The notes under the pieces were generated by a model. That model was not told where the DNA came from. It did not search any database and saw only the letters and a list, made by a program, of their open reading frames with translations. Positions 1 to 64,000 of a stretch of 64,000 nucleotides of DNA are shown in pieces. The stretch is from Centroscyllium fabricii (Eukaryota). The stretch is taken from positions 331,266,001 to 331,330,000 of the forward strand of contig JBNRSN020000003.1 in NCBI GenBank assembly GCA_051313645.2. The letters run 5' to 3'. The translations under genes and the position numbers were made by a program. The first letter of the stretch is position 1. Each line of letters starts with the position of its first letter.

Positions 1-138
1 TGCTCCACAGGGCCGGAAAACCAGACCCACGCAGCATCCCACTGCCGAGCCCGGAACTCCGACACGTACGCCACGCTCCTCGCGGAGTTCCCAGCCCTCA
101 CCAACCCCACCTTCACAGCCCGTACGGCCAAGCACGGG

Positions 139-1463
139 GTGGAGCACCACATCACCACCACAGGCCCCCCAGTCCATGCCCACGCATGCAGGCTGGACCC
201 GGCCAAGCTGGAGATCGCGCGCGCCGAGTTCCACATCATGGAACAACTCGGCATAATCCGCCGCTCCAGCAGCCCCCTCCACATTGCCCCCAAACCCGGC
301 GGCGGCTGGCGCCCCTGCGGAGACTACCGCCGCCTCAACAACGCCACCACCCCAGACAGGTACCCCGGCCCCCACATCCAAGACTTCTCAGCAAGGCTAG
401 CCGGCTGCACGATCTTTTCAAAGATCGACCTGGTACGGGGCTACCACCAGGTACCAGTGCACCCGGCGGACGTCCCTCAGACAGCCGTCATTACCCCCTT
501 TGGCCTTTTTGAATTCCTCCGAATGCCCTTCGGACTTAAAAACGCGGCCCAGGCCTTCCAACGCCGCATGGACTCAGTCCTGCGGGACTTGCAGTTCACG
601 TTCGTCTACCTAGACGACATCCTCGTGGCCAGCACCTCCCCCCAGGAACACCTCCTCCACCTCAAGGCCCTTTTCAACCGCCTGGTCGAACACGGCCTCA
701 TATTAAGCCCCTCCAAATGTCGATTCGGCCTCCAGACGATCGACTTCCTCGGCCACCACATCTCCCAGACCGGGGCCATACCCCTGCCCTCCAAGGTGCA
801 GGCGGTCCAGGAATTTCCCCGCCCGCACTCCATCAAGGGGCTGCAGGAATTCCTCGGGATGGTCAATTTTTATAACCGCTTCATCCCGGGAGCAGCCGCC
901 CTCATGGCCCCCCTCTACCACGCCACCCGCGGCCAGTGCAACAAGGCTGCGGTCGAGTGGACGGCCGAAGCCACCACCGCCTTTACCGCAACCAAAACCG
1001 CTCTGGCCAACGCCACGCTCCTCACCAACCCTAGGCCCAACGCCAGAGTAGCCCTCACCACCGACGGCGCCGTCGGAGCAGTCTTTGAGCAGTGGACAGG
1101 CGACTCCTGGCAACCCCTGGCCTTTTTCAGCCGACAACTCCGGCCTCCGGAGGTCAAGTACAGCGCCTTTGATAGGGAGCTACTCGCTCTCTACCTCGCG
1201 GTGCGCCACTTCCGCTTCCTCCTAGAGGGCCGCCACTTTACAGCCTTCGTGGATCACAAGCCACTTGTGTCTGCAATGGCTAAGATCTCTGAACCCTGGT
1301 CGGCCAGGCAGCAGTGCCAGCTCGCGGCTGTGTCGGAGTTTACCACCGACATTCAGCACATCGCCGGCCGCGACAATGTGGTCGCTGACTGCCTCTCACG
1401 CCCCACCATCAACTCCGTTCAAACGGCCGTCGACTACGCCAAACTGGCGGCCGACCAACTGAC
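139..1463 (+). CDS. Gypsy A pol, RT and RNase H portion (interrupted)
   Basis: RT and RNase H motifs; the last 14 codons of the tracked ORF run into the nested LTR. Confidence 0.9.
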
Positions 1464-1706
1464 TGACGTATCGTCAAGGTCTTCAATTAAAAGAGTCGAC
1501 GCGTAGTTACCGAAACTAAAGGCTTTTAATTACTAAAGAACGGAGCTACTCTCCAGACGAACTACTGTACAGGAATGGATGGAGCCTCGGTCAGACCACA
1601 CCTATATCGGGGCCTCACCTGGGGGAGGGGTCGGGGGTGTGGCTGACCTGGCTCCCAACAGAGTCACAGTAAACAGGGCTGTGCCTAACATCTGCACAGC
1701 CCATCA

Positions 1707-4560
1707 TTAGCCATGGTGATACAGTGGTATAACTGATATAGAACGGTTACCACATTCACCCCTTCTTAAAAACTTTGAGTCCGGGGGGGGTGAATGGATC
1801 GAACAGTTCATAATTAGTCTGTCCGGCGGTCGTGTCTGCCTGGAGGACCGTCGGCGCTCCGGTGTTGGCGGCGGTGCCTCCTGTGTCAAATGGTCCGCAT
1901 CTGCCGGCGCTGTGACTTCATGTGGCGGTGGGCTCGGCTGGTCCCCGCCGTCCGGGTCGTAGTCGGGGAAACTCGGGGGCCATCTTGCGTCTGGTGGTTG
2001 GTCGACCTGCAGGCCAGCAGGGGGCGCTGTGGTGGTGTTTCCGGCAGGGGCCAGGTCCCTGATGGACACGGTGTCCTCACGCCTGTCCGGGAACTGCACG
2101 AAGGCGTAGTGCGGGTTTGCGTGTAGGAGCTGTACCTTGTCCACCAGGGGGTCCGTCTTGTGGCTCCGGACATGCCTTTTAAGCAAAACCGGCCCCGGAG
2201 TCGTCAGCCATGGAGGGAGAGCTGTCCCCGAAGTCGACCTCCTGTTAAAAAAGAAAATCAGATCGTGCGGGGTGGCGTTAGTAGCAGTACATAACAGGGA
2301 GCGAATAGAGTGCAGCGCATCTGGGAGGACTGTCTGCCAATGGGACACTGGAAGGCCTCTGGACTTAAGAGCCAGGGTGACCGCCTTCCAGATGATCCCA
2401 TTCTCCCTTTCTACCTGGCCGTTCCCCCGGGGGTTATAACTGGTCGTTCTGCTCGTGGCAACCCCTCTCTGGAGCAGAAACTGGCGCAGTTCATCGCTCA
2501 TGAACGATGACCCCCGGTCGCTATGGATGTAGCTGGGGAGACCGAAGATGGCGAACAGCGCGGTGAAGTGTTTGATCACCGTTGCGCTCGTCATGTCTGG
2601 GCAGGGGAAGGCGAAGGGGAAGCGGGAGAACTCATCCACTACCGTGAGGAAGTATGAGTTGCGGTCGGTGGAGGGGAGGGGGCCTTTGAAGTCCACGCTG
2701 AGACGTTCAAAGGGGCGGGTGGCCTTGATGAGGTGCGTCGTGTCTGGCCGGAAAAAGTGGAGTTTGCACTCGGCGCAGACAGGGCACTCTCGGGTCATAG
2801 CCTTGATCTCCGTGATGGAGTAGGGGAGGCTACGGGATTTGACGAAATGGGCGAGTCTGGTGACACCCGGGTGGCAAAGGCGGTCGTGGAGGTCCTTCAG
2901 CCGGTCTAGCTGGGCACTGGCGCATGTTCCCCTGGACAGAGCGTCAGGGGGTTCGTTGAGTTTGCCTGGTCGGTAAAGAATGTCGTACTCGTAAGTCGAG
3001 AGTTCGAACCGCCACCGCAGGATCTTATCATTCTTGATTTTACCCCGTTGTTTATTATTAAACATAAACGCTACCGACCGTTGGTCGGTGAGCAGGGTAA
3101 AACGCTTACCGGCCAGGTAATGACGCCAGTAGCGCACGGCCTCCACGATGGCCTGGGCCTCCTTTTCCACTGCTGAGTGGCGAGTTTCGGGTCCCTGTAG
3201 GGTGCGGGAGAAAAACGCAACGGGCCTGCCTGCCTGATTCAGGGTGGCAGCAAGGGCGATGTCCGAAGCGTCACTCTCCACCTGGAAAGGGATGGATTCA
3301 TCAACAGCGAGCATGGTCGCCTTGATAATATCTTCCTTTATCCTTGCGAATGCCATTTGGGCTTCCACAGAGAGGGGGAAGACAGCAGCCTTGAGGAGTG
3401 GTCTAGCCTTATCTGCGAACTGTGGGACCCATTGTGCATAATAGGAGAAAAATCCTAGACATCTCCTCAAGGCTTTGGGGTTGTGAGGTAGGGGCAGTTC
3501 TTGCAAGGGTCGCATACGCTGTGGGTCGGGGCCGAGGAGCCCGTTCTCCACCACGTATCCGAGGATGGCGAGCCGGGCTGTATTAAAGACACATTTGTCT
3601 TTGTTATACGTGAGGTCCAGCTTAGCCGCCGTGGCGAGAAATTTGGCCAGATTGGCATCGTGGTCCTGCTGGTCGTGGCCGCAGATGGTCACGTTGTCCA
3701 GGTAAGGGAAGGTGGCCTGCAAGTGGTTTTGGTCAACCATACGGTCCATCTCCCGTTGGAACACTGACACTCCGTTGGTCACGCCAAAGGGGACCCGGAG
3801 GAAGTGGTAGAGCCGACCGTTCACCTCGAAGGCGGTGTAGGGGCGGTTGGCTTTCCGAATCGGGAGCTGATGATACACCGATTTAAGGTCGATCGTAGAG
3901 AACACCTTGTACTGGGCGATCTGATTGACCATTTCTGAGATGCGGGGAAGGGGGTAGGCGTCGAGCCCGGTGTAGCGGTTGATAGTCTGGCTGTAATCGA
4001 TAACCAGCCGCTGTTTTTCGCCAGACTTCACCACTGCAACTTGGGCGCGCCAGGGGCTGGTGCTGGCTTCAATTATCCCCTCCTTCAGCATCCGCCCGAC
4101 CTCCGACCTGATAAACGTGCGATCACCCTCACTGTACCGCCGACTCTCAGTGGCAATGGGTTTGCACTTCGGATCGAGGTTGGCGAACAGCGAGGGGGGG
4201 TCGATTTTCAGGGTGGAGAGGCCGCAGGCCGGGCTCCGCTTTGGGAGGAGATTGTCCCGGCTACTGACGGTGAGGGGGGTAAGGTCCCGCCGAACTCCAT
4301 TGTCACACTCCTGAAGTGGCACTGGAAATCCAAACCTAGTAAGGCTGGGGCACACAACTGTTGGAGGGTATACAATTTAAAATTACGGTACACGTGCCCC
4401 TTGACGGTGAGCGTGACGGAGCAGTAGCCGGTGACGTCCGCGGTGTGGGACTGTGAAGCTAGGGAGACTTGGTAGTTGGTGGGCAGGACCTGCAGTCCGC
4501 AGCGCCGCACTGTATCAGGGTGAATGAAACTCTCAGTGCTGCCTGTGTCGAAAAGGCAGT
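1707..4560 (-). CDS. Gypsy B protease-RT-RNaseH-integrase (frameshifted near the protease)
   Basis: CLFDTGSTESF at ~4530-4560; LVIDYSQTIN, YLDNVT, ESDASD, EAQA, TDQRS; HHCC; HSDRGSSF, NGQVER. Confidence 0.92.
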
Positions 4561-4660
4561 CGACAGTATGATCATTAATGCTAATCGGTATTATTGAGTT
4601 AGACAGGGTATGGGGCCTGCCCTGGCTAACTCTGATTCTGGCTGCCGCAGCCCCTGCTGA

Positions 4661-6004
4661 TCAGGGCTGTGCACAAGATGGCGTCGCCCCTGGCTCGCAC
4701 ATGGAGGGGCCCTGGATACAAGATGGCGTCGCCCCTGGCCCGCAGCTGGTGGGGCCCCGTATACAAGATGGCGCCGCCCCTGGCTCGCACATGGAGGGGC
4801 CCTGGATGCAAGATGGCGTCGCCCCTGGCCTGCAGCTGGTGGGGCCCCGTATACAAGATGGCGTCGCCCCTGGATCGCACATGGAGGGGCTCTGGTTGCA
4901 GAATGGCATTTCTGAGGGGACGCACGCGGTGGGGCCCTGTGAACGCGCTGGCGGCACCCGTGATTCGCACGCAGCGAACCGCGGTGATCGGGTTGGCGGT
5001 GCCCGTGATTCGCACGCAGCGAACCGCGGTGGTCGGGTTGGCTGTGCCCGTGATTCGCACGCAGCCGGCCGCGTTGGGGGGTCACGCTTGGCCGGCCTTT
5101 GTTGCATCAGGGTGGGGGATGGGGGCGCTTGTTGTTTACCCCCGTACCTTCGCTGGATCGCGCTGCTAATGCAGCTTACCTGGTCTCTGTCGGTGCTCTC
5201 ACAGGCTGCACTGTTGTACCTTTGGTTAGACGCTGCTGGAGCTGATCTGCAGGCTTTGGCGTAGTGTCCCTTCTTTGCACATTTCTCGCAGGTCGCTGTC
5301 CTGGCTGGGCATTTCGCTCTAGGGTGCAGTCCCTGGCCGCAGAAGTAACAGCGCTTGCTTTTAACGTCTTTAGTGGCCGTCGCGGCCATCGTGGGGGCCT
5401 CGGCCCGTGGCGCCCAGGCCTGGGCCTGTTGTGGCGCGGCCCATATGTTGTAGGCTTGCGGGTTAGTGCCACTGTACGCCTGTAACTTGCTACGGGCCCC
5501 CTCTACCGATTTGGCTAACGTAGTCGCCTCCTCGAGGGATAAATTGTCTCTCTCTAGTAGCCGCTGGCGGGCTTCCACACACCTCAGTCCTGTGACATAA
5601 GCGTCCCGAACGAGGAGTTCTTCCTCCTCTGCAACAGTTGTGCCTTTGCAGCCACAGGCCCGTACCAGGGCCAGGAGCGCTTGCTCAAACTCCTCATTTG
5701 ACTCACCCGGTAGTTGAGGTCTGGTCGCCAGCACATGTCGGGCGTAGACCGAATGGACCAGGCGCACGTAACATTTCTTTAAAATTTGTATAGTCCTTTC
5801 GTAGGTTGAGGCGTTCCTGACGAGGGTGAATACCCTGCTGGAGATCCTTGATCGCAGGACATGCAGCATGTCCTTGTCTGATGTAGCCTCGGCGGCTTCC
5901 ATGTAGGCCTCCAGAAGGCCGAACCAGTGTTCGAAGGTAGCGGGAGCAGCAGGGTCCTGGGGACTGATGTCCAGCTTCTCAGGCTTAACTGTGCTGCTAT
6001 CTAT
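4661..6004 (-). CDS. Gypsy B gag with two CCHC zinc knuckles and a repetitive C-terminal tail
   Basis: CYFCGQGLHPRAKC and CEKCAKKGHYAKAC. The frame extends upstream to an ATA at 6004, probably a mutated ATG. Confidence 0.88.
   Translation of the reverse strand: MDSSTVKPEKLDISPQDPAAPATFEHWFGLLEAYMEAAEATSDKDMLHVLRSRISSRVFTLVRNASTYERTIQILKKCYVRLVHSVYARHVLATRPQLPGESNEEFEQALLALVRACGCKGTTVAEEEELLVRDAYVTGLRCVEARQRLLERDNLSLEEATTLAKSVEGARSKLQAYSGTNPQAYNIWAAPQQAQAWAPRAEAPTMAATATKDVKSKRCYFCGQGLHPRAKCPARTATCEKCAKKGHYAKACRSAPAASNQRYNSAACESTDRDQVSCISSAIQRRYGGKQQAPPSPTLMQQRPAKRDPPTRPAACESRAQPTRPPRFAACESRAPPTRSPRFAACESRVPPARSQGPTACVPSEMPFCNQSPSMCDPGATPSCIRGPTSCRPGATPSCIQGPSMCEPGAAPSCIRGPTSCGPGATPSCIQGPSMCEPGATPSCAQP
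4673..5065. repeat. Two 45-bp tandem repeat blocks in the gag tail (ABABA block at 4673-4897, second block at 4957-5065)
   Basis: Five units start CAAGATGGCG with alternating ends; three units contain CCCGTGATTCGCACGCAGC. Confidence 0.9.
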
Positions 6005-6325
6005 TTTAAAATAATTTAGTAATTAAAATTGACGTATCGTCAAGGTCTTCAATTAAAAGAGTCGACGCGTAGTTACCGAAACTAAAGGCTTTTAATTACT
6101 AAAGAACGGAGCTACTCTCCAGACGAACTACTGTACAGGAATGGATGGAGCCTCGGTCAGACCACACCTATATCGGGGCCTCACCTGGGGGAGGAGTCAG
6201 GGGTGTGGCTGACCTGGCTCCCAACAGAGTCACAGTAAACAGGGCTGTGCCTAACATCTGCACAGCCCATCATTAGCCATGGTGATACAGTGGTATAACT
6301 GATATAGAACAGTTACCACACTGAC

Positions 6326-7583
6326 CGACCCCGATCTGCTCGACCCAGCTACCAACCTCCCCGGCCTGCTCTTGGCCACCGTAGCACACGGGCCCACAGC
6401 CACGGAGGTCCGTTGCGACGTCTCCCTCCCGCAGCCCAGACCCGTCGTCCCCCACGCATGGAGGCGACACATCTTCCAGACCCTCCATGACCTGTCCCAC
6501 CCCGGCGTCCGCGCGTCCACAAAGCTGATCTCTGCGCGTTTCGTTTGGCGCGGCCTGCGCAAGGATGTCCGCGCCTGGACCAACACCTGCAATGCCTGCC
6601 AGCGCGCCAAGGTGCACAAGCACATCAAGGCGCCACTTGAAACGATCGCCATCCCAGCTAGACGCTTCAGCCACGTCCATATTGACTTGGTCGGACCACT
6701 ATCACCATCACGGGGACATACACATGTCATGACCATGGTCGACCGCAGCACCCGCTGGCCAGAAGCGGTCCCCCTCACCGCTACCACCACCGCGGACCTG
6801 GCCAGGGCCTTCATTGCCACCTGGGTCGCACGTTTCGGCGTCCCCGACATCACGTCAGACAGGGGCCCCCAATTTACCTCAACCCTATGGGCAACCATCG
6901 CCCATGACCTCGGGGCAACCCTGCACCGAACCACCGCCTACCACCCACAGGCCAATGGCCTCTGCGAGAGGTTCCACCGCTCCATCAAAGCTTCCCTGCG
7001 GGCCAGCCTTAAGGACGCGACCTGGACCGACTGCCTGCCCTGGGTAATGCTCGGCCTGCGTTCAGCGGCCAAAGAAGACCTGCACGCCTCAGCGGCGGAA
7101 CTCGTCTATGGCCAACCCCTAACCATACCGGGCGAGTTCATCGCGGACACCAACGAACCCTGGTCAGCCGACCGCTGCCTCAAGGAGTTCAATAACCAGG
7201 CAGCGGCGTTCAAACCACTTCCGGTGGCCCGGCACGGAGAGCCGGCTGCACGTGTTCCAGATGGCATCGAGAATGCCAAGTATGTGTTTGTCCGCCACGA
7301 CGCACATCGAACACCACTACAGCCACCGTACGACGGACCGTACAGAGTGCTTCGGGCGGGACCTAAAACGTTCCAGATAAAAATGGGCAACAGAGCTGAG
7401 ACTGTCTCAATCGACCGGCTCAAACCGGCACACGTAATGGCGGGCGAGACAACAGTCCCCGCGCAGTCACCAAAACGCGGACGCCCTACCGCACCAAAAC
7501 CCGCCCACACTCCCACGCAGAACAAGGAGCAGCGCACAACACATGCTGGCCGCATCATCAGGCCACCTCAACGCCTCGCCTGA
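6326..7583 (+). CDS. Gypsy A pol, integrase portion
   Basis: H-H-C-C motif (HDLSHPG...CNAC), DLVGPL, SDRGPQF, NGLCER, YDGPY. Confidence 0.92.
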
Positions 7584-8507
7584 GACTCAACTTTTATGCT
7601 CCATTTTTTTCTTTTTCTTTATGCTCCTTTCTACTTTAGGTTAAACCTTGCTCTCCCTCACAGATTCTGGGGGGGAGCTGTGTGGCGACACACCCACCAG
7701 GACCATCAAATCCGCCTCGGGAGTACTGCGAGATGGCCCCGCCCGCCGGGCGGCGTGATGACGTCACCGCGACTTCCGGCGTGATGACGTCGCCAGGTGG
7801 ACACCCGGCAGTGACGTCACCAACCGCGGGTCCTTTAAATACCCTGGCTCCAGGTGGCTCAGTCTCTTTTTGCTACCTGGCCATAGTTGTGTTAACATTA
7901 AATGATTGTTTTCCGAATCCTCTGTGTCCAGCGTGGTTCTTCAGGCCTGCATGCCTCTACACCAGTTTAGCAGTGAGAGGGCCTGCAACCAATCTGCGCA
8001 TTTGTGGAATCCATTTTTAGGCGTCCTGGGCTGCTAGCTAAAATAGGAAATAGGGCCTTGAAAATGTTAATGAGGGGGTCTAATGCCTGTTGAAGGACCC
8101 CGTGTAAAATTAGTTATCAATGAGCGAGAAAGGCGTTGGACCTGTCTCCTGTGGATGCCAACTAACGGCAAATTATTTTATTTTTAAAGACCTTTCTGTG
8201 GAGCCAGGAGGAGGAGTGAACCACCCGACTCCATAGTCCTAGCAATCGCTTCTCCACCACCCCCTCCGCAACTTGCTCCAACCCCTTCCCGCCCACCCCC
8301 CAGAACTTGCTTGAGGACCACTGTCAGTGAGGCAGGTAGCCCGAAATAATTTTTCGCCTGGGGCGGGCTGCCTGTGGAAGCATGACAGGTGTCAGCAGCT
8401 TGCCCTAAATTTGTAGACGAGGCTTGAGGACCAATACCTGGCCATCCTTGAGTCTCTTGGTTCGAGCACATGTGCTCATGCCAAAGGCGGGCCCAGACTA
8501 ATTTATA

Positions 8508-9048
8508 CAGGTTGGGCACCGTTAATCCGGCACCCGAAAAACCGGCAGCTTCAGACGTCCGGCAACGATTTCCCCGACTGCCCTGCGCATGCGCAAAATG
8601 GCCACCGCACGCGGCTGCGCATGCCCGGGCCTCCCCGACTGGTCTGCGCATGCTCAACATGGCCACCGCGCTTGGCTGCGCATGCCCGGGCCTCCCTGAC
8701 TGGTCTGCGCATGCTCAACATGGCCGCCGCCCTTGGCTGCGCATGCCCAGGCCTCCCCGAACGATTTATGCTTCGACGAATGATCTGCGCATGCGCCGCC
8801 GAATGGCAAGCAGACGCGCAGAACATTCAAAATTTTGCAGCAGTCATTTTGAATGATCTGCGCATGCGCCATCAAACAGCGAGCGCATGTGCCATCAAAC
8901 AGCGAGCGCATGCGCAGACCATTCAAAACCTTGCGGCGGCCATTTTGAATGATCTGCGCATGCGCCACCAAAGCTTCAATCATTTGGCGTTTTCAACAAT
9001 TCGGCATGGTGCTGGTCCCGACCCTGCTGATTAACGAACTTCAACCAG
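8508..9048. mobile_element. Tc1/mariner (Tigger/pogo-type) MITE with internal GCGCATGC-rich repeats
   Basis: TA|CAGGTTG..CGTTAATC at the left end and GATTAACG..CAACCAG|TA at the right end (imperfect TIRs, TA on both sides). Confidence 0.7.
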
Positions 9049-9436
9049 TACTCCACAGTTTCCATAAACTAAAATACAAAAAGCGTCGTCCCCCCGCCCC
9101 CACATGCAAGGAAAAAGACAAAGTTGTCCACACTACTGTATAACGTTAATAAAAGTAAAATCAAACTAAGTTTATATGGACAAAAATTCAAATAAAAAAG
9201 CTCCTATTCCAACTTAAAAAGTAAAACAAACACTAAAAAATTTAAAAACAAGTACATACAGGTTATTTCCCAGCTATGTTACAAAAGAAGCAGTGTTTTA
9301 AAATTTGGGAATGTCACCCTACTGAAATTGAATGGCAAAACTGAGTTAGTTGAGAGGCATGTGTAAAGGTAGCAGCTTGTTAACTGTATGGTAAGTTAAA
9401 GGAAAGGTTGAAAACAGTGGGGTTGCACCAAACTCC

Positions 9437-9718
9437 TGACGTATCGTCAATGAATCAAAGACGAGTAGTTACCTTAACTATAGGCTTTTATTCACTTTAC
9501 AATGGAGCTACGCTCCGATCGAACATCAGGTACAGAATGAATGGGGGCAGCTCAGACCCCACCTATAAGGCACTCACCTGAGGGGAGGAGTTAGAGTTGT
9601 GGCTGACCTGACCTCGCGACAGTGTCATTATACAAAACTATGTACAATGCACCCAGCCACTATACATGCTGGTCTGTAGTGTGCTCAACTATTTACACTG
9701 GTAATTACGATTACCACA
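9437..9718 (-). mobile_element. Solo LTR related to the LTR of Gypsy B
   Basis: Starts TGACGTATCGTCAA and ends TTACCACA like the element-B LTR; 5-bp TSD ACTCC at 9432-9436 and 9719-9723. Confidence 0.9.
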
Positions 9719-10408
9719 ACTCCATTGCCCAATAAAATGAAGTCTGTTTTTAAAGATTTCCTCCAAGCTTCGCTTTTGCACCATTTCCCATGTATCCACA
9801 ATCTCCAACAGTACTATTTACAAAGATAATCAGAGTGGTGGCTCGGTGATCCCACACAGGGAGGGAATGAAAATCAACAGGCCTTGATACTCCTCCTAGC
9901 AACCAAAGCAGCAGCAGAATTGCCAGAGGCCTGGGAGTGGCCTGATGTGAAAATATTAAAATGTGAGCCATTCGTAAATCTAACATTGATTTAGAGGATC
10001 CACCAAAAAAGAAATACCTTTTGGTGTCACAGGTCACTTGTGTGAGGTAGTGAAAGGAAGATTGCAAAATAAAAGTGTAAATTCCAAAGCAGCATTTTAC
10101 ATATCCCACTGACAAAAGAACATAAAATGTTCATGTTGATAAATTTTTAAAACGTAGATTGCAATTATGGCAATAAACACCAAGTTATGAATGTCAATTT
10201 TAAAATACACAGAATAGGATTCTTGTCCTAACAAAAAAAAACTCAACAATAAATTCAATTTATTTTTAGATTTTTATGTTCATCGAATTGGAGGATGTTA
10301 CTGCTGGGAAATAGAACCTTTATTATTTCAGGCATCTAAGCCCCAATTTTACTCAGGGCAGGAATTGGACGGGTGGGGTCTGAGAGGGCAGCAAATTGTC
10401 CTGACCCC

Positions 10409-10896
10409 TGTAACTGGTTTCTGCGATGGCTAATTTCCCTTGGGTCCTGCCGCAATCGCCAAGTGGTTTCGCCCCATTCGTAGCGAGCGCGCAAACCCAC
10501 TTACTACAAGTTCTGGGCGATTGTGATTACTGCGGACAGATTGGAACACGGACAGCGTTTTCAGGCTCACCCGTACAGTGTTTATTAAGGTTGACAAAAC
10601 CACTCCACTCGCATATCGTACGAGCGGTGTGAACACAACAGTACAGTTTAAAACAGTACAACCCTGCCTTGTCCAACAAGCCCCTGCCGTACCTCGTTAT
10701 TCATGGCTTGGAAGTGGGCCTCTCGGGCCATTGTTCCCAAGGTCAGTCCGTTACCATACGAATGCAACCTGGTTATGTCAGCCACCTTCAGCGTGAGTGT
10801 TTCTCCACAGCTTCCCCCCCAAACAGCCTGTCCAGTTTTTAATAAGGGTATATGTTCATAATCTAAAAATTCATGGAGTCTGCGCCGACTGCTACA
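10409..10896 (-). mobile_element. Possible solo LTR
   Basis: TGTAAC...GCTACA termini and AATAAA on the minus strand (~10581-10586); no clean TSD. Confidence 0.4.
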
Positions 10897-12549
10897 CTTC
10901 AGCAGCGTACGGCCCGGGTGATTTTAACTCCCTAGTCTCATCTGCCTGCCCCACCTGAAACCAGCAGGAAGCAGCAGCTGGCTGCCATTAAGCAATATGC
11001 TACATCCTCATTTCAATTTTTTGATTGCTATGGCAGATCAGTTGCACAAATGGGCACATTTCATACCTTGTCCCATAACACTGTGCATGCCGGTTTGACA
11101 CCTGGGGCTTATCAAAATGGCTTTACAAATTACTACATTTTTGAACAGCAAGGGAACACTCTAAACCTAAGCAATTGATTTATTCAGTATCCAAACAGTT
11201 TTGATGATCATACGCAAACTGTTTACTTCCATCGTCTATCAAATAGCAAATCTGCTTCAAAATTGTGGACGTCCTATTCTTACAGCAGGTATATTACAGA
11301 GGAAGGAATAGTTCAAACTAGAGCACACATCACATAAAGCATAAACTTCAGTTTTGATGGCTCGTGACCACAGTTAACATTTCATAAACAGATGAATATA
11401 ATTTGTTCTTTATTCCAGGTATCTTTTAAAGCACAGTTGATTCCAGCACTGTGTTTTAGTTAGACAAAAATAAATAACAAAAGGATGAAGCCCCTTTAAG
11501 ATGTTGCAACACCAAGACATCTCCACATGAACCGTCCAATGCGACACACTATATAATAGTGGTCCACCCAGACACCATGGGCTCAATTTTCCAAGCCCTG
11601 AGGAGGCGGGCATGGAGGCATGGCAGCACGTGAAATCGGAGAAATTGGGGGCGGGTGGCAAACCTGCCCCCATCCCGCCTCTGTGCCCTTTTGCCAGGAG
11701 GTGGGAGGATGTGCAGCTTCGGGTCCCATCTCCTGGAGGCGGGGGAGGCTTTTAATCCTTTTAACTGCCTGTTAACAGGCAGAAAAAGGGATTAGTGCCA
11801 TTTTACCTTCACAGGTGAAGGCTTTCCGACCTCGGATAACCTCGCCGGGTTGGAGGAGGTCTGCGGCGATCGGAGGCACCTGGAAGTAAGGTGTAGAGAT
11901 GAGTGATGGGTGCAAGTGTGGAGTGGTAAGTATGCAAGGTGAGTGATAAGTTTAAAAAAAAGTGTTCACTTACCTTTTTTTACTTCTGTAGCCTTTGGCC
12001 GTGCTGGATCGGGAGAGCGGACATTCACCTTTGCAATTTCAGGTAATGGCTGATGGACATTCCGATCCATCAGACATCTGAAATTTACTTTTGTACAATG
12101 GTTTTTCAGTCCTCACCACAAAAATGAATCAAACTTAAGAGAATGTCACTGTTTGACAGCTTCACAGAGCTGTCAAATGCTGTCATTTCTTCTTTCAAGA
12201 AGTCTTGACAGATAGCACGTCTGACGTTGACCTGATCTGTCAGTGACTTCTTCCCTAATTGGCGTGCTGACCCGCCAGGCTCAATCAGAGGAAAATCCCT
12301 CTGAATCGTCAGGTGAGGATGGAGGCGGGACATTGACACGACAAGCAGCAGTCCTGCCTCCAAGTCGCCTCCATTGACAAAATCCAGCCGATGCATTACT
12401 TTGTTTTTCTCCAATCTAAAGAAGCAATTAGGCATCATTCCTGCTGCACTCTCCACAATTGTCCTCAATAATGTTTTCCAAATCTTTGACTTTGTGATTT
12501 CACAGGAGTGTAATCAGATAAAAAATTGACAGTGGGTATAGTTCTGAAA

Positions 12550-12960
12550 GGGCGGCACGGTGGCATAGTGGTTAGCACTGTTGCCTTACAGCACTAGAGA
12601 CCCGGGTTCAAATCCAGCCTCGGGTACTATCTGTGTGGAGTTTGCACATTCTCCCCGTGTCTGCGTGGGTTTCCTCCGGGTGCTCCGGTTTCCTCCCACA
12701 GTCCAAAGATGTGCGGGTTAGGTTGATTGGCCATGATAAATTGACCCTTAGTGTTAAGGGGATTGAATATGTGGGGTTACGGGGATAGGGTGGGATATGT
12801 GTCGGTGCAGGCTCGATGGGGATCAAGAGATATGGGGACAAGGCAGGGACAGGGTACTGGGTTTGGATGATCAGCCATGATCTCGTTGAATGGCGGAGCA
12901 GGCTCGAAGGGCCGAATGGCCTACTCCTGCTCCTATCTTCTATGTTTCTATGTTTCTATG
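12550..12960 (+). mobile_element. HE1-type V-SINE (tRNA head, V domain, CR1-like tail)
   Basis: A/B-box head (TGGCATAGTGG, GGTTCAAATCC), V-domain core GTTTCCTCCGGGTGCTCCGGTTTCCTCCCAC, tail (TTCTATG)n. Confidence 0.88.
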
Positions 12961-14321
12961 AAATCAATACGGTGCCTGGATTTTCCATTGCAGTGGTTTT
13001 ATCCCCATTTTCCTGGGTTGAGCCTAATTAATGGTGCAAGACAGGCTCCTGGCAGGTTCTGCAGCACACAGAGGAAAGCCACCTGTGCCAGAAAGGAAAA
13101 TGCGACTGTACTGCAGTAGGATACACATTGCAGTACCAGAACGAGGAATCGGTAATAAAGGAGGCAGAAACATGACAAAGAAGTTTTAATTTTTTAAACT
13201 CTGGATGGGTTGTGGGCATCTTTGTTCCAGTTATGTCAGAAGTGAAGGAGAGTTGGACAGCACCAGGCCCTTCCCCTCAATAACACCCTTCAGCAGGCTT
13301 CCCAGCATGTACCGTTACCATTGTGGCTTTACCTAACGTCAGCCAGTGGCAGGGAAATCAGCCGGTCTCTCTAGCCTCCCACTCCGCCATCATTTAAATG
13401 TGGTGGGGCAGTCAACGATCATTCAGTTGAGTTCCCTACTCGGGAGATGAAGACAGGAACAAAAATTCAAATGCTTGACTCCGAAAACTCCAAATGACAT
13501 CTTTTTGGACCATTATTTCTGTTGCATGCATCAACACTGACCCCAAGTGGCGCCAATATTATCAACTTCACATTTGAAGCATTATGTGAAGTACAGTTAA
13601 CTTTCATCATTGTGAACAGCTGTTTGAGGTGCCTCTCTTCAAATCATGCCAGATTACTATGATTCAAAGAATGAAGAATGTAGGTAATCTTCCCAACTCA
13701 CTTAAAAAAAGCACAAAAAGTGATTGATAAGATTTATTCCGAAAGTAATACAGTCAAACTTGTACAGAAAGGCCACTCAAGGGAAATGAAAAAGTGACCT
13801 TTATAGACAGGTGGCCTTTCTATGCAGGTTTACGGTAGCCATTTTGTGTTCGTATGCGGGTGAAGAGGGCGGCTGCCATTTTGTGAGTGTGAGGCGGCGA
13901 TGGGAAGTTTGAATTGCGGCAGCTGAACGAAGAAGGCACGATTGTGGGTTTAAAATTTAAAAAATTTGAGAGGAGGTGTACTATAGGTGAAGCCAGAGGA
14001 TTTTGTCTTCTCGGGCTGTGTGTGTGTGAGGAGATAGAGACGGAGACTCTCCGCAGCCCCGCCGGACACCATCTGAGGTGAGTCTCTCTCTCCGCTTTCC
14101 TACAGCTCTCATCTCAGGGATTAATCTTGAGGTGGTAGGCGGCGGGAAGTTTGAATCGCGGCGGCCAAAGGAAAGGAAGAAGGCGCGATAGTGGATCCCC
14201 GGCATCCTCCTCCTCTCTCTCTCTCTCTCTCACACACCGCGGGCTGAGTGTGATATGAGCCCAGCAAGCCCGCGCTCTCAACCCAAACAAGGAGATACAG
14301 CAGGGCTGCTGTCATGGAAAC

Positions 14322-14580
14322 TGTGGTAAACCACTGTATATGTTGTATATATGTCTCCCCCTTGTGTCCCCTCCCTGTAACTGTAATGTAACGCCTCCTT
14401 GCCAGGGAGGACTCCGCTCCTCGGCTTCCTCCCCAGGCTCCGCCCACTGGGTATAAAAGTGCCAGCGCACCTGAGTGCTCTCACTTCGGCTTGGAAGATC
14501 ATCGGACCTGTGTCCACTTCTATGTTAATAAAAGCCTCGATTACATCTAACCATCGACTGGAGTAATTGATTGTGCATCA
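14322..14580 (+). mobile_element. Solo LTR (same broad type as the Gypsy B LTR)
   Basis: TGTGGTAA...GCATCA termini, TATAAAAG, AATAAAAGCC; 5-bp TSD GAAAC at 14317-14321 and 14581-14585. Confidence 0.88.
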
Positions 14581-15602
14581 GAAACGTGACGTCAGTGGCT
14601 TCTCATTCGTCTGCGGCCTTTTGCTGCACGCTTGTAAATCAGTGTGACAATGGGGGTGGCACCACCGCTCCTGTTTCTCACTGATTGGCTGCTTCCACGG
14701 CCACCTCTACAGATTAACACTGTGTGCGGTCGGAAATTGATTGAGGGATACAAAATGGGTGGCCGCTGGTTGCGTTGAACAGGTAGTCATTCTGTACAGG
14801 GCTTACAATATGGTATTTCTCTCGGGGGGAATCCGATGTGGCTGCTATGAACAGGTGGCCATTCTGTAGAGGTGGCCACTGTTGTATCTATGCTGCAATA
14901 CATTCAATCAAGCATGTAGATACATCGCATTAAATCACAGTTCAGTCAGACAGGTTTAAATTCACTGTTCACTTTATTCCCTAAGATGGCTTCTGCCTCA
15001 TGGCTTCTGCTGGTAGTTCCCACAATGCCATGCACATTACATACCGTAATACCTAGTGTAAACTCACATCTTATATTACCGTATTACCTGGTGTAAACGC
15101 ACAATCAATACACGACATCCCCCTTTTCCTTGGAAGCAAACTTTTAGTTTACAAACAGTTTCTTACAATAACACTGTACAACTTGTTTGGTTTATAAACC
15201 TTTTGCAAACTTGTGTCTTATCACACAACTATATAATTCCATATTTACACTGTACATTTAACATCCCCCATGCAGTTCTCGCAGTTTATGTTGTGACATA
15301 ATCAGACAACCTTTGGGGTTTTCTTTTAATCCTTTGAAGTCTGGCTGTATTGGGTATGTCTGACATGTTGTTGTCCGTGGGTATTGCCTGTGTCACAGTG
15401 GTATGTGTCTCAGAGTCTACTATACTGTCCTCAGTCCCTTGTGTTTCCTCCTGCTCATGGAGTGTCTCCTTTGGTCCATCGGTTCTGTATTTCTTCACAA
15501 ACGTAGTGTTTCTTGAGTAGCGCGCTCCGTCTGAAGATTCTACTACTACTTGACTCCGTTTTCCTCAAAACTGTGAGGTGTGGCATTAGAAGGAGTGGTG
15601 TA

Positions 15603-16285
15603 CTTGTCCCTTTGAAGATTTGAGACAATAGATTTGTAAAGGTTTGATCTGGGGTTGATCTTCATAATTTGTAGGAGATCTCTTGCCATAAATACCTCAT
15701 TTTGTAGCTGTTGTTCCAGTATCTGTTTATGGCTTTGATATTCATCCTCGTCAAGCTTTCTGGAACATTCTGCTTTCTTCAATTCCGCTTGAAGAGCTCA
15801 ATGAGCAGTGGTGGGTTGGTTTAGTATTTCACACAATTTATGATTTTCACAACGAGCTTCATCAAGCTGTTTCCTCAGCCCCTTGATCTCAGCATGAAGT
15901 TGTACATTTTCTTCCACCAATTCATGCCAATGTTCCTGCTATTTCTGAAGTCTCTCAATAGCATTCTTCTCTCGTGTGATCAACATTTCAGACTTCATCT
16001 GATGCATTTTATCTAACTTCCTTCTGACCTCTTTGATATCCTTGTGCGACCGCTCTTGCTCCTGAATCCGGACCTTAGCCAATTCCAGATCCTTAAAATG
16101 CTGTAGCTCTTGCTGCATCTCTGCCTGAAGCTGTTCTTCTATTTGTTTGTGATATACAAGCAGTTTTGTTTCCCAAAAGTCCTCTTGCACATTTGCTGGA
16201 TGAAGTGCTGCATATTCTTCATCAACCACATGAAGTTTATCAACAATAGATTCCTTGCACTGTGGAAGCAGCTGGTCTAAGTTTC
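15603..16285 (-). pseudogene. OFD1: Intronless, rearranged OFD1 cDNA fragment inside Gypsy C
   Basis: Translates to ET*TS..ESIVDKLHVVDEEY..QIEEQLQAEMQQELQHFKDLELAKVRI..REKNAIERLQK*QE, then ..LRKQLDEARCEN..QAELKKAE..LEQQLQNE, then VFMARDLLQIMKINPRSNLYKSI. These match recalled human OFD1 segments [41 protein letters not shown] and [23 protein letters not shown]. Three stops and one frameshift. Confidence 0.88.
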
Positions 16286-17393
16286 TACCACCGCTGAGAC
16301 ATCTGCGCCTATTTTTAAAACTCCCAGTTTCATGGCTGTCTCCCTTCCTAGCAATGGTTCTCCAGGGGCTTTGACCACAATGAACTCTGCCTGCTCAGTT
16401 CTCTTACCTATTGTAATCCCACATGTGAATATACCTTTAACTGACAGTGGTCGGCTCGAAGCATAAGAGCATAACTTTCTCTCTGTCTTAGGGACATGTG
16501 ACTGACCCTTAATGTGTTCTGACTTTAATTTTTCCCAGGTATTCTCATCTATTACATAATTGGTTGCACCTGAATCAATTAAAATTCTCAGGTTTACTCC
16601 TCCACACAAAAGGTAAGTCTGTCTGTCATGTTATTTCCAGTAACAGTAAATGCAAGTCATTTTGTTCCACTACATTGTTCACACTGTGTTTCTTTGCATC
16701 CTTTGTGTGGCACATTTTGGAGAAATGATCCTTTCCCTTGCACTTATGATACATTTGTCTGCGTGCTGGGCATTTCGGATCTCTGCCCATGTGGTCTGTG
16801 TGTCCACATATGTAGCATTTCCTTTCGTTGCAATCGCCATTTCCCTTTGGGTTCTCTGACGAGCTTTTTGCCTGATACCCTCTTTTCCCTGTAACACGAT
16901 GAACAGTATCTGTCTCCGCCATCTCTGTACATGACATGGCTGACATCTGCTCAATGTTTTCACATTGTGAGGCCAGTTGTAACATGTGGGCGAGTGTTAG
17001 ATCTTGCCCTTCCTCTAGCAATTTACTCCACACATCGGCTGACATGCACCTACCCAGGATAGCGTCTCTTATTTGATTATCCGCATCCCCCCCAAAAGCA
17101 CAGTCCCTCGCAGCCTGCCGCAAGCGAGTGGCAAATTGTTGCACAGTCTCACCTGTCTTCTGAGACAACTTGTAAAAAGTCTGTCTAGCAAATGCTGCGT
17201 TGACCTGGGGCACGAAGTGGAGATTTAACCGCCGCCGCATAGTCTGCTGGCTCTCCCGTGTCTGGTAGAGTCGAAAAGATATCCTGGACATCTCGTCCTG
17301 CTAAGTGTAGGAGTAAAGCTCTTCTTCTCTGCTTTTCAGCATCTGTAGAGGTATTGTCGATAATGAGTCCTTTGCCATTGGCATAAAGCTCAA

Positions 17394-20300
17394 TTGGAAA
17401 ACACCAGATTGAAAAAGAAAATGGCAGCGCGCACGATCGCAGTGGCTTTGTCTCTCCCGAGACAATTTCTTCACTTCTTCATCTGCATCCTAATCATCTT
17501 AGGTCTGCTCTCTAGGAAAACGAGAGCAGACCTCCGCTACAGCAGGCAAGCCCTTCTCGATATCGGGGCTGGCTGTGGAGCACTTTCACTGGGAGATCGC
17601 GTTCTCGATCTCCCAGCTGAAATTAACAAGGCAGCAGCGGCAGCGTGGAGCCCAGCGGGGGGCCGTCAGAGGCACAGAAGGGAAAGCAGGCAGAAGAGAG
17701 GTAAGAGAGCAGGGGCCCTCAGCAGGCTGATGAGGGCCCCTCTCAAACCCTCTCTGCCCAGCATCTACCTGGCCAATGTCAGGTCCCTAGGGAGTAAAAT
17801 TGGTGAAATTAAACTTGGCCTCTCCACACAGACCAGGATCAAGGAATGCTGCGCCATAATCTTTACAGAGACCTGGCTGAACGACGGCATTCCTGACTCC
17901 GCCATCCAGCTGGCGGGTCACACGGTCTTCCGCGCCGACAGAACCGCCGACTCCGGTAAGAGCAAGGGAGGCGGCCTGTGCATCTACACGAACAACGCCT
18001 GGGGCACGAACGCGGAACTGATTGAAAGTTCCTGCTCCGCCGATCTGGAATTCCTCACTGTAAAGTGCAGACCCTTCTACCTGCCTCGGGAATTTACAGC
18101 CGTCATCTTCACTGCGGTATACATCCCTCCACACGCAAATGCCAAACTGGCACTCAAAGATCTCCACAGGGTCATCAGCGAGCAGCAGACTGCGCATCCG
18201 GAGGGAGCCTTTATCGTGGCGGGGGACTTCAACCACGCTAACCTCAAATCGGTGCTACCAAAATTTCACAAGAATGTCTCCTGCCCCACGAGGGGCGAGA
18301 ACACGCTGGACCAGGTCTACACCAACATTGCAGAGGCTTACAAAGCCATCCCGTGCCCCCACCTCGGGAATTCCGACCACCTTTCACTGTTCCTCGCCCT
18401 AGCATACAAACCACTCATCAAAAGGGTGAAAGCTCCAGCCAAAACAGTCAGAGTATGGCCAGAAGGGGCAGTCTCAGAGCTACAAGACTGCTTCGAACGC
18501 ACTGAATGGAGCATGTTCACTCACACGGACATTGAGGAATACGCATCCACAGTGCTTTTTTACATCAACAGCTGTGTCGAGGTGGTCACTACCCAAAAAA
18601 CAATCAAGACATTCCCCAACCAGAAACCCTGGATGAACGGGGAGGTCCGCTCGCTGCTGAAGGTACGTGACACAGCTTTCAAATCTGGGGATGTGGCGGC
18701 TTACAGCACAGCCAGGGCCAACCTAAAGAGGGGTATCAGGTCTGCCAAACAAAATCAGACACTGAAGATAGAGGAACACTTTCACAACAACTCGGACCCT
18801 CGACGTATGTGGCAAGGCATACAGTCCATCACGGACTACAAGTGCAGAAACACCAGCCCCCCGACCGGCGATGCCTCCCTACCAGAGGAACTCAACAACT
18901 TCTACGCTCGCTTCGACAGGGACAACAGGGAGCCAGCCACCAAAGTCCTGCAATCCCCGGAAGACCAGCCATTAACACTGTCCTGCTCCAACGTAAGAGG
19001 TGCTCTGCGTAGAGTGAACGCACGGAAGGCCGCGGGTCCTGATGGCATCCCCGGCCGGGCACTCAAAGAATGTGCCGACCAACTGGCTGAAGTCTTCACT
19101 TGCATCTTCAACCTGTCACTGGCGAAGGCAGCTGTCCCTACCTGCTTCAAGACCGCCACCATCATCCCTGTGCCCAAGAAAACGGCCGTGACGTGCCTGA
19201 ACGACTACCGCCCTGTCGCACTTACACCCATTATCATGAAGTGTTTCGAGCGGCTGGTCCTGGCCACATCAAAGCCAGCATCCCTGCCGCCCTGGACCAA
19301 TACCAGTTTGCCTACCGTGGGAACAGATCTACAGAAGATGCTATCACTACGGCTCTTCACTCTGCACTAAACCACCTGGATAGCAAAGATACGTATGTCA
19401 GAATGCTGTTTATTGACTACAGCTCAGCATTCAACACCATCGTCTCCAGCAAATTGTCTAACAAACTCCTCACCCTCGGCCTGAACACCTCCCTCTGCAA
19501 CTGGACCCTGGACTTCCTAACCAACAGACCACAGTCTGTGAAGTTAGGCAACCTCACCTCCCCCCCCTTACCCTGAACACGGGGGCCCCACAAGGTTGTG
19601 TGCTGAGCCCCCTCCTCTACTCCCTCTTCACTCACGACTGTGCGGCTGTCCATGGCTCCAACACGATCATCAAGTTTGCGGATGACAACACGGTAGTTGG
19701 CCAGATCACCAACAACGACGAGTCAGCCTACAGGGATGAGATCCAGCGCCTTGTGGGTTGGTGTGCCAACAACAACCTGGCACTGAACACCAAGAAATCT
19801 AAGGAGATCATAGTGGACTTCCGGAGGACTGGAAGCAGAAGACACACCCCCATCTTCATCCAAGGCGCTGAGGTGGAAAGGGTGTCCAGCTTCAAGTTCC
19901 TCGGGGTCCACATCTCGGAAGATCTCTCCTGGTCACTAAACACCTCCTCTCTGGTTAAGAAGGCCCAACAGCGCCTGTACTTCCTAAGGAAGCTGAAGAA
20001 AGCCAGGCTGTCATCCGGCATCCTCTCCAACTTCTACCTCTGCACAATAGAAAGCATACTGACAAGCTGCATCACAGTCTGGTATGGAAATTGCACTATC
20101 TCGGACCGGAAAACCCTGCAGCGGGTAGTCAAAACTGCCCAACGAATCACCGGTACCCAGCTACCGTCAATGGAAAGCATCTACCTCAAATGCTGCTTAC
20201 GGAGGTCTCTGAACATTATTAAAGACCCCACACACCCCAGCCACAGTCTGTTCGCCCCCCTGCCCTCCGGGAGACGCTACAGATCAATTCGCACCCGCAC

Positions 20301-20515
20301 GACTAGATTTCTGAACAGTTTCTTCCCCAGGGCTGTCAGCCTCCTGAACTCTAAAAATAAACTCCGGTACCTGCACGCCTGATAATGTACTTTACTGTAT
20401 GCAATTTGCATGTAATTTATTTGCACTACTCTCGGGAGAGTCGAGTCTTTGTCTCGTTGTATTGTACTAGTACTCTGCAGTGACAATAAAACTTGAATTG
20501 AATTGAATTGAATTG
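17394..20515 (+). mobile_element. Near full-length Rex1/Babar-clade LINE inserted in the gag of Gypsy C
   Basis: APE endonuclease (LANVRSL, FTETWL, CRPFYLPREF, GDFN, SDH) and RT ([32 protein letters not shown]). Two frameshifts (~19265, ~19565); AATAAA followed by a (TTGAA)n tail. Removing it restores gag WFTSFELYA. Confidence 0.92.
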
Positions 20516-21787
20516 AAGACGTGAACCACCTCGTCCATCTCGGACCCAATGTGGCTGGCTCGGCAAAACATGCAAAATTTTGAATGCCGGTCTCCTCCAT
20601 CCTAACTAACTAAAACTTGGGCACCTACCTATCTAAAATGATTCCGTTTATTTTCCTCGTCGCCAATGTTGTATCTATGCTTCAATATATTCAATCAAGC
20701 ATGTAGATACATCGAATTAAATCAAATCCAGTCAGAGAGGCTTTAACTCAGTGTGTTCACTTTTATTCCCTAAGATGGCTTCTGCCTCATGGCTTCTGCT
20801 GGTGGTTCCCACAATGCCATGCACATTACATACCGTAATACCTAGTGTAGACTCACATCTTATATTACCGTATTACCTGGTGTAAACACGCAATCAATAC
20901 ACGACAGCCGCTAACACAGGTTTGACTGTAATTGGATTTGGAGCATAAGACTGTTGGCCAAAGTACCCATTTCTAATTACTTGGAAGAAACAAAGCTGGA
21001 GTTGGGAACAGAAGTGAAAAGTGACAATGCAAGGATATTCTCACATGGACAATCCATAGAAACTGCAGGGAAACATTGCATTTCACAGTTTAGTGCCTCA
21101 AACTAACGGTTTGTCATTCAACTAAGCATCACCAAGGAAATAAATTTGCATTAAATTGTCTAAATTGTCAGACTGCTTGTCTGACAGCCAGTACTGGATG
21201 AGCAGAAATTTCCTCCAACTAAATATTGGGAAGACCGAAGCTGTTGGCTGGAATTTTGTGTGGTCGTTGCAGGTGCGATTGGAGGCAGGTCGGGTGGGAA
21301 ATTTGAAAAAGGTTGGAGCAGGTCGGAAGCCCGCCATCTTCTCGCCCTCACGCGATTTCCCTTGGGCAAGTTCGCCAGTGCGGCAGCGACCCGACCGGCA
21401 AAGGCGGGCAAGCTAATTCAAATCATGAACAGGTAGTTGTCAGACCCTTAGGAGCCTTTTTCAGCCGACCTTTGAATTTCCCTGGCTGCCCATGGGATTT
21501 ATGCAGCTTGGGAATCACATCTGTCAACCTTAAGTGGGAGTTGAGTGGTCTTTGATCCAGCTGATTAGTTGCCAGCATGAAATGTATTATAAAACCTCCC
21601 ACCTCACAGCTGATCACTTTCCTCGGGCAGATGCTGCTGGCTGCATTCCCAGCACTTTTAGTTTTCTACAGGCCACAAATGCTTCCAGCAAAGTCGCCAT
21701 CTAGTCTCACCTCATTGTTACAACCTATCACTCCACTGACAGCTTGCTCCTCTGATCTCTACTTAACCTGCCATCTATTCCATAAGC

Positions 21788-22912
21788 ATGGGTGCTGTTT
21801 ATACCATGTCGCCTTGGTCCTCAGAATCAGACCATGATCAGCTCGAACAACAGCAGCACCAGGCACACTGGCAGCACCAACACCACCAACCTTCTCCCCA
21901 ACCATCTGATGCTGCACAGGACAGAGGGCATCAGCACAGGGCTGCATCGCACCAGGGGCAATACCGCCAACACAGGGTTTACAGGCAGAGGATGAGCTTC
22001 CTCGACATGACTGAGCAGCAATGCCAAAGGAGGCTCAGACTATTGTGCCAGTTCATCGCAGACATTTGCACATTGCTGGAGCAAGACCTGCAGCCCAGAG
22101 GAGCTGGTGGACATGCCTTACCAGTGGCTATCAAAGTCGCCAGCGCCCTCAACTTCTTCGCCTCAGGCTCCTTCCAGGGATCTGCAGCAGACATTTGTGA
22201 CATCTCACAGTCGGCCGGCCACAGATGCATCACCCATGTCACCGATGGCCTCTTTGACAAGTCAACCAATTATATCAACTTTGCCACTGATGAAGCCAGT
22301 GTTACTGAGCGGGTGCTCAGCTTTGCCACTCTGGCTGACTTCCCACGGGTGCAGGGCGTCATCGACTGCACACATGTGGCCATCAGGGCACCCCATAATA
22401 ACCCAGGAGTCTTTGTCAAGCACAAGGGCTTCTACACCCTCAACGTGCAGCTGGTCTCCAACCATAGGTAGATCATCATGCATATGTGTGCCAAATTCCC
22501 AGGCAGCTGTCATGACTCTTTCGGCCTTTGCCAGTCCACCCTCCCTCAGCTCTTTGCTCCTCCAAACAGACTTTCCGGCTGGCTGCTTGGAGGCAAAGTC
22601 TATCTACTGAAGATGTGGCCAAGTACTCAGACCCAGGAGAGATACAGTAAAAGTCACATTTCCACCAGATGTGTCATAGAGCAGACAACAGGCATGCTCA
22701 AAATGCGCTTCAGATGCCTTGAGAGATCTGGAAGAGCCCTTCAGTATGCACCAGCCAGAGTCTCAAGACTCATCGTGATCTACTGCACCCTGCACAACAT
22801 AACGCAGCAGCGAGGATTAGCGCTGCATGAGGAGCAAGGCACTGAGTGCACAGCCTCTTCAGAGGAGAAGGAGCAGGAGGAGGAGGAGGAGCATCAACTA
22901 GAGGACGAGTAG
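21788..22912 (+). pseudogene. Harbinger DDE transposase (HARBI1-like family), interrupted
   Basis: [49 protein letters not shown]. In-frame stop at 22469-22471 and a degenerate GDKGY motif. Confidence 0.88.
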
Positions 22913-23344
22913 GAGCAGAAGCTGGAGGAACCTGCAGTCCAAATCCCACCAGCAGTCGAGCACATTGCTGCCCGGGAGGCCTCATCATGTCCAGAATAAC
23001 TTAACTTTATGGAATACACCCATATGGCTGTCACATGCTGCGCCAAATTGGCACCAGACCACAGCAACACCATAAAGGATTCCGACAATAACCAAGCCAT
23101 TCCTTTCACACTGACCACCAGTGCTGGAGGTACCGATATGTCTCACCATTCACTCCAACTCATTAAGCCCCTTCCAAAGGTGCACATAACTGTATCCAAG
23201 ATGGGAATGTAGTGAAAATAAAGATTTTATTGGTTGACAATACATTAACGGAAACTTGCCATTAATATTGACTAAAACACCCAAGTGGCTACCCTTGTGA
23301 ATCAACTTGTGTGTCATCTTTCTCTTCCATGTGCTTCTACGAGG

Positions 23345-25136
23345 CACTACCTTGTGGCTTCAGCAGAGGTAGCAGCAGCCTGCTCACTTCCCTGCTGCGA
23401 CTGCTTGGACATTCTTGGCGGACATCCTCTAGGTTTTGGAGCCTGTGATGGCCCCACCAAAGTCTGCTCCTCCTGCAACTGTGCAGGGGCAGACTCGGCC
23501 ATCGCAATCTGACGAGTCATCTGGGGCTCTGACTGAGGGGGTGGCAATGGGAGAGAAGTGTAAGGATTTGAGAGGAGCCCACACTTCCCTCTCCCGTCTC
23601 ACTGTCATCCCTCTCATGGGCCACCCGCAGCTCCCTGCTAGCAAGGAGCTGGAGAGCACCTTGCTGACATCCCTCCTAGACAGAAGGGCTATGAGTCTCT
23701 GCCATCTATGCTCCATAGATAGCCATTTATTCTCCATAAGATAGCTATCTATTCGCCATAGAGACCATGAGCTCCTGTGAGCGGCGCAGTAGCTGCTCCA
23801 TGCAGGTGGCCATCCTATCCATGGAAGAGCCTACAATCACCATGGCTTGCAACACAGTGGTGCTCATATTGGAGATGGATTCATCCATCCTCTGAATATT
23901 TGCAGACATCGCCCTCACAAAACCTGCTCCTCCAGGATCGCCCTCTTTCTGGATGGCCCCCGAGGCTCAGCATCTGCATGCAGCTGAGCAGAGCTGGGAG
24001 TGTCCTGCGCCCTCCAGCGAGGAGTCTCCACTGCTGTCCGTCTCTGCCATCTGCTCTTGCTCACTTGTGACGGACCCGATGAATACACTTATCTATCTCG
24101 TATGGGACCCACCGAGGTGTTTATATCTGCGCTGGTGCTGGCTGCGCTCATGTCTAGTGACACTGCGCCCTCAGAGGCTGGAGACTCCTTTGAGAAGTTG
24201 TCTTCCTCTTGCTCCTGGACAGTGCGAGGGGAGGGGGAGGCTCTTGATGGACCTGTGGGAAAGTAAAGAGATGAGTTTGATATGCCATAAGAAGAATGGG
24301 TACACGTACCATTATGCACATGATGACCATTCAGTGGCTGATGACAACAGTCCCCATATGAGTGACTGATGTATGCCATGTAGCTGTATGAGATGTAATT
24401 CTGTCCCCAGGTTGCTGAGATGTCCCCCCTCTGTCTCCCACCTTTAGCTGCTCAGCTACTCCCGAGACTAACCACGCAGCCACCTTTGCTGTTGTGAGGA
24501 TGGCAAATGATGGAGGCCCATGTCCAGTTCTCTCCTCTTATTGTGCGCTCTTCTCCTGCAAGGAGGGAAAGAGAAGGCTGAGTGAGAGTGATGGAATGAG
24601 TGTAAGGAGTGGATGGGTAACATCTTTAAAGGGAGACTGTGATGGATTGGGTTGGCAATGCCAAGTGACCTCCTTGTGTGTTGCTGGTTGATATGATTGC
24701 ATTAGAATGAGGCTGAGTGTGAGAGGTGGCTAGTAAGATGGGGAGGTGATAATGTCGATAGAGAGAGCGGGATGGGTGGAGGTGCAAGGTATGTTGGTGT
24801 GAATAAGGATGTGCAGGTGTCGGTTTGGGAAGGCAGAGTGATGGGGATGTGATGAGAGGCACAGCAGGATGAAGTTGACTGTGGCTTTATACTCACCTTT
24901 CCAGGTCAAATGAGACCATTGAAACGTTTGCGGCACTGCACCCAGGTCCTCCTGAACACATCCCTGCTGTTTACTGCCTTTGATATTTGGAGCCAGGCTC
25001 TTTTTGTCTCCTGAGGTGGTCTCTTCTGCCCATTCAAAGGGAAGAGGGCCTCCCTGCATGCTGTGACTCCCTCCACAAGCATATGGAGGATCTCATCGGA
25101 GAACCTGGGTGCAGTCCTCTGCCTCTCTGCAGTCAT
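23345..25136 (-). pseudogene. Harbinger Myb/SANT-like DNA-binding protein gene, spliced and degenerate
   Basis: APRFSDEILHMLVEGV..AWLQISKAVN..RTWVQCRKRFN; GTGAGT donor at 24896; boundaries of later exons are approximate. Confidence 0.75.
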
Positions 25137-27304
25137 GTCTCCAACTGTTTGGAGCAATGAAAACCTCCAGTGCAGTGACTGCAAACTCCAAGATGAACCT
25201 TTGTAAGCCCCTTTCCTCTCATCAAGCCGCAGCCTGTTTTCTCTGCTGCCAACCTTCGCTCAATAAAAATATTTAACCACACCATCTGTCTCTTGTCCTT
25301 TGTGAGTTATTTCTGTAAACTGTAAATTTGCGACCTTACACCTTCAAATGCAATGTGGCCATGGCTCCTTTAAATATCCCAGCTCAAAACACGTCATCAA
25401 TGATGTCATCAGACCCACACCATTTAACAAGGCCGGGAAAAGTGCAGGGCAGGCTTAATAGGCCCTATTATTGGAGGTCAATTTCTGCAGTGGGATGGAA
25501 GCAAGAACGGAGTTGAAACCCTCCATGCCGACCACCCACACCTGACCCGACCCGCCCAGGTACAGAAAATCCCGGCCATTTTTCCTTTGGTCCCCGCCAC
25601 AAACTCCATTTCCTAGCCATCGACTCCATCCTTCTCCCTGGCAGCTATCTGGGGCTGAACCAGACCAGACCCTGAGATGAGCTTATGACTACATATCCGC
25701 ACTATCACCAAAACCGCCTGCTTCCACCTCCGTAACATCGCCTGACTCCACCCATGCCTCAGCTCATCTGCTGCTGAAACCCTCATCCGTGCCTTTGTTA
25801 CCTCTACACTTGACTCTTCCAACGCTCTCCAGACTGGCCTCCCATCTGCCACCCTCCATAAATTTGAGCGCATCCAAAGCTCTGCTGCCCATGTCCTAAC
25901 TCGAACAAAGTCCTGTCCAACCATTACCCCCATGCTCGCTGAACTACATTGGCTCCCAGTCCGGCAATGCCTCAATTTTAAAATTTGCATCTTTCCCTCC
26001 ATGGCCATGCCCTCCTTATCTCTGTAACCTCATCCAGCCCTACAGCCCTCTGAGATCTCTGCGCTCCTCCAATTCTAGCCTCTTGCGCATCCCCGATTTT
26101 AATCCCTCCACCATTGGCGGCTGTGCTTTCAGCTACTTAGGCCCTAAATACTGGAATTCCCTCCCTAAACCTCTCCATCTCTCTCCTTTAAGACGCTCCT
26201 TAAAATCTACCTCTTTGACTCTGTCCTAATATCTCATGTGGTTCAGTGTCAAATTTTGTCTGATAATGCTCCTGTGAAGCGCCTTGGGACATTTTAACTA
26301 CATTAAAGGTGCTATATACATACAAATTGTTGTTGTTGATTAGTAGTTTTCTGCCACTAAAGTTGGATTTTTATTTTTTTTGCAAATGAGAAGTTAAAAT
26401 GCTGTACATGCTGGCAGTGAGAAAAGGTAGTTGGATTTTAAAATAGATTTTCCTGGATATGCCTTTTCCCAGGGCACTTTGGATTGAGTGAACTGGCTGT
26501 TCAACTTAATATACAATATTTGTGTGGCACGTAGTGCATGAACATTTGGAGCCACACTATTGGTGAAGGCCCAGCCCACAAGGAACAGGATATTTGAGGA
26601 CTTTGAGGCCTTTAGTGAGGAACTTTATTAAGGGTCTGGTGCAATAGGAGCTCCAAGCCAGAACTGCAGAGCAGGGCAGAAAAATTCAGCCCTCAGATCG
26701 CAAAATAAAATTTTGATGAGGGGACCTCTGATAAATCACTGTCAAATGTGATTGCATATTGATTGTGCTACCTACTGTCTTTTCACCATTTAAATTGCCT
26801 ATTTTTAAATAGCATGTAACCAAATTGGCCAACACCACAAATTGAATCAGTCCATGAATTCTCTCCTTCCCCTGCCCCCATTGATTTCTGCTAAATTGCT
26901 TTCAGCTCTTTTCAATTTAGCAGCAATCATTCAACACAATATTCCTTAGCTGTAGTCTCAGTAGGCCATGTCAGCTGCAATCTCAAATCTTTTTAAGTTC
27001 TCGAGTCACAATACAATGATTAATAGGTTGCACTGCAATAAAATATACTACTTGCTCAAAAGGCTTACTGCAGTGATGAGTGACAAAATTGTCGTTTACA
27101 GGAATCTATCCCTGTACTTGCTCAATTGTTATTGTGAGTTCAATGCTGTGAAGAAAGTGACAGAGAGTTGTAGTGCAATTGAGAAATTGCAAAGCAACTG
27201 AACCGCAGAGGTGATTTTGTAGGAATGGAGTCTGAAGGGGTCAGCCAGGAATTTCAAAGGTTCCTTTCTAGTTGTTGGTTGTTGAGGATGAAAGAGTGGT
27301 GCTA

Positions 27305-27873
27305 CCCGGAAAAAAATGGTAGTAAGCTGATTTTTGTACCAGATGATTAGTATATATCATAGAACAACATATCCAAAATCCGCCAAATTCCGCTCTGGGG
27401 AAAATTTTTAATGAGCGTTGGAATATTTTGCATATTTTTGTATCGAAAATGTCAAAGGTAAGATTTTTATTTGACTTTGGGGGTTAATTCACCTTCATTA
27501 AAGAAAATACAAAGACTTAGTAGTTAAAAATTATTTTTTTAAATGGCGGGGGCGATGACTGGAACCTAAATACAATTCATAAAAGCCCCAAAAATGCATT
27601 TTACGCATGAAATACCATAACTACAACGGATCTAAAACCACCATATCTTCTCGACCCAGAGTAAATTATAGAAGAATTAGAAGAATTTATAGTGATTTAG
27701 ATAAGTACAAAATTAAATTATTTGACCCCTACACCTTTTCAAAGGCACTAAAAATCTCATCTTGGATAATATTTTTTCCCCAAAGAAGATTTTAGCGGAT
27801 TTTGGATATGTTGTTTTATGGCACATTCTGCTCATCTGGTGCAAAAATCAGCTTACTACCATTTTTTTCCCGG
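27305..27873. mobile_element. MITE with ~80-bp imperfect TIRs (CC-terminal, possibly CMC/EnSpm-type)
   Basis: CCGGAAAAAAAATGGTAGTAAGCTGATTTTTG..ACAACATATCCAAAATCCGC is mirrored at 27797-27873; superfamily uncertain. Confidence 0.75.
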
Positions 27874-27879
27874 TCAAAA

Positions 27880-28290
27880 TGCGCAATGACCATGCTAATC
27901 AGCCTTTTGCGAGTCTGAGTCAACACTAGGCCTGGCACGATTCTGGAGTATTTGGATGGACTAATTTCTCTTGAAGAGATCGATAGGGCTATGCTGGGTG
28001 CTCCTGTTGTTCTGGAAGGAGTATGGCAGGTCATAGGCACCATGCTAGCTAGAATCATACAAAGTCCAGACAGATTCCCTGTTGACTTCTATAGAAAGGC
28101 CCAGAATATTTCACATTTTTCCATTTTAGATGTCCTGTTACCACATTATAAATGCATATGAAGGTCCAGATACATAGATATTCTACCATCTCCATGATCC
28201 TGAAAAAGGGCAAGGATCTGCTAGATTGCATCTCCTATTGACTTAACATGGGCGAATTGCAATTCTAAACTTTTAACCAAAGTAATGGAA
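27880..28290 (+). mobile_element. Degraded L1/Tx1-type ORF2 remnant
   Basis: LDGLISLEEIDRAM, KSPDRFPVDFY, ILKKGKDLLDC, KLLTKV fragments. Confidence 0.6.
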
Positions 28291-28294
28291 ATAT

Positions 28295-28376
28295 GTAGTC
28301 GTGGCCGAGTGGTTAAGGCAATGGATTAGAAATCGGTTGGGGTTTCCCCGCGCAGGTTCGAATCCTGCAGACTACG
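28295..28376 (+). tRNA. tRNA-Ser(AGA)-derived sequence, probably a pseudogene
   Basis: 82 nt, GTAGTCGTGGCCGAGTGGTTAAGG...GGTTCGAATCCTGCAGACTACG. About 5 substitutions versus the canonical vertebrate gene disrupt the anticodon and acceptor stems; no oligo-T terminator follows. Confidence 0.85.
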
Positions 28377-28419
28377 GCAATAATGGATATGTTTCAAATC
28401 ACCAGTTGAAACTCCATTT

Positions 28420-28816
28420 GGGCGGCACGGTGGCACAGTGGTTAGCACTGTTGTCTCACAGCACTCGAGACCCGGGTTCAAATCCAGCCTCGGGTACTAT
28501 CTGTGTGGAGTTTGCACATTCTCCCCGTGTCTGCGTGGGTTTCCTCCGGGTGCTCCGGTTTCCTCCCACAGTCCAAAGATGTGCAGGTTAGGTTGATTGG
28601 CCAGGATAAATTGACCCTTAGTGTTAGGGGGATTAGAATATGTGGGGTTACGGGGATAGGGTGGGATATGTGTCGGTGCAGGCTCGATAGGGATATGGGG
28701 GACAAAGTAGGGACAGGGTACTGGGTTTGGATGGTCAGCCATGATCTCATTGAATGGCGGAGCAGGCTCGAAGGGCCGAATGGCCTCCTCCTGCTCCTAT
28801 CTTCTATGTTTCTATG
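28420..28816 (+). mobile_element. HE1-type V-SINE
   Basis: Near-identical to 12550-12960. Confidence 0.88.
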
Positions 28817-30023
28817 TAATCCAAATGGGAAATCTTCCACTTGTGGCACAATGGAAGTGTGTGAGCATATTTTGCATGTGGACGAGGCCTTCTATTATTT
28901 TCGGAGGTATTCATTTAAAATAATTATTAAGCATTTCCGGCACTCACTAAGCCGTACACTGGGAATGTGGATGCCAGCAAGTGGGAAGCAAGATATACAA
29001 AGCAGCAGCACCCCAAGTCGGCGCTGTACTTCCTTTGCTGTTAAAGTGCAGTTTTCCAATTGGTTCTGGCTGTCTTTGTGAACATAGTCCTTGTTGCAGG
29101 TGTATAAGTTTAACACAATTAATAAGTTTGCCAAGGTTGCCGTGTTAATTTATTCTGGTTTAACATTGAGCAAGACAATGCTTTCATCACAACCAACTGC
29201 ATCATTAGAGCACTCTATAGCCTAAACAATTGGAATGGCAGCTCATATTTATGCAATTATACAATTTCAATGAAATCTTTCAATAATGTTTGGCAAAGGC
29301 CATAAAAGCCACCCCCAAATCCCACTTACTGTACATTCTTGTTTTTGGGGTGTGGGTGCACAATTGCAAAGCAAGCGGGGCTCATTAAAACAGTCAGCAC
29401 TTCACCAGTCTCTATGATTGCAGGAGAAGGAAGTTCACAACCAAGTAATGGACATTGGCACACTCCGCCATAACCCACCTGGAACAATTAACTTTGGAAG
29501 TTGTGGGTCAACACTTGAGAATCAACTATGCTTACCCAATTCTTTTGAAAATGAATCAAAATGGAGCACTTACAGAATGTAATCTTACTTAAGATGTAAC
29601 TCAGTATTTAACCTGCCTGTGTTTTTCATACAAACCTACCATTTTGGCATAGAGAGCCCTCAGCAAGGCTAGGAGTCATAAACATTGCCATTCTCCAACA
29701 GCAGCGTGCATAAATCTTCATTTGGACAATTTGTCAGTTATGAGGGCACGCTGCACTGTTGGAGGTGCTGTCTTTCGGATGAGACGTTAAACCGAGGCCC
29801 CATCTGCTCTCTCAGGTAGACGTAAAAGATCCCCTGGCAGTATATCCAAGAAGAGTAGGGGAGTTCTCCCCGGTGTCCTGGCAAATAGTTCTTCCTCAAC
29901 CAACATCACTAAAACAGATTATCTGGTCATTTATCACATTGCTGTTTGTGGGAGCTTACTGTGCGCAAATTGGCTGCCGGTTTCCTACATTACAACAGTG
30001 ACAACACTTCAAAAATACTTCAT

Positions 30024-33000
30024 TGTAGTGATATGCAGTAGCATGTCATTCTAGAATTGTCCACCAGGTGTAGCTACATGTGAAATAGTGAGCTGCAGCT
30101 ATAGAGCTTCTCTTGTTAACTCTACTTACTTCTTAACATGGAGACTATTCAACATGGCTGTATAGTGCTGTAAATAAATGACTAGCTTAAAGCTAGTTGT
30201 TCATAATAAATATGTCTAAACATTAATGAACATAACATGGTACCTAGAAGTGGTAATATCGAGTGAATATTGCAAAAGTGGTAATATCTAGTAAGATCTG
30301 CTGCAAATTGTGAAACACGACATGAAGACTTTAAGCCGCCGGAGAGTTTGAAGCTCACGGGGAATGTTCATTGCAATTGGCAGACTTTCAAACAACAATT
30401 CGAACTCTACATTGCTGCCATCAGACTAGATACGAAGCCAGATGCAAGGAAAATAGCATTGCTGCTCACGGTTGCAGGCCCGCAGGCGATAGAGGTATTT
30501 AATATGTTTGTATTTGATCATGAGCAGGACAAAGGCAAAATGGACGACATGCTAAAGAAGTTTTATGCACATTGTTCTCCCAAAAAGAACGAGACCTATG
30601 AGAGGTACGTGTTCCGTTCACGGACTCTGAAGCAAAATGAAACTTTTGATAGCTTTGTGACCGATCTGAAACTGGAAGCACAGACTTGTAATTTCTCGGA
30701 GCTGAAATCATCCATGATTTGTGACCAGATTGTGATGGTATTCGTGATAAAAAGGTCAGGGATTGTCTGTTACGAGAAACCGAACTAACATTGGAGGATG
30801 CTGTGAAAGTATGAGCTAGCTCATCAGCATGCAAATACTTTCAGTGAAATAAATAATGGTTCAACTTTAGTGAGTGACAGTGCTATCGGTGCTGTATCCT
30901 GCAAGGGGAAGAAAAGGATACAGAACAGGAATGCAAAGCAATCGGAGGATGGAACTTTCAATTGTAAACGATGTGATTACAAGCACGAGCCAAGAAAATG
31001 TCCAGCGTTTGGGAAAATGTGCACAAAATGTAATGGAAAGAATCACTTTGCCAAACAATGCTTCTCAAAAGTAAAAACAAAGAAAGGGCAACAAGTCAAT
31101 GTAATTGAGGACACTGATTTAAGTGAGACATTTTTTGTAGGAATGGTGTCTTCTGACAATACAGAAAACAATACAGAAAATGTGCAGGCCTCAGGAAAGG
31201 ACAATTCTGAACATACAGTTAATGCAGTAAAAGAGGACAAATGGATGATCCCACTGCAGGTAAATGGAGCATTAGTGACATTGAAACTAGATACTGGGGC
31301 AAAAGCAAACTTAATCAGTATGAGTGACATTAAAAATATGAAGGAAAAGCCCAAAATACAGGAAAAGTCAGTACTACTGAAGAACTATAATGGACAGAAA
31401 ATAGATAGCTTAGGTGTATGCAGACTTAATGTGACAGTCAAAGACAAATCTCATGTTTTCTGTTGTGGCTGAAGGACTTGATTCACTACTAGATGACAAA
31501 GCTTGTGAGGACTTAGAACTGATCAAGAGAGTCTACCGTATAAACTGTGCCATGAGCAGACCAGATGACTCAGTGGATTCTGTAGTAAGTAATTTCCAGG
31601 ATGTGTTCAAAGGATTTGGAGTTCTACCATTCACTTACAAGATCCAGCTAAAGGAGGATGCTCAGCCAGTGGTACATGCTCCAGGGAGAGTTCCAGCACC
31701 CCTGCGTGACCGGCTCAAGAAAGAACTGGACAGAATGACCACACTAGGAGTCATCAGGAAAGTCAAAGAGCCAACAGACTGGGTCAACTCCATGGTATGT
31801 GTAAAGAAAAAGAACAACAATCTAAGAATATGCATGGATCCGAAGGACTTAAATGCAAACATAAAACATGAACACTACCAGATTCCCAAGCGAGAAGAAA
31901 TCACCAGTGAAATGTCAGGTGCCAGATACTTCACAAAGCTCGATGCCTCACAGGGATTTTGGCAACTAAAACTGGATGAATAGAGCATCAAATACTCTAC
32001 CTTCAACACACCATTTGGCATGTATTGTTTCCTCAGAACGCCTTTCGGGATAATATCTGCATCTGAAATCTTCCATAGAGCGATGGAACACATAATTGAA
32101 GGTCTGGAAGGAGTTCGGGTCTATGTTGATGACATCATCATCTGCGGCTCAACACTGAAAGAACACAATGAAAGACTGACTAAAGTGCTACAGAGCATAC
32201 GCCGGAATGGGCTGAAGCTCAACAAAGCCAAGTGTCAGTTGGCGTCCAGGAAGTCACTTTCCTAGGAGATAATCTATCTGGTAAAGGAATAGAGCCAGAT
32301 ATGGAAAAAGTAAACGCCATACTGACCCACTGACAAAAAAAAAGAGTACCACGTCTCATGCGGAAGATAAACTTCATTGGAAAGTTAATTCCTAACTTGT
32401 CAGCCAAGATAGCCTGTCTGCGAGACCTGCAACACAAGACAAATGAGTTCGCATGGACAGAAAAACATGAACAAGAGTGAATGAACCTCAAAACAGCGCT
32501 GACAACCACACTTGTACTCAACCTCTTTGACCCAACAAATTGAATAATGGTGTCAACGGATGCATCAAAAGATGGCTCAGGCATGGTCTTGCTACAAGCA
32601 GAGGGTGAAGACTGGAAGCCTGTTGCCTTTGCCTCCAGGTCTATGACTGAGTGTCGATACGCTCAGGTTGAAAAGGAATGTCTAGGCTAGGTAGTTGGAC
32701 TAGAAAAGTTCCATGGCTACATATATGGACTTCCCACCTTCACAGTTGAGACAGACCACCGCCCACTAGTTGCCATCGTAAAAAAAAACTGAATGAGATG
32801 TCTCCAAGGATTCAACGACTCATGATGAAGCTGCAAAGATGACTTTGAACTGATCTACACACCAGGCAAACACGTAGTGTTAGCAGATGCACTATCCCGA
32901 GCACCCACAGTGAGTCATGTGAGCGCTACTGAAGAAGATGTGGATGTTCATGTGAGTATGGTCACTGCTGCACTGCCCATGTCAGACACAAAATCAAAGC

Positions 33001-35304
33001 AAATAGCAGATGAAACAGTAAAAGATACAGTATTACAAACAGTGATAGAGAGCATTCATTATGGTTGGCCAAAAGGTTCCTGTCCAAAGTACTATCACAT
33101 AAGGTCAGAGTTGAGTGTCACAAATGGACTATTACTAAGACAGAACAGAATAGTCATTCCACAGGCTCTACATCGAGACATGTTCAAAAGGATTCATTGG
33201 CCTGGCATAAATAAGGACACTGAGAACATGATAGGCAAATGTGAGACATGTCAGGAACACCAAAACAAACAAGCAAAGGAACCAATGACAGTAGCTGACT
33301 TACCAACAGCACCATGGCAAAAGGTTGGTATGGACCTGTTTCATTTGAATGGTAAAGAATATCTATTAGTGATTGACTACTATTCTAACTATCCTGAGAT
33401 GGTGCTGCTCTCAAGCACTTCAGCAAGCAGTGTCATAATACATGTCAAATCCATCTTCGCCAGACATGGCATTCCCAGGATTGCCGTTCGCGACAATGGT
33501 CGATGCTTCAACTGTAAGCTGTGGCAACAGTTTGCAGCACACTATGACTTTCAGCACATCACATCCAGTCCTCTGTATGCTCAGTCGAATGTTAAGGCAG
33601 AGAAAGGTGTTCAAATTCTCAAACAGCTACTGAAGAAAGCAACAGAAAGCAAGTCTGATCCTTATCTTGCCCTGCTGAGCTACCGAGCCTCCCCTTTGGA
33701 CTGTGGTTCTTCACCTGCTGAACTCCTAATGGGTCGCAAGTTGTGCACCACGCTACCCTGCTGTGCAAAAGAAAAGCAGAGTAAGGAACTGAGACAGAGA
33801 CTTCAACTGTTAAACCTGAAACAGAAATCACAGTGACAAGTCATCCAAAACTATGAAACCACTGACAAGGGATGATGTTGTCAGGATTGAGGATCCAAAT
33901 GCATGGAACAGGAAAGCTACAGTTCTTGAGGAAGTAGGACCAAGGTCATACACTGTTAGAACTGAGGAAGGACAGATTCTCATGAGAAATTGCCGTTCCC
34001 TCCTGAAACATTCCAACAGCAAATCGATGACGATGCCGCAACTGAATCTTGTCAATCACCACCAGAAAAATCTAACACAAACACACATACAGGCTCTCAT
34101 GCAAACACATCAGACTTACGTGTGCCGAGAAGACCCACACATGAAGTAAAAAAGCCTGATATAGTTTTCTTTGTACTCAAAGATTAAGTCTAACAAAAGA
34201 ATGAAAAGCTTAGAGTTTACAAAGTAAAGCTTTGAAGATGTGTTGACTGTTGTGAAGATGTAAAAAAAAATGTTTACTGACAAATGTGCTACTGATATCA
34301 TCTTTATCATTTTTCTTGAAAGTTGATTGATATTGGGCCAGAAATTCCAGTCTGCCCATATCGGGTTGCAGCCAGTTGCGCTGCTTCAGGTTTTCCTATG
34401 CCGGCCAGCAGGGGGCTTGGAGTTCCTGCGAAGGCCAGCGCAGGAACCAGCGAAGTACGGGTTGCGTTCAGTAATTCAGTTTAAAAAAAAAAACTTTTTC
34501 TACGGACCAAGACCAGGAGATTCTACGCTGGGAAAAAGCAGTCGTAAGTATCCGTTTTTATCTGGTAAGTGTGTATTTTATTGATTTTAATTGTTGTTTT
34601 TTCAGGTTTTTAATTGTTGATAACTTTAAAGACAGCCAAGTATTTTTTTAGACTTGTTGGAAGTTGAAAAAAAATTCTGTTAAATTTTATTTTTTCTTTA
34701 AAATAGGTTATTTGTGTTAGTTGGGGTAATGTTAAAAAATGTGGTGTTTTAAAATTTTTATTTTTGAGTTTAGATGTCTTTTGGGCAATCTCTCCTTTCA
34801 AAACTTGCACAGATTTCTCAGTGGAAGTTTTGAACGGAGAATTGGTTCCACTGATTGGCTCCCTGCCAATCAGGTGGTCTCAAAAGCCATCTCGCACTAA
34901 TTACGCCCTTCAGATGCCCATGAAGCTCGCACGGAGCTGACAAGCTGGTCCAACAGGAATTACTGAGTGCAAAAAAGCAAACCGGATTATGGGCAGTGCA
35001 AGTGCAACTAGCAGGTACTGCACCCGCACGAAGGCTCCACTGCAATTTCTGGGCCATTGATTTTGTTTAACCTCAAAGGAAGGGGGATGTAGTGATAAGC
35101 AGTAGCATGTCATTCTATAATTGTCCATCAGGTGTAGCTGCATGTGGAATTTTAAGCTGTAGCTATAGAGCTTCTCTTGTTAACTCTACTTACTTCTTCT
35201 TAACATGGAGACTATTTAACATGGCTGTATAGTGCAGTAAATAAATGACTAGTTTAAAACTAGCTGTTCATAATAAATATGTCTAAACATTAATGAACAT
35301 AACA
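30024..35304 (+). mobile_element. Full-length, decayed Gypsy LTR retrotransposon D (Mag/SURL-like)
   Basis: LTRs at 30024-30237 and 35088-35304; flanking CTTCAT duplication; PBS TGGTACCTAGAAGTGG; PPT AAAGGAAGGGGGA. gag knuckles, KLDTGA, CMDPKDLN, YVDDII, TDHRPL, IDYYSN are present, with many stops and frameshifts. Confidence 0.93.
34335..35055. mobile_element. Harbinger-type MITE in the 3' UTR of Gypsy D
   Basis: TIRs GGGCCAGAAATT and AATTTCTGGGCC; 3-bp TSD ATT. Confidence 0.85.
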
Positions 35305-35627
35305 CTTCATTGGTTGTAAAGTGGTTTGGGACCTCCTGAGGTTGTGAAAGACACTGTATACATGCAAGTGCTTATTTTTCTTAGTTGTTCCAGGATCCAG
35401 CGAACCCCAGCAGGTTTTGGAGGGCTGATCTGGCGGCCTTCAAAACTAGGGAGGTGGATCTCCAGGGCTGCCTGCGAAACAACTCACCTGGCAGTCAAAA
35501 TGATGAGAAGCACGCATGCAAACGGCCAACCTCGCTCACACACCGCCTGTGTTTCACTGAAGCGCGAAGAGGGAAGGACCCTGACCAACCGGCGACACGC
35601 GAGCTCTCGCGACAGCTGCAGCGCGGG

Positions 35628-35841
35628 CCGGCGGTTGCTGGGTTACGGGAGGGGCGCGCGGCGGTTGCTGGGTTACGGGAGGGGGCGCGCGCGGCGGTTG
35701 CTGGGTTACGGGAGGGGCGCGCGGCGGTTGCTGGGTTACGGGAGGGGGCGCGCGCGGCGGTTGCTGGGTTACGGGAGGGGCGCGCGGCGGTTGCTGGGTT
35801 ACGGAAGGGGTCCGAGCGCCGGCGACGCTGCTCGGTAAACA
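35628..35841 (+). promoter_or_regulatory. Putative IFT74 promoter: six tandem RFX X-boxes with GC boxes, plus a forkhead site
   Basis: GTTGCTGGGTTAC (reverse GTAACC-C-AGCAAC, fitting GTNRCC-N-RGYAAC) at 35634, 35664, 35697, 35727, 35760 and 35790; GTAAACA at 35835-35841; CpG-rich; 76 bp before the ATG. Confidence 0.75.
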
Positions 35842-35877
35842 GACAGGAGTGTGGAGAAGTTAAAGAGCGATCAGAGG

Positions 35878-35994
35878 ATGGCGAGCGGGCAAAGGCCTCC
35901 TTCGGCGGCTCGGCCGATGACTAAAGGAGCCGCTGGAAGACCACCACTGACTGCGGCCCGAGCTCCGCCGACTGCCCTGCGGGGTGGGACTGGG
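35878..35994 (+). CDS. IFT74: IFT74 coding exon 1 (MASGQRPPSAARPMTKG...RGGTG)
   Basis: ATG in AGGATGG context; resembles the IFT74 N-terminus (SAARP..GRPP); GTACGT donor; phase 0 matches the next exon. Confidence 0.8.
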
Positions 35995-36154
35995 GTACGT
36001 TAACCAGTCAGTTTGTGCTCCGTGTGGGGCTCAATCTGGGCCGTGACACCGAACCAGTGAGCGGCCCGAGGCTGAACAGCGCCGTAACCCCGACACCGTC
36101 CCCACATCCCCCTCCCCCACCACGGGCATCTCCTACCCCCCACCAGCATCGCCC

Positions 36155-39100
36155 TCCCGACATCCCCCCCCCCCCCCCCCGACATCCCCCACCCCGACAT
36201 CCCCCACCCCGACATCCCCCCCACTCCGACATCCCCCCCCACCCCGACATCCCCCCCACTCCGACATCCCCCCCCACCCCGACATCCCCCACCCCGACAT
36301 CCCCCACCCCGACATCCCCCCCACCCCCGACATCCCCCACCCCCGACATCTCCCCCACCCCCGACATCCCCCCCCACCCCGACATCCCCCCCACCCCCGA
36401 CATCCCCCCCCACCCCCGACATCCCCCCCACCCCGACATCCCCCCACCCCGACATCCCCCACCCCCGACATCCCCCACTCCGAGACATCCCCCACTCCGA
36501 CATCCCCCCACCCCGACATCCCCCACCCCCGACATCCTCCACCCCCGACATCCCCCCACCCCGACATCCCCCACCCCCGACATCCCCCACCCCCGACATC
36601 CCCCACTCCGACATCCCCCCACCCCGACATCCCCCCCACCCCGACATCCCCCCCACCCCGACATCCCCCCACCCCGACATCCCCCACCCCCGACATCCCC
36701 CACCCCCGACATCCCCTCACCCCGACATCCTCCCCACCCCGACATCCCCCACCCCCGACATCCCCCACCCCCGACATCCCCCACCCCCGACATCCCCCCC
36801 ACCCCGACATCCCCCCCACCCCGACATCCCCCCCACCCCGACATCCCCTCACCCCGACATCCCCCCCACCCCGACATACCCCACCCCCGACATCCCCTCA
36901 CCCCGACATCCCCCACCCCCGACATCCCCTCACCCCGACATCCCCTCACCCCGACATCCCCCCCACCCCGACATCCCCCCCACCCCGACATCCCCCACCC
37001 CCGACATCCCCCACCCCCGACATCCCCCACCCCCGACATCCCCCACCCCCGACATCCCCCACCCCCGACATCCCCCACCCCCGACATCCCCTCACCCCGA
37101 CATCCCCCTCACCCCGACATCCCCCCCACCCCGACATCCCCCCCACCCCGACATCCCCCCCACCCCGACATCCCCCCACCCCGACATCCCCCCACCCCGA
37201 CATCCCCCCACCCCGACATCTCCCCCACCCCGACATCCCCCCCACCCCGACATCCCCCCCGCCCCGACATCCCCCTCGGCCCGACATCGCCCCCCGCCCC
37301 GACATCCCCTCACCCTGACATCCCCCCGCCCCGACATCCCCCCCACCCCGACATCCCCCCCACCCCGACATCACCCCCACCCCGACATCACCCCCACCCC
37401 GACATCACCCCCACCCCGACATCCCCCCCACCCCGACATCCCCACCCCGACATCCCCCACCCCCGACATCCCCTCACCCCGACATCCCCCCCACCCCGAC
37501 ATCCCCCACCCCCGACATCCCCCACCCCCGACATCCCCTCACCCCGACATCACCCCCACCCCGACATCTCCCCCACCCCGACATCTCCCCCACCCCGACA
37601 TTCCCCCACCCCGACATTCCCCCACCCCGACATCCCCCCCACCCCGACATCCCCCCCGCCCCGACATCACCCTCGGCCCGACATCGCCCCCCGCCCCGAC
37701 ATCCCCTCACCCTGACATCCCCCCGCCCCGACATCGCCCCCACCCCAACATCCCCCCCCACCCCGACATCCCCCCCACCCCGACATCCCCCCCACCCCGA
37801 CATCCCCCCACCCCGACATCCCCCCCACCCCGACATCCCCCCCACCCCGACATCCCCCCACCCCGACATCACCCCCGCCCCGACATCCCCCCGCCCCGAC
37901 ATCCCCCCCGCCCCGACATCCCCCCCGCCCCGACATCCCCCCACCCCGACATCCCCCCACCCCGACATCCCCCCACCCCGACATCACCCCCGCCCCGACA
38001 TCCACCCGCCCCGACATCCCCCCGCCCCGACATCCCCCCGCCCCGACATCCCCCCGCCCCGACATCCCCCCGCCCCGACATCCCCCCCGCCCCGACATCC
38101 CCCCACCCCGACATCCCCCCGCCCCGACATCACCCCCACCCCGACATCCCCCCCACCCCGACATCCCCCGCCCCGACATCCCCCCCGCCCCGACATCCCC
38201 CCCGCCCCGACATCCCCCCCGCCCCGACATCCCCCCCGCACCGACATCCCCCCCGCCCCGACATCCCCCCCGCCCCGACATCCCCCCCGCCCCGACATCC
38301 CCCCCGCCCCGACATCCCCCCCGCCCCGACATCCCCCCCGCCCCGACATCACCCCCGCCCCGACATCCCCCCCGCCCCGACATCCCCCCCGCCCCGACAT
38401 CCCCCCCGCCCCGACATCGCCCCCGCCCCGACATCCCCCCCGCCCCGACATCCCCCCGCCCCGACATCCCCCCGCCCCGACATCCCCCCGGCCCGACATT
38501 GCCCCCCGGCCCGACATTGCCCCCCGGCCCGACATTGCCCCCCGCCCCGACATCCCCCCGGCCCGACATTGCCCCCCGGCCCGACATTGCCCCCCGGCCC
38601 GACATTGCCCCCCGCCCCGACATCCCCCCGGCCCGACATTGCCCCCCGGCCCGACATTGCCCCCCGGCCCGACATCGCCCCCCGGCCCGACATCGCCCCC
38701 CGCCCCGACATCGCCCCCCGCCCCGACATCGCCCCCCGCCCCGACATCGCCCCCCGCACCGACTTCCCCCCCCCACCCCGACATCCCCACCACCTTGACA
38801 TCCCCCCAGCCCCGACGTCCCCACCGCCTCGACGTCCCCACCGCCCCGACGTCCCCACCGCCCCGACGTCCCCACCGCCCCGACGTCCCCCCCGCCCCGA
38901 CCGCCCCGACGTCGCCCCCCGCCCCGACGTCGCCCCCCGCCCCGACGTCGCCCGACGTCGCTCCCCGCCCCGACGTCGCCCCCCGCCCCGACGTCGCCCC
39001 CCGCCCCGACGTCTCCCCCCCCGACGTCGCCCCCCGCCCCGGGGCCCCCGACGTCGCCCCCCGCCCCGACGTCGCTCCCCGCCCCGACGTCGCCCCCCGC

Positions 39101-40140
39101 CCAGACGTCGCCCCCCGCCCCGACGTCGCCCCCCGCCCCGACGTCGCCCCCCGCCCCGACGTCGCCCCCCGCCCCGACGTCGCCCCCCGCCCCGACGTCG
39201 CCCCCCGCCCCGACGTCGCCCCCCGCCCCGACGTCGCCCCCCGCCCCGACGTCGCGCCCCCGCCCCGACGTCGCCCCCCGCCCCGACGTCGCCCCCCGCC
39301 CCGACGTCGCCCCCCGCCCCGACGTCGCCCCCCGCCCCGACGTCGCCCCCCGCCCCGACGTCGCCCCCCGCCCCGACGTCGCCCCCCGCCCCGACGTCGC
39401 CCCCCGCCCCGACGTCGCCCCCCGCCCCGACGTCGCCCCCCGCCCCGACGTCGCCCCCCGTCCCGACGTCGCCCCCCGCCCCGACGTCGCCCCCCGCCCC
39501 GACGTCGCCAACCGCCCCGACGTCGCCAACCGCCCCGACGTCGCCCCCCGACGTCGCCCCCCGCCCCCGACGTCGCCCCCCGCCCCGACGTCGCCCCCCG
39601 CCCCGACGTCGCCCCCCGCCCCGACGTCGCCCCCCGCCCCGACGTCGCCCCCCGCCCCGACGTCGCCCCCCGCCCCGACGTCGCCCCCCGCCCCGACGTC
39701 GCCCCCCGCCCCGACGTCGCCCCCCGCCCCGACGTCGCCCCCCGCCCCGACGTCGCCCCCCGCCCCGACGTCGCCCCCCGCCCCGACGTCCCCCCCCGCC
39801 CCGACGTCCCCCCCCGCCCCGACGTCCCCCCCACCCCCGACGTCCCCCCCACCCCGACGTCCCCCCCACCCCGACATCCCCCCCACCCCGACATCCACCC
39901 CCACCCCGACATCCCCCCCACCCCGACATCCCCCCCACCCCCGACATCCCCCCCACCCCCGACATCCCCCCCACCCCGACATCCCCCCCACCCCGACATC
40001 CCCCCCACCCCGACATCCCCCCCACCCCGACATCCCCCCCTCCCCGACATCCCCCCTCTCCGGCATCCCCCCCACCCCCGACATCCCCCCCACCCCCGAC
40101 ATCCCCCCCACCCCCGACATCCCCCCCACCCCGACATCAT
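36155..40140. repeat. ~4 kb C-rich minisatellite (15-18 bp units, core CCCCGACATC / CCCCGACGTC) in IFT74 intron 1
   Basis: Continuous tandem units with position-dependent variants and extreme C/G strand skew. Confidence 0.95.
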
Positions 40141-40959
40141 TCCCCTTCCTCAACACCCCAGCTCCCGACATCACTCCCTTTTTGTTGTCATTCCAACCCC
40201 CACACATCTCCCACCTCTCCATCTGCCCCCCCTTCCCGCCATACCTCTCCCTCCTCCCCACTCCCCAACATCTTGACATTCCCGACAACAAATACAAATC
40301 ATAATGTTTGGCGATCCAAAGCCAATGCTATATTTTTTCAAAAATTAACTTCCAAGTATTAAAGTTTTTTGCTGATTTCAGTATACCTCCAGTTTACACT
40401 GTAAATTGACCCCATTCGTATATCCTATTTATACCTCCAGTCTATTTATACTTTTCCTGATATTTATGTTATATATTTAGCGCTGCTTTGAGAAATCATA
40501 CAAACCCCAAGCCAATGTCCTGAAGCCAAGATAAACTCACAGTGTTGCTTAAATTTGTTTTCAGAACTCATCAGTTTGTGGCTTTCAGATATTTCATGCT
40601 AATCTCAGATTAGTATAAACAATGGAAGGTTTGAAATCACAACTTCCCAACATTTTTTCTGTGTTTTCACACTGATATCTGACATCATCTGCAGTTTATT
40701 GACCATCTTTATTATTGACAAATATCTGAGCAGTTGTTTGATGTATAACTAACTGTCTTTCCCTTTCCATTCACAGACTGTGCTGTTCACCATTGTTGTA
40801 TGAGGTCATTTTCTTATCTTTCAATGACAATTCTTACTTGTTTTAGTAGAATTAGTTTCTATTTAAAACGTGTTACATTATCATCAGTGGAACGCGTGAC
40901 TGACCTGTTCCAAGTTGGTGTTAAATCAGTCACAGAGGTGTGTCGGCAGTGAGCAGCGT

Positions 40960-43730
40960 ATAGCCAAAAAAACAACCGAAAACGCTGGAAAAACTCAGCA
41001 GGCCAGGCAGCATCGGTGGAGAGAGAAACAGAGTTGGTCCAGAAATTCGGGTCCCAACGCGTGAGTATGGACGGGGTACTCACCCGCGGGCCCATCCAAA
41101 GTGCCGGTTTCGCGCGCATGCGCGCGAAACCGGCACTTCCAATCCCCTGACAGAAGGGGTCAGGGGTCGGAACGCGTGCGCGGGAGCGGCAGCGCGTGCG
41201 CAATGCAGTTCCGAATTTTTTTACAGGTTCTGTGTCTGGGTAAGTATGGAAAAAGTTACGGCTGCTTTTTTAATGTGCAAAGACTGGTTTTAAGAAGGTA
41301 AGTGGTGAATTAATTCAAATTAAAACATTTTTTCCACAGGTTTTTTATTTTTAAATACTTTAAAGAAAGGTAAGTTTATTTTTAGCCCCGTTCAAAACTG
41401 TAATTAATTTTATCAAAAATTTAAATTATTGTTTGAAATAGTTATTTAATGTAATTGATAGTTATTTAAAAAAATGTGATGTTTAAAAAAAAAATGATTT
41501 GACGATTTAGTGATGTTTTGGGGCTTGCAGTTTACATACCTTTGACAGGTCTTCCTGTCAAACTTATCAATGGAGCATTCTGTGCTCCGATTGGCTCCCC
41601 GTGGCCTACGTGATCCTGCACGATCCCTCGCACTATCTTCACCGCTGGGATACGGGAGCGCGGCACGGCGGCAGTTGAAGAAGGCCTCGCATCGGAATTC
41701 CACGCGGGCCCACAGCTCAACGGCCGGCGCGCTAGGTAAGTGCAGGTTGGAGGCTTACACTCGTGGGAAGCCTCCAACCCGAATTTCTGGGCCATTGTTT
41801 CAGGTCGATAACCTTTCTTCAGAACTGGAGAGGGGATAGATTTGAAAGCTGGTGGGGGCTGGGAAAGGGGGAGGGGCTGAAAGAACAAAGGGGAAGTCAG
41901 CGACAGGCTAGAAGGCAGGGGGGAGATTAAGAGACATTGAGAGACATTAAGAGAAATTCAAGGAACACAGGATGGCTCTGGAGGAGGTGTGAACGGCTCT
42001 GGCAGAGAAAAGAAAAAAGCCCAGACAAAAGTGTGGATTGAAAAAAGAGAAAATATATATAAATGTGATAGGAGCTGAGGTTATGATCTAAAATTGTTGA
42101 ACTCTATGTTTAGTCCAGAGGGCTGTCGAGTGCCTAAGCGAAAGATGAGTTGCTGTTCCTCGAGTTTACGCTGAGCTTCCGTGGAACAATGCAGCAGGCC
42201 ACAGACAGTGAGGTCTGAATGGGAGTGGAGTGGAGAATTAAAGTGACAGGCCACCGGGAGCTCGGGGTCCCCCTTACGGACTGAACGGAGGTGTTCCGCA
42301 AAGCGGTCACCCAATCTGCGTTTGGTCTCCCTGATGTAGAGGAGACCACATCGTGAGCAGCGAATACAGTATACTAAATTGCAGGAAGTACACGTAAATC
42401 GCTGTTTCACCTGGAAGGGGTGTTTGGGGCCTGGACAGTGGGAAGCGGGGAGGTATAAGGGCAGGTGTTGTATCTCCTGCGTTTGCACGGGAAGGTGCTG
42501 GGCAAAGGGGAAGGGGTACTGGGGGTGATAGAGGAGTGGACTAGGATGTCACGGAGGGAGCGGTCTCTACGGAATGCTGAAAGGGGAGGTGATGGGAAGA
42601 TGCGCTTGGTGGTGGAATCACACTGGAGGTGACGGAAATGGCGGAGGATGATCCGTTGAATGTGGAGGCTGGTGTGTGAAAGGTGAGGACATGGGGAACT
42701 CTATCGTGGTTCCAGGAGGGAGGGGCAGGGGTGAGGGCAGAAGTGCGGGAGATAGAACGGACACGGTCGAGGGCCGTGTCGACCACGGTAGAGGGGAATT
42801 CTCGGTTGAGGAGAAAGGAAGACATGTCGGAAGCACTGGTGTGGAAGGTGGCATCGTCCGAGCAGATGTGGCGGAGACGGAGCAACTGGGAGAATGGAAT
42901 AGAGTACTTACAGGAGGCGGGGTGGGATGAAGTGTAGTCCAGGTAGCTGTGGGAGTCAGTGGGCTTGTAGTGAATGTTGATCAATAACCTATCCCCAGAG
43001 ATGGAGACGGAGAAGTCGAGGAAGGGAAGGGAAGAGTCGGAGATGGACCATGTGAAGGTGAGGGAAGGGTGGAAGTTGGAAGCAGAGTGAATGAAATTGT
43101 TTAGTTCAGGGCGAGAGCAGGAAACGGCACCGATACAGTCATCAATGTACTGGAAAAAGAGGTGAGGGAGGGGACCCGAGTAGGACTGGAACAAAGAGTG
43201 TTCCACATATCCCACGAAAAGGCAGGCATAGCTAGGACCCGTGCGTGTACCCATAGCAACACCTTTGATTTGGAGGAAATAAGCGGAGTCAAATGAGAAG
43301 TTGTTCAATGTGAGAACACGTTCAGCCAGGCGGAGGAGGGTGGTAGTGGATGGGGACTGGTTGGGCCTCTTCAAGGAAGAAGCAGAGCGCCCTCAGGACA
43401 TCCTGGTGGGGGATGGAGGTGTAGAGGGATTGTACGTCCATGGTGAAAAGGAGGTGGTTGGGGCCGGGAAACTGTTAAAGTGGCGGAGGGCATCGGAAGA
43501 GTCGCGGATGTAGGCAGCAAGAGACTGGACAAGGGGAGAAGAAATAGAGTTGAGATAGGAAGAGATAAGTTCCGTGGGGCAAGAACGGGCTGAAACGATG
43601 GGTCTACCAGGGCAGTCCTGTTTGTGGATCTTGGGAAAGAGGTAGAAACGGGCTGTGTGGGGCTGGGGAACTGTGAGGTTGGCGGCCGTAGGGGGAAGAT
43701 CTCCAGAGGAGATGAAGCCTTCCAGCTGGT
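40960..43730 (-). mobile_element. Penelope-like retroelement (RT and GIY-YIG endonuclease), decayed
   Basis: PKIHK..GRPIVS, QIKGVAMGT, QYIDDC, LPFLD, and NLVYCIRCSRCGLLYIRETKRRLGDRFAEH. Confidence 0.88.
41036..41793. mobile_element. Harbinger-type MITE inside the Penelope terminal region
   Basis: TIRs GGTCCAGAAATTCGG and CCGAATTTCTGGGCC; same terminal type as 34335-35055. Confidence 0.8.
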
Positions 43731-44350
43731 TATGCACTATACTATATAGGATAACAGACTATATAGCAGTCTTGCACTTGAAGCTGTAGTTTAATGATGT
43801 GGAGTTTCCTGAGGCAGGACACCACTCTCAAACTGCCTCCTGGGAAGCTTGCGAGAGCACCCCTGTTTGACGTAGCTCCAGTTTTTTCTTTTCTGTGGAC
43901 AGAAGCCTGGTCTATACCTGGCACCTCCTGCTGGCACTGCCAGGAATAGGTCTCATCTGGACACAGCAATGTCCAAGCAGTGCGAGGCACAGCAAGTTTA
44001 GAATTTTAACCTGCTGTACCACAAATTCATTTTTTCCTTGTTAATTGAAATCAAATATTTTAAATATCCATTTATATTAAACAAGAGCTGCACTGTAACC
44101 AAATAAGTACTATGGTGTTTGTCTACTTTTTTGAAATTCCATTTTAAAAATTAAAGTAGAAGTCATGAGCCCAGAACATTATTATTTTACAAACTCAGTC
44201 ATGTCTGAGCTGTCCATACCCTTTTGCTGACATAGAGAGAATATGGTTTGCAAATATGCAAAATGTAAAGCAGAGAGAAAGTGAAAGCGAAATGACCGTT
44301 GTTTCTGCTGAAAACTGTTTGACATAATAAAATTCTGCCTCTTTTTATAG

Positions 44351-44486
44351 ATATCTCCTGGAACAGCGAGACCTGGAACTCGTGGCGGGCCTGTAATGCC
44401 TGGAGGCGTGCTGTCTGCTCAGATCAAAGTTGCAGATCGTCCTGTAACTCAGCAAGGTTTGAGTGGAATGAAAACTGGAATGAAAG
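44351..44486 (+). CDS. IFT74: IFT74 coding exon 2 ([12 protein letters not shown]...[22 protein letters not shown])
   Basis: AG/GT boundaries, 136 nt, hallmark RPVTQQGL motif. Confidence 0.95.
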
Positions 44487-44981
44487 GTATGTGCGTGTTG
44501 TCTCCTATCCTTTTTTGTATCATCTGTAAAGGTAGTTATTAATATATATATATTAGTTTGTTCTTATAACATGGGTGACACTGGTATGGCAGTATGTACT
44601 ACCCATGCCTAGTTTTCCCTGAGGGTATTAAGAATCCAACCATGTAATTGTGGGACTGGAGTCACATTTAGACAAGGCCAGGGAGGGTTGCAGGTTCCTA
44701 TATCAGAAGGGCATCAGTGAATCTGTTTGTTTTTACAACAGTCTGGTAGACTTTATTCATGGCCATCTTCTGGTGCCAGCTTACAAATGACCAGATTTAT
44801 TGAATGCACGTTCTCAATTTCCATAGTGGGATTTCAACTCACTACCTCTAGGTTGTAATTCCAGTACCATAGTGGAAGATTATTTTTGGTTTTTCTTTTT
44901 AATTGCTATACTACAAAGACGAGCAAATGATCAATTTATAATCCTGAAGATGCTATTTTTTTTAACTAATTTACTTTACAG

Positions 44982-45030
44982 GACCACAGCGTCAGATTCT
45001 GGACAAGTCCTATTTTCTTGGACTGCTCAG
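44982..45030 (+). CDS. IFT74: IFT74 coding exon 3 (GPQRQILDKSYFLGLLR)
   Basis: AG/GT boundaries, 49 nt, phases consistent with neighbours. Confidence 0.95.
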
Positions 45031-45852
45031 GTGAGTACATAAATGTTCTTGACTAATACAAAACATCTATTGTAAAGCTAAATTCAGCAATATGTTGGAG
45101 GATCTAACAGATATATAATGCACTTGGACCTGGTGTTATAAGTTGTACAATTCATCCTAGAGTACATTTTAAAAGTTATTTGCAAGTCTAAGATATCTCG
45201 ACCCACCCCCCCCCCCCCCGCCGCCAGTTAAAGGAGAGGATAAGTACTACTGTGCAGCTAGGAAGTATTTTTCTGTGTAGCACCTCCAAGTTTATTAGTT
45301 TGGTTTATAGTACTGTTTCCCCGGGCGGGAAGAACGTCAACAAGAGGACACGAGCACAAGATTCAAGGAGGAAGATTCAGAAGGGATGGCAGGGGCAGGT
45401 TCTTTACACAGAGAGTGGTCGGGGAATGGAATAGGCTACCATCTGAAATAGTGGATGCGGACAGTCTGGGAGCTTTTAAAAGGATGATAGACAGGTACAT
45501 GGAGGGGAAGGAACAGTAGGGGGGACAGGAAAAATCAGAGACGGACTAAGGGCGGCACTACATTGAGGGCCCAAGGGCCTGTACAGTGCTGTATGTTCTA
45601 TGTTCTGTGTACTCTTAATTTAGAGCTCTGTTTTGGAATGTAACTGAGTACAAATCATTTCCTATACAGACTCAAACCCGGCAACTATGACATCAGGCCA
45701 GTGGACGGAAGTCAGTGGTAAATGGTGGAGGGGGGGATGTGCGGGTGGGTGGTGGGCACGATCATGGTTGAGGGAGGGAAGCCTAGGCTTCTAGGTTTTC
45801 TTGTGGGGCCCAGTGGAGCACTCCTGCTCCTCCAGGCCCAAAAGGAAACCTT

Positions 45853-46242
45853 GGGTGGCACGGTGGCCCAGTGGTTAGCACTGTTGCCTTACAGCACTGG
45901 AGACCCGGGTTCAAATCCCGCCTCGGGTACTATCTGTGTGGAGTTTGCACATTCTCCCCGTGTCTGCGTGAGTTTCCTTCGGGTGCTCCGGTTTCCTCCC
46001 ACAGTCCAAAGATGTGCGGGTTAGGTTGATTGGCCATTATAAATTGACCCTTAGTGTTAGGGGGATTAAATATGTGGGGTTACGGGGATAGGGTGGGATA
46101 TGTGTTGATGCAGGCTCAATAGGGATCGAGGGAGAGGGCAGGGGCGGGGTACTGGGTTTGGATGATCAGCCATGATCTCATTGAATGGCGGAGCAGGCTC
46201 GAAGGGCCGAATGGCCTACTCCTGCTCTTATCTTCTATGTTT
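45853..46242 (+). mobile_element. HE1-type V-SINE
   Basis: Same family as 12550-12960. Confidence 0.87.
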
Positions 46243-46469
46243 ACTGAAAAAAGTACAGTACTTCAATTTTCGGCCCTCTTCTGGGCCCGTTGCTCCTGGT
46301 GAGACTCCCAGAACCAAGCACTGAATGCGGCTGCTGAGAGTTAAAACAATGTGGAAGTACGAATGATGTCGTCAGACCCCAAGTTTTGAATTTCAATGAG
46401 GCCCTTGTCTGGCTGGTGTGAGGGTCTCACTGACTGGCCAGAATGCACCTGCTAAAAGCAAGGTGTGCG

Positions 46470-47245
46470 ACCAACATCAGGTCTTGGCTTAGTCACACAT
46501 TTCTCCAGCTCAGTCGGACCACAATCATTGTCTTTAGTCCCTGCCACAAATTCTGCTTGTTGGTCACACTCAGGCTGAATCAGATCATTTGCAACGTTGG
46601 TGTTCTCTTTGGACCTGAGCTGAGCATTAAAACCCCACATTTTATCCATCACTGGGACCACTTACTTCCACCTCTTGCTATAGCCGCTCTGCTGCTGAAA
46701 CTCTCACAGGTGCCTTTGCACTTCTCGACCCTTATTGCCGGTCCCCCAGCTTATTCCTCCCATAAGCTCCAGCTTGTCGAAAACCCTGTCACTTATGTCA
46801 TGTCCTGTTCTCAGTCCTTCTTGCCTATCACTCACATCCTTACTGACCTTCACTGGCTCCCAGTCCCCCAGTGCATTCAATTTAAATCCTCACCCTTGTC
46901 TTTTAAGTCTCTCCAAGGCCTCGGCCCTACCTGTGCAAGTTCCTCAAGCCCTGTAACCCATCTTAAACTTTCTACTCGTCTGATTCCGGACTCCTATTCA
47001 GCCCCCCCTCCTCCTTCACCCTTCCAGTGGTGGTGGAGTCATCAGCTGCCTTAGTCCTATTTTCTACAGAGCCCTCCCTAAACCTTTCCACCTACCTCCC
47101 CACCTTTTAAAAACCTTCTCTCGAACTTTCTGTCCCCCTCCGAATCTCTCTCACTGGCTTGCCATACATTTCCTTATAACTATTTGTGACACGCTATGGG
47201 AGATTTTGTTACTTTAAAGGCACTATACAAATTCAAGTTGTGTTG
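46470..47245 (+). mobile_element. Degraded L2-type LINE 3' fragment
   Basis: ITHILTDLHWLPVPQCIQFK; similar to 25578-26339. Confidence 0.6.
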
Positions 47246-47529
47246 CTATCTCCAGTGAGAACAGTTCTGTTCCCTGTTCACAACTTGCATCAACAACAAC
47301 TTGTCCGGATGTAACTAGGTTTCTGCTGGCAGTGCAAAGCTTTACTATGTGAGGGTGCGAAATTGGGCACACAGACTACGATGTCTAGTTTTCTTTGCAA
47401 AAAGGTTAGTGCTGGATTGTTGGAGACTGTTCTGGTGGCCAACACAGACCTCATAAACCTATCAAAATTATTCAAATTATCCCACCCTAGATTCAGCAAC
47501 TTCCTCACTTCTTCCCTAATAGAGCTGCT

Positions 47530-47863
47530 CACAGAAACACAGAAGGTAGGAGCAGGAGGAGGCCATTCGGCCCTGCGAGCCTGCTCCGCCATTTTGATGA
47601 GATCATGGCTGATCATCCAAACCCAGCACCCCCCTCCTACCCTCTCCCCATATCCCCCGACTCTAAGAACTATATCTCACGCACATACGCATGGGCAATT
47701 TTTAGTATCTCCAATTCACCTAACCTGCATGTCTTTGGGTGGTGGGAGGAAACCGGAGTACCCGGAGGAAACCCACATGAACACGGGGAGAACATGCAAA
47801 CTCCACGCAGAGAGGTCCCGGGCCAAGCAGGATTCGAACCCAGGAGCTCCTTATTGCGAGGCA
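47530..47863 (-). mobile_element. V-SINE variant subfamily, 5'-truncated
   Basis: Reverse complement of the SINE at 60450-60828. Confidence 0.8.
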
Positions 47864-48482
47864 TATGAAACAGGCGCAAAAATGGCAGATAGCCTCGTCT
47901 GCAGGAGTTGGCTTATAAGGTTGGGTAGCATTTGTGGTTGGAAAATTATTTTCCTTATTATCCTTATTTGAATTAATTAGTCTGTAATGCACTACCTGAA
48001 AAGGTGATAGAAGCAGATTCAGTAGTAACTTTCAAAAGGGAATTGGATAAATACTTGAAAAGGTAAAAAATAGCGGGGTTCTGGGGATAGTGAAGGGGAG
48101 TGGGAGTAATTCGATAGCTCTTTTAAAGAGCCGGCACAGGCATGATTGGCAGAATGGCCTCCTTCGGTCCTGTATGATTCTATGATTTTCTTGATGCTGT
48201 TTAGGCTTGATTTTTTTTTGCATTGCAAAATGTTTATTTCCAATTTTGTTTCTTACAATTGTTGTGCTCCAGTTATGGGAGCACAGGACGCGTTCTGGAA
48301 TTGCCTTACTCTGGGCCACTTGTCCAAATAATATTGGTTCTGCTAGAACATTTTTTTTTAAATCCTTAAAAACTAGATATGAGAGTTTCTATTTACAGTA
48401 CTTACAGATAATTCCAAAATAATGAAATAAAATTGTTAATTGCCTTTTTTGTGGGAAGCTTACCTGTGATATTTTTGCACAG

Positions 48483-48581
48483 AGCCAAAATAAATGAACT
48501 TACAACAGAAGTTAGCAAGCTACAAAAGGAAATTGAGACGTTTAATCAAGAAAATTCTGTCTATCTATCCTATGAAAAGAG
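48483..48581 (+). CDS. IFT74: IFT74 coding exon 4 ([33 protein letters not shown])
   Basis: AG/GT boundaries, 99 nt. Confidence 0.95.
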
Positions 48582-48665
48582 GTGCGTACATAACAGATTA
48601 AATACTTTATTCTGTGAAGGCTGAATGGTTTTGGTTTTTAAACAGTTTTTCATATTTCACGACAG

Positions 48666-48726
48666 AGCTGAAGCATTGGCAGTAGAAATTAAAGATTTGC
48701 AAGGGCAGCTCGCAGACTACAACATG
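48666..48726 (+). CDS. IFT74: IFT74 coding exon 5 (AEALAVEIKDLQGQLADYNM)
   Basis: AG/GT boundaries, 61 nt, after an 84-nt intron. Confidence 0.95.
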
Positions 48727-49065
48727 GTGAGTGGAATTGCTAAATTTGATTTCATAAGTGGCTATGTATTGTTGAGAAATAAGCAGAGTAGTCTGTTATT
48801 TCTATCCAGTCATAATCATCATTTTAAGTGTGTTGCAAAAATAAAATGCAATAAATAACAAAAGATTTATGTTTTCTTTAATGTCTCCTGAGCAGTAACG
48901 ATGTCACTGTATCGCAATATCAGCTTTGGCTCCGTGGTAGCCCTCTCGCTTCTGAGCCAGAAGGTTGTGAGCTCAAGCCCCACTTCTAGACTTGAGCACA
49001 TAATCTAGGCTGACTCTTTAGTACAGCACTGAGGGAATACTGCAATGTTGGAGGTGCCATCTTAC

Positions 49066-52000
49066 AAAAGAACATAAGAAATAGGAGCAAGAGCAGGAGT
49101 AGGCCAATCGGCCCTTCGAGCCCGCCCCGCCATTCAATAAGATCATGGCTGATCTGATCCTAACAAGCAACCTACTATCACAGAAGCATCTCCTGCATCT
49201 AACAGAATTCGACACACAAAATAGGAGCAGGATCAGGCTACACAGTCCCTGGGCCCGCTCCACTACCCACAGGGCCATGACCGATCTGAACCTAGACTCA
49301 TGTCCAAATTCCTGCCCGCTCCCCGTAACCTTTAATCTCTTTAACTACTAGGAAACTGTCTATTTCTGTTTTAAATTTATGTAATGATGTAGTTTCTACA
49401 GCTTTTTGGGGCAGCATGTTCCATGGACCTACCACCCTCTGAGTGAAGTAGTTTCTCCTCATCTCAGTTTTGAAAGAGCAGCCCCTTATTCTAAGTTTAT
49501 GCCCCGTAGTTCTAGTTTCACCCATCATTGGGAACATCTTCCCCGCATCCACCCGATCCAACCCCTTCATAATCTTATATGTTTCAATAAGATCTCCCCT
49601 CATTCTTCTAAACTCCAATGCGTAGAGTCCCAATCTACTCAACCTCTCCTCATATGTCCAACCCCTCATCCCTGAGATTAACCGAGTGAACCTTCTTTGT
49701 ACTGACTCGAGAGCGAGTATGTCCTTTCTTAAGTATGGACACCAAAACTGTATGCAGTATTCCAGGTGCGGTCTCACCAATACCTTGTACAACTGAAACA
49801 ATACCTCCCTATTTTTATATTCCATCTCCCTAGCAATGAAAGCCAACATTCCATTGGCCTTCTTAATTACTTGCTGCACCTGCATACTAACCTTTTGAGT
49901 TTCGTGCACCAGGACCCCCAGATCCCTTTGTACTACAGTACTTTCCAGTTTCTTGCCATTAAGATAATAATCCGCTCTACGATTTTTCCTGCCAAAATGC
50001 ATAACCTCACACTTTCCAGTATTGTACTCCATCTGCCAAATCGCTGCCCACTGACTTAGCCTGTCTATGTCCCCCTGCAGGTTCTTTATGTCCTCCTCAT
50101 TCACCACTTTCCCTCCCATCTTAGTATCATCTGCAAACGTTGATATGTTACACTCAGTCCCCTCCTCCAAATCGTTAATATAAATTGTAAAGAGTTGGGG
50201 ACCCAGCACTGACCCCTGCGGAACACCACTAGTTACCGATTGCCAGTCTGAGAATGACCCATTTATCCCAACTCTCTGCCTTCTGTTAGATAGCCAATCC
50301 TCTATCCATGCCAGAATATGACCATGCCAGAAGCTGGGGTTGTTCTACTGGACCTGACCGCTGCCTATGACACTGTCTGGCACCGCGGACTCCACTTGAA
50401 GCTGCTGAGAACCATCCCAGACCGGCATATGGTCAACTTCATCATGGAGATGCTGTCAAACCGTAGCTTCATCCTTCAGACCAGCAATGGCCAGCGTAGC
50501 AGGCTCAGAAGGCTGAGAAACGGGGTCCCGCAAGGGTCTGTCCTCTCACCGATGCTATTCAATATATACATCTTTGACATACCGGTGACAACATCCAGAA
50601 GGTACGGGTACGCGGACGACCTAGCCATTATGCTGCAACAACCAACGTGGAAGGCGGTGGAAGAGGGCCTTAACCAGGATATGGGCATCCTGACTGCCTA
50701 CCTTCGCAGGTGGCGCCTGCAGCTCAGTACTGGGAAGACAGTGTCGGCAGCATTCCATCTCTGCAACAGGGAAGCAAAAAGGGAGTTGAAGGTCTCTGTG
50801 GACAACAAACACCTGGAGTTCCAGCAGGCGCCAAAGTACCTTGGCGTACGTCTGGACAGGACGCTGTCCTACAAACAACACCTCGAGGAAGTAAGGGCCA
50901 AAGTAACATCAAGGGTCTCACTTATCCGTCGCCTTGCTGGTACGACCTGGGGTGCCTCCGCCAAGGTACTACGTATCTCCACTCAAGCCCTTGTCTTCTC
51001 TGCAGCAGAGTACTGTGCCCCAACCTGGAGCAGAAGCCCGCATGCCAAGAAGGTGGATGTGGCCATTAACAATGCTCTCCGGATCATAACTGGCTGCCTG
51101 AAACCCACTCCCGTGTTCTACCTGCCAGTCCTAGCAGGAATTGCACCAGCCGGCCTACGGCGAGAGGCTGCTACCCTCGCCCTGGCAAGGAAAGCACAGG
51201 AACACGACTGGCACCTCCTCCATGACACCACAACCAAGGCAGCACCTCCATGCAGGCTCAAGTCCCGCCACCCATACAGCAAGGCGGCACGGGAGATGCT
51301 TGTTTCTACTCCGGAGGACTGGACAATGAAAGCCTGGCTGGCGGTAGCCTGGAAGCAAGAGTGGGAGTCGGCAGGACATACACGCCTGCACCAATACATC
51401 CGGGATCCTGGAGATGGCGTTGAGGGAGAGGACCTACCCCGCCGGCAATGGACCCTCCTGAACCGCCTACGCACCGGGGTCGGCTGCTTCAAGGCCTCCA
51501 TGAAGAGGTGGGGCCTGACAGACAGCGCGGCGTGTGAGTGCGGGGAGCCGGAGCAGACTGCCGACCACATTACCACCGCCTGTCCCCTGCATAGACCACC
51601 TTCGGAGGAGGGCCTCTTCCGAGTGGGACCTGAGACGAGGGTGTGGCTGCACGACACGGAGCTGGACATATGAAAAATGACGATACACGAAAGAAGAAGA
51701 AGACCCCCAATTCCGTGATTTTTTATTTTAAGCAGTAATCTTTTGTGTGGCACCTTGTCAAATGCCTTTTGAAAGTCTAGATATACTACGTCCACTGGTT
51801 CCCCTTTATCCACTCTATATGTTACTTCCTCAAAGAACTCCAACAAATTTGTCAAACAAGACTTCCCCTTCGTAAAACCATGCTGACTTTGTCCTATTAA
51901 ATTAAGTTTATCCAAATGTCCTGTTACTGTCTCCTTAATAATGGACTCCAAAGTTTTACCCACGACAGACGTTAGGCTAACCGGTCTATAATTTTCAGCC

Positions 52001-52085
52001 TTCTGTCTACTGCCTTTTTTAAATAAGGGTGTTACATTCGCAGTTTTCCAGTCTGCTGGGACTTTTGCTGAGTCCAGGGAGTTTT
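49066..52085 (-). mobile_element. 5'-truncated CR1 LINE split by a Vingi-like insertion
   Basis: NYRPVSLTSVVGK and YLDFQKAFDKVPH (51705-52085); PQGSVLGP, FADDTK, LVRPHLEYC (49298-50320). Confidence 0.9.
50324..51701 (+). mobile_element. 5'-truncated Ingi/Vingi-like LINE with an uninterrupted ORF
   Basis: DLTAAYDTVW, PQGSVLSP, YADDLA, GTTWGA..AEYCAP, C-terminal CECG..H..C finger, no RNase H, (GAA)n tail, GACC on both flanks. Confidence 0.8.
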
Positions 52086-52789
52086 GAGACATTAAACTGA
52101 GAGACTTGCCTGCCCTCTCAGGTGGATGTGAAAGATCCTATCGCCCTATTCAAGAGGAAGGAGTCCTCCTGGTGCCCTGGCCAACATTTATCCCCCAACC
52201 AATATTAGTATATTTGTATATTAATATATTTTATTACATCTGGTCTTTATCATTGGGGTCTTGCTCTCCACAAATTAGCTGCCGTGTTTCTCTACATTCT
52301 CTGCAGTGTGTACCATCTACAAGATGCACTGCAGCAACTCACGAAGGCTTCTTCGACAGCACCTCCCCAAACCCACGACCTCTACACCTACAAAGACAAG
52401 GGCAGCATGCGCATGGGAACAAATTCCCCTCCAAGTCACACACCATACTGACTTGGAAATATATTATCGTTCCTTCATCACCGCTGGGTCAAAATCCTGG
52501 AACTCCCTCCCTAACAGCACTGTGGGAGTTCCTTCACCACACAGACTGCAACAGTTCAAGAAGGTGACTCACCACCACCACCTTCTCAAGGGCAACTAGG
52601 GATGGGCAATACATGCTGGCCTTGCCAGCGACGCCCATATCCCGTGAATGAATTAAAAAAAAAAAATTCAAAGTACTTCATTGACTGTGAAGCACTTTGT
52701 GATGTACTGAGGTTGTGTAAGGCACTATATAAATGCAAGTTTATTCTTTCTTTGATATCCTTTGACTTCATTTTGTGCTCTGTTTTTAG

Positions 52790-52849
52790 CTGGTAGATAA
52801 GCTGAATACCAATACCGATATGGAAGAAGTTATGAATGACTTTAACATA
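52790..52849 (+). CDS. IFT74: IFT74 coding exon 6 (LVDKLNTNTDMEEVMNDFNI)
   Basis: AG/GT boundaries, 60 nt. Confidence 0.95.
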
Positions 52850-53093
52850 GTAAGTATTGTAATTTCCAGCGATAGTAAAGCAAATGTTTTTTATGCTGAT
52901 TACTATAATTTTCCATATTTATTTTTCCTATCAATTATCTTTCAGTTGCTTATTCCACCATAAAACATTCATACAATGGTATTAAAGTAAATCCAGCCTT
53001 CTGATTTTCCTGAACATTTATATTTCTATTCCTCTTGTATGCACTTTCAATGCAATTTTGCTAACTGTATATAAAAAGATGTATTCTGGCTAA

Positions 53094-53658
53094 AGGCCCT
53101 GTCACACCTAGACGTTTTAGCCACAGTATGCAAATTTGGCTAAAACGCTGGGTTACGTCGGATACGTTATGGGTACGTTATGCATACGTTAAGAGCATGC
53201 TGGCATACGCTGGCCATAAGTTGCATAAGTCGTTGTACTTCGAGTAAGTCGAGAAATTTTGAGCATGCACAAAATTTCTCGACGTATCTTGCGTATGATT
53301 CACACGTTCCGCATACGCTGGCCATACGTTGTAGGCACGTTAGGCGATCGTTGACACACGTCGACACACGTTACTTGTAAGTTAGTCATAAGTCAAAAGA
53401 CGTCGAGATAATTTCTAAGCGTACCCGGAACTTATTTCTAACCTATGAGTAACGTGCTTTGAACCTATGTGTAACGTATCTCCAACGCATATTGACGACC
53501 ACAGAACTTACTCAACGTGTTTGCTACCGTATAAAACGTTATTATGCATACGTCCAACTCGTTATGAATACGCTATTAAACGCCCAAAGTTCAGCGTAAC
53601 CCAGCGTTTTAGCCAAATTTGCATACTGTGGCTAAAACGTCTAGGTGTGACAGGGCCT
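53094..53658. mobile_element. MITE with ~64-bp perfect TIRs (AGGCCCTGTCACAC..., Harbinger-like termini)
   Basis: 53094-53157 is the reverse complement of 53595-53658; flanks TAA and TTA. Confidence 0.88.
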
Positions 53659-53763
53659 TTAGCTGAAATTCTCAGCTTCAAATTTAGTTCATTGCCCTGC
53701 TGTCGTCCTGCCTTTTTTACCCGACCCCCACCATTACCTACTGACCTTGGATGTACCTCTTCT

Positions 53764-54876
53764 CATAGAAACATAGAAGATAGGAGCAGGAGTAGGCCAT
53801 TCGGCCCCTCGAGCCCGCTCCGCCAATCAATGAGATCATGGCTGATCATCCAAATTCAGTACCCTGTCCCTGCCTTCTCCCCATATCCCTTGATCCCTTT
53901 AGCCTTAAGAAATATATCCAACCCCTTCTTGAATATATTTAATGAATTGGCCTCTACTACCCTCTGTGGTAGAGAATTCCACAGGCTCACCACTCTCTGG
54001 GTGAAGAAATTCCTCCTCACCTCAGTCCTAAATGGCTTACCCCTTATCCTTAGACTGTGACCCCTGGTTCTGGACACCCCCACCATCGGGTACGTCCTTC
54101 CTGCATCCAGTCTGTCTAGTCCTGTTAGAATTTTATAAGTTTCAATGAGATCCACTCTCATTCTTCTAAACTCCAGCGAGTATAAACCCAATCTCTCCTC
54201 ATATGTCATTCCTGCCATCCCAGGTATCAGCCTGGTGAATTTTCGCTGCACTCCCTCCATGGCAAGAACATCCTTCCTTAGATAAGGCGACCAAAACTGC
54301 ACACACTACTCAAGATGTGGTCTCACCAAGGTCCTGTACAACTGCAGCAGGACATCCTTGTTCCTGTACTCAAACTCTCTCGCTACAAAGGCCAACATAC
54401 CATTTGCCTTCTTAACTGCCTGCTGCACCTGCATGCTTACCGTCAGCGACTGGTGCACAAGGACACCCAGGTCTCGCTGCAATTCCCCTTCTCCCAATCT
54501 ATTGCCATTCAGATAATAATCTGCCTTCCTGCTTTTGCCACCAAAGTGGATAACCTCGCATTTATCCACATATTGCATCTGCCATGCTTCTGCCCAATCA
54601 GCCAATCTGTCCAAATCATACTGGAGTTTCTCGGCATCCTCCTGACAGCACAGATGCCCACCCAGCTTTGTGTTGTCTGCAATATTGGAGATATTACATC
54701 TAGTTCCCTCATCTAGACCATTAATATATATTATGAATAGCTGGGGTCCAAGGATCGATCCCTGCGGTGCCCCACTAGTCACTGCCTGCCACTCGGAGAA
54801 AGACTCGTTTATTCCGACTCTTTGCTTTCTGTCTGCCAACCAGTTCTCTATCCAAGTCAATACCTTGCCCCCAATT
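53764..54876 (-). mobile_element. CR1 LINE 3' fragment
   Basis: SGAPQGSILGP, LVRPHLE, FFTQRVV; its tail is shared with the V-SINEs. Confidence 0.88.
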
Positions 54877-55458
54877 CTCAGGCAATCACTGCCACCAATG
54901 CCAGAATTTGGACTTCATGCTGCTCAGCTTGCTCCCAAACCTGGTCTGCTTTTCTTGGTCTTATGGACCACTTTGTCTTCATGTTCATCTATGGCATTGC
55001 CCCACTCTATCTCTGCAACCGTCTTCAGTCCTATATCCCCCTCACACTGTGCAGTCCCTTGTCTCCACCCTGTTGGACAACCCCATTCTTTTTGCCCAAC
55101 CGAGTGGCTGAGCCTTCAGCCGCCTCGGTCCTACTCTCTAGAACTTCCTCTCGAAACTACATTGCCTCTCCATTTTACTCTCCTCTTTAAAACCCATCTT
55201 TTAGCCAAACTTTCGACCAGCCCTACTAATCACAAGCAGACGAGATGGTACAGAATAATTTTTCCAGGGTAATGTATTGTCAAAACAAATGTCTTTTTAG
55301 TGCAGAAAATCTTACTGTATTATGAGGGCTCTTGCTATATATTATGCAGTATAGTCCATTTTAAAATCATGTTCACATAAGTGCTACTGTAATAAAACTA
55401 AGAATTGTAATAGACTGCAGCTGATTGCTCTTAATGTGTATAATTTATTGTATTTTAG

Positions 55459-55520
55459 CTCAAAGCACAAAATGATCGAGAAGCACAGAGCATGGATGTA
55501 ATCTTTACGGAACGACGCGA
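55459..55520 (+). CDS. IFT74: IFT74 coding exon 7 (LKAQNDREAQSMDVIFTERR)
   Basis: AG/GT boundaries, 62 nt; the gene continues beyond the window. Confidence 0.95.
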
Positions 55521-57286
55521 GTGAGTATTAATGATTATGTTTTGTTTGGAGTAGCTGGTACATAGGAACATGAGAACAGGTTAGGCCCCTCAAGCATTCT
55601 CTTCGTCTTGAAATTTCAATTGACTCAGTATTCACAGTCTTTTGGGGGAGAGAGTTCCAGATCAAAAGTGCTTCCTGATTTCACTCATAAATGAATTAGC
55701 TCTAATTTTAAGATCCTTATTCTGGATTCCACTACCAGAGGAAGTCATTTATCTGTTTCTACCCTATCAAATCCTTTTATCGTTGTGAACACCTTGATTA
55801 GATAACTCCTCAACCATCTAAACTCAAAGGGATACAAACTATGTTTATGCAACCTGTCCTCATAATTTAACCCTTTAAGCACCGGTATCATTCTGGTGAA
55901 TCTGTGCTGTACCCTGCTCCAAGGCCAATATATCTTTCCTAAGGTTCAGTATCCAAAACTGAACATAGTAATGTAGACTGTCTTCTTAGGCAGTCCCTCG
56001 GAACCAAGGATGACTTGCTTCCACATTAAAAATGAGTTCTCAGGTGACTGATGAGTCCAATGCGGGACCTACAGTCTCTTATCACAGGTGGGGCAGATGG
56101 TGGTTGAAGGGGTGGGTGGGTGGGGTGCTTGGGTTGACGTGCACTCCTTGCGCTGCCTGCGCTTGGCTTACGCTTGCTCCCTACGAAGAGACTCAAGGTA
56201 TTCTGCACCTTCCCGGATGCTTCTCCTCCATTTTGTGCGGTCTTGGGCCAGGGATTCCCAGGTGTCGGTGGGGATGTTGCACTTTTTCAAGGAGGCTTTG
56301 AGGGTATCCTTGAAGCGTTTCCTCTGCCCACCTGGGACTCTCTTGCCATGTCAGAGCTCCAAGTAGAGCGCTTGTTTTGGGAGTCTCGTATCGGGCATGC
56401 GGACGGTGTGACCCGTCCATCGGAACTGATTGAGCGTGGTCAAAGCTTCGATGCTGGGGATGTTGGCCTGAGCGAGAACACTGATGTTGGTGCGCCTATC
56501 CTGCCAATGGATTTGCAGGATCTTGCGGAGGCAGCGTTGGTGGTACCTCTCCAGTGCTTTGAGGTGCCTGCTGTACATGGTCCATGTCTCTGAGGTATAC
56601 AGGAGGGTGGGTATTACTACTGCTCTGTAGACCATGAGCTTAGTGCCGGGTATGCAGTCCTGGTCTTCAAACACTCTCTTCCTCAGGCGACCGAAGGCTG
56701 CACTGGCACACTGAAGGCGGTGCTGGACTTAGTCATCAACGTCTGCCCTTGTAGATAGTAGGCTCCCGAGGTATGGAAAGTGGTCCACGTTGTCCAAGGC
56801 CTTGTCATGGATTTTGATAATCGGGGAACAGTACTGTGTGGCGGGGGCAGGTTGGTAGAGGGCCTTTGTCTTACGGATGTTCAGTGTAAGGCTCATGCTC
56901 TCGTATGCTTCGGTAAAGGTATTAATGATGGTTTGGACTTCGACCTCCGAGTGTGTGCAGATGCAAGCGTCATCTGCATACTGTAGTTCGACAACAGAGG
57001 AAGGGACAACCTTGGATCTGGACTGGAGGCGACGGAGGTTGAACAGTTTCCAGTTTGTTCTGTAAATTAGCTCCACTTCAGCAGGGAGCTTACTGAGGGT
57101 GAGATGGAGCATTGCCGCAAGGAAGATCGAGAAGAGTGTTGGTGCAATGACACAGCCTTGCTTGACCCCAGTCCGTACATGAATTGCGTCTGTGGTGGAA
57201 CCGTTGGTCAGGATCACGGCTTGCATGTCGTTGTGAAGCAGGCGGAGGATGGTGACAAACCTTTGAGGGCAGCCGAATTTGAGGAG

Positions 57287-57453
57287 GACACGGGGATAGG
57301 GTGGGATATGTGTTGATGCAGGCTCGATAGGGATATGGGGAGAGGGCAGGGGGGGTGCAGGGTTTCGATGATCAGCCATGATCTAATTGAATGGCGGAGC
57401 AGGCTCGAAGGGCCGAATGGCCTACTCCTGCTGCTAGTTTCTATGTTTCTATG
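57287..57453 (+). mobile_element. 3' fragment of an HE1-type SINE inside the RTE
   Basis: Matches the SINE 3' half and the (TTCTATG)n tail. Confidence 0.75.
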
Positions 57454-57523
57454 ACACTCCATAATCCCTCACAATTGACAGTGTCAAAGGCCTTTGTGAA
57501 GTCAAAGAACGCCATGCACAGCG

Positions 57524-58302
57524 TGATGTAATAAAGACTTACCAAGCTTTTAGTGAACATAAAGCAAGGCTTTATTCAACTTATAATCCAACATAAAGAC
57601 AGTAAGCTAGTTCAGTCACTAGCCTCCAAGCTTCAGAGTGTCTCTGTTCAACTGGTGCATAAATCCCAGTATTTATACTTCCTGGTCAGGTGCCCTCAGC
57701 TGGCCGACCAGTAACTGTTCCTGGGTTGGTTGGAAGTCCAACCAATAACTCTTCCTAGATTATTTAGGAAGTCGTATTTTACGACATTCTTCCTCCCTAG
57801 GTTTGGGAGGCCAGTCTTCGTTTAGCGGACCAAGCGAACCAAAAACAGTCGTAGTCGTTTTGCTCTCTGCTTGTGACTAGAAGGTACGTCACCCCGGACC
57901 ATGTCCTGGTCCCAGGGTCTCTTGACCTGCACTGGTGGGCTGGTAAAGTCTGTGTTATCTTGATCGTCCGGTGGAGGATGGGGAATATCGTGACACCTGG
58001 GTTGCTTGGCCCGTAATGGTGGGCTGGTGGAGTCTGTGTCGTCTTGATCATCCTGTGGAGGACGGGGAATATCATGACTGCGGGTGCGGGTCCTCACAGG
58101 TGCCGAGCTGGCGCCATCCTGAGTTGTTACCGGCAGATCCCTCGATGTCCCAGGTTGTGCGTCATTTTCGTAAGGGGATAGGGTGCTATTATCGTTCCTG
58201 GTCAGGTGCCCTCAGCTGGCCGACCAGTAACTGTTCCTGGGTTGGTTGGAAGTCCAACCAATAACTCTTCCTAGATTATTTAGGAAGTCGTATTTTACGA
58301 CA
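57524..58302 (-). mobile_element. Internally deleted LTR element (full 3' LTR at 57524-57786, truncated 5' LTR at ~58195-58302)
   Basis: ~108-bp direct repeat ending TTTTACGACA; PPT at 57787-57798; flanks CAGCG/CATCG. Confidence 0.8.
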
Positions 58303-58999
58303 CATCGGTTGGTGCTGTTCCATGCATTTCTCTTGTAATTGGTGTGCAGTGAAGATCATGTCCATTGTACTTCTTAGTAGGCGGAATCCGCATTGCGACT
58401 CTGGGAGGAGCTCTTCAGCCACTGGGAGAAGGCAATTGAGGAGGATTCTTGCGATGACTTTCCCTGTGGTAGACAGCAGGGAAACTCCTCTGTAATTACC
58501 GCAATCGGACTGGTCACCTTTCTTGAAGATGGTCACAATTACAGCATCTGAGATCCCCTGGCATGCTCTCTTCCTGCCAGATAAGAGAAATGAGTTCATG
58601 AATTCGCGGCAGTAGTGCTTCTCCGCCATGCTTTAGTGCCTCGGCAGGGATTACATCTGCTCCTGAGGCCTTGTTGTTCTTCAGTTGTCGGCCTTTTCAA
58701 CTTCAGGCTGGGGTTGTGCTGAGATGGTGGCGGGTAGCATGCTGCGGGATGGAGTTGAGGACACTCGCGCCGAAGACAGCCTCAGTTAAGGAGATCTTCA
58801 AAGTGCTCCTTCCAGCGGGCACTGACTGCCTCCCTGTCCTTGATGAGTACCTCTCCGTTCTTGGCCCACAGTGGGGTAGGACCATGGGTGCTTGGGCCGT
58901 AGGCAGTCTTAACTGCGCTAAAGAATCCACACACGTTGTGGTTGTTGGCTAGCTGCTGGATCTACTGCGCTGTCTCCACCCACCATCTGTTCTTTAGGT

Positions 59000-59484
59000 C
59001 AGTGGTCCCCAACCTTTTTGCGTTCGCGGCCCGTTTTGGGGTTGTCCATTTCTTCGCGGACCGGTGGGAGGGTTCGGACGGAGATTTTTAGCCTCAGCGG
59101 GGGTGGGGGGCGGGGGTGCTGAAGGAGCTTTTTTGCCTCAGCGGGGGCGGGGGGGATGCTGAAGAAGATTTTTAGCCTCAGCGGGCGGGGGGGCTGAAGG
59201 AGCTTTTTAGCCTCAGCGGGGGGTGGGTGAAGATTTTGAGCCTCAGCGGCTGGGTCTGTGAGGCGGCGCATGCGTAGATTCACAGACCCTGCCGCTGCAA
59301 TTCCTTCAGCTGCCAGCGGGCAGCGGCTGGTTCTGTGAGGCGACGCATGCGCTGATCATAAGCCGACGGTCCGCGGCAAGGTCATTGATTCGGCGCATGC
59401 GCGGATTCTCAGAACCGTCCGCGGACCGGTAAAACTGTCCCGCGGCCCGGAGCCGGTCCGCGGACCGGCGGTTGGAGACCGCTG
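59000..59484. mobile_element. hAT (Charlie-type) MITE
   Basis: TIRs CAGTGGTCCCCAACC and GGTTGGAGACCGCTG; perfect 8-bp TSD CTTTAGGT. Confidence 0.92.
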
Positions 59485-60449
59485 CTTTAGGTCACGAGTT
59501 TTTTGTTGGACCTCGACCTTCAGGCATCTGTCGAACTGCTTTCTTGCTCTCGAGTTGTGTTGCTGTTTCCAGATCAGGAATGCCTTGCGCTTGCGGCTTA
59601 TTAGCTCCTGGATCTCCTGGTCGTTCTCATCGAACCAGTCTTGGTGTTTCCTGGTCGAGTGACCGAGCATCTCTTCATAGGTGCTGATTATGGAGGCCTT
59701 GATTGCAGACCAGGCGCTGTGAACACTCTGTGTCTTTGCATCACTGGGAGTCGTCAGATTGTTTCTGAGGCGCAGGCTGAATAGAGCTTTCTTAGCAGGG
59801 TCTTTGAGTGCTCCAGCGTTGATTTTCCTGTGGCAATGTTTCTGTGGCTGCCGCTGTTTGGGGGCTACATGATGGAGATGACAGAGCGGATTAGGCGGTG
59901 GTCTGTCCAGCAGTCGTCCGCTCCTGTCATGGCGCAGGTGATGCGGATGTCCTTGTGGTCCCTCGCTCGGACGATGACGTAGTCCAGCAGATGCCAGTGC
60001 TTGGAGCGAGGGTGCTGCCATAAAGCCTTGTACTTGTCTCTCTGACAGAACAATGTGTTGGTTATGACAAGGCCATGTTCTATGCATTTCGACAGGAGGA
60101 GGGTACCGTTGGAGTTGGCTTTCTTTAACCCCTCTCTGCCAATCACACCTCCCCGGAGGTCAGTGTCCTTTCCAACTCTGGCGTTAAAGTTGCCAAGGAG
60201 GATCAGCTTGTCGCCCATTGGGACTCGGGACAGGGATTGTTCGAGGCTGGAGTAGAATTCCTCTTGGGGCTCATCTGTGGCTTCCAGTGTTGGGGCGTAC
60301 GCACTGATGACCGTAGCACACTGGGTCTGGGCTAGGGTGAGCTGAAGAGTCATGAGGCGCTCCTTTATACCGCAAGGGGAGTCTCTGAGACGCCCAACTA
60401 GTTCATTTTTTATGGCGAAGCCTACCCCATGGAGGCGGCGTTCTTCTTG

Positions 60450-60828
60450 TCACGGACGACACGGTGGTGCAGTGGTTAGCACTGCTGCCTCACAATAAGG
60501 AGCTCCTGGGTTCGAATCCTGCTTGGCCCAGGACCTCTCTGCGTGGAGTTTGCATGTTCTCCCCGTGTTTGTGTGGGGTTACTCCGGTTTCCTCCCACCA
60601 CCCAAAGACATGCAGGTTAGGTAAATTGGAGATACTAAAAAAAAAAATTGCCCATGGGTATGTGTGTGAGATACAGTTCTTAGAGTTGGGGGTGTCGGGG
60701 GATATGGGGAGAGGCTAGGAGGGGGGTGCTGGGTTTGGATGATCAGCCATGATCTCATCAAAAAATGGCAGAGCAGGCTCGAAGGGCCGAATGGCCTACT
60801 CCTGCTCCTATTTTCTGTGATTCTGTGT
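60450..60828 (+). mobile_element. V-SINE variant subfamily inside the RTE
   Basis: tRNA head (TGGTGCAGTGG, GGTTCGAATCC), V domain, (TTCTGTG)n tail. Confidence 0.85.
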
Positions 60829-62316
60829 TTCTTCAGGTTTGCCTTTCCAGAAGAAGATGTAGCCACCGCCTTGCTCCTTGAGCGGGCCTTCCCCTGCTCA
60901 CCGGGTCTCACTTAGGGCGGTGATGTCAATGTCGAGAGGTCTGAGCTCCCGGGCAACGATAGCAATACGGCGTTCCGGTCTGTCGCTGTTGCGGTTGTCC
61001 ATGAGGGTCCTGACGTTCCAGGTCCCAAACTTCATTTTAAAAGGTGGAAGATGCCTGTGTGTGAATTCTTTTAATGTGGGGTGGCCGTTGCACACCAGCG
61101 ACCACACGGGCTTGACAGAGCAAGGTCTTGGTCCAATGGCAAGGGGATCCAAGACGATTGGAGACCAGGCTCTGCTATAACGGCCGAGCACACACACACA
61201 CAAACATACTGATACTGTAGCTGATTGCTATTAATGTGCACAAATAGATAAGACCATAAAAAAGCCTAGAGTCCTTGGTTTTGCATCTGGTCATATAGAA
61301 TACAGTTCAGAGAGCGAATGTTGAATTTGTACAAGGCCGTAAGCTGTTGTTGGAGTATTGCGTACAGTTTTGGGCAACCTATTATAGTTAGGGTATAAAA
61401 GTAATGGAAAAGATACTGCAGGTACAATGTTACCTGGGTTGAGGGGTTGTGATTGTGAAGATTAACTTGAGAAGTTAGGGCTTTTACACTAAAGCTGAGA
61501 AAGTTAAAGGATGATGGAGCTGTTCAAAAATAATTAAAAGTTATGAAAAGATAAATAGTGATAGCTTATTTCTACTTGTCAGTGAGACAGCAACAAAAAG
61601 GCACAAATTTAAAATAAGCAGAAGAACTAAAGGAGGTTGCAAAAACAATATTTACCCAGGAGTTGGTTAGAATGTGGAACTCAGCTACAAACTGTTGTTG
61701 AAACAGGGTCCATAACTCTCTAAAAGGAAATTAGACAGTTGCTTTAAAAAGGGGAATATTAAAGGCTTCAAAGTGATCAGAAGAATATTGGCAAAGACTG
61801 TCACAGGCCGAAACGGGATCTAAATTATTGTTGTTTTTGTTGCAGTATTTCTATATTGTAGTCTACCATGCACAATGCCATTCAACAATTTTTTTGTCTG
61901 TTGTGCCTCCTATGTTTATTATTAACCATAATAATTGTAGATCAACAGCCACATGGTAATCATTTTAGGGAAAATGGCAATGGTATACTTGGTACTTTTG
62001 AATTATCAGTATATTATCTTGACAACTATATCACGTTATTTTTTTGACTGTACCGAGTTTCTGAAGTTTTAATTCGAATGCCTTTGTACAATTTGAGTGT
62101 GAATTTTAGTAGATTCTTCCTGGTACAAAATGAGTCTGTGTGTTGTGGGGAGGGGATGTACAATACATTTCAAAATAATCAAACTGTAGTAGTGGCAGCT
62201 TGTGGTTGTGTTAATAAAAATGTGATTTGTTTAACTTATCACATATCCTGCAGAGCCAGTCAGCTGGATCAGGTAACCTTACTAGAACAAATCTAGATCC
62301 ATAACCATTTCCTGTT

Positions 62317-62660
62317 TTACTCCTCCTCACAATTGTTGAATCCTACAGCATCTATATAGCCATCTTCAATATAGCCATCATCATCTTCAGATAAGTTGTG
62401 AGTGGTTGTCCACATTTCAGTTTGTTGGTCACTACTTTCAATCTTTCTTGATGTCTGTGGGATGCTATTGATGTGTGTCTCAGTAGACATATTTTCCATG
62501 AAAAGCTCTGGTTCTTCCTGCAGTCGATGATGGTGATAGGCAACGAAGCAGTCGTACCATTTGATGCATTTTACAAATAGGACAAGTATCGAAGATATGC
62601 AGATTGAGGTTGCCATGACACCGACCACGAATTTCCAGGATTTCCCAAATTTAGATTGAC
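62317..62660 (-). CDS. LRRC19: LRRC19 last coding exon (TM helix and cytoplasmic tail), nested antisense in an IFT74 intron
   Basis: GKSWKFVVGV..KCIKWY..YHHHRLQE..DDDGYIEDGYID matches the recalled LRRC19 C-terminus; pyrimidine tract and AG acceptor at 62661-62662; TAA stop. Confidence 0.88.
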
Positions 62661-62773
62661 CTTCCAAAATATAAAAAGGAAAGTTGGTATTATATACAAA
62701 CATCAAGTACAAATACTGTTATTTTTTGCAAGGTATCATCAACTTAACAAATGTTAGATTTTAAACAGACTAA

Positions 62774-63482
62774 GGGGGCAAAATTGGGTCACGCCCCCTT
62801 TGGGGTGCTAACTTCGCCAGGGCGTTACTTTTAGGGCCTCAAAAAAATTAGCGCCCCCGCACCCGAAATTCACTGGTAGCGCCCCAAGAGGGAGGTGGGA
62901 GCTACTGGAAGTGCCTTGCCTTCCTCTTGGGGTGCTGCGAGTGAATATTGCGGCACTACGTGCAGCTGCGCCACGTGCTGCGACAAGTCTCACCGCGGTA
63001 CTGCAGGCCTTTTTCCCCTTATTAAAGGGGAGTGACCTAGCCCAGCGCGACCCGGGGCCTAGCTGGGCCACCAGGGATCCGAGTGCCGGAAAAAAAGAGC
63101 CCAGCACACAAGAGAAGTGCCAGGCGCACGGAGTGTAGCTGGCACCCCATGGAGGGGGCTGCACAAGAGGCCGGGGACAGTAACGGGGGCAGGTGCTGGC
63201 AGGCAGCCAGCAACAAAAATGGCCGCCCAGAACTTCCTCTTTAATTTGCGCCGCCCCGGCCGCAGGTAGACCCCCCCTGACCCTGTCGGACATAGCGTCC
63301 GGCGGTAAGTCAGGGGGCGCCTCTGAAGATCGCGGCCGAGGCGCAAGTGTGGCACTGCGCACGGCACTGAATTTTGCGGGAGGAGTTAGCGGCGCCATGC
63401 CCAGGCGCTAGTTGCTTTGCACCCCGGTAGCACCCTCTTAGGGCGTTAATGGGAGGCGCAAATCAACCGAATTTTTCCCCCC
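62774..63482. mobile_element. Harbinger-type MITE
   Basis: GGGGGCAAAATTGG and CCGAATTTTTCCCCCC termini; TAA TSD. Confidence 0.8.
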
Positions 63483-63893
63483 TAAGTACTTGTGTGATGA
63501 AATAAATACTGCTGTAATTACGCAGTAATTGGTACTAAACTGGCCACCTCAATCAGAAAGACTACAAGGATGACTGGTGCTGGAAATGGAAGAAAAAAAA
63601 TCACACTGGTGCATTCTGCTGTTCTGAGTTTGGTATTGGCAACTGATATCTCTCATCCGATGGAGCAGGAAAAATTGTCAAATTTATTTTGCAGACAAAA
63701 GTTACTTCAACAAAAATTGTCTATTAAAATCAATAACTTTGGGAAATTAAAGAGATATTGACATGGTAAAGTCTCTTAAGGCAATTTTAACACTTTGAGC
63801 ATCATTATTATGTGCGGTACCACAAACAATATTTTTTGGGGCACTTTTTCCCTTTTAGTTTTCTCCCTTCCTGAAAATACTGACTCTTGTTAA

Positions 63894-64000
63894 AGGCCCT
63901 GTCACACCTTGACGTTTTAGCCAGCGTATGCAAATTTGGCTAAAACGCTAAACTTTTGACCTTTTTTTCAGTTTTGGGCGTATAATAGCGTATTCATAAC
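63894..64000. mobile_element. Second member of the 53094-53658 MITE family (runs off the window)
   Basis: TAA|AGGCCCTGTCACACCTTGACGTTTTAGCCA. Confidence 0.8.

Follow-up and report, generated by a model that had tools for sequence, protein, structure and literature searches.

The window analyzed here, a 64,000-nt stretch of DNA from Centroscyllium fabricii (contig JBNRSN020000003.1, positions 331,266,001 to 331,330,000), contains at positions 14875-20911, on the minus strand, a defunct member of a non-autonomous Gypsy family with many copies, in which spliced host exons stand in place of the pol core. Both LTRs are TG..CA repeats on the minus strand (5′ LTR, 20667-20906; 3′ LTR, 14880-15117) that differ by a K2P of 0.065. 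They are flanked by a 5-bp target-site duplication (TSD) with one mismatch, GCCAC on the left (14875-14879) and GCCGC on the right (20907-20911), a 4/5 match; 5-bp TSDs were also found at sister copies. Reading along the minus strand, the primer binding site (PBS, 20654-20665) matches the 3′ end of a tRNA-Ser(GCT) of the same genome, and it is followed by the start of gag (20516-20600), the main part of gag with its zinc knuckles (16626-17393), an aspartic protease (16286-16630), the host-derived insert, the integrase C-terminal tail with the native stop of the element (15286-15604) and a polypurine tract (PPT, 15118-15133). Gag is frameshifted in this copy, and the Pfam matches of gag and protease are weak, falling below the cut-off. 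RT, RNase H and the integrase core are absent between the LTRs, and the tail, whose identical sequence terminates pol in full-length copies, has a broken frame. In these respects, our results uphold a preliminary description of the locus as a non-autonomous Gypsy derivative that kept its LTRs, PBS, PPT, TSD, gag and protease while host cDNA replaced its pol core. Of the 6-kb span, 3.1 kb is a later LINE insertion (17394-20515, plus strand), absent from that account. The LINE lies antisense inside gag, is nearly full length, encodes an endonuclease and RT with one frameshift, ends in an AATTG tail and is presumably of the Rex1/Babar type. Sister copies have no LINE at this position, and in them the gag start is contiguous with the rest of gag. 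LINE pieces 95% similar to this one were also seen in two sister loci, L035 and L045.

Other repeats are present in the window. A second LTR element at 1464-6326, with 297-nt repeats that are 98% alike and minus-strand ORFs of 889 and 453 aa, is apparently nested in older pol-like sequence at 1-1503 and 6303-7580. Direct repeats of 109 nt lie 5 kb apart at 30129-35304 with a pol-like ORF at 32829-33833, a 4.3-kb C-rich minisatellite with 16- to 18-nt units occupies 36000-40350, and an ORF at 21767-22471 encodes what we take to be a Harbinger-type transposase.

We then compared the 680-nt insert with the host OFD1 gene (C335:27.81-27.68 Mb); the nearest relatives are shark OFD1 proteins. Here, we letter the relevant host exons A to K (69, 31, 108, 137, 174, 107, 120, 74, 92, 190 and 131 nt); in size they resemble human exons 4-14. 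Together, A-K make up 1,233 nt, or 411 codons, without a stop. The preliminary description had placed about 680 bp of OFD1 between protease and tail, and spliced OFD1, 93-95% identical to the host gene, is indeed there, but as three non-colinear blocks (A-K positions 166-518, 1017-1233 and 1-92) together with 48 nt of a second gene. On the minus strand, the order is the 3′ part of exon C with exons D and E (15934-16285), the remnant of a second host gene that resembles PMFBP1 (15892-15939), the 3′ part of exon J with exon K (15696-15912), and exon A with the start of exon B (15604-15695). The blocks show AG/GT borders at the host exons, the remnant overlaps its OFD1 flanks by microhomologies of 6 and 21 nt, and GGACAA is common to the insert and the parent element at the tail junction. 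The join of K to A (15695-15696) runs exactly from splice donor to splice acceptor, as in a back-splice. A Pfam profile search gave no name for the cargo. The insert has a stop at 16277-16279, a frame shift a few codons later and two further stops. Inspection of its flanks revealed no poly(A) and no target duplication, which the earlier account had named as signs of a later LINE-mediated insertion.

With the insert as a query, 1,046 candidates were obtained in the 7.2-Gb genome; all 40 that were scored match at 94-100%, one of them being the window itself, and in 29 of the 29 other loci fetched the protease, insert and tail follow in the window's order. Genome-wide counts of exact 18-mers, which are lower bounds, gave 255 for the back-splice join (control, 2), 484 for a cargo motif (control, 1) and 137 for an RNase H motif (control, 0), so that chimeras outnumber RNase H-bearing copies by about 3.5 to 1 (484 versus 137 motifs). 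Among the first 100 cargo-motif matches listed, 21 carry the window's letter. The chimeric family has at least 255 copies and probably about 1,000. TSDs were scored in 26 rows with two near-full LTRs, two pairs of which are duplicates: 10 matched at 5/5, 5 at 4/5 and 6 at no more than 3 positions, and the other 5 gave no call. Many loci with the same junctions and different TSDs were thus found, as had been predicted for a chimera that was itself amplified. Two pairs of near-identical loci with the same TSD or flanks (L087 and L088 on C1411; L005 and L017 on C113) reflect segmental duplication, not transposition.

The autonomous parent that had been predicted is also present. Locus L140 is full length, with Asp_protease, RVT_1, RT_RNaseH, Integrase_H2C2 and rve domains in Ty3/Gypsy order; RNase H and integrase domains were likewise detected in L134, and among 20 RT matches fetched, several have about 1.6 kb between RT and the chimera's tail. 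The parent family has TG..CA LTRs, a tRNA PBS, a PPT and short TSDs. UniRef labels its nearest protein matches Gypsy. A 434-aa stretch of the parent pol (L140:3553-4857) shows 86% identity to a Gypsy protein from the eel Synaphobranchus kaupii, and a horizontal transfer between teleost and cartilaginous fish is possible from this likeness.

The least-deleted chimeras define the shape of the original insert. In loci L166 and L167, RT and the start of RNase H are followed by C(3′)-D-E-F-G-H-I-J-K-A-B-C(5′) and then by the tail. This full-lap form with its RNase H junction is known from two loci, and its 3′ end from four, since L169 and L170 share it. The insert starts at 168 and ends at 158 of the 1,233-nt block, leaving the lap 9 nt short; by our own arithmetic, a gap of at most 9 nt in 1,233 is expected in about 1% of cases by chance. 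Exact homology at the two primary capture junctions amounts to only 1-2 nt, with an imperfect match of about 7/9 on the 5′ side, and the insert in copies of this type lacks both a poly(A) tract and a TSD. Exon G, which is missing from the window, detected the host gene and nine other loci, while exon L and the exon before A gave no match in any mapped element copy. At the back-splice join, 4 nt (AG|GT) are common to both linear splice junctions; only 2 of the 3,173 shared runs of 4 or more nt inside A-K fall on two exon borders. Since the borders are exact and the lap closes to within 9 nt, a circular OFD1 template appears much the simplest reading of the insert, the circle itself being deduced from DNA. 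Contigs from four runs of other organisms show only the linear splice at host exon K; since assembled contigs drop rare forms, this speaks neither for nor against the circle. The primary capture took place inside RNase H and likely took in one lap of a back-spliced, 1,233-nt OFD1 circle. The pair of template switches invoked in the preliminary description, if set on OFD1 mRNA in linear form, is not supported as the origin of this structure; a second gene was also involved.

Long copies carry about 700 nt of extra cargo from this second gene, with best protein matches to a Callorhinchus EEA1-like protein (52%) and, weakly, to Xenopus PMFBP1 (26%); we tentatively call it PMFBP1-like. Its captured exons lie in the host at C667:50.54-50.62 Mb, and eight of them are spliced in the elements, with one skipped. 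They form a phase-0 block of 1,158 nt, captured from its first base to 4 nt before its end. A pattern search for the exon border of this gene gave no match. The first 200 kb examined of the host stretch held no captured exons, which lie further along. The host gene spans at least 850 kb (G000:C667:49.77-50.62 Mb), with a 184-kb intron directly before the first captured exon. In a sister lineage, gag, protease and RT are fused to PMFBP1-like cDNA without OFD1. Its 5′ join connects the first base of a host exon to the parent's best donor-like site, which, scored with a matrix built from 19 host donors, ranks first among 296 GT sites in one parent copy and among 259 in another. A join at the first base of the exon and at the parent's top donor-like site suggests that the second gene was likely captured by read-through and splicing. 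Retroviral transduction of cellular genes involves read-through splicing and one template switch; the PMFBP1-like capture resembles it in joining a viral donor-like site to a host acceptor and in its 3′ microhomology, but env is lacking, the cargo protein bears no mark of selection, and the scanned introns yielded no source insertion. In the 600 kb of host-gene stretches scanned for a parent remnant in the introns of both genes, the only matches were to a short repeat inside L140.

The order of the later events was inferred from nested content. Part of the PMFBP1-like cDNA replaced OFD1 exons F-H at microhomologies of 6 and 10 nt, and a deletion at an 8-nt match (about 16/18) removed most of this cDNA to give the window form; such microhomologies, of 6-10 nt, recur at the later joins. 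The protease join of the window arose by later loss of RT, through deletions in which short repeats at the ends of protease and RT and at the RNase H join took part. At the tail join, more of the tail is retained than in the earliest form, so an extra crossover with parent RNA was needed. Because they were formed by recombination and microhomology deletions, both junctions that the preliminary description noted in the window are secondary. A gag-protease tree of 57 copies is star-like, does not order the events and has a bootstrap that had not settled. Among other rearranged copies, L121 retains no more than about 50 nt of the PMFBP1-like cDNA, which leads back into integrase sequence, and L162 (1117-2069) has OFD1 exons D-J between inverted LTR fragments, without gag or pol.

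We further investigated whether the junctions preserve the reading frame. The frame census covered 95 loci, with L097, the host exon locus and four duplicates excluded and one near-identical pair retained. Fourteen of the 16 recurrent junction types are in frame, including all 13 located at least 100 codons upstream of the native stop. The two types that break the frame are last junctions, close to that stop, and one further last junction, read by eye, is also out of frame. The protease junction is in frame in 53 of 54 loci, the tail junction in 43 of 43 and the back-splice join in 41 of 42, whereas the earliest 3′ junction is in frame in 0 of 4 loci and that of the sister lineage in 0 of 7. 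An in-frame fusion of protease to OFD1 had been proposed for the window, and it stands; the host OFD1 motif used to support it does not, since it reads AEAQTS, not ETQTS. In-frame joins are expected from microhomology alone in 35-67% of cases. For the 11 in-frame types not made by splicing, the joint null is 1.9e-4, or 0.012 if every null is set to 0.67. Loci L031-L050 were chosen because their frames are long, a source of sampling bias, but the loci chosen by DNA similarity include examples of all 13 types. Junctions seen at a single locus are in frame in 1 of 8 cases in frame-blind samples and in 10 of 19 overall. Natural copies contain open frames of 733 and 739 codons, in keeping with an in-frame fusion.

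Stops are rarer among shared variants (5/299) than among private ones (78/1,718; p 0.018). Nonsynonymous and synonymous changes in the cargo, however, are equally distributed (shared, 59/17; private, 573/177; p 0.89, at low power), so a role for the coiled coil itself finds no support. Constraint on gag and protease was itself borderline (p 0.05), which makes this a weak test of selection. Purifying selection on the fusion protein did not emerge from these comparisons, and the window copy is broken. Together, the frame data seem to fit best with selection on translation and not on the cargo protein.

We consider it quite probable that the whole explanation is as follows, with the chimera first arising when RT went once round a circular OFD1 RNA that had been packaged alongside the element. 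In the particle, minus-strand synthesis would have left the element's integrase tail and entered the circle in exon C, run round through the back-splice, come to the end of the template at a nick in the circle or where RNase H had followed behind, and returned to the element in RNase H. Splicing would have joined the strongest donor-like site of a parent copy to a PMFBP1-like exon, a single template switch making the 3′ junction, and both chimeras and the parent would have recombined in mixed particles. Variants whose reading frame ran unbroken from the start of Gag almost to the 3′ LTR would have spread best, owing to a need for translation in cis or to escape from nonsense-mediated decay, with the parent's enzymes supplied in trans. 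It is very improbable that OFD1 was instead captured from a linear mRNA with an extra backward template switch: the 4 nt common to both splice junctions make a switch there not impossible, and multiple switches are frequent in this element family and in print (PMC5131818), but two coincidences would be needed, a landing on both exon borders and an entry and exit 9 nt apart, and neither exon L nor the exon before A was seen in any mapped copy. A linear RNA with repeated exons, produced by trans-splicing or from an ancient tandem duplication of A-K, would yield the exact K-A junction without a circle; it seems decidedly unlikely, as it leaves the stop 9 nt before one full unit unexplained and the host OFD1 exons are present in one copy each in the 200 kb scanned.

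One might also suppose that the circle was captured as proposed and that the fused coiled coils were useful to the element, for example by directing particles within the male germ line. The products of both captured genes are coiled-coil proteins, OFD1 is centriolar by name and PMFBP1 is, we assume, a sperm-neck protein; the frame is kept, and the chimeras are in numerical excess over RNase H-bearing copies. We nevertheless regard usefulness of the cargo as unlikely, given its equal N/S in shared and private variants, its shrinkage from about 1.6 kb to 0.7 kb through many different deletions, and a protease site that could presumably release it anyway. Similarly doubtful is a bolder version, in which the element fed twice on stop-free, in-frame circRNAs of the male germ line and Gag-coiled-coil fusions steered the particles until the chimera outnumbered its helper. 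We attach next to no weight to a LINE-made processed pseudogene that entered a Gypsy copy and was followed by deletion. LINEs are active passengers in the window element, but the insert has neither poly(A) nor TSD, lies in sense and in frame, shares junction microhomology with the parent, and replaced pol without interrupting it; LINE-mediated insertion was rejected on the junctions of L166 and L167. The one-lap capture from a circle remains our preferred reading.

The LTR pairs of the sampled copies have a median K2P of 0.066 (range, 0.022-0.107), and terminal branches of the star-like tree have a median of 0.042. No young copy was found among the sampled copies, which on a rate that we assume are tens of millions of years old. 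When run X23 (organism H) was placed on the window, the summed depth was in the thousands on the protease and tail and 0-25 on the cargo, a pattern that is that of the parent without the chimera. Run X1 (organism A, tentatively taken as RNA) gave one 141-nt contig that passes from protease to OFD1, in a deletion variant also found in the C. fabricii genome, and this single contig hints that the chimera family predates a species split. Run X6 showed host mRNA only, in linear order, and X19 may stem from the specimen that was assembled. No fused Gag-OFD1 protein was present among 55 protein matches of 406-1,294 aa.

LTR-mediated capture and circRNA pseudogenes are each known. The main text of Tan et al. 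2016 (PMC5131818) describes LTR-mediated retroposition in animals, in which host cDNA replaces internal ORFs between LTRs, with microsimilarity at switch points and multi-gene chimeras that lie in sense, are often in frame and are re-retroposed as non-autonomous elements. The C. fabricii family shares all these features; intronless host exons replace its ORFs with microsimilarity and without poly(A) or TSD. It differs in its back-spliced template, its hundreds of copies and its surviving intermediates; that main text nowhere uses the words circular, Rfwd2 or scrambl-, and it puts Bs1 at 1-5 copies. Dong et al. 2016 (PMC4897178) report 33 high-confidence pseudogenes derived from mouse circRFWD2 next to MMERVK10C LTR-element sequence, and call the mechanism mysterious. 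Shared with these are the back-spliced exon order in many genomic copies and the lack of poly(A); in C. fabricii, the non-colinear junction lies exactly at a splice donor and acceptor, and only the exons of the circle are seen. The main text of that paper gives no complete vector, capture junctions or one-lap geometry, though its supplements might differ, whereas the C. fabricii family resolves all three, in a Gypsy element of a cartilaginous fish and with an in-frame fusion. For selection on translation, a review (PMC6466679) offers a printed parallel in mouse IAP 1Δ1, a non-autonomous, in-frame gag-pol deletion that is said to act in cis and out-transposes its helper; it has no host cargo, and its cis function was tested, whereas ours is inferred. 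In the literature searched, which included few subscription journals, we found no paper that combines LTR capture with circRNA pseudogenes or names this family, and none on circOFD1; nor did we find a printed case in which a one-lap capture is documented, at such a scale, through all its intermediates.

The C. fabricii family would thus be a fossil record of the reverse transcription of a circRNA into genomes, a question left open in the main text of PMC4897178. The record holds a complete LTR vector, both capture junctions, the lap-minus-9-nt length and the later recombination steps, and it would date a specific circRNA to the distant past. It predicts that one-lap geometry may be found in other LTR-flanked circRNA pseudogenes. 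We note that a back-splice junction present in hundreds of copies in the C. fabricii genome would there give rise to spurious circRNA calls and spurious OFD1 paralogues. With copies in such numbers, one could also test whether selection on non-autonomous LTR elements favors an unbroken frame whatever its product.

Follow-up and report, generated by a model that had tools for sequence, protein, structure and literature searches.

A circularly permuted OFD1 cDNA in a family of Gypsy-type LTR elements of Centroscyllium fabricii, probably copied from a circular RNA

Known systems and the window element

Circular RNAs lack poly(A), which L1 requires. In the model of retroviral oncogene transduction, a defective LTR element transports host exons with the aid of a helper. 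In mouse, 42 circRFWD2 pseudogenes, 33 of them high-confidence, occur with MMERVK10C-int sequence and LTR-rich flanks; their mechanism was called mysterious, and only LTR enrichment in the flanks was reported (PMC4897178, Dong et al. 2016). In LTR-mediated retrocopies, as outlined by Tan et al. 2016, internal ORFs are replaced between two LTRs with microsimilarity at the switch points, the templates are treated as linear mRNAs, and the copies are few; the word "circular" does not occur in the main text of that paper (PMC5131818).

We analysed a window of 64,000 nt of the C. fabricii genome (contig JBNRSN020000003.1, positions 331,266,001 to 331,330,000), in which an OFD1-derived insert lies inside an LTR element. 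Like circRFWD2, it has a non-colinear exon junction found in many genomic copies, no poly(A), and an association with an LTR element; the junction falls at exact splice sites, and only exons of the supposed circle are present. Unlike circRFWD2, it comes from a shark and a Gypsy-type element, has at least 235 copies, has both switch points mapped to a helper, and comprises exactly one turn. As described for LTR-mediated retroposition (PMC5131818), cDNA replaces ORFs between paired LTRs, microsimilarity occurs at the switches, several genes form chimeras, and a non-autonomous product is re-mobilised; unlike those retrocopies, the OFD1 template appears circularly permuted and was amplified to hundreds. 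Host exons on a defective LTR element with a helper are likewise known from maize Bs1 and HERV-K/FAM8A1 (PMC5131818). As in splice-capture during oncogene transduction, a piece of a second gene, PMFBP1, starts precisely at an exon acceptor that lines up with a donor-like AG|GTGAG in the reverse transcriptase (RT) region. The OFD1 chimera differs from oncogene transduction, Bs1, and FAM8A1 in having no env, no sign of protein-level selection, and a permuted circle as its first cargo.

The kind of copy is already known from circRFWD2, and the OFD1 family adds stronger mechanistic evidence. An initial sequence-only reading of the window noted that circRNA-derived pseudogenes occur in mammals and knew of none inside an intact two-LTR Gypsy element of a cartilaginous fish; LTR-associated circRNA copies were already described in mouse (PMC4897178). 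No circRNA copy from fish or from a Gypsy element, no one-turn capture with mapped switch points, and no circOFD1 was found in the open-access literature.

The element occupies the minus strand and consists of the following features (window coordinates).

20667..20906, minus: 5' LTR, 240 nt, TG...CA, 14 mismatches in 237 aligned nt against the 3' LTR
20666-20656, minus: PBS, directly after the 5' LTR
16629..20599, minus: gag region with zinc knuckles, broken and interrupted by a LINE (Pfam Retrotrans_gag, E 5.4e-5)
17394..20515, plus: APE+RT LINE of 3.1 kb within gag, in opposite orientation, with a (TTGAA)n tail (Pfam Exo_endo_phos, RVT_1, ALKBH8_N)
16284..16630, minus: aspartic protease, running up to the 5' switch into OFD1 at c.478/479, with G(T/C)AGA microhomology
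15934..16285, minus: OFD1 c.478-830, 94.9% against the host gene, a 1-nt gap and two stop codons; part of E6 at 16285-16244, E7 at 16243-16107, E8 at 16106-15934
15893..15933, minus: PMFBP1 cDNA remnant; 15933-15913 unique, 15912-15893 a PMFBP1/OFD1 look-alike crossover stretch
15696..15912, minus: OFD1 c.1329-1545, 92.6%, one stop codon; part of E13 at 15912-15827, whole E14 at 15826-15696
15695..15696, minus: back-splice-type junction, the final E14 base adjoining the first E4 base
15604..15695, minus: OFD1 c.313-404, 93.5%; whole E4 at 15695-15627, part of E5 at 15626-15604
15289..15614, minus: C-terminal tail of the helper-element integrase
15118..15135, minus: polypurine tract
14880..15117, minus: 3' LTR, 238 nt

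The target-site flanks are GCGGC on the left and GTGGC on the right and agree at 4 of 5 positions. The minus strand from 16280 to 15549 is read in a single frame with two internal stops. At E<=0.001, 139 proteins matched the insert, the best being shark OFD1 (Pristiophorus japonicus, 6.7e-86; Heptranchias perlo, 2.4e-80). The BLAST blocks covered aa ~166-277, ~444-515, and ~105-134, the last one out of order. Pfam gave nothing above threshold for the OFD1 insert and a sub-threshold match to TACC; a PDB sequence search gave seven weak coiled-coil matches and no OFD1. The three minus-strand blocks in one frame, with an early frameshift (a 1-nt gap near 16268), had been recognised from the letters alone; the second block was misplaced, as OFD1 resumes at about 15912 and not 15932, with PMFBP1 between. 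The element had also been taken for intact, which it is not: RT, RNase H, and most of the integrase, including its core, are gone, and the LINE sits in gag. The window element is non-autonomous and represents a deletion derivative of its family, probably a late one. The LINE, near full length and presumably Rex1/Babar-like, is missing at the same gag site in the sister copies that span it. Its family also interrupts a helper copy (L118, 95%), and insertions with similar tails break chimeras L122, L125, and L126, one of them 4 nt past the back-splice junction.

Other repeats were noted in the window. A second, younger LTR element (1464-6326, minus strand) has 297-nt LTRs that are 98% identical and an 889-aa ORF for RT, RNase H, and integrase, preceded by a 453-aa ORF that contains 45-nt repeats and matches nothing in Pfam. 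Positions 36000-40300 hold ~4 kb of C-rich tandem repeats of 15-18 nt with GC up to 86% and extreme skew. SINE-like dispersed repeats of ~400 nt lie at 12550-12953, 28420-28817, 45853-46248, 57290-57454, and 60460-60828.

The exon-exact junction and the extent of the cargo

Host OFD1 was found by protein search on the minus strand of contig C335 of the same genome (7.2 Gb). Its 15 coding exons, recovered within the 150 kb examined, are bounded by GT/AG and keep the reading frame open. Exon numbers are presumed by analogy to the human gene; the lengths were measured in this genome and are 69 (E4), 31 (E5), 108 (E6), 137 (E7), 174 (E8), 107 (E9), 120 (E10), 74 (E11), 92 (E12), 190 (E13), and 131 nt (E14). 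E4-E14 correspond to c.313-1545, or 1,233 nt. Closed into a circle, this unit is a multiple of three, remains stop-free when doubled, and contains seven Met codons. The junction 15696/15695 coincides with the exact E14 donor and the exact E4 acceptor of host OFD1, as had been predicted by comparison with the human gene. At c.1538 and c.321-330, on either side of this junction, the host sequence differs from that of the copies.

The same junction could in principle come from an RT jump on normal linear OFD1 mRNA at a common AG|GT, combined with two switches between element and mRNA. RT jumps were frequent in the family (20 distinct junction classes mapped), and the mRNA sites of the E14 end and the E4 start do have AG|GT in common. 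These 4 nt are all that they have in common, so the extended microhomology that could have explained the junction away is missing. Moreover, of 9,679 possible backward jumps within c.1-2272 with at least 4 nt of microhomology, only 10 are exon-exact on both sides, the ends of the insert must also meet within 4-9 nt, and the other OFD1-internal jumps, in copies L130 and L131, are never exon-exact on both sides. We find this explanation scarcely credible.

A genomic rearrangement or two-step capture would require that OFD1 had been duplicated in tandem, or that an element which already had E6-E14 was spliced to host E4. Local duplication did happen at this gene: a lone intron-flanked E6 duplicate (G000:C335:27966261-27966484) and a 54-nt E6 fragment (G000:C335:27964568-27964621, spanning c.428-481) lie 160 kb upstream of OFD1, and splice-type capture probably occurred for PMFBP1. 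Against this, the 250 kb read upstream of host OFD1 contained no intron-flanked duplicate of E14 or E7-E13, exon 3, which lies outside the circle, was single-copy genome-wide (1 of 1 candidates), and no element remnant was present within the OFD1 gene span read. The mRNA of relatives is colinear, and the ends would still have to meet by chance. A linear tandem duplication, named at the outset as one of three findings that could overturn the circular reading, was not encountered in the 250 kb read upstream, and a genomic origin is very unlikely. The 54-nt fragment bears the c.477 allele of the captured copies. A chimeric element copy lies 215 kb upstream of OFD1 on the opposite strand (G000:C335:28024680-28030275).

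Copy L121 was compared with public contigs from four of 20 sequencing runs (X1, X2, X9, and X17); contigs drop rare forms. X1 and X2 each gave one colinear OFD1 contig covering E3-E15, and the ends on either side of the back-splice were left loose. No contig crossing the E14-E4 back-splice was seen in X1 or X2, in contigs from which rare forms are dropped. The insert ends of copy L121 join with no letters between them in X1, X2, and X9 and with seven letters in X17. In X9 (organism C, presumably RNA), contigs covered all 30 bins and included a joint matching the protease class of junctions, and X1 and X2 had no contigs over the element interior. This is a weak hint that the family is present in one relative and absent from others.

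The junction 20-mer occurred exactly 235 times in the genome and its reversed control once; given a decay of ~3% per copy, 235 is a floor on the copy number. The insert query returned 1,038 candidates, and the best 40 scored were all full length with 94-100% identity. The OFD1/PMFBP1 junction query returned 736 candidates (best 40 scored). The three-block plan of the window was found in 30 of 30 copies examined. All 49 mapped copies are intronless and limited to c.313-1545 apart from the junction overlap; none begins before c.475 or holds E3 or E15 beyond the AG|GT overlap, where E15/E16 presence was checked by protein search with 45 candidates scored. There is no poly(A), since the 3' ends of the copies run straight into integrase sequence.

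Longer copies define the full extent of the cargo. A query with the E5-E6 part absent from the window gave 12 matches, namely 8 element loci (one twice), the host exon, and two E6 duplicates. The long 3' arm ended at c.468-470 in 9 of 9 element loci, including L122, and none passed the start. Copy L121 runs from c.475 to 1545 and then from c.313 to 470, with a later 243-nt insertion and its 8-nt duplication. Copy L122 contains c.475-1545 and 322-468 around a later LINE, and L046, L124/L125, and L127 contain c.484-1545 followed by c.313-469/470. The longest single copies thus hold 1,224-1,229 of the 1,233 nt, which is one turn minus 4-9 nt and never more. Two further observations concern single copies. 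The flanks of L004 and L019 carry a second OFD1 piece (from c.1099) ~1.4 kb past the main insert, which suggests adjacent or tandem chimeric elements. A 35-nt unit close to the start of the 3' LTR of L127 has grown into a tandem array of about seven.

Switch points, the second captured gene and the history of the family

The helper family comprised 803 candidates; among the best 40 scored, 38 matched the element half only, at 98-99%. The helper copy used as coordinate reference (L120) is ~4.6 kb long, with ORFs in the order gag-protease, RT, RNase H, integrase according to Pfam; this length leaves no space for env. We take it to be a Ty3/Gypsy element on the basis of its Pfam families. In L121 and L122, helper positions 2484-4027, which extend from the RNase H start to the integrase tail, have given way to the OFD1 turn. 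Element ORFs are replaced, not interrupted, by the cargo, with microhomologies at the switches (4-10 nt at most junctions). The 5' junctions fall into four classes (protease, RT start, mid-RT, and RNase H), all entering OFD1 at c.475-484. The 3' junctions form three classes, which leave OFD1 at c.470, c.404, or c.1540. The c.404 class, to which the window copy belongs, has a 6-nt GGACAA microhomology and more integrase restored; therefore, recombination with helper RNA is implied. In the c.1540 class (5 loci), the back-splice junction is lost.

In the direction of minus-strand synthesis, c.470 would be the entry into OFD1 and c.475-484 the exit. The entry junction has only 1 exact nt and a loose match of 7/12 to the host allele; 64 of 1,948 sites are as good, and 3 sites reach at least 9/12. 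The exit site with the c.477 allele of the copies (8 of 8) has a 10-nt match to the RT site and is among about the five best switch sites; four other sites have matches of at least 10 nt to the element. For a linear template with uniform exit, the chance of the ends meeting within 10 nt is ~0.7%, and it is perhaps up to about 5% by our estimate when weighted by microhomology; the coincidence of start and end is less improbable because the exit site ranks among the best switch sites.

These sites bear on the main rival, a linear trans-spliced exon-repeat OFD1 RNA with E1-E14 joined to E4-end, on which RT would have used equivalent sites of both repeats since both element sites resemble c.470-484. 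Such an RNA would yield the identical exon-exact junction, and trans-spliced linear RNAs exist and get mistaken for circles, as PMC10450196 describes. The look-alike motif common to entry and exit agrees with it, as does the lack of flanking inverted repeats: introns 3 and 14 of the present gene have no inverted-repeat pair at E<=1e-5, and 30 other intron pairs have one. However, a repeat does not force a length of one unit, as element matches of at least 9 nt are available in 28 of 155 10-nt bins, and the entry site matches the host allele no better than many others do. Sequence from outside the circle was present in 0 of 49 copies, and E3 is single-copy. We therefore regard a trans-spliced template as improbable.

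Many copies carry ~700 nt of PMFBP1 between E8 and E11/E13. The identity of this piece follows from two matches among 1,235 candidates, both pmfbp1 (E 5.5e-42 and 1.4e-35), and the host gene was located on contig C667. The captured piece consists of six exons, colinearly spliced over 69 kb of the host gene, with 92-97% identity. In a single locus, L123, the start of the piece coincides with an exon acceptor, facing the donor-like site in RT, and its end lies within an exon, where 10 nt match OFD1 c.1099; the alignment at the start suggests entry by splice-capture. The window copy retains 21-41 nt of PMFBP1. The 150 kb of PMFBP1 examined contained no element remnant. A PMFBP1 24-mer occurred 324 times, and the host exon was absent among the 100 matches listed. 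In the host, roughly the first 745 codons of PMFBP1 are spread over at least 840 kb (G000:C667:49.77-50.61 Mb), with gaps of more than 100 kb between matched exons. PMFBP1 has a testis role, and it is plausible that OFD1 and PMFBP1 are both germ-line transcripts.

The copies diverge from the host by 6.2% (4.1-8.2, n=49) and from each other by 5.9% (1,125 pairs). At 28 sites, 19 of them synonymous, at least 80% of the covering copies differ from the host, and these differences are common to all classes. In 6 of 9 cases in which an amino acid differs, the copies agree with most of six outgroup chondrichthyans; therefore, the host changed after capture. The tree of 46 copies and the host was star-like and poorly supported, and the order of subfamilies was not recovered; it excluded copies that lacked a class label or more than 60% of the columns. 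Judging from these sequences, the family has one old origin, because the near-fixed differences are common to all classes, the changes match the outgroups, and the tree is star-like. Both LTRs were delimited in 3 of 11 copies tried and differ by 5.9, 6.0, and 5.5%. Shark substitution rates are 0.5-2e-9 per site per year, which roughly places the amplification burst ~15-60 million years ago.

Protein-level selection on the cargo was considered and rejected. Private changes (323 nonsynonymous, 25 stop, 114 synonymous) and those common to at least four copies (37, 1, and 14) match the neutral expectation of 0.70/0.06/0.24. The gag-pol frame, read by translation, was kept through the cargo in 18 of 20 junction classes; the exit at c.470 and a deletion present in one copy (L055) break it. 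Microhomologies are in frame at background rates of 0.36-0.54, and at 0.45 the excess has P = 3.6e-5. It was 13 of 14 for classes in at least two copies (P = 2.5e-4) and 9 of 11 for classes first found by DNA searches (P = 0.015); protein searches favour in-frame matches and bias the class set. An RNA-level frame constraint on the family is a moderate lead and not a result.

Origin of the insert and its significance

We propose that RT switched templates to a circOFD1 packaged along with the element RNA, copied through the back-splice, and exited where it had entered, and we put the probability of this reading at roughly 0.85. The template was very probably a circular RNA; its circularity is deduced from the arrangement of the copies rather than observed. 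A circRNA of exons 4-14 had been suggested as the template from the window alone, and the longer copies, with almost exactly one turn, support it. According to this reading, a Gypsy-type LTR retrotransposon would have co-packaged the back-spliced RNA of 1,233 nt. During minus-strand synthesis, RT would have departed from the element RNA within the integrase tail and moved onto the circle in exon 6, at c.470. From there it would have copied backwards through E6, E5, and E4, over the back-splice into E14, and round to c.475-480. On reaching its own starting point, it would have returned to the element RNA by microhomology, either because RNase H had removed the template or because the circle was nicked there. 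A limit of one turn imposed by RNase H is consistent with tandem copies of circles having been obtained with RNase H-minus RT, as PMC6721031 describes. The two-LTR product, being non-autonomous, was presumably mobilised to several hundred copies by helper elements. Later, the chimera may have recombined with helper RNA and lost RT by deletions, and spliced PMFBP1 was probably taken up from the RT donor-like site into a PMFBP1 exon, together with a template switch.

If correct, the OFD1 family offers a concrete route from circRNA to pseudogene by co-packaging and template switching with a one-turn limit. It predicts that LTR-borne circRNA copies are circular permutations of at most one unit, and that RNase H-poor routes could give concatemers. 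Copying of circRNA would extend from mammals to cartilaginous fish and from ERV-K to Gypsy, with copy number up about tenfold. In RNA-seq of this lineage, the hundreds of back-splice junctions present in the genome will give false circOFD1 calls. The stop-free, in-frame circle could support rolling translation.

A wider interpretation, to which we give about even odds, is that the family is a fossil left when a covalently closed host circRNA was reverse-transcribed for a single turn inside a retrotransposon particle, RNase H having imposed the limit. Its non-autonomous elements would number up to about a thousand, and the active lineages among them would have been selected for one ORF from gag through OFD1/PMFBP1 to the integrase stop, at the RNA level (e.g., by escape from nonsense-mediated decay) and not for amino acids. 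The family would then be a dated record of a germ-line circRNA, the stop-free E4-14 circle having been present, some tens of millions of years back, in the germ line of a shark.
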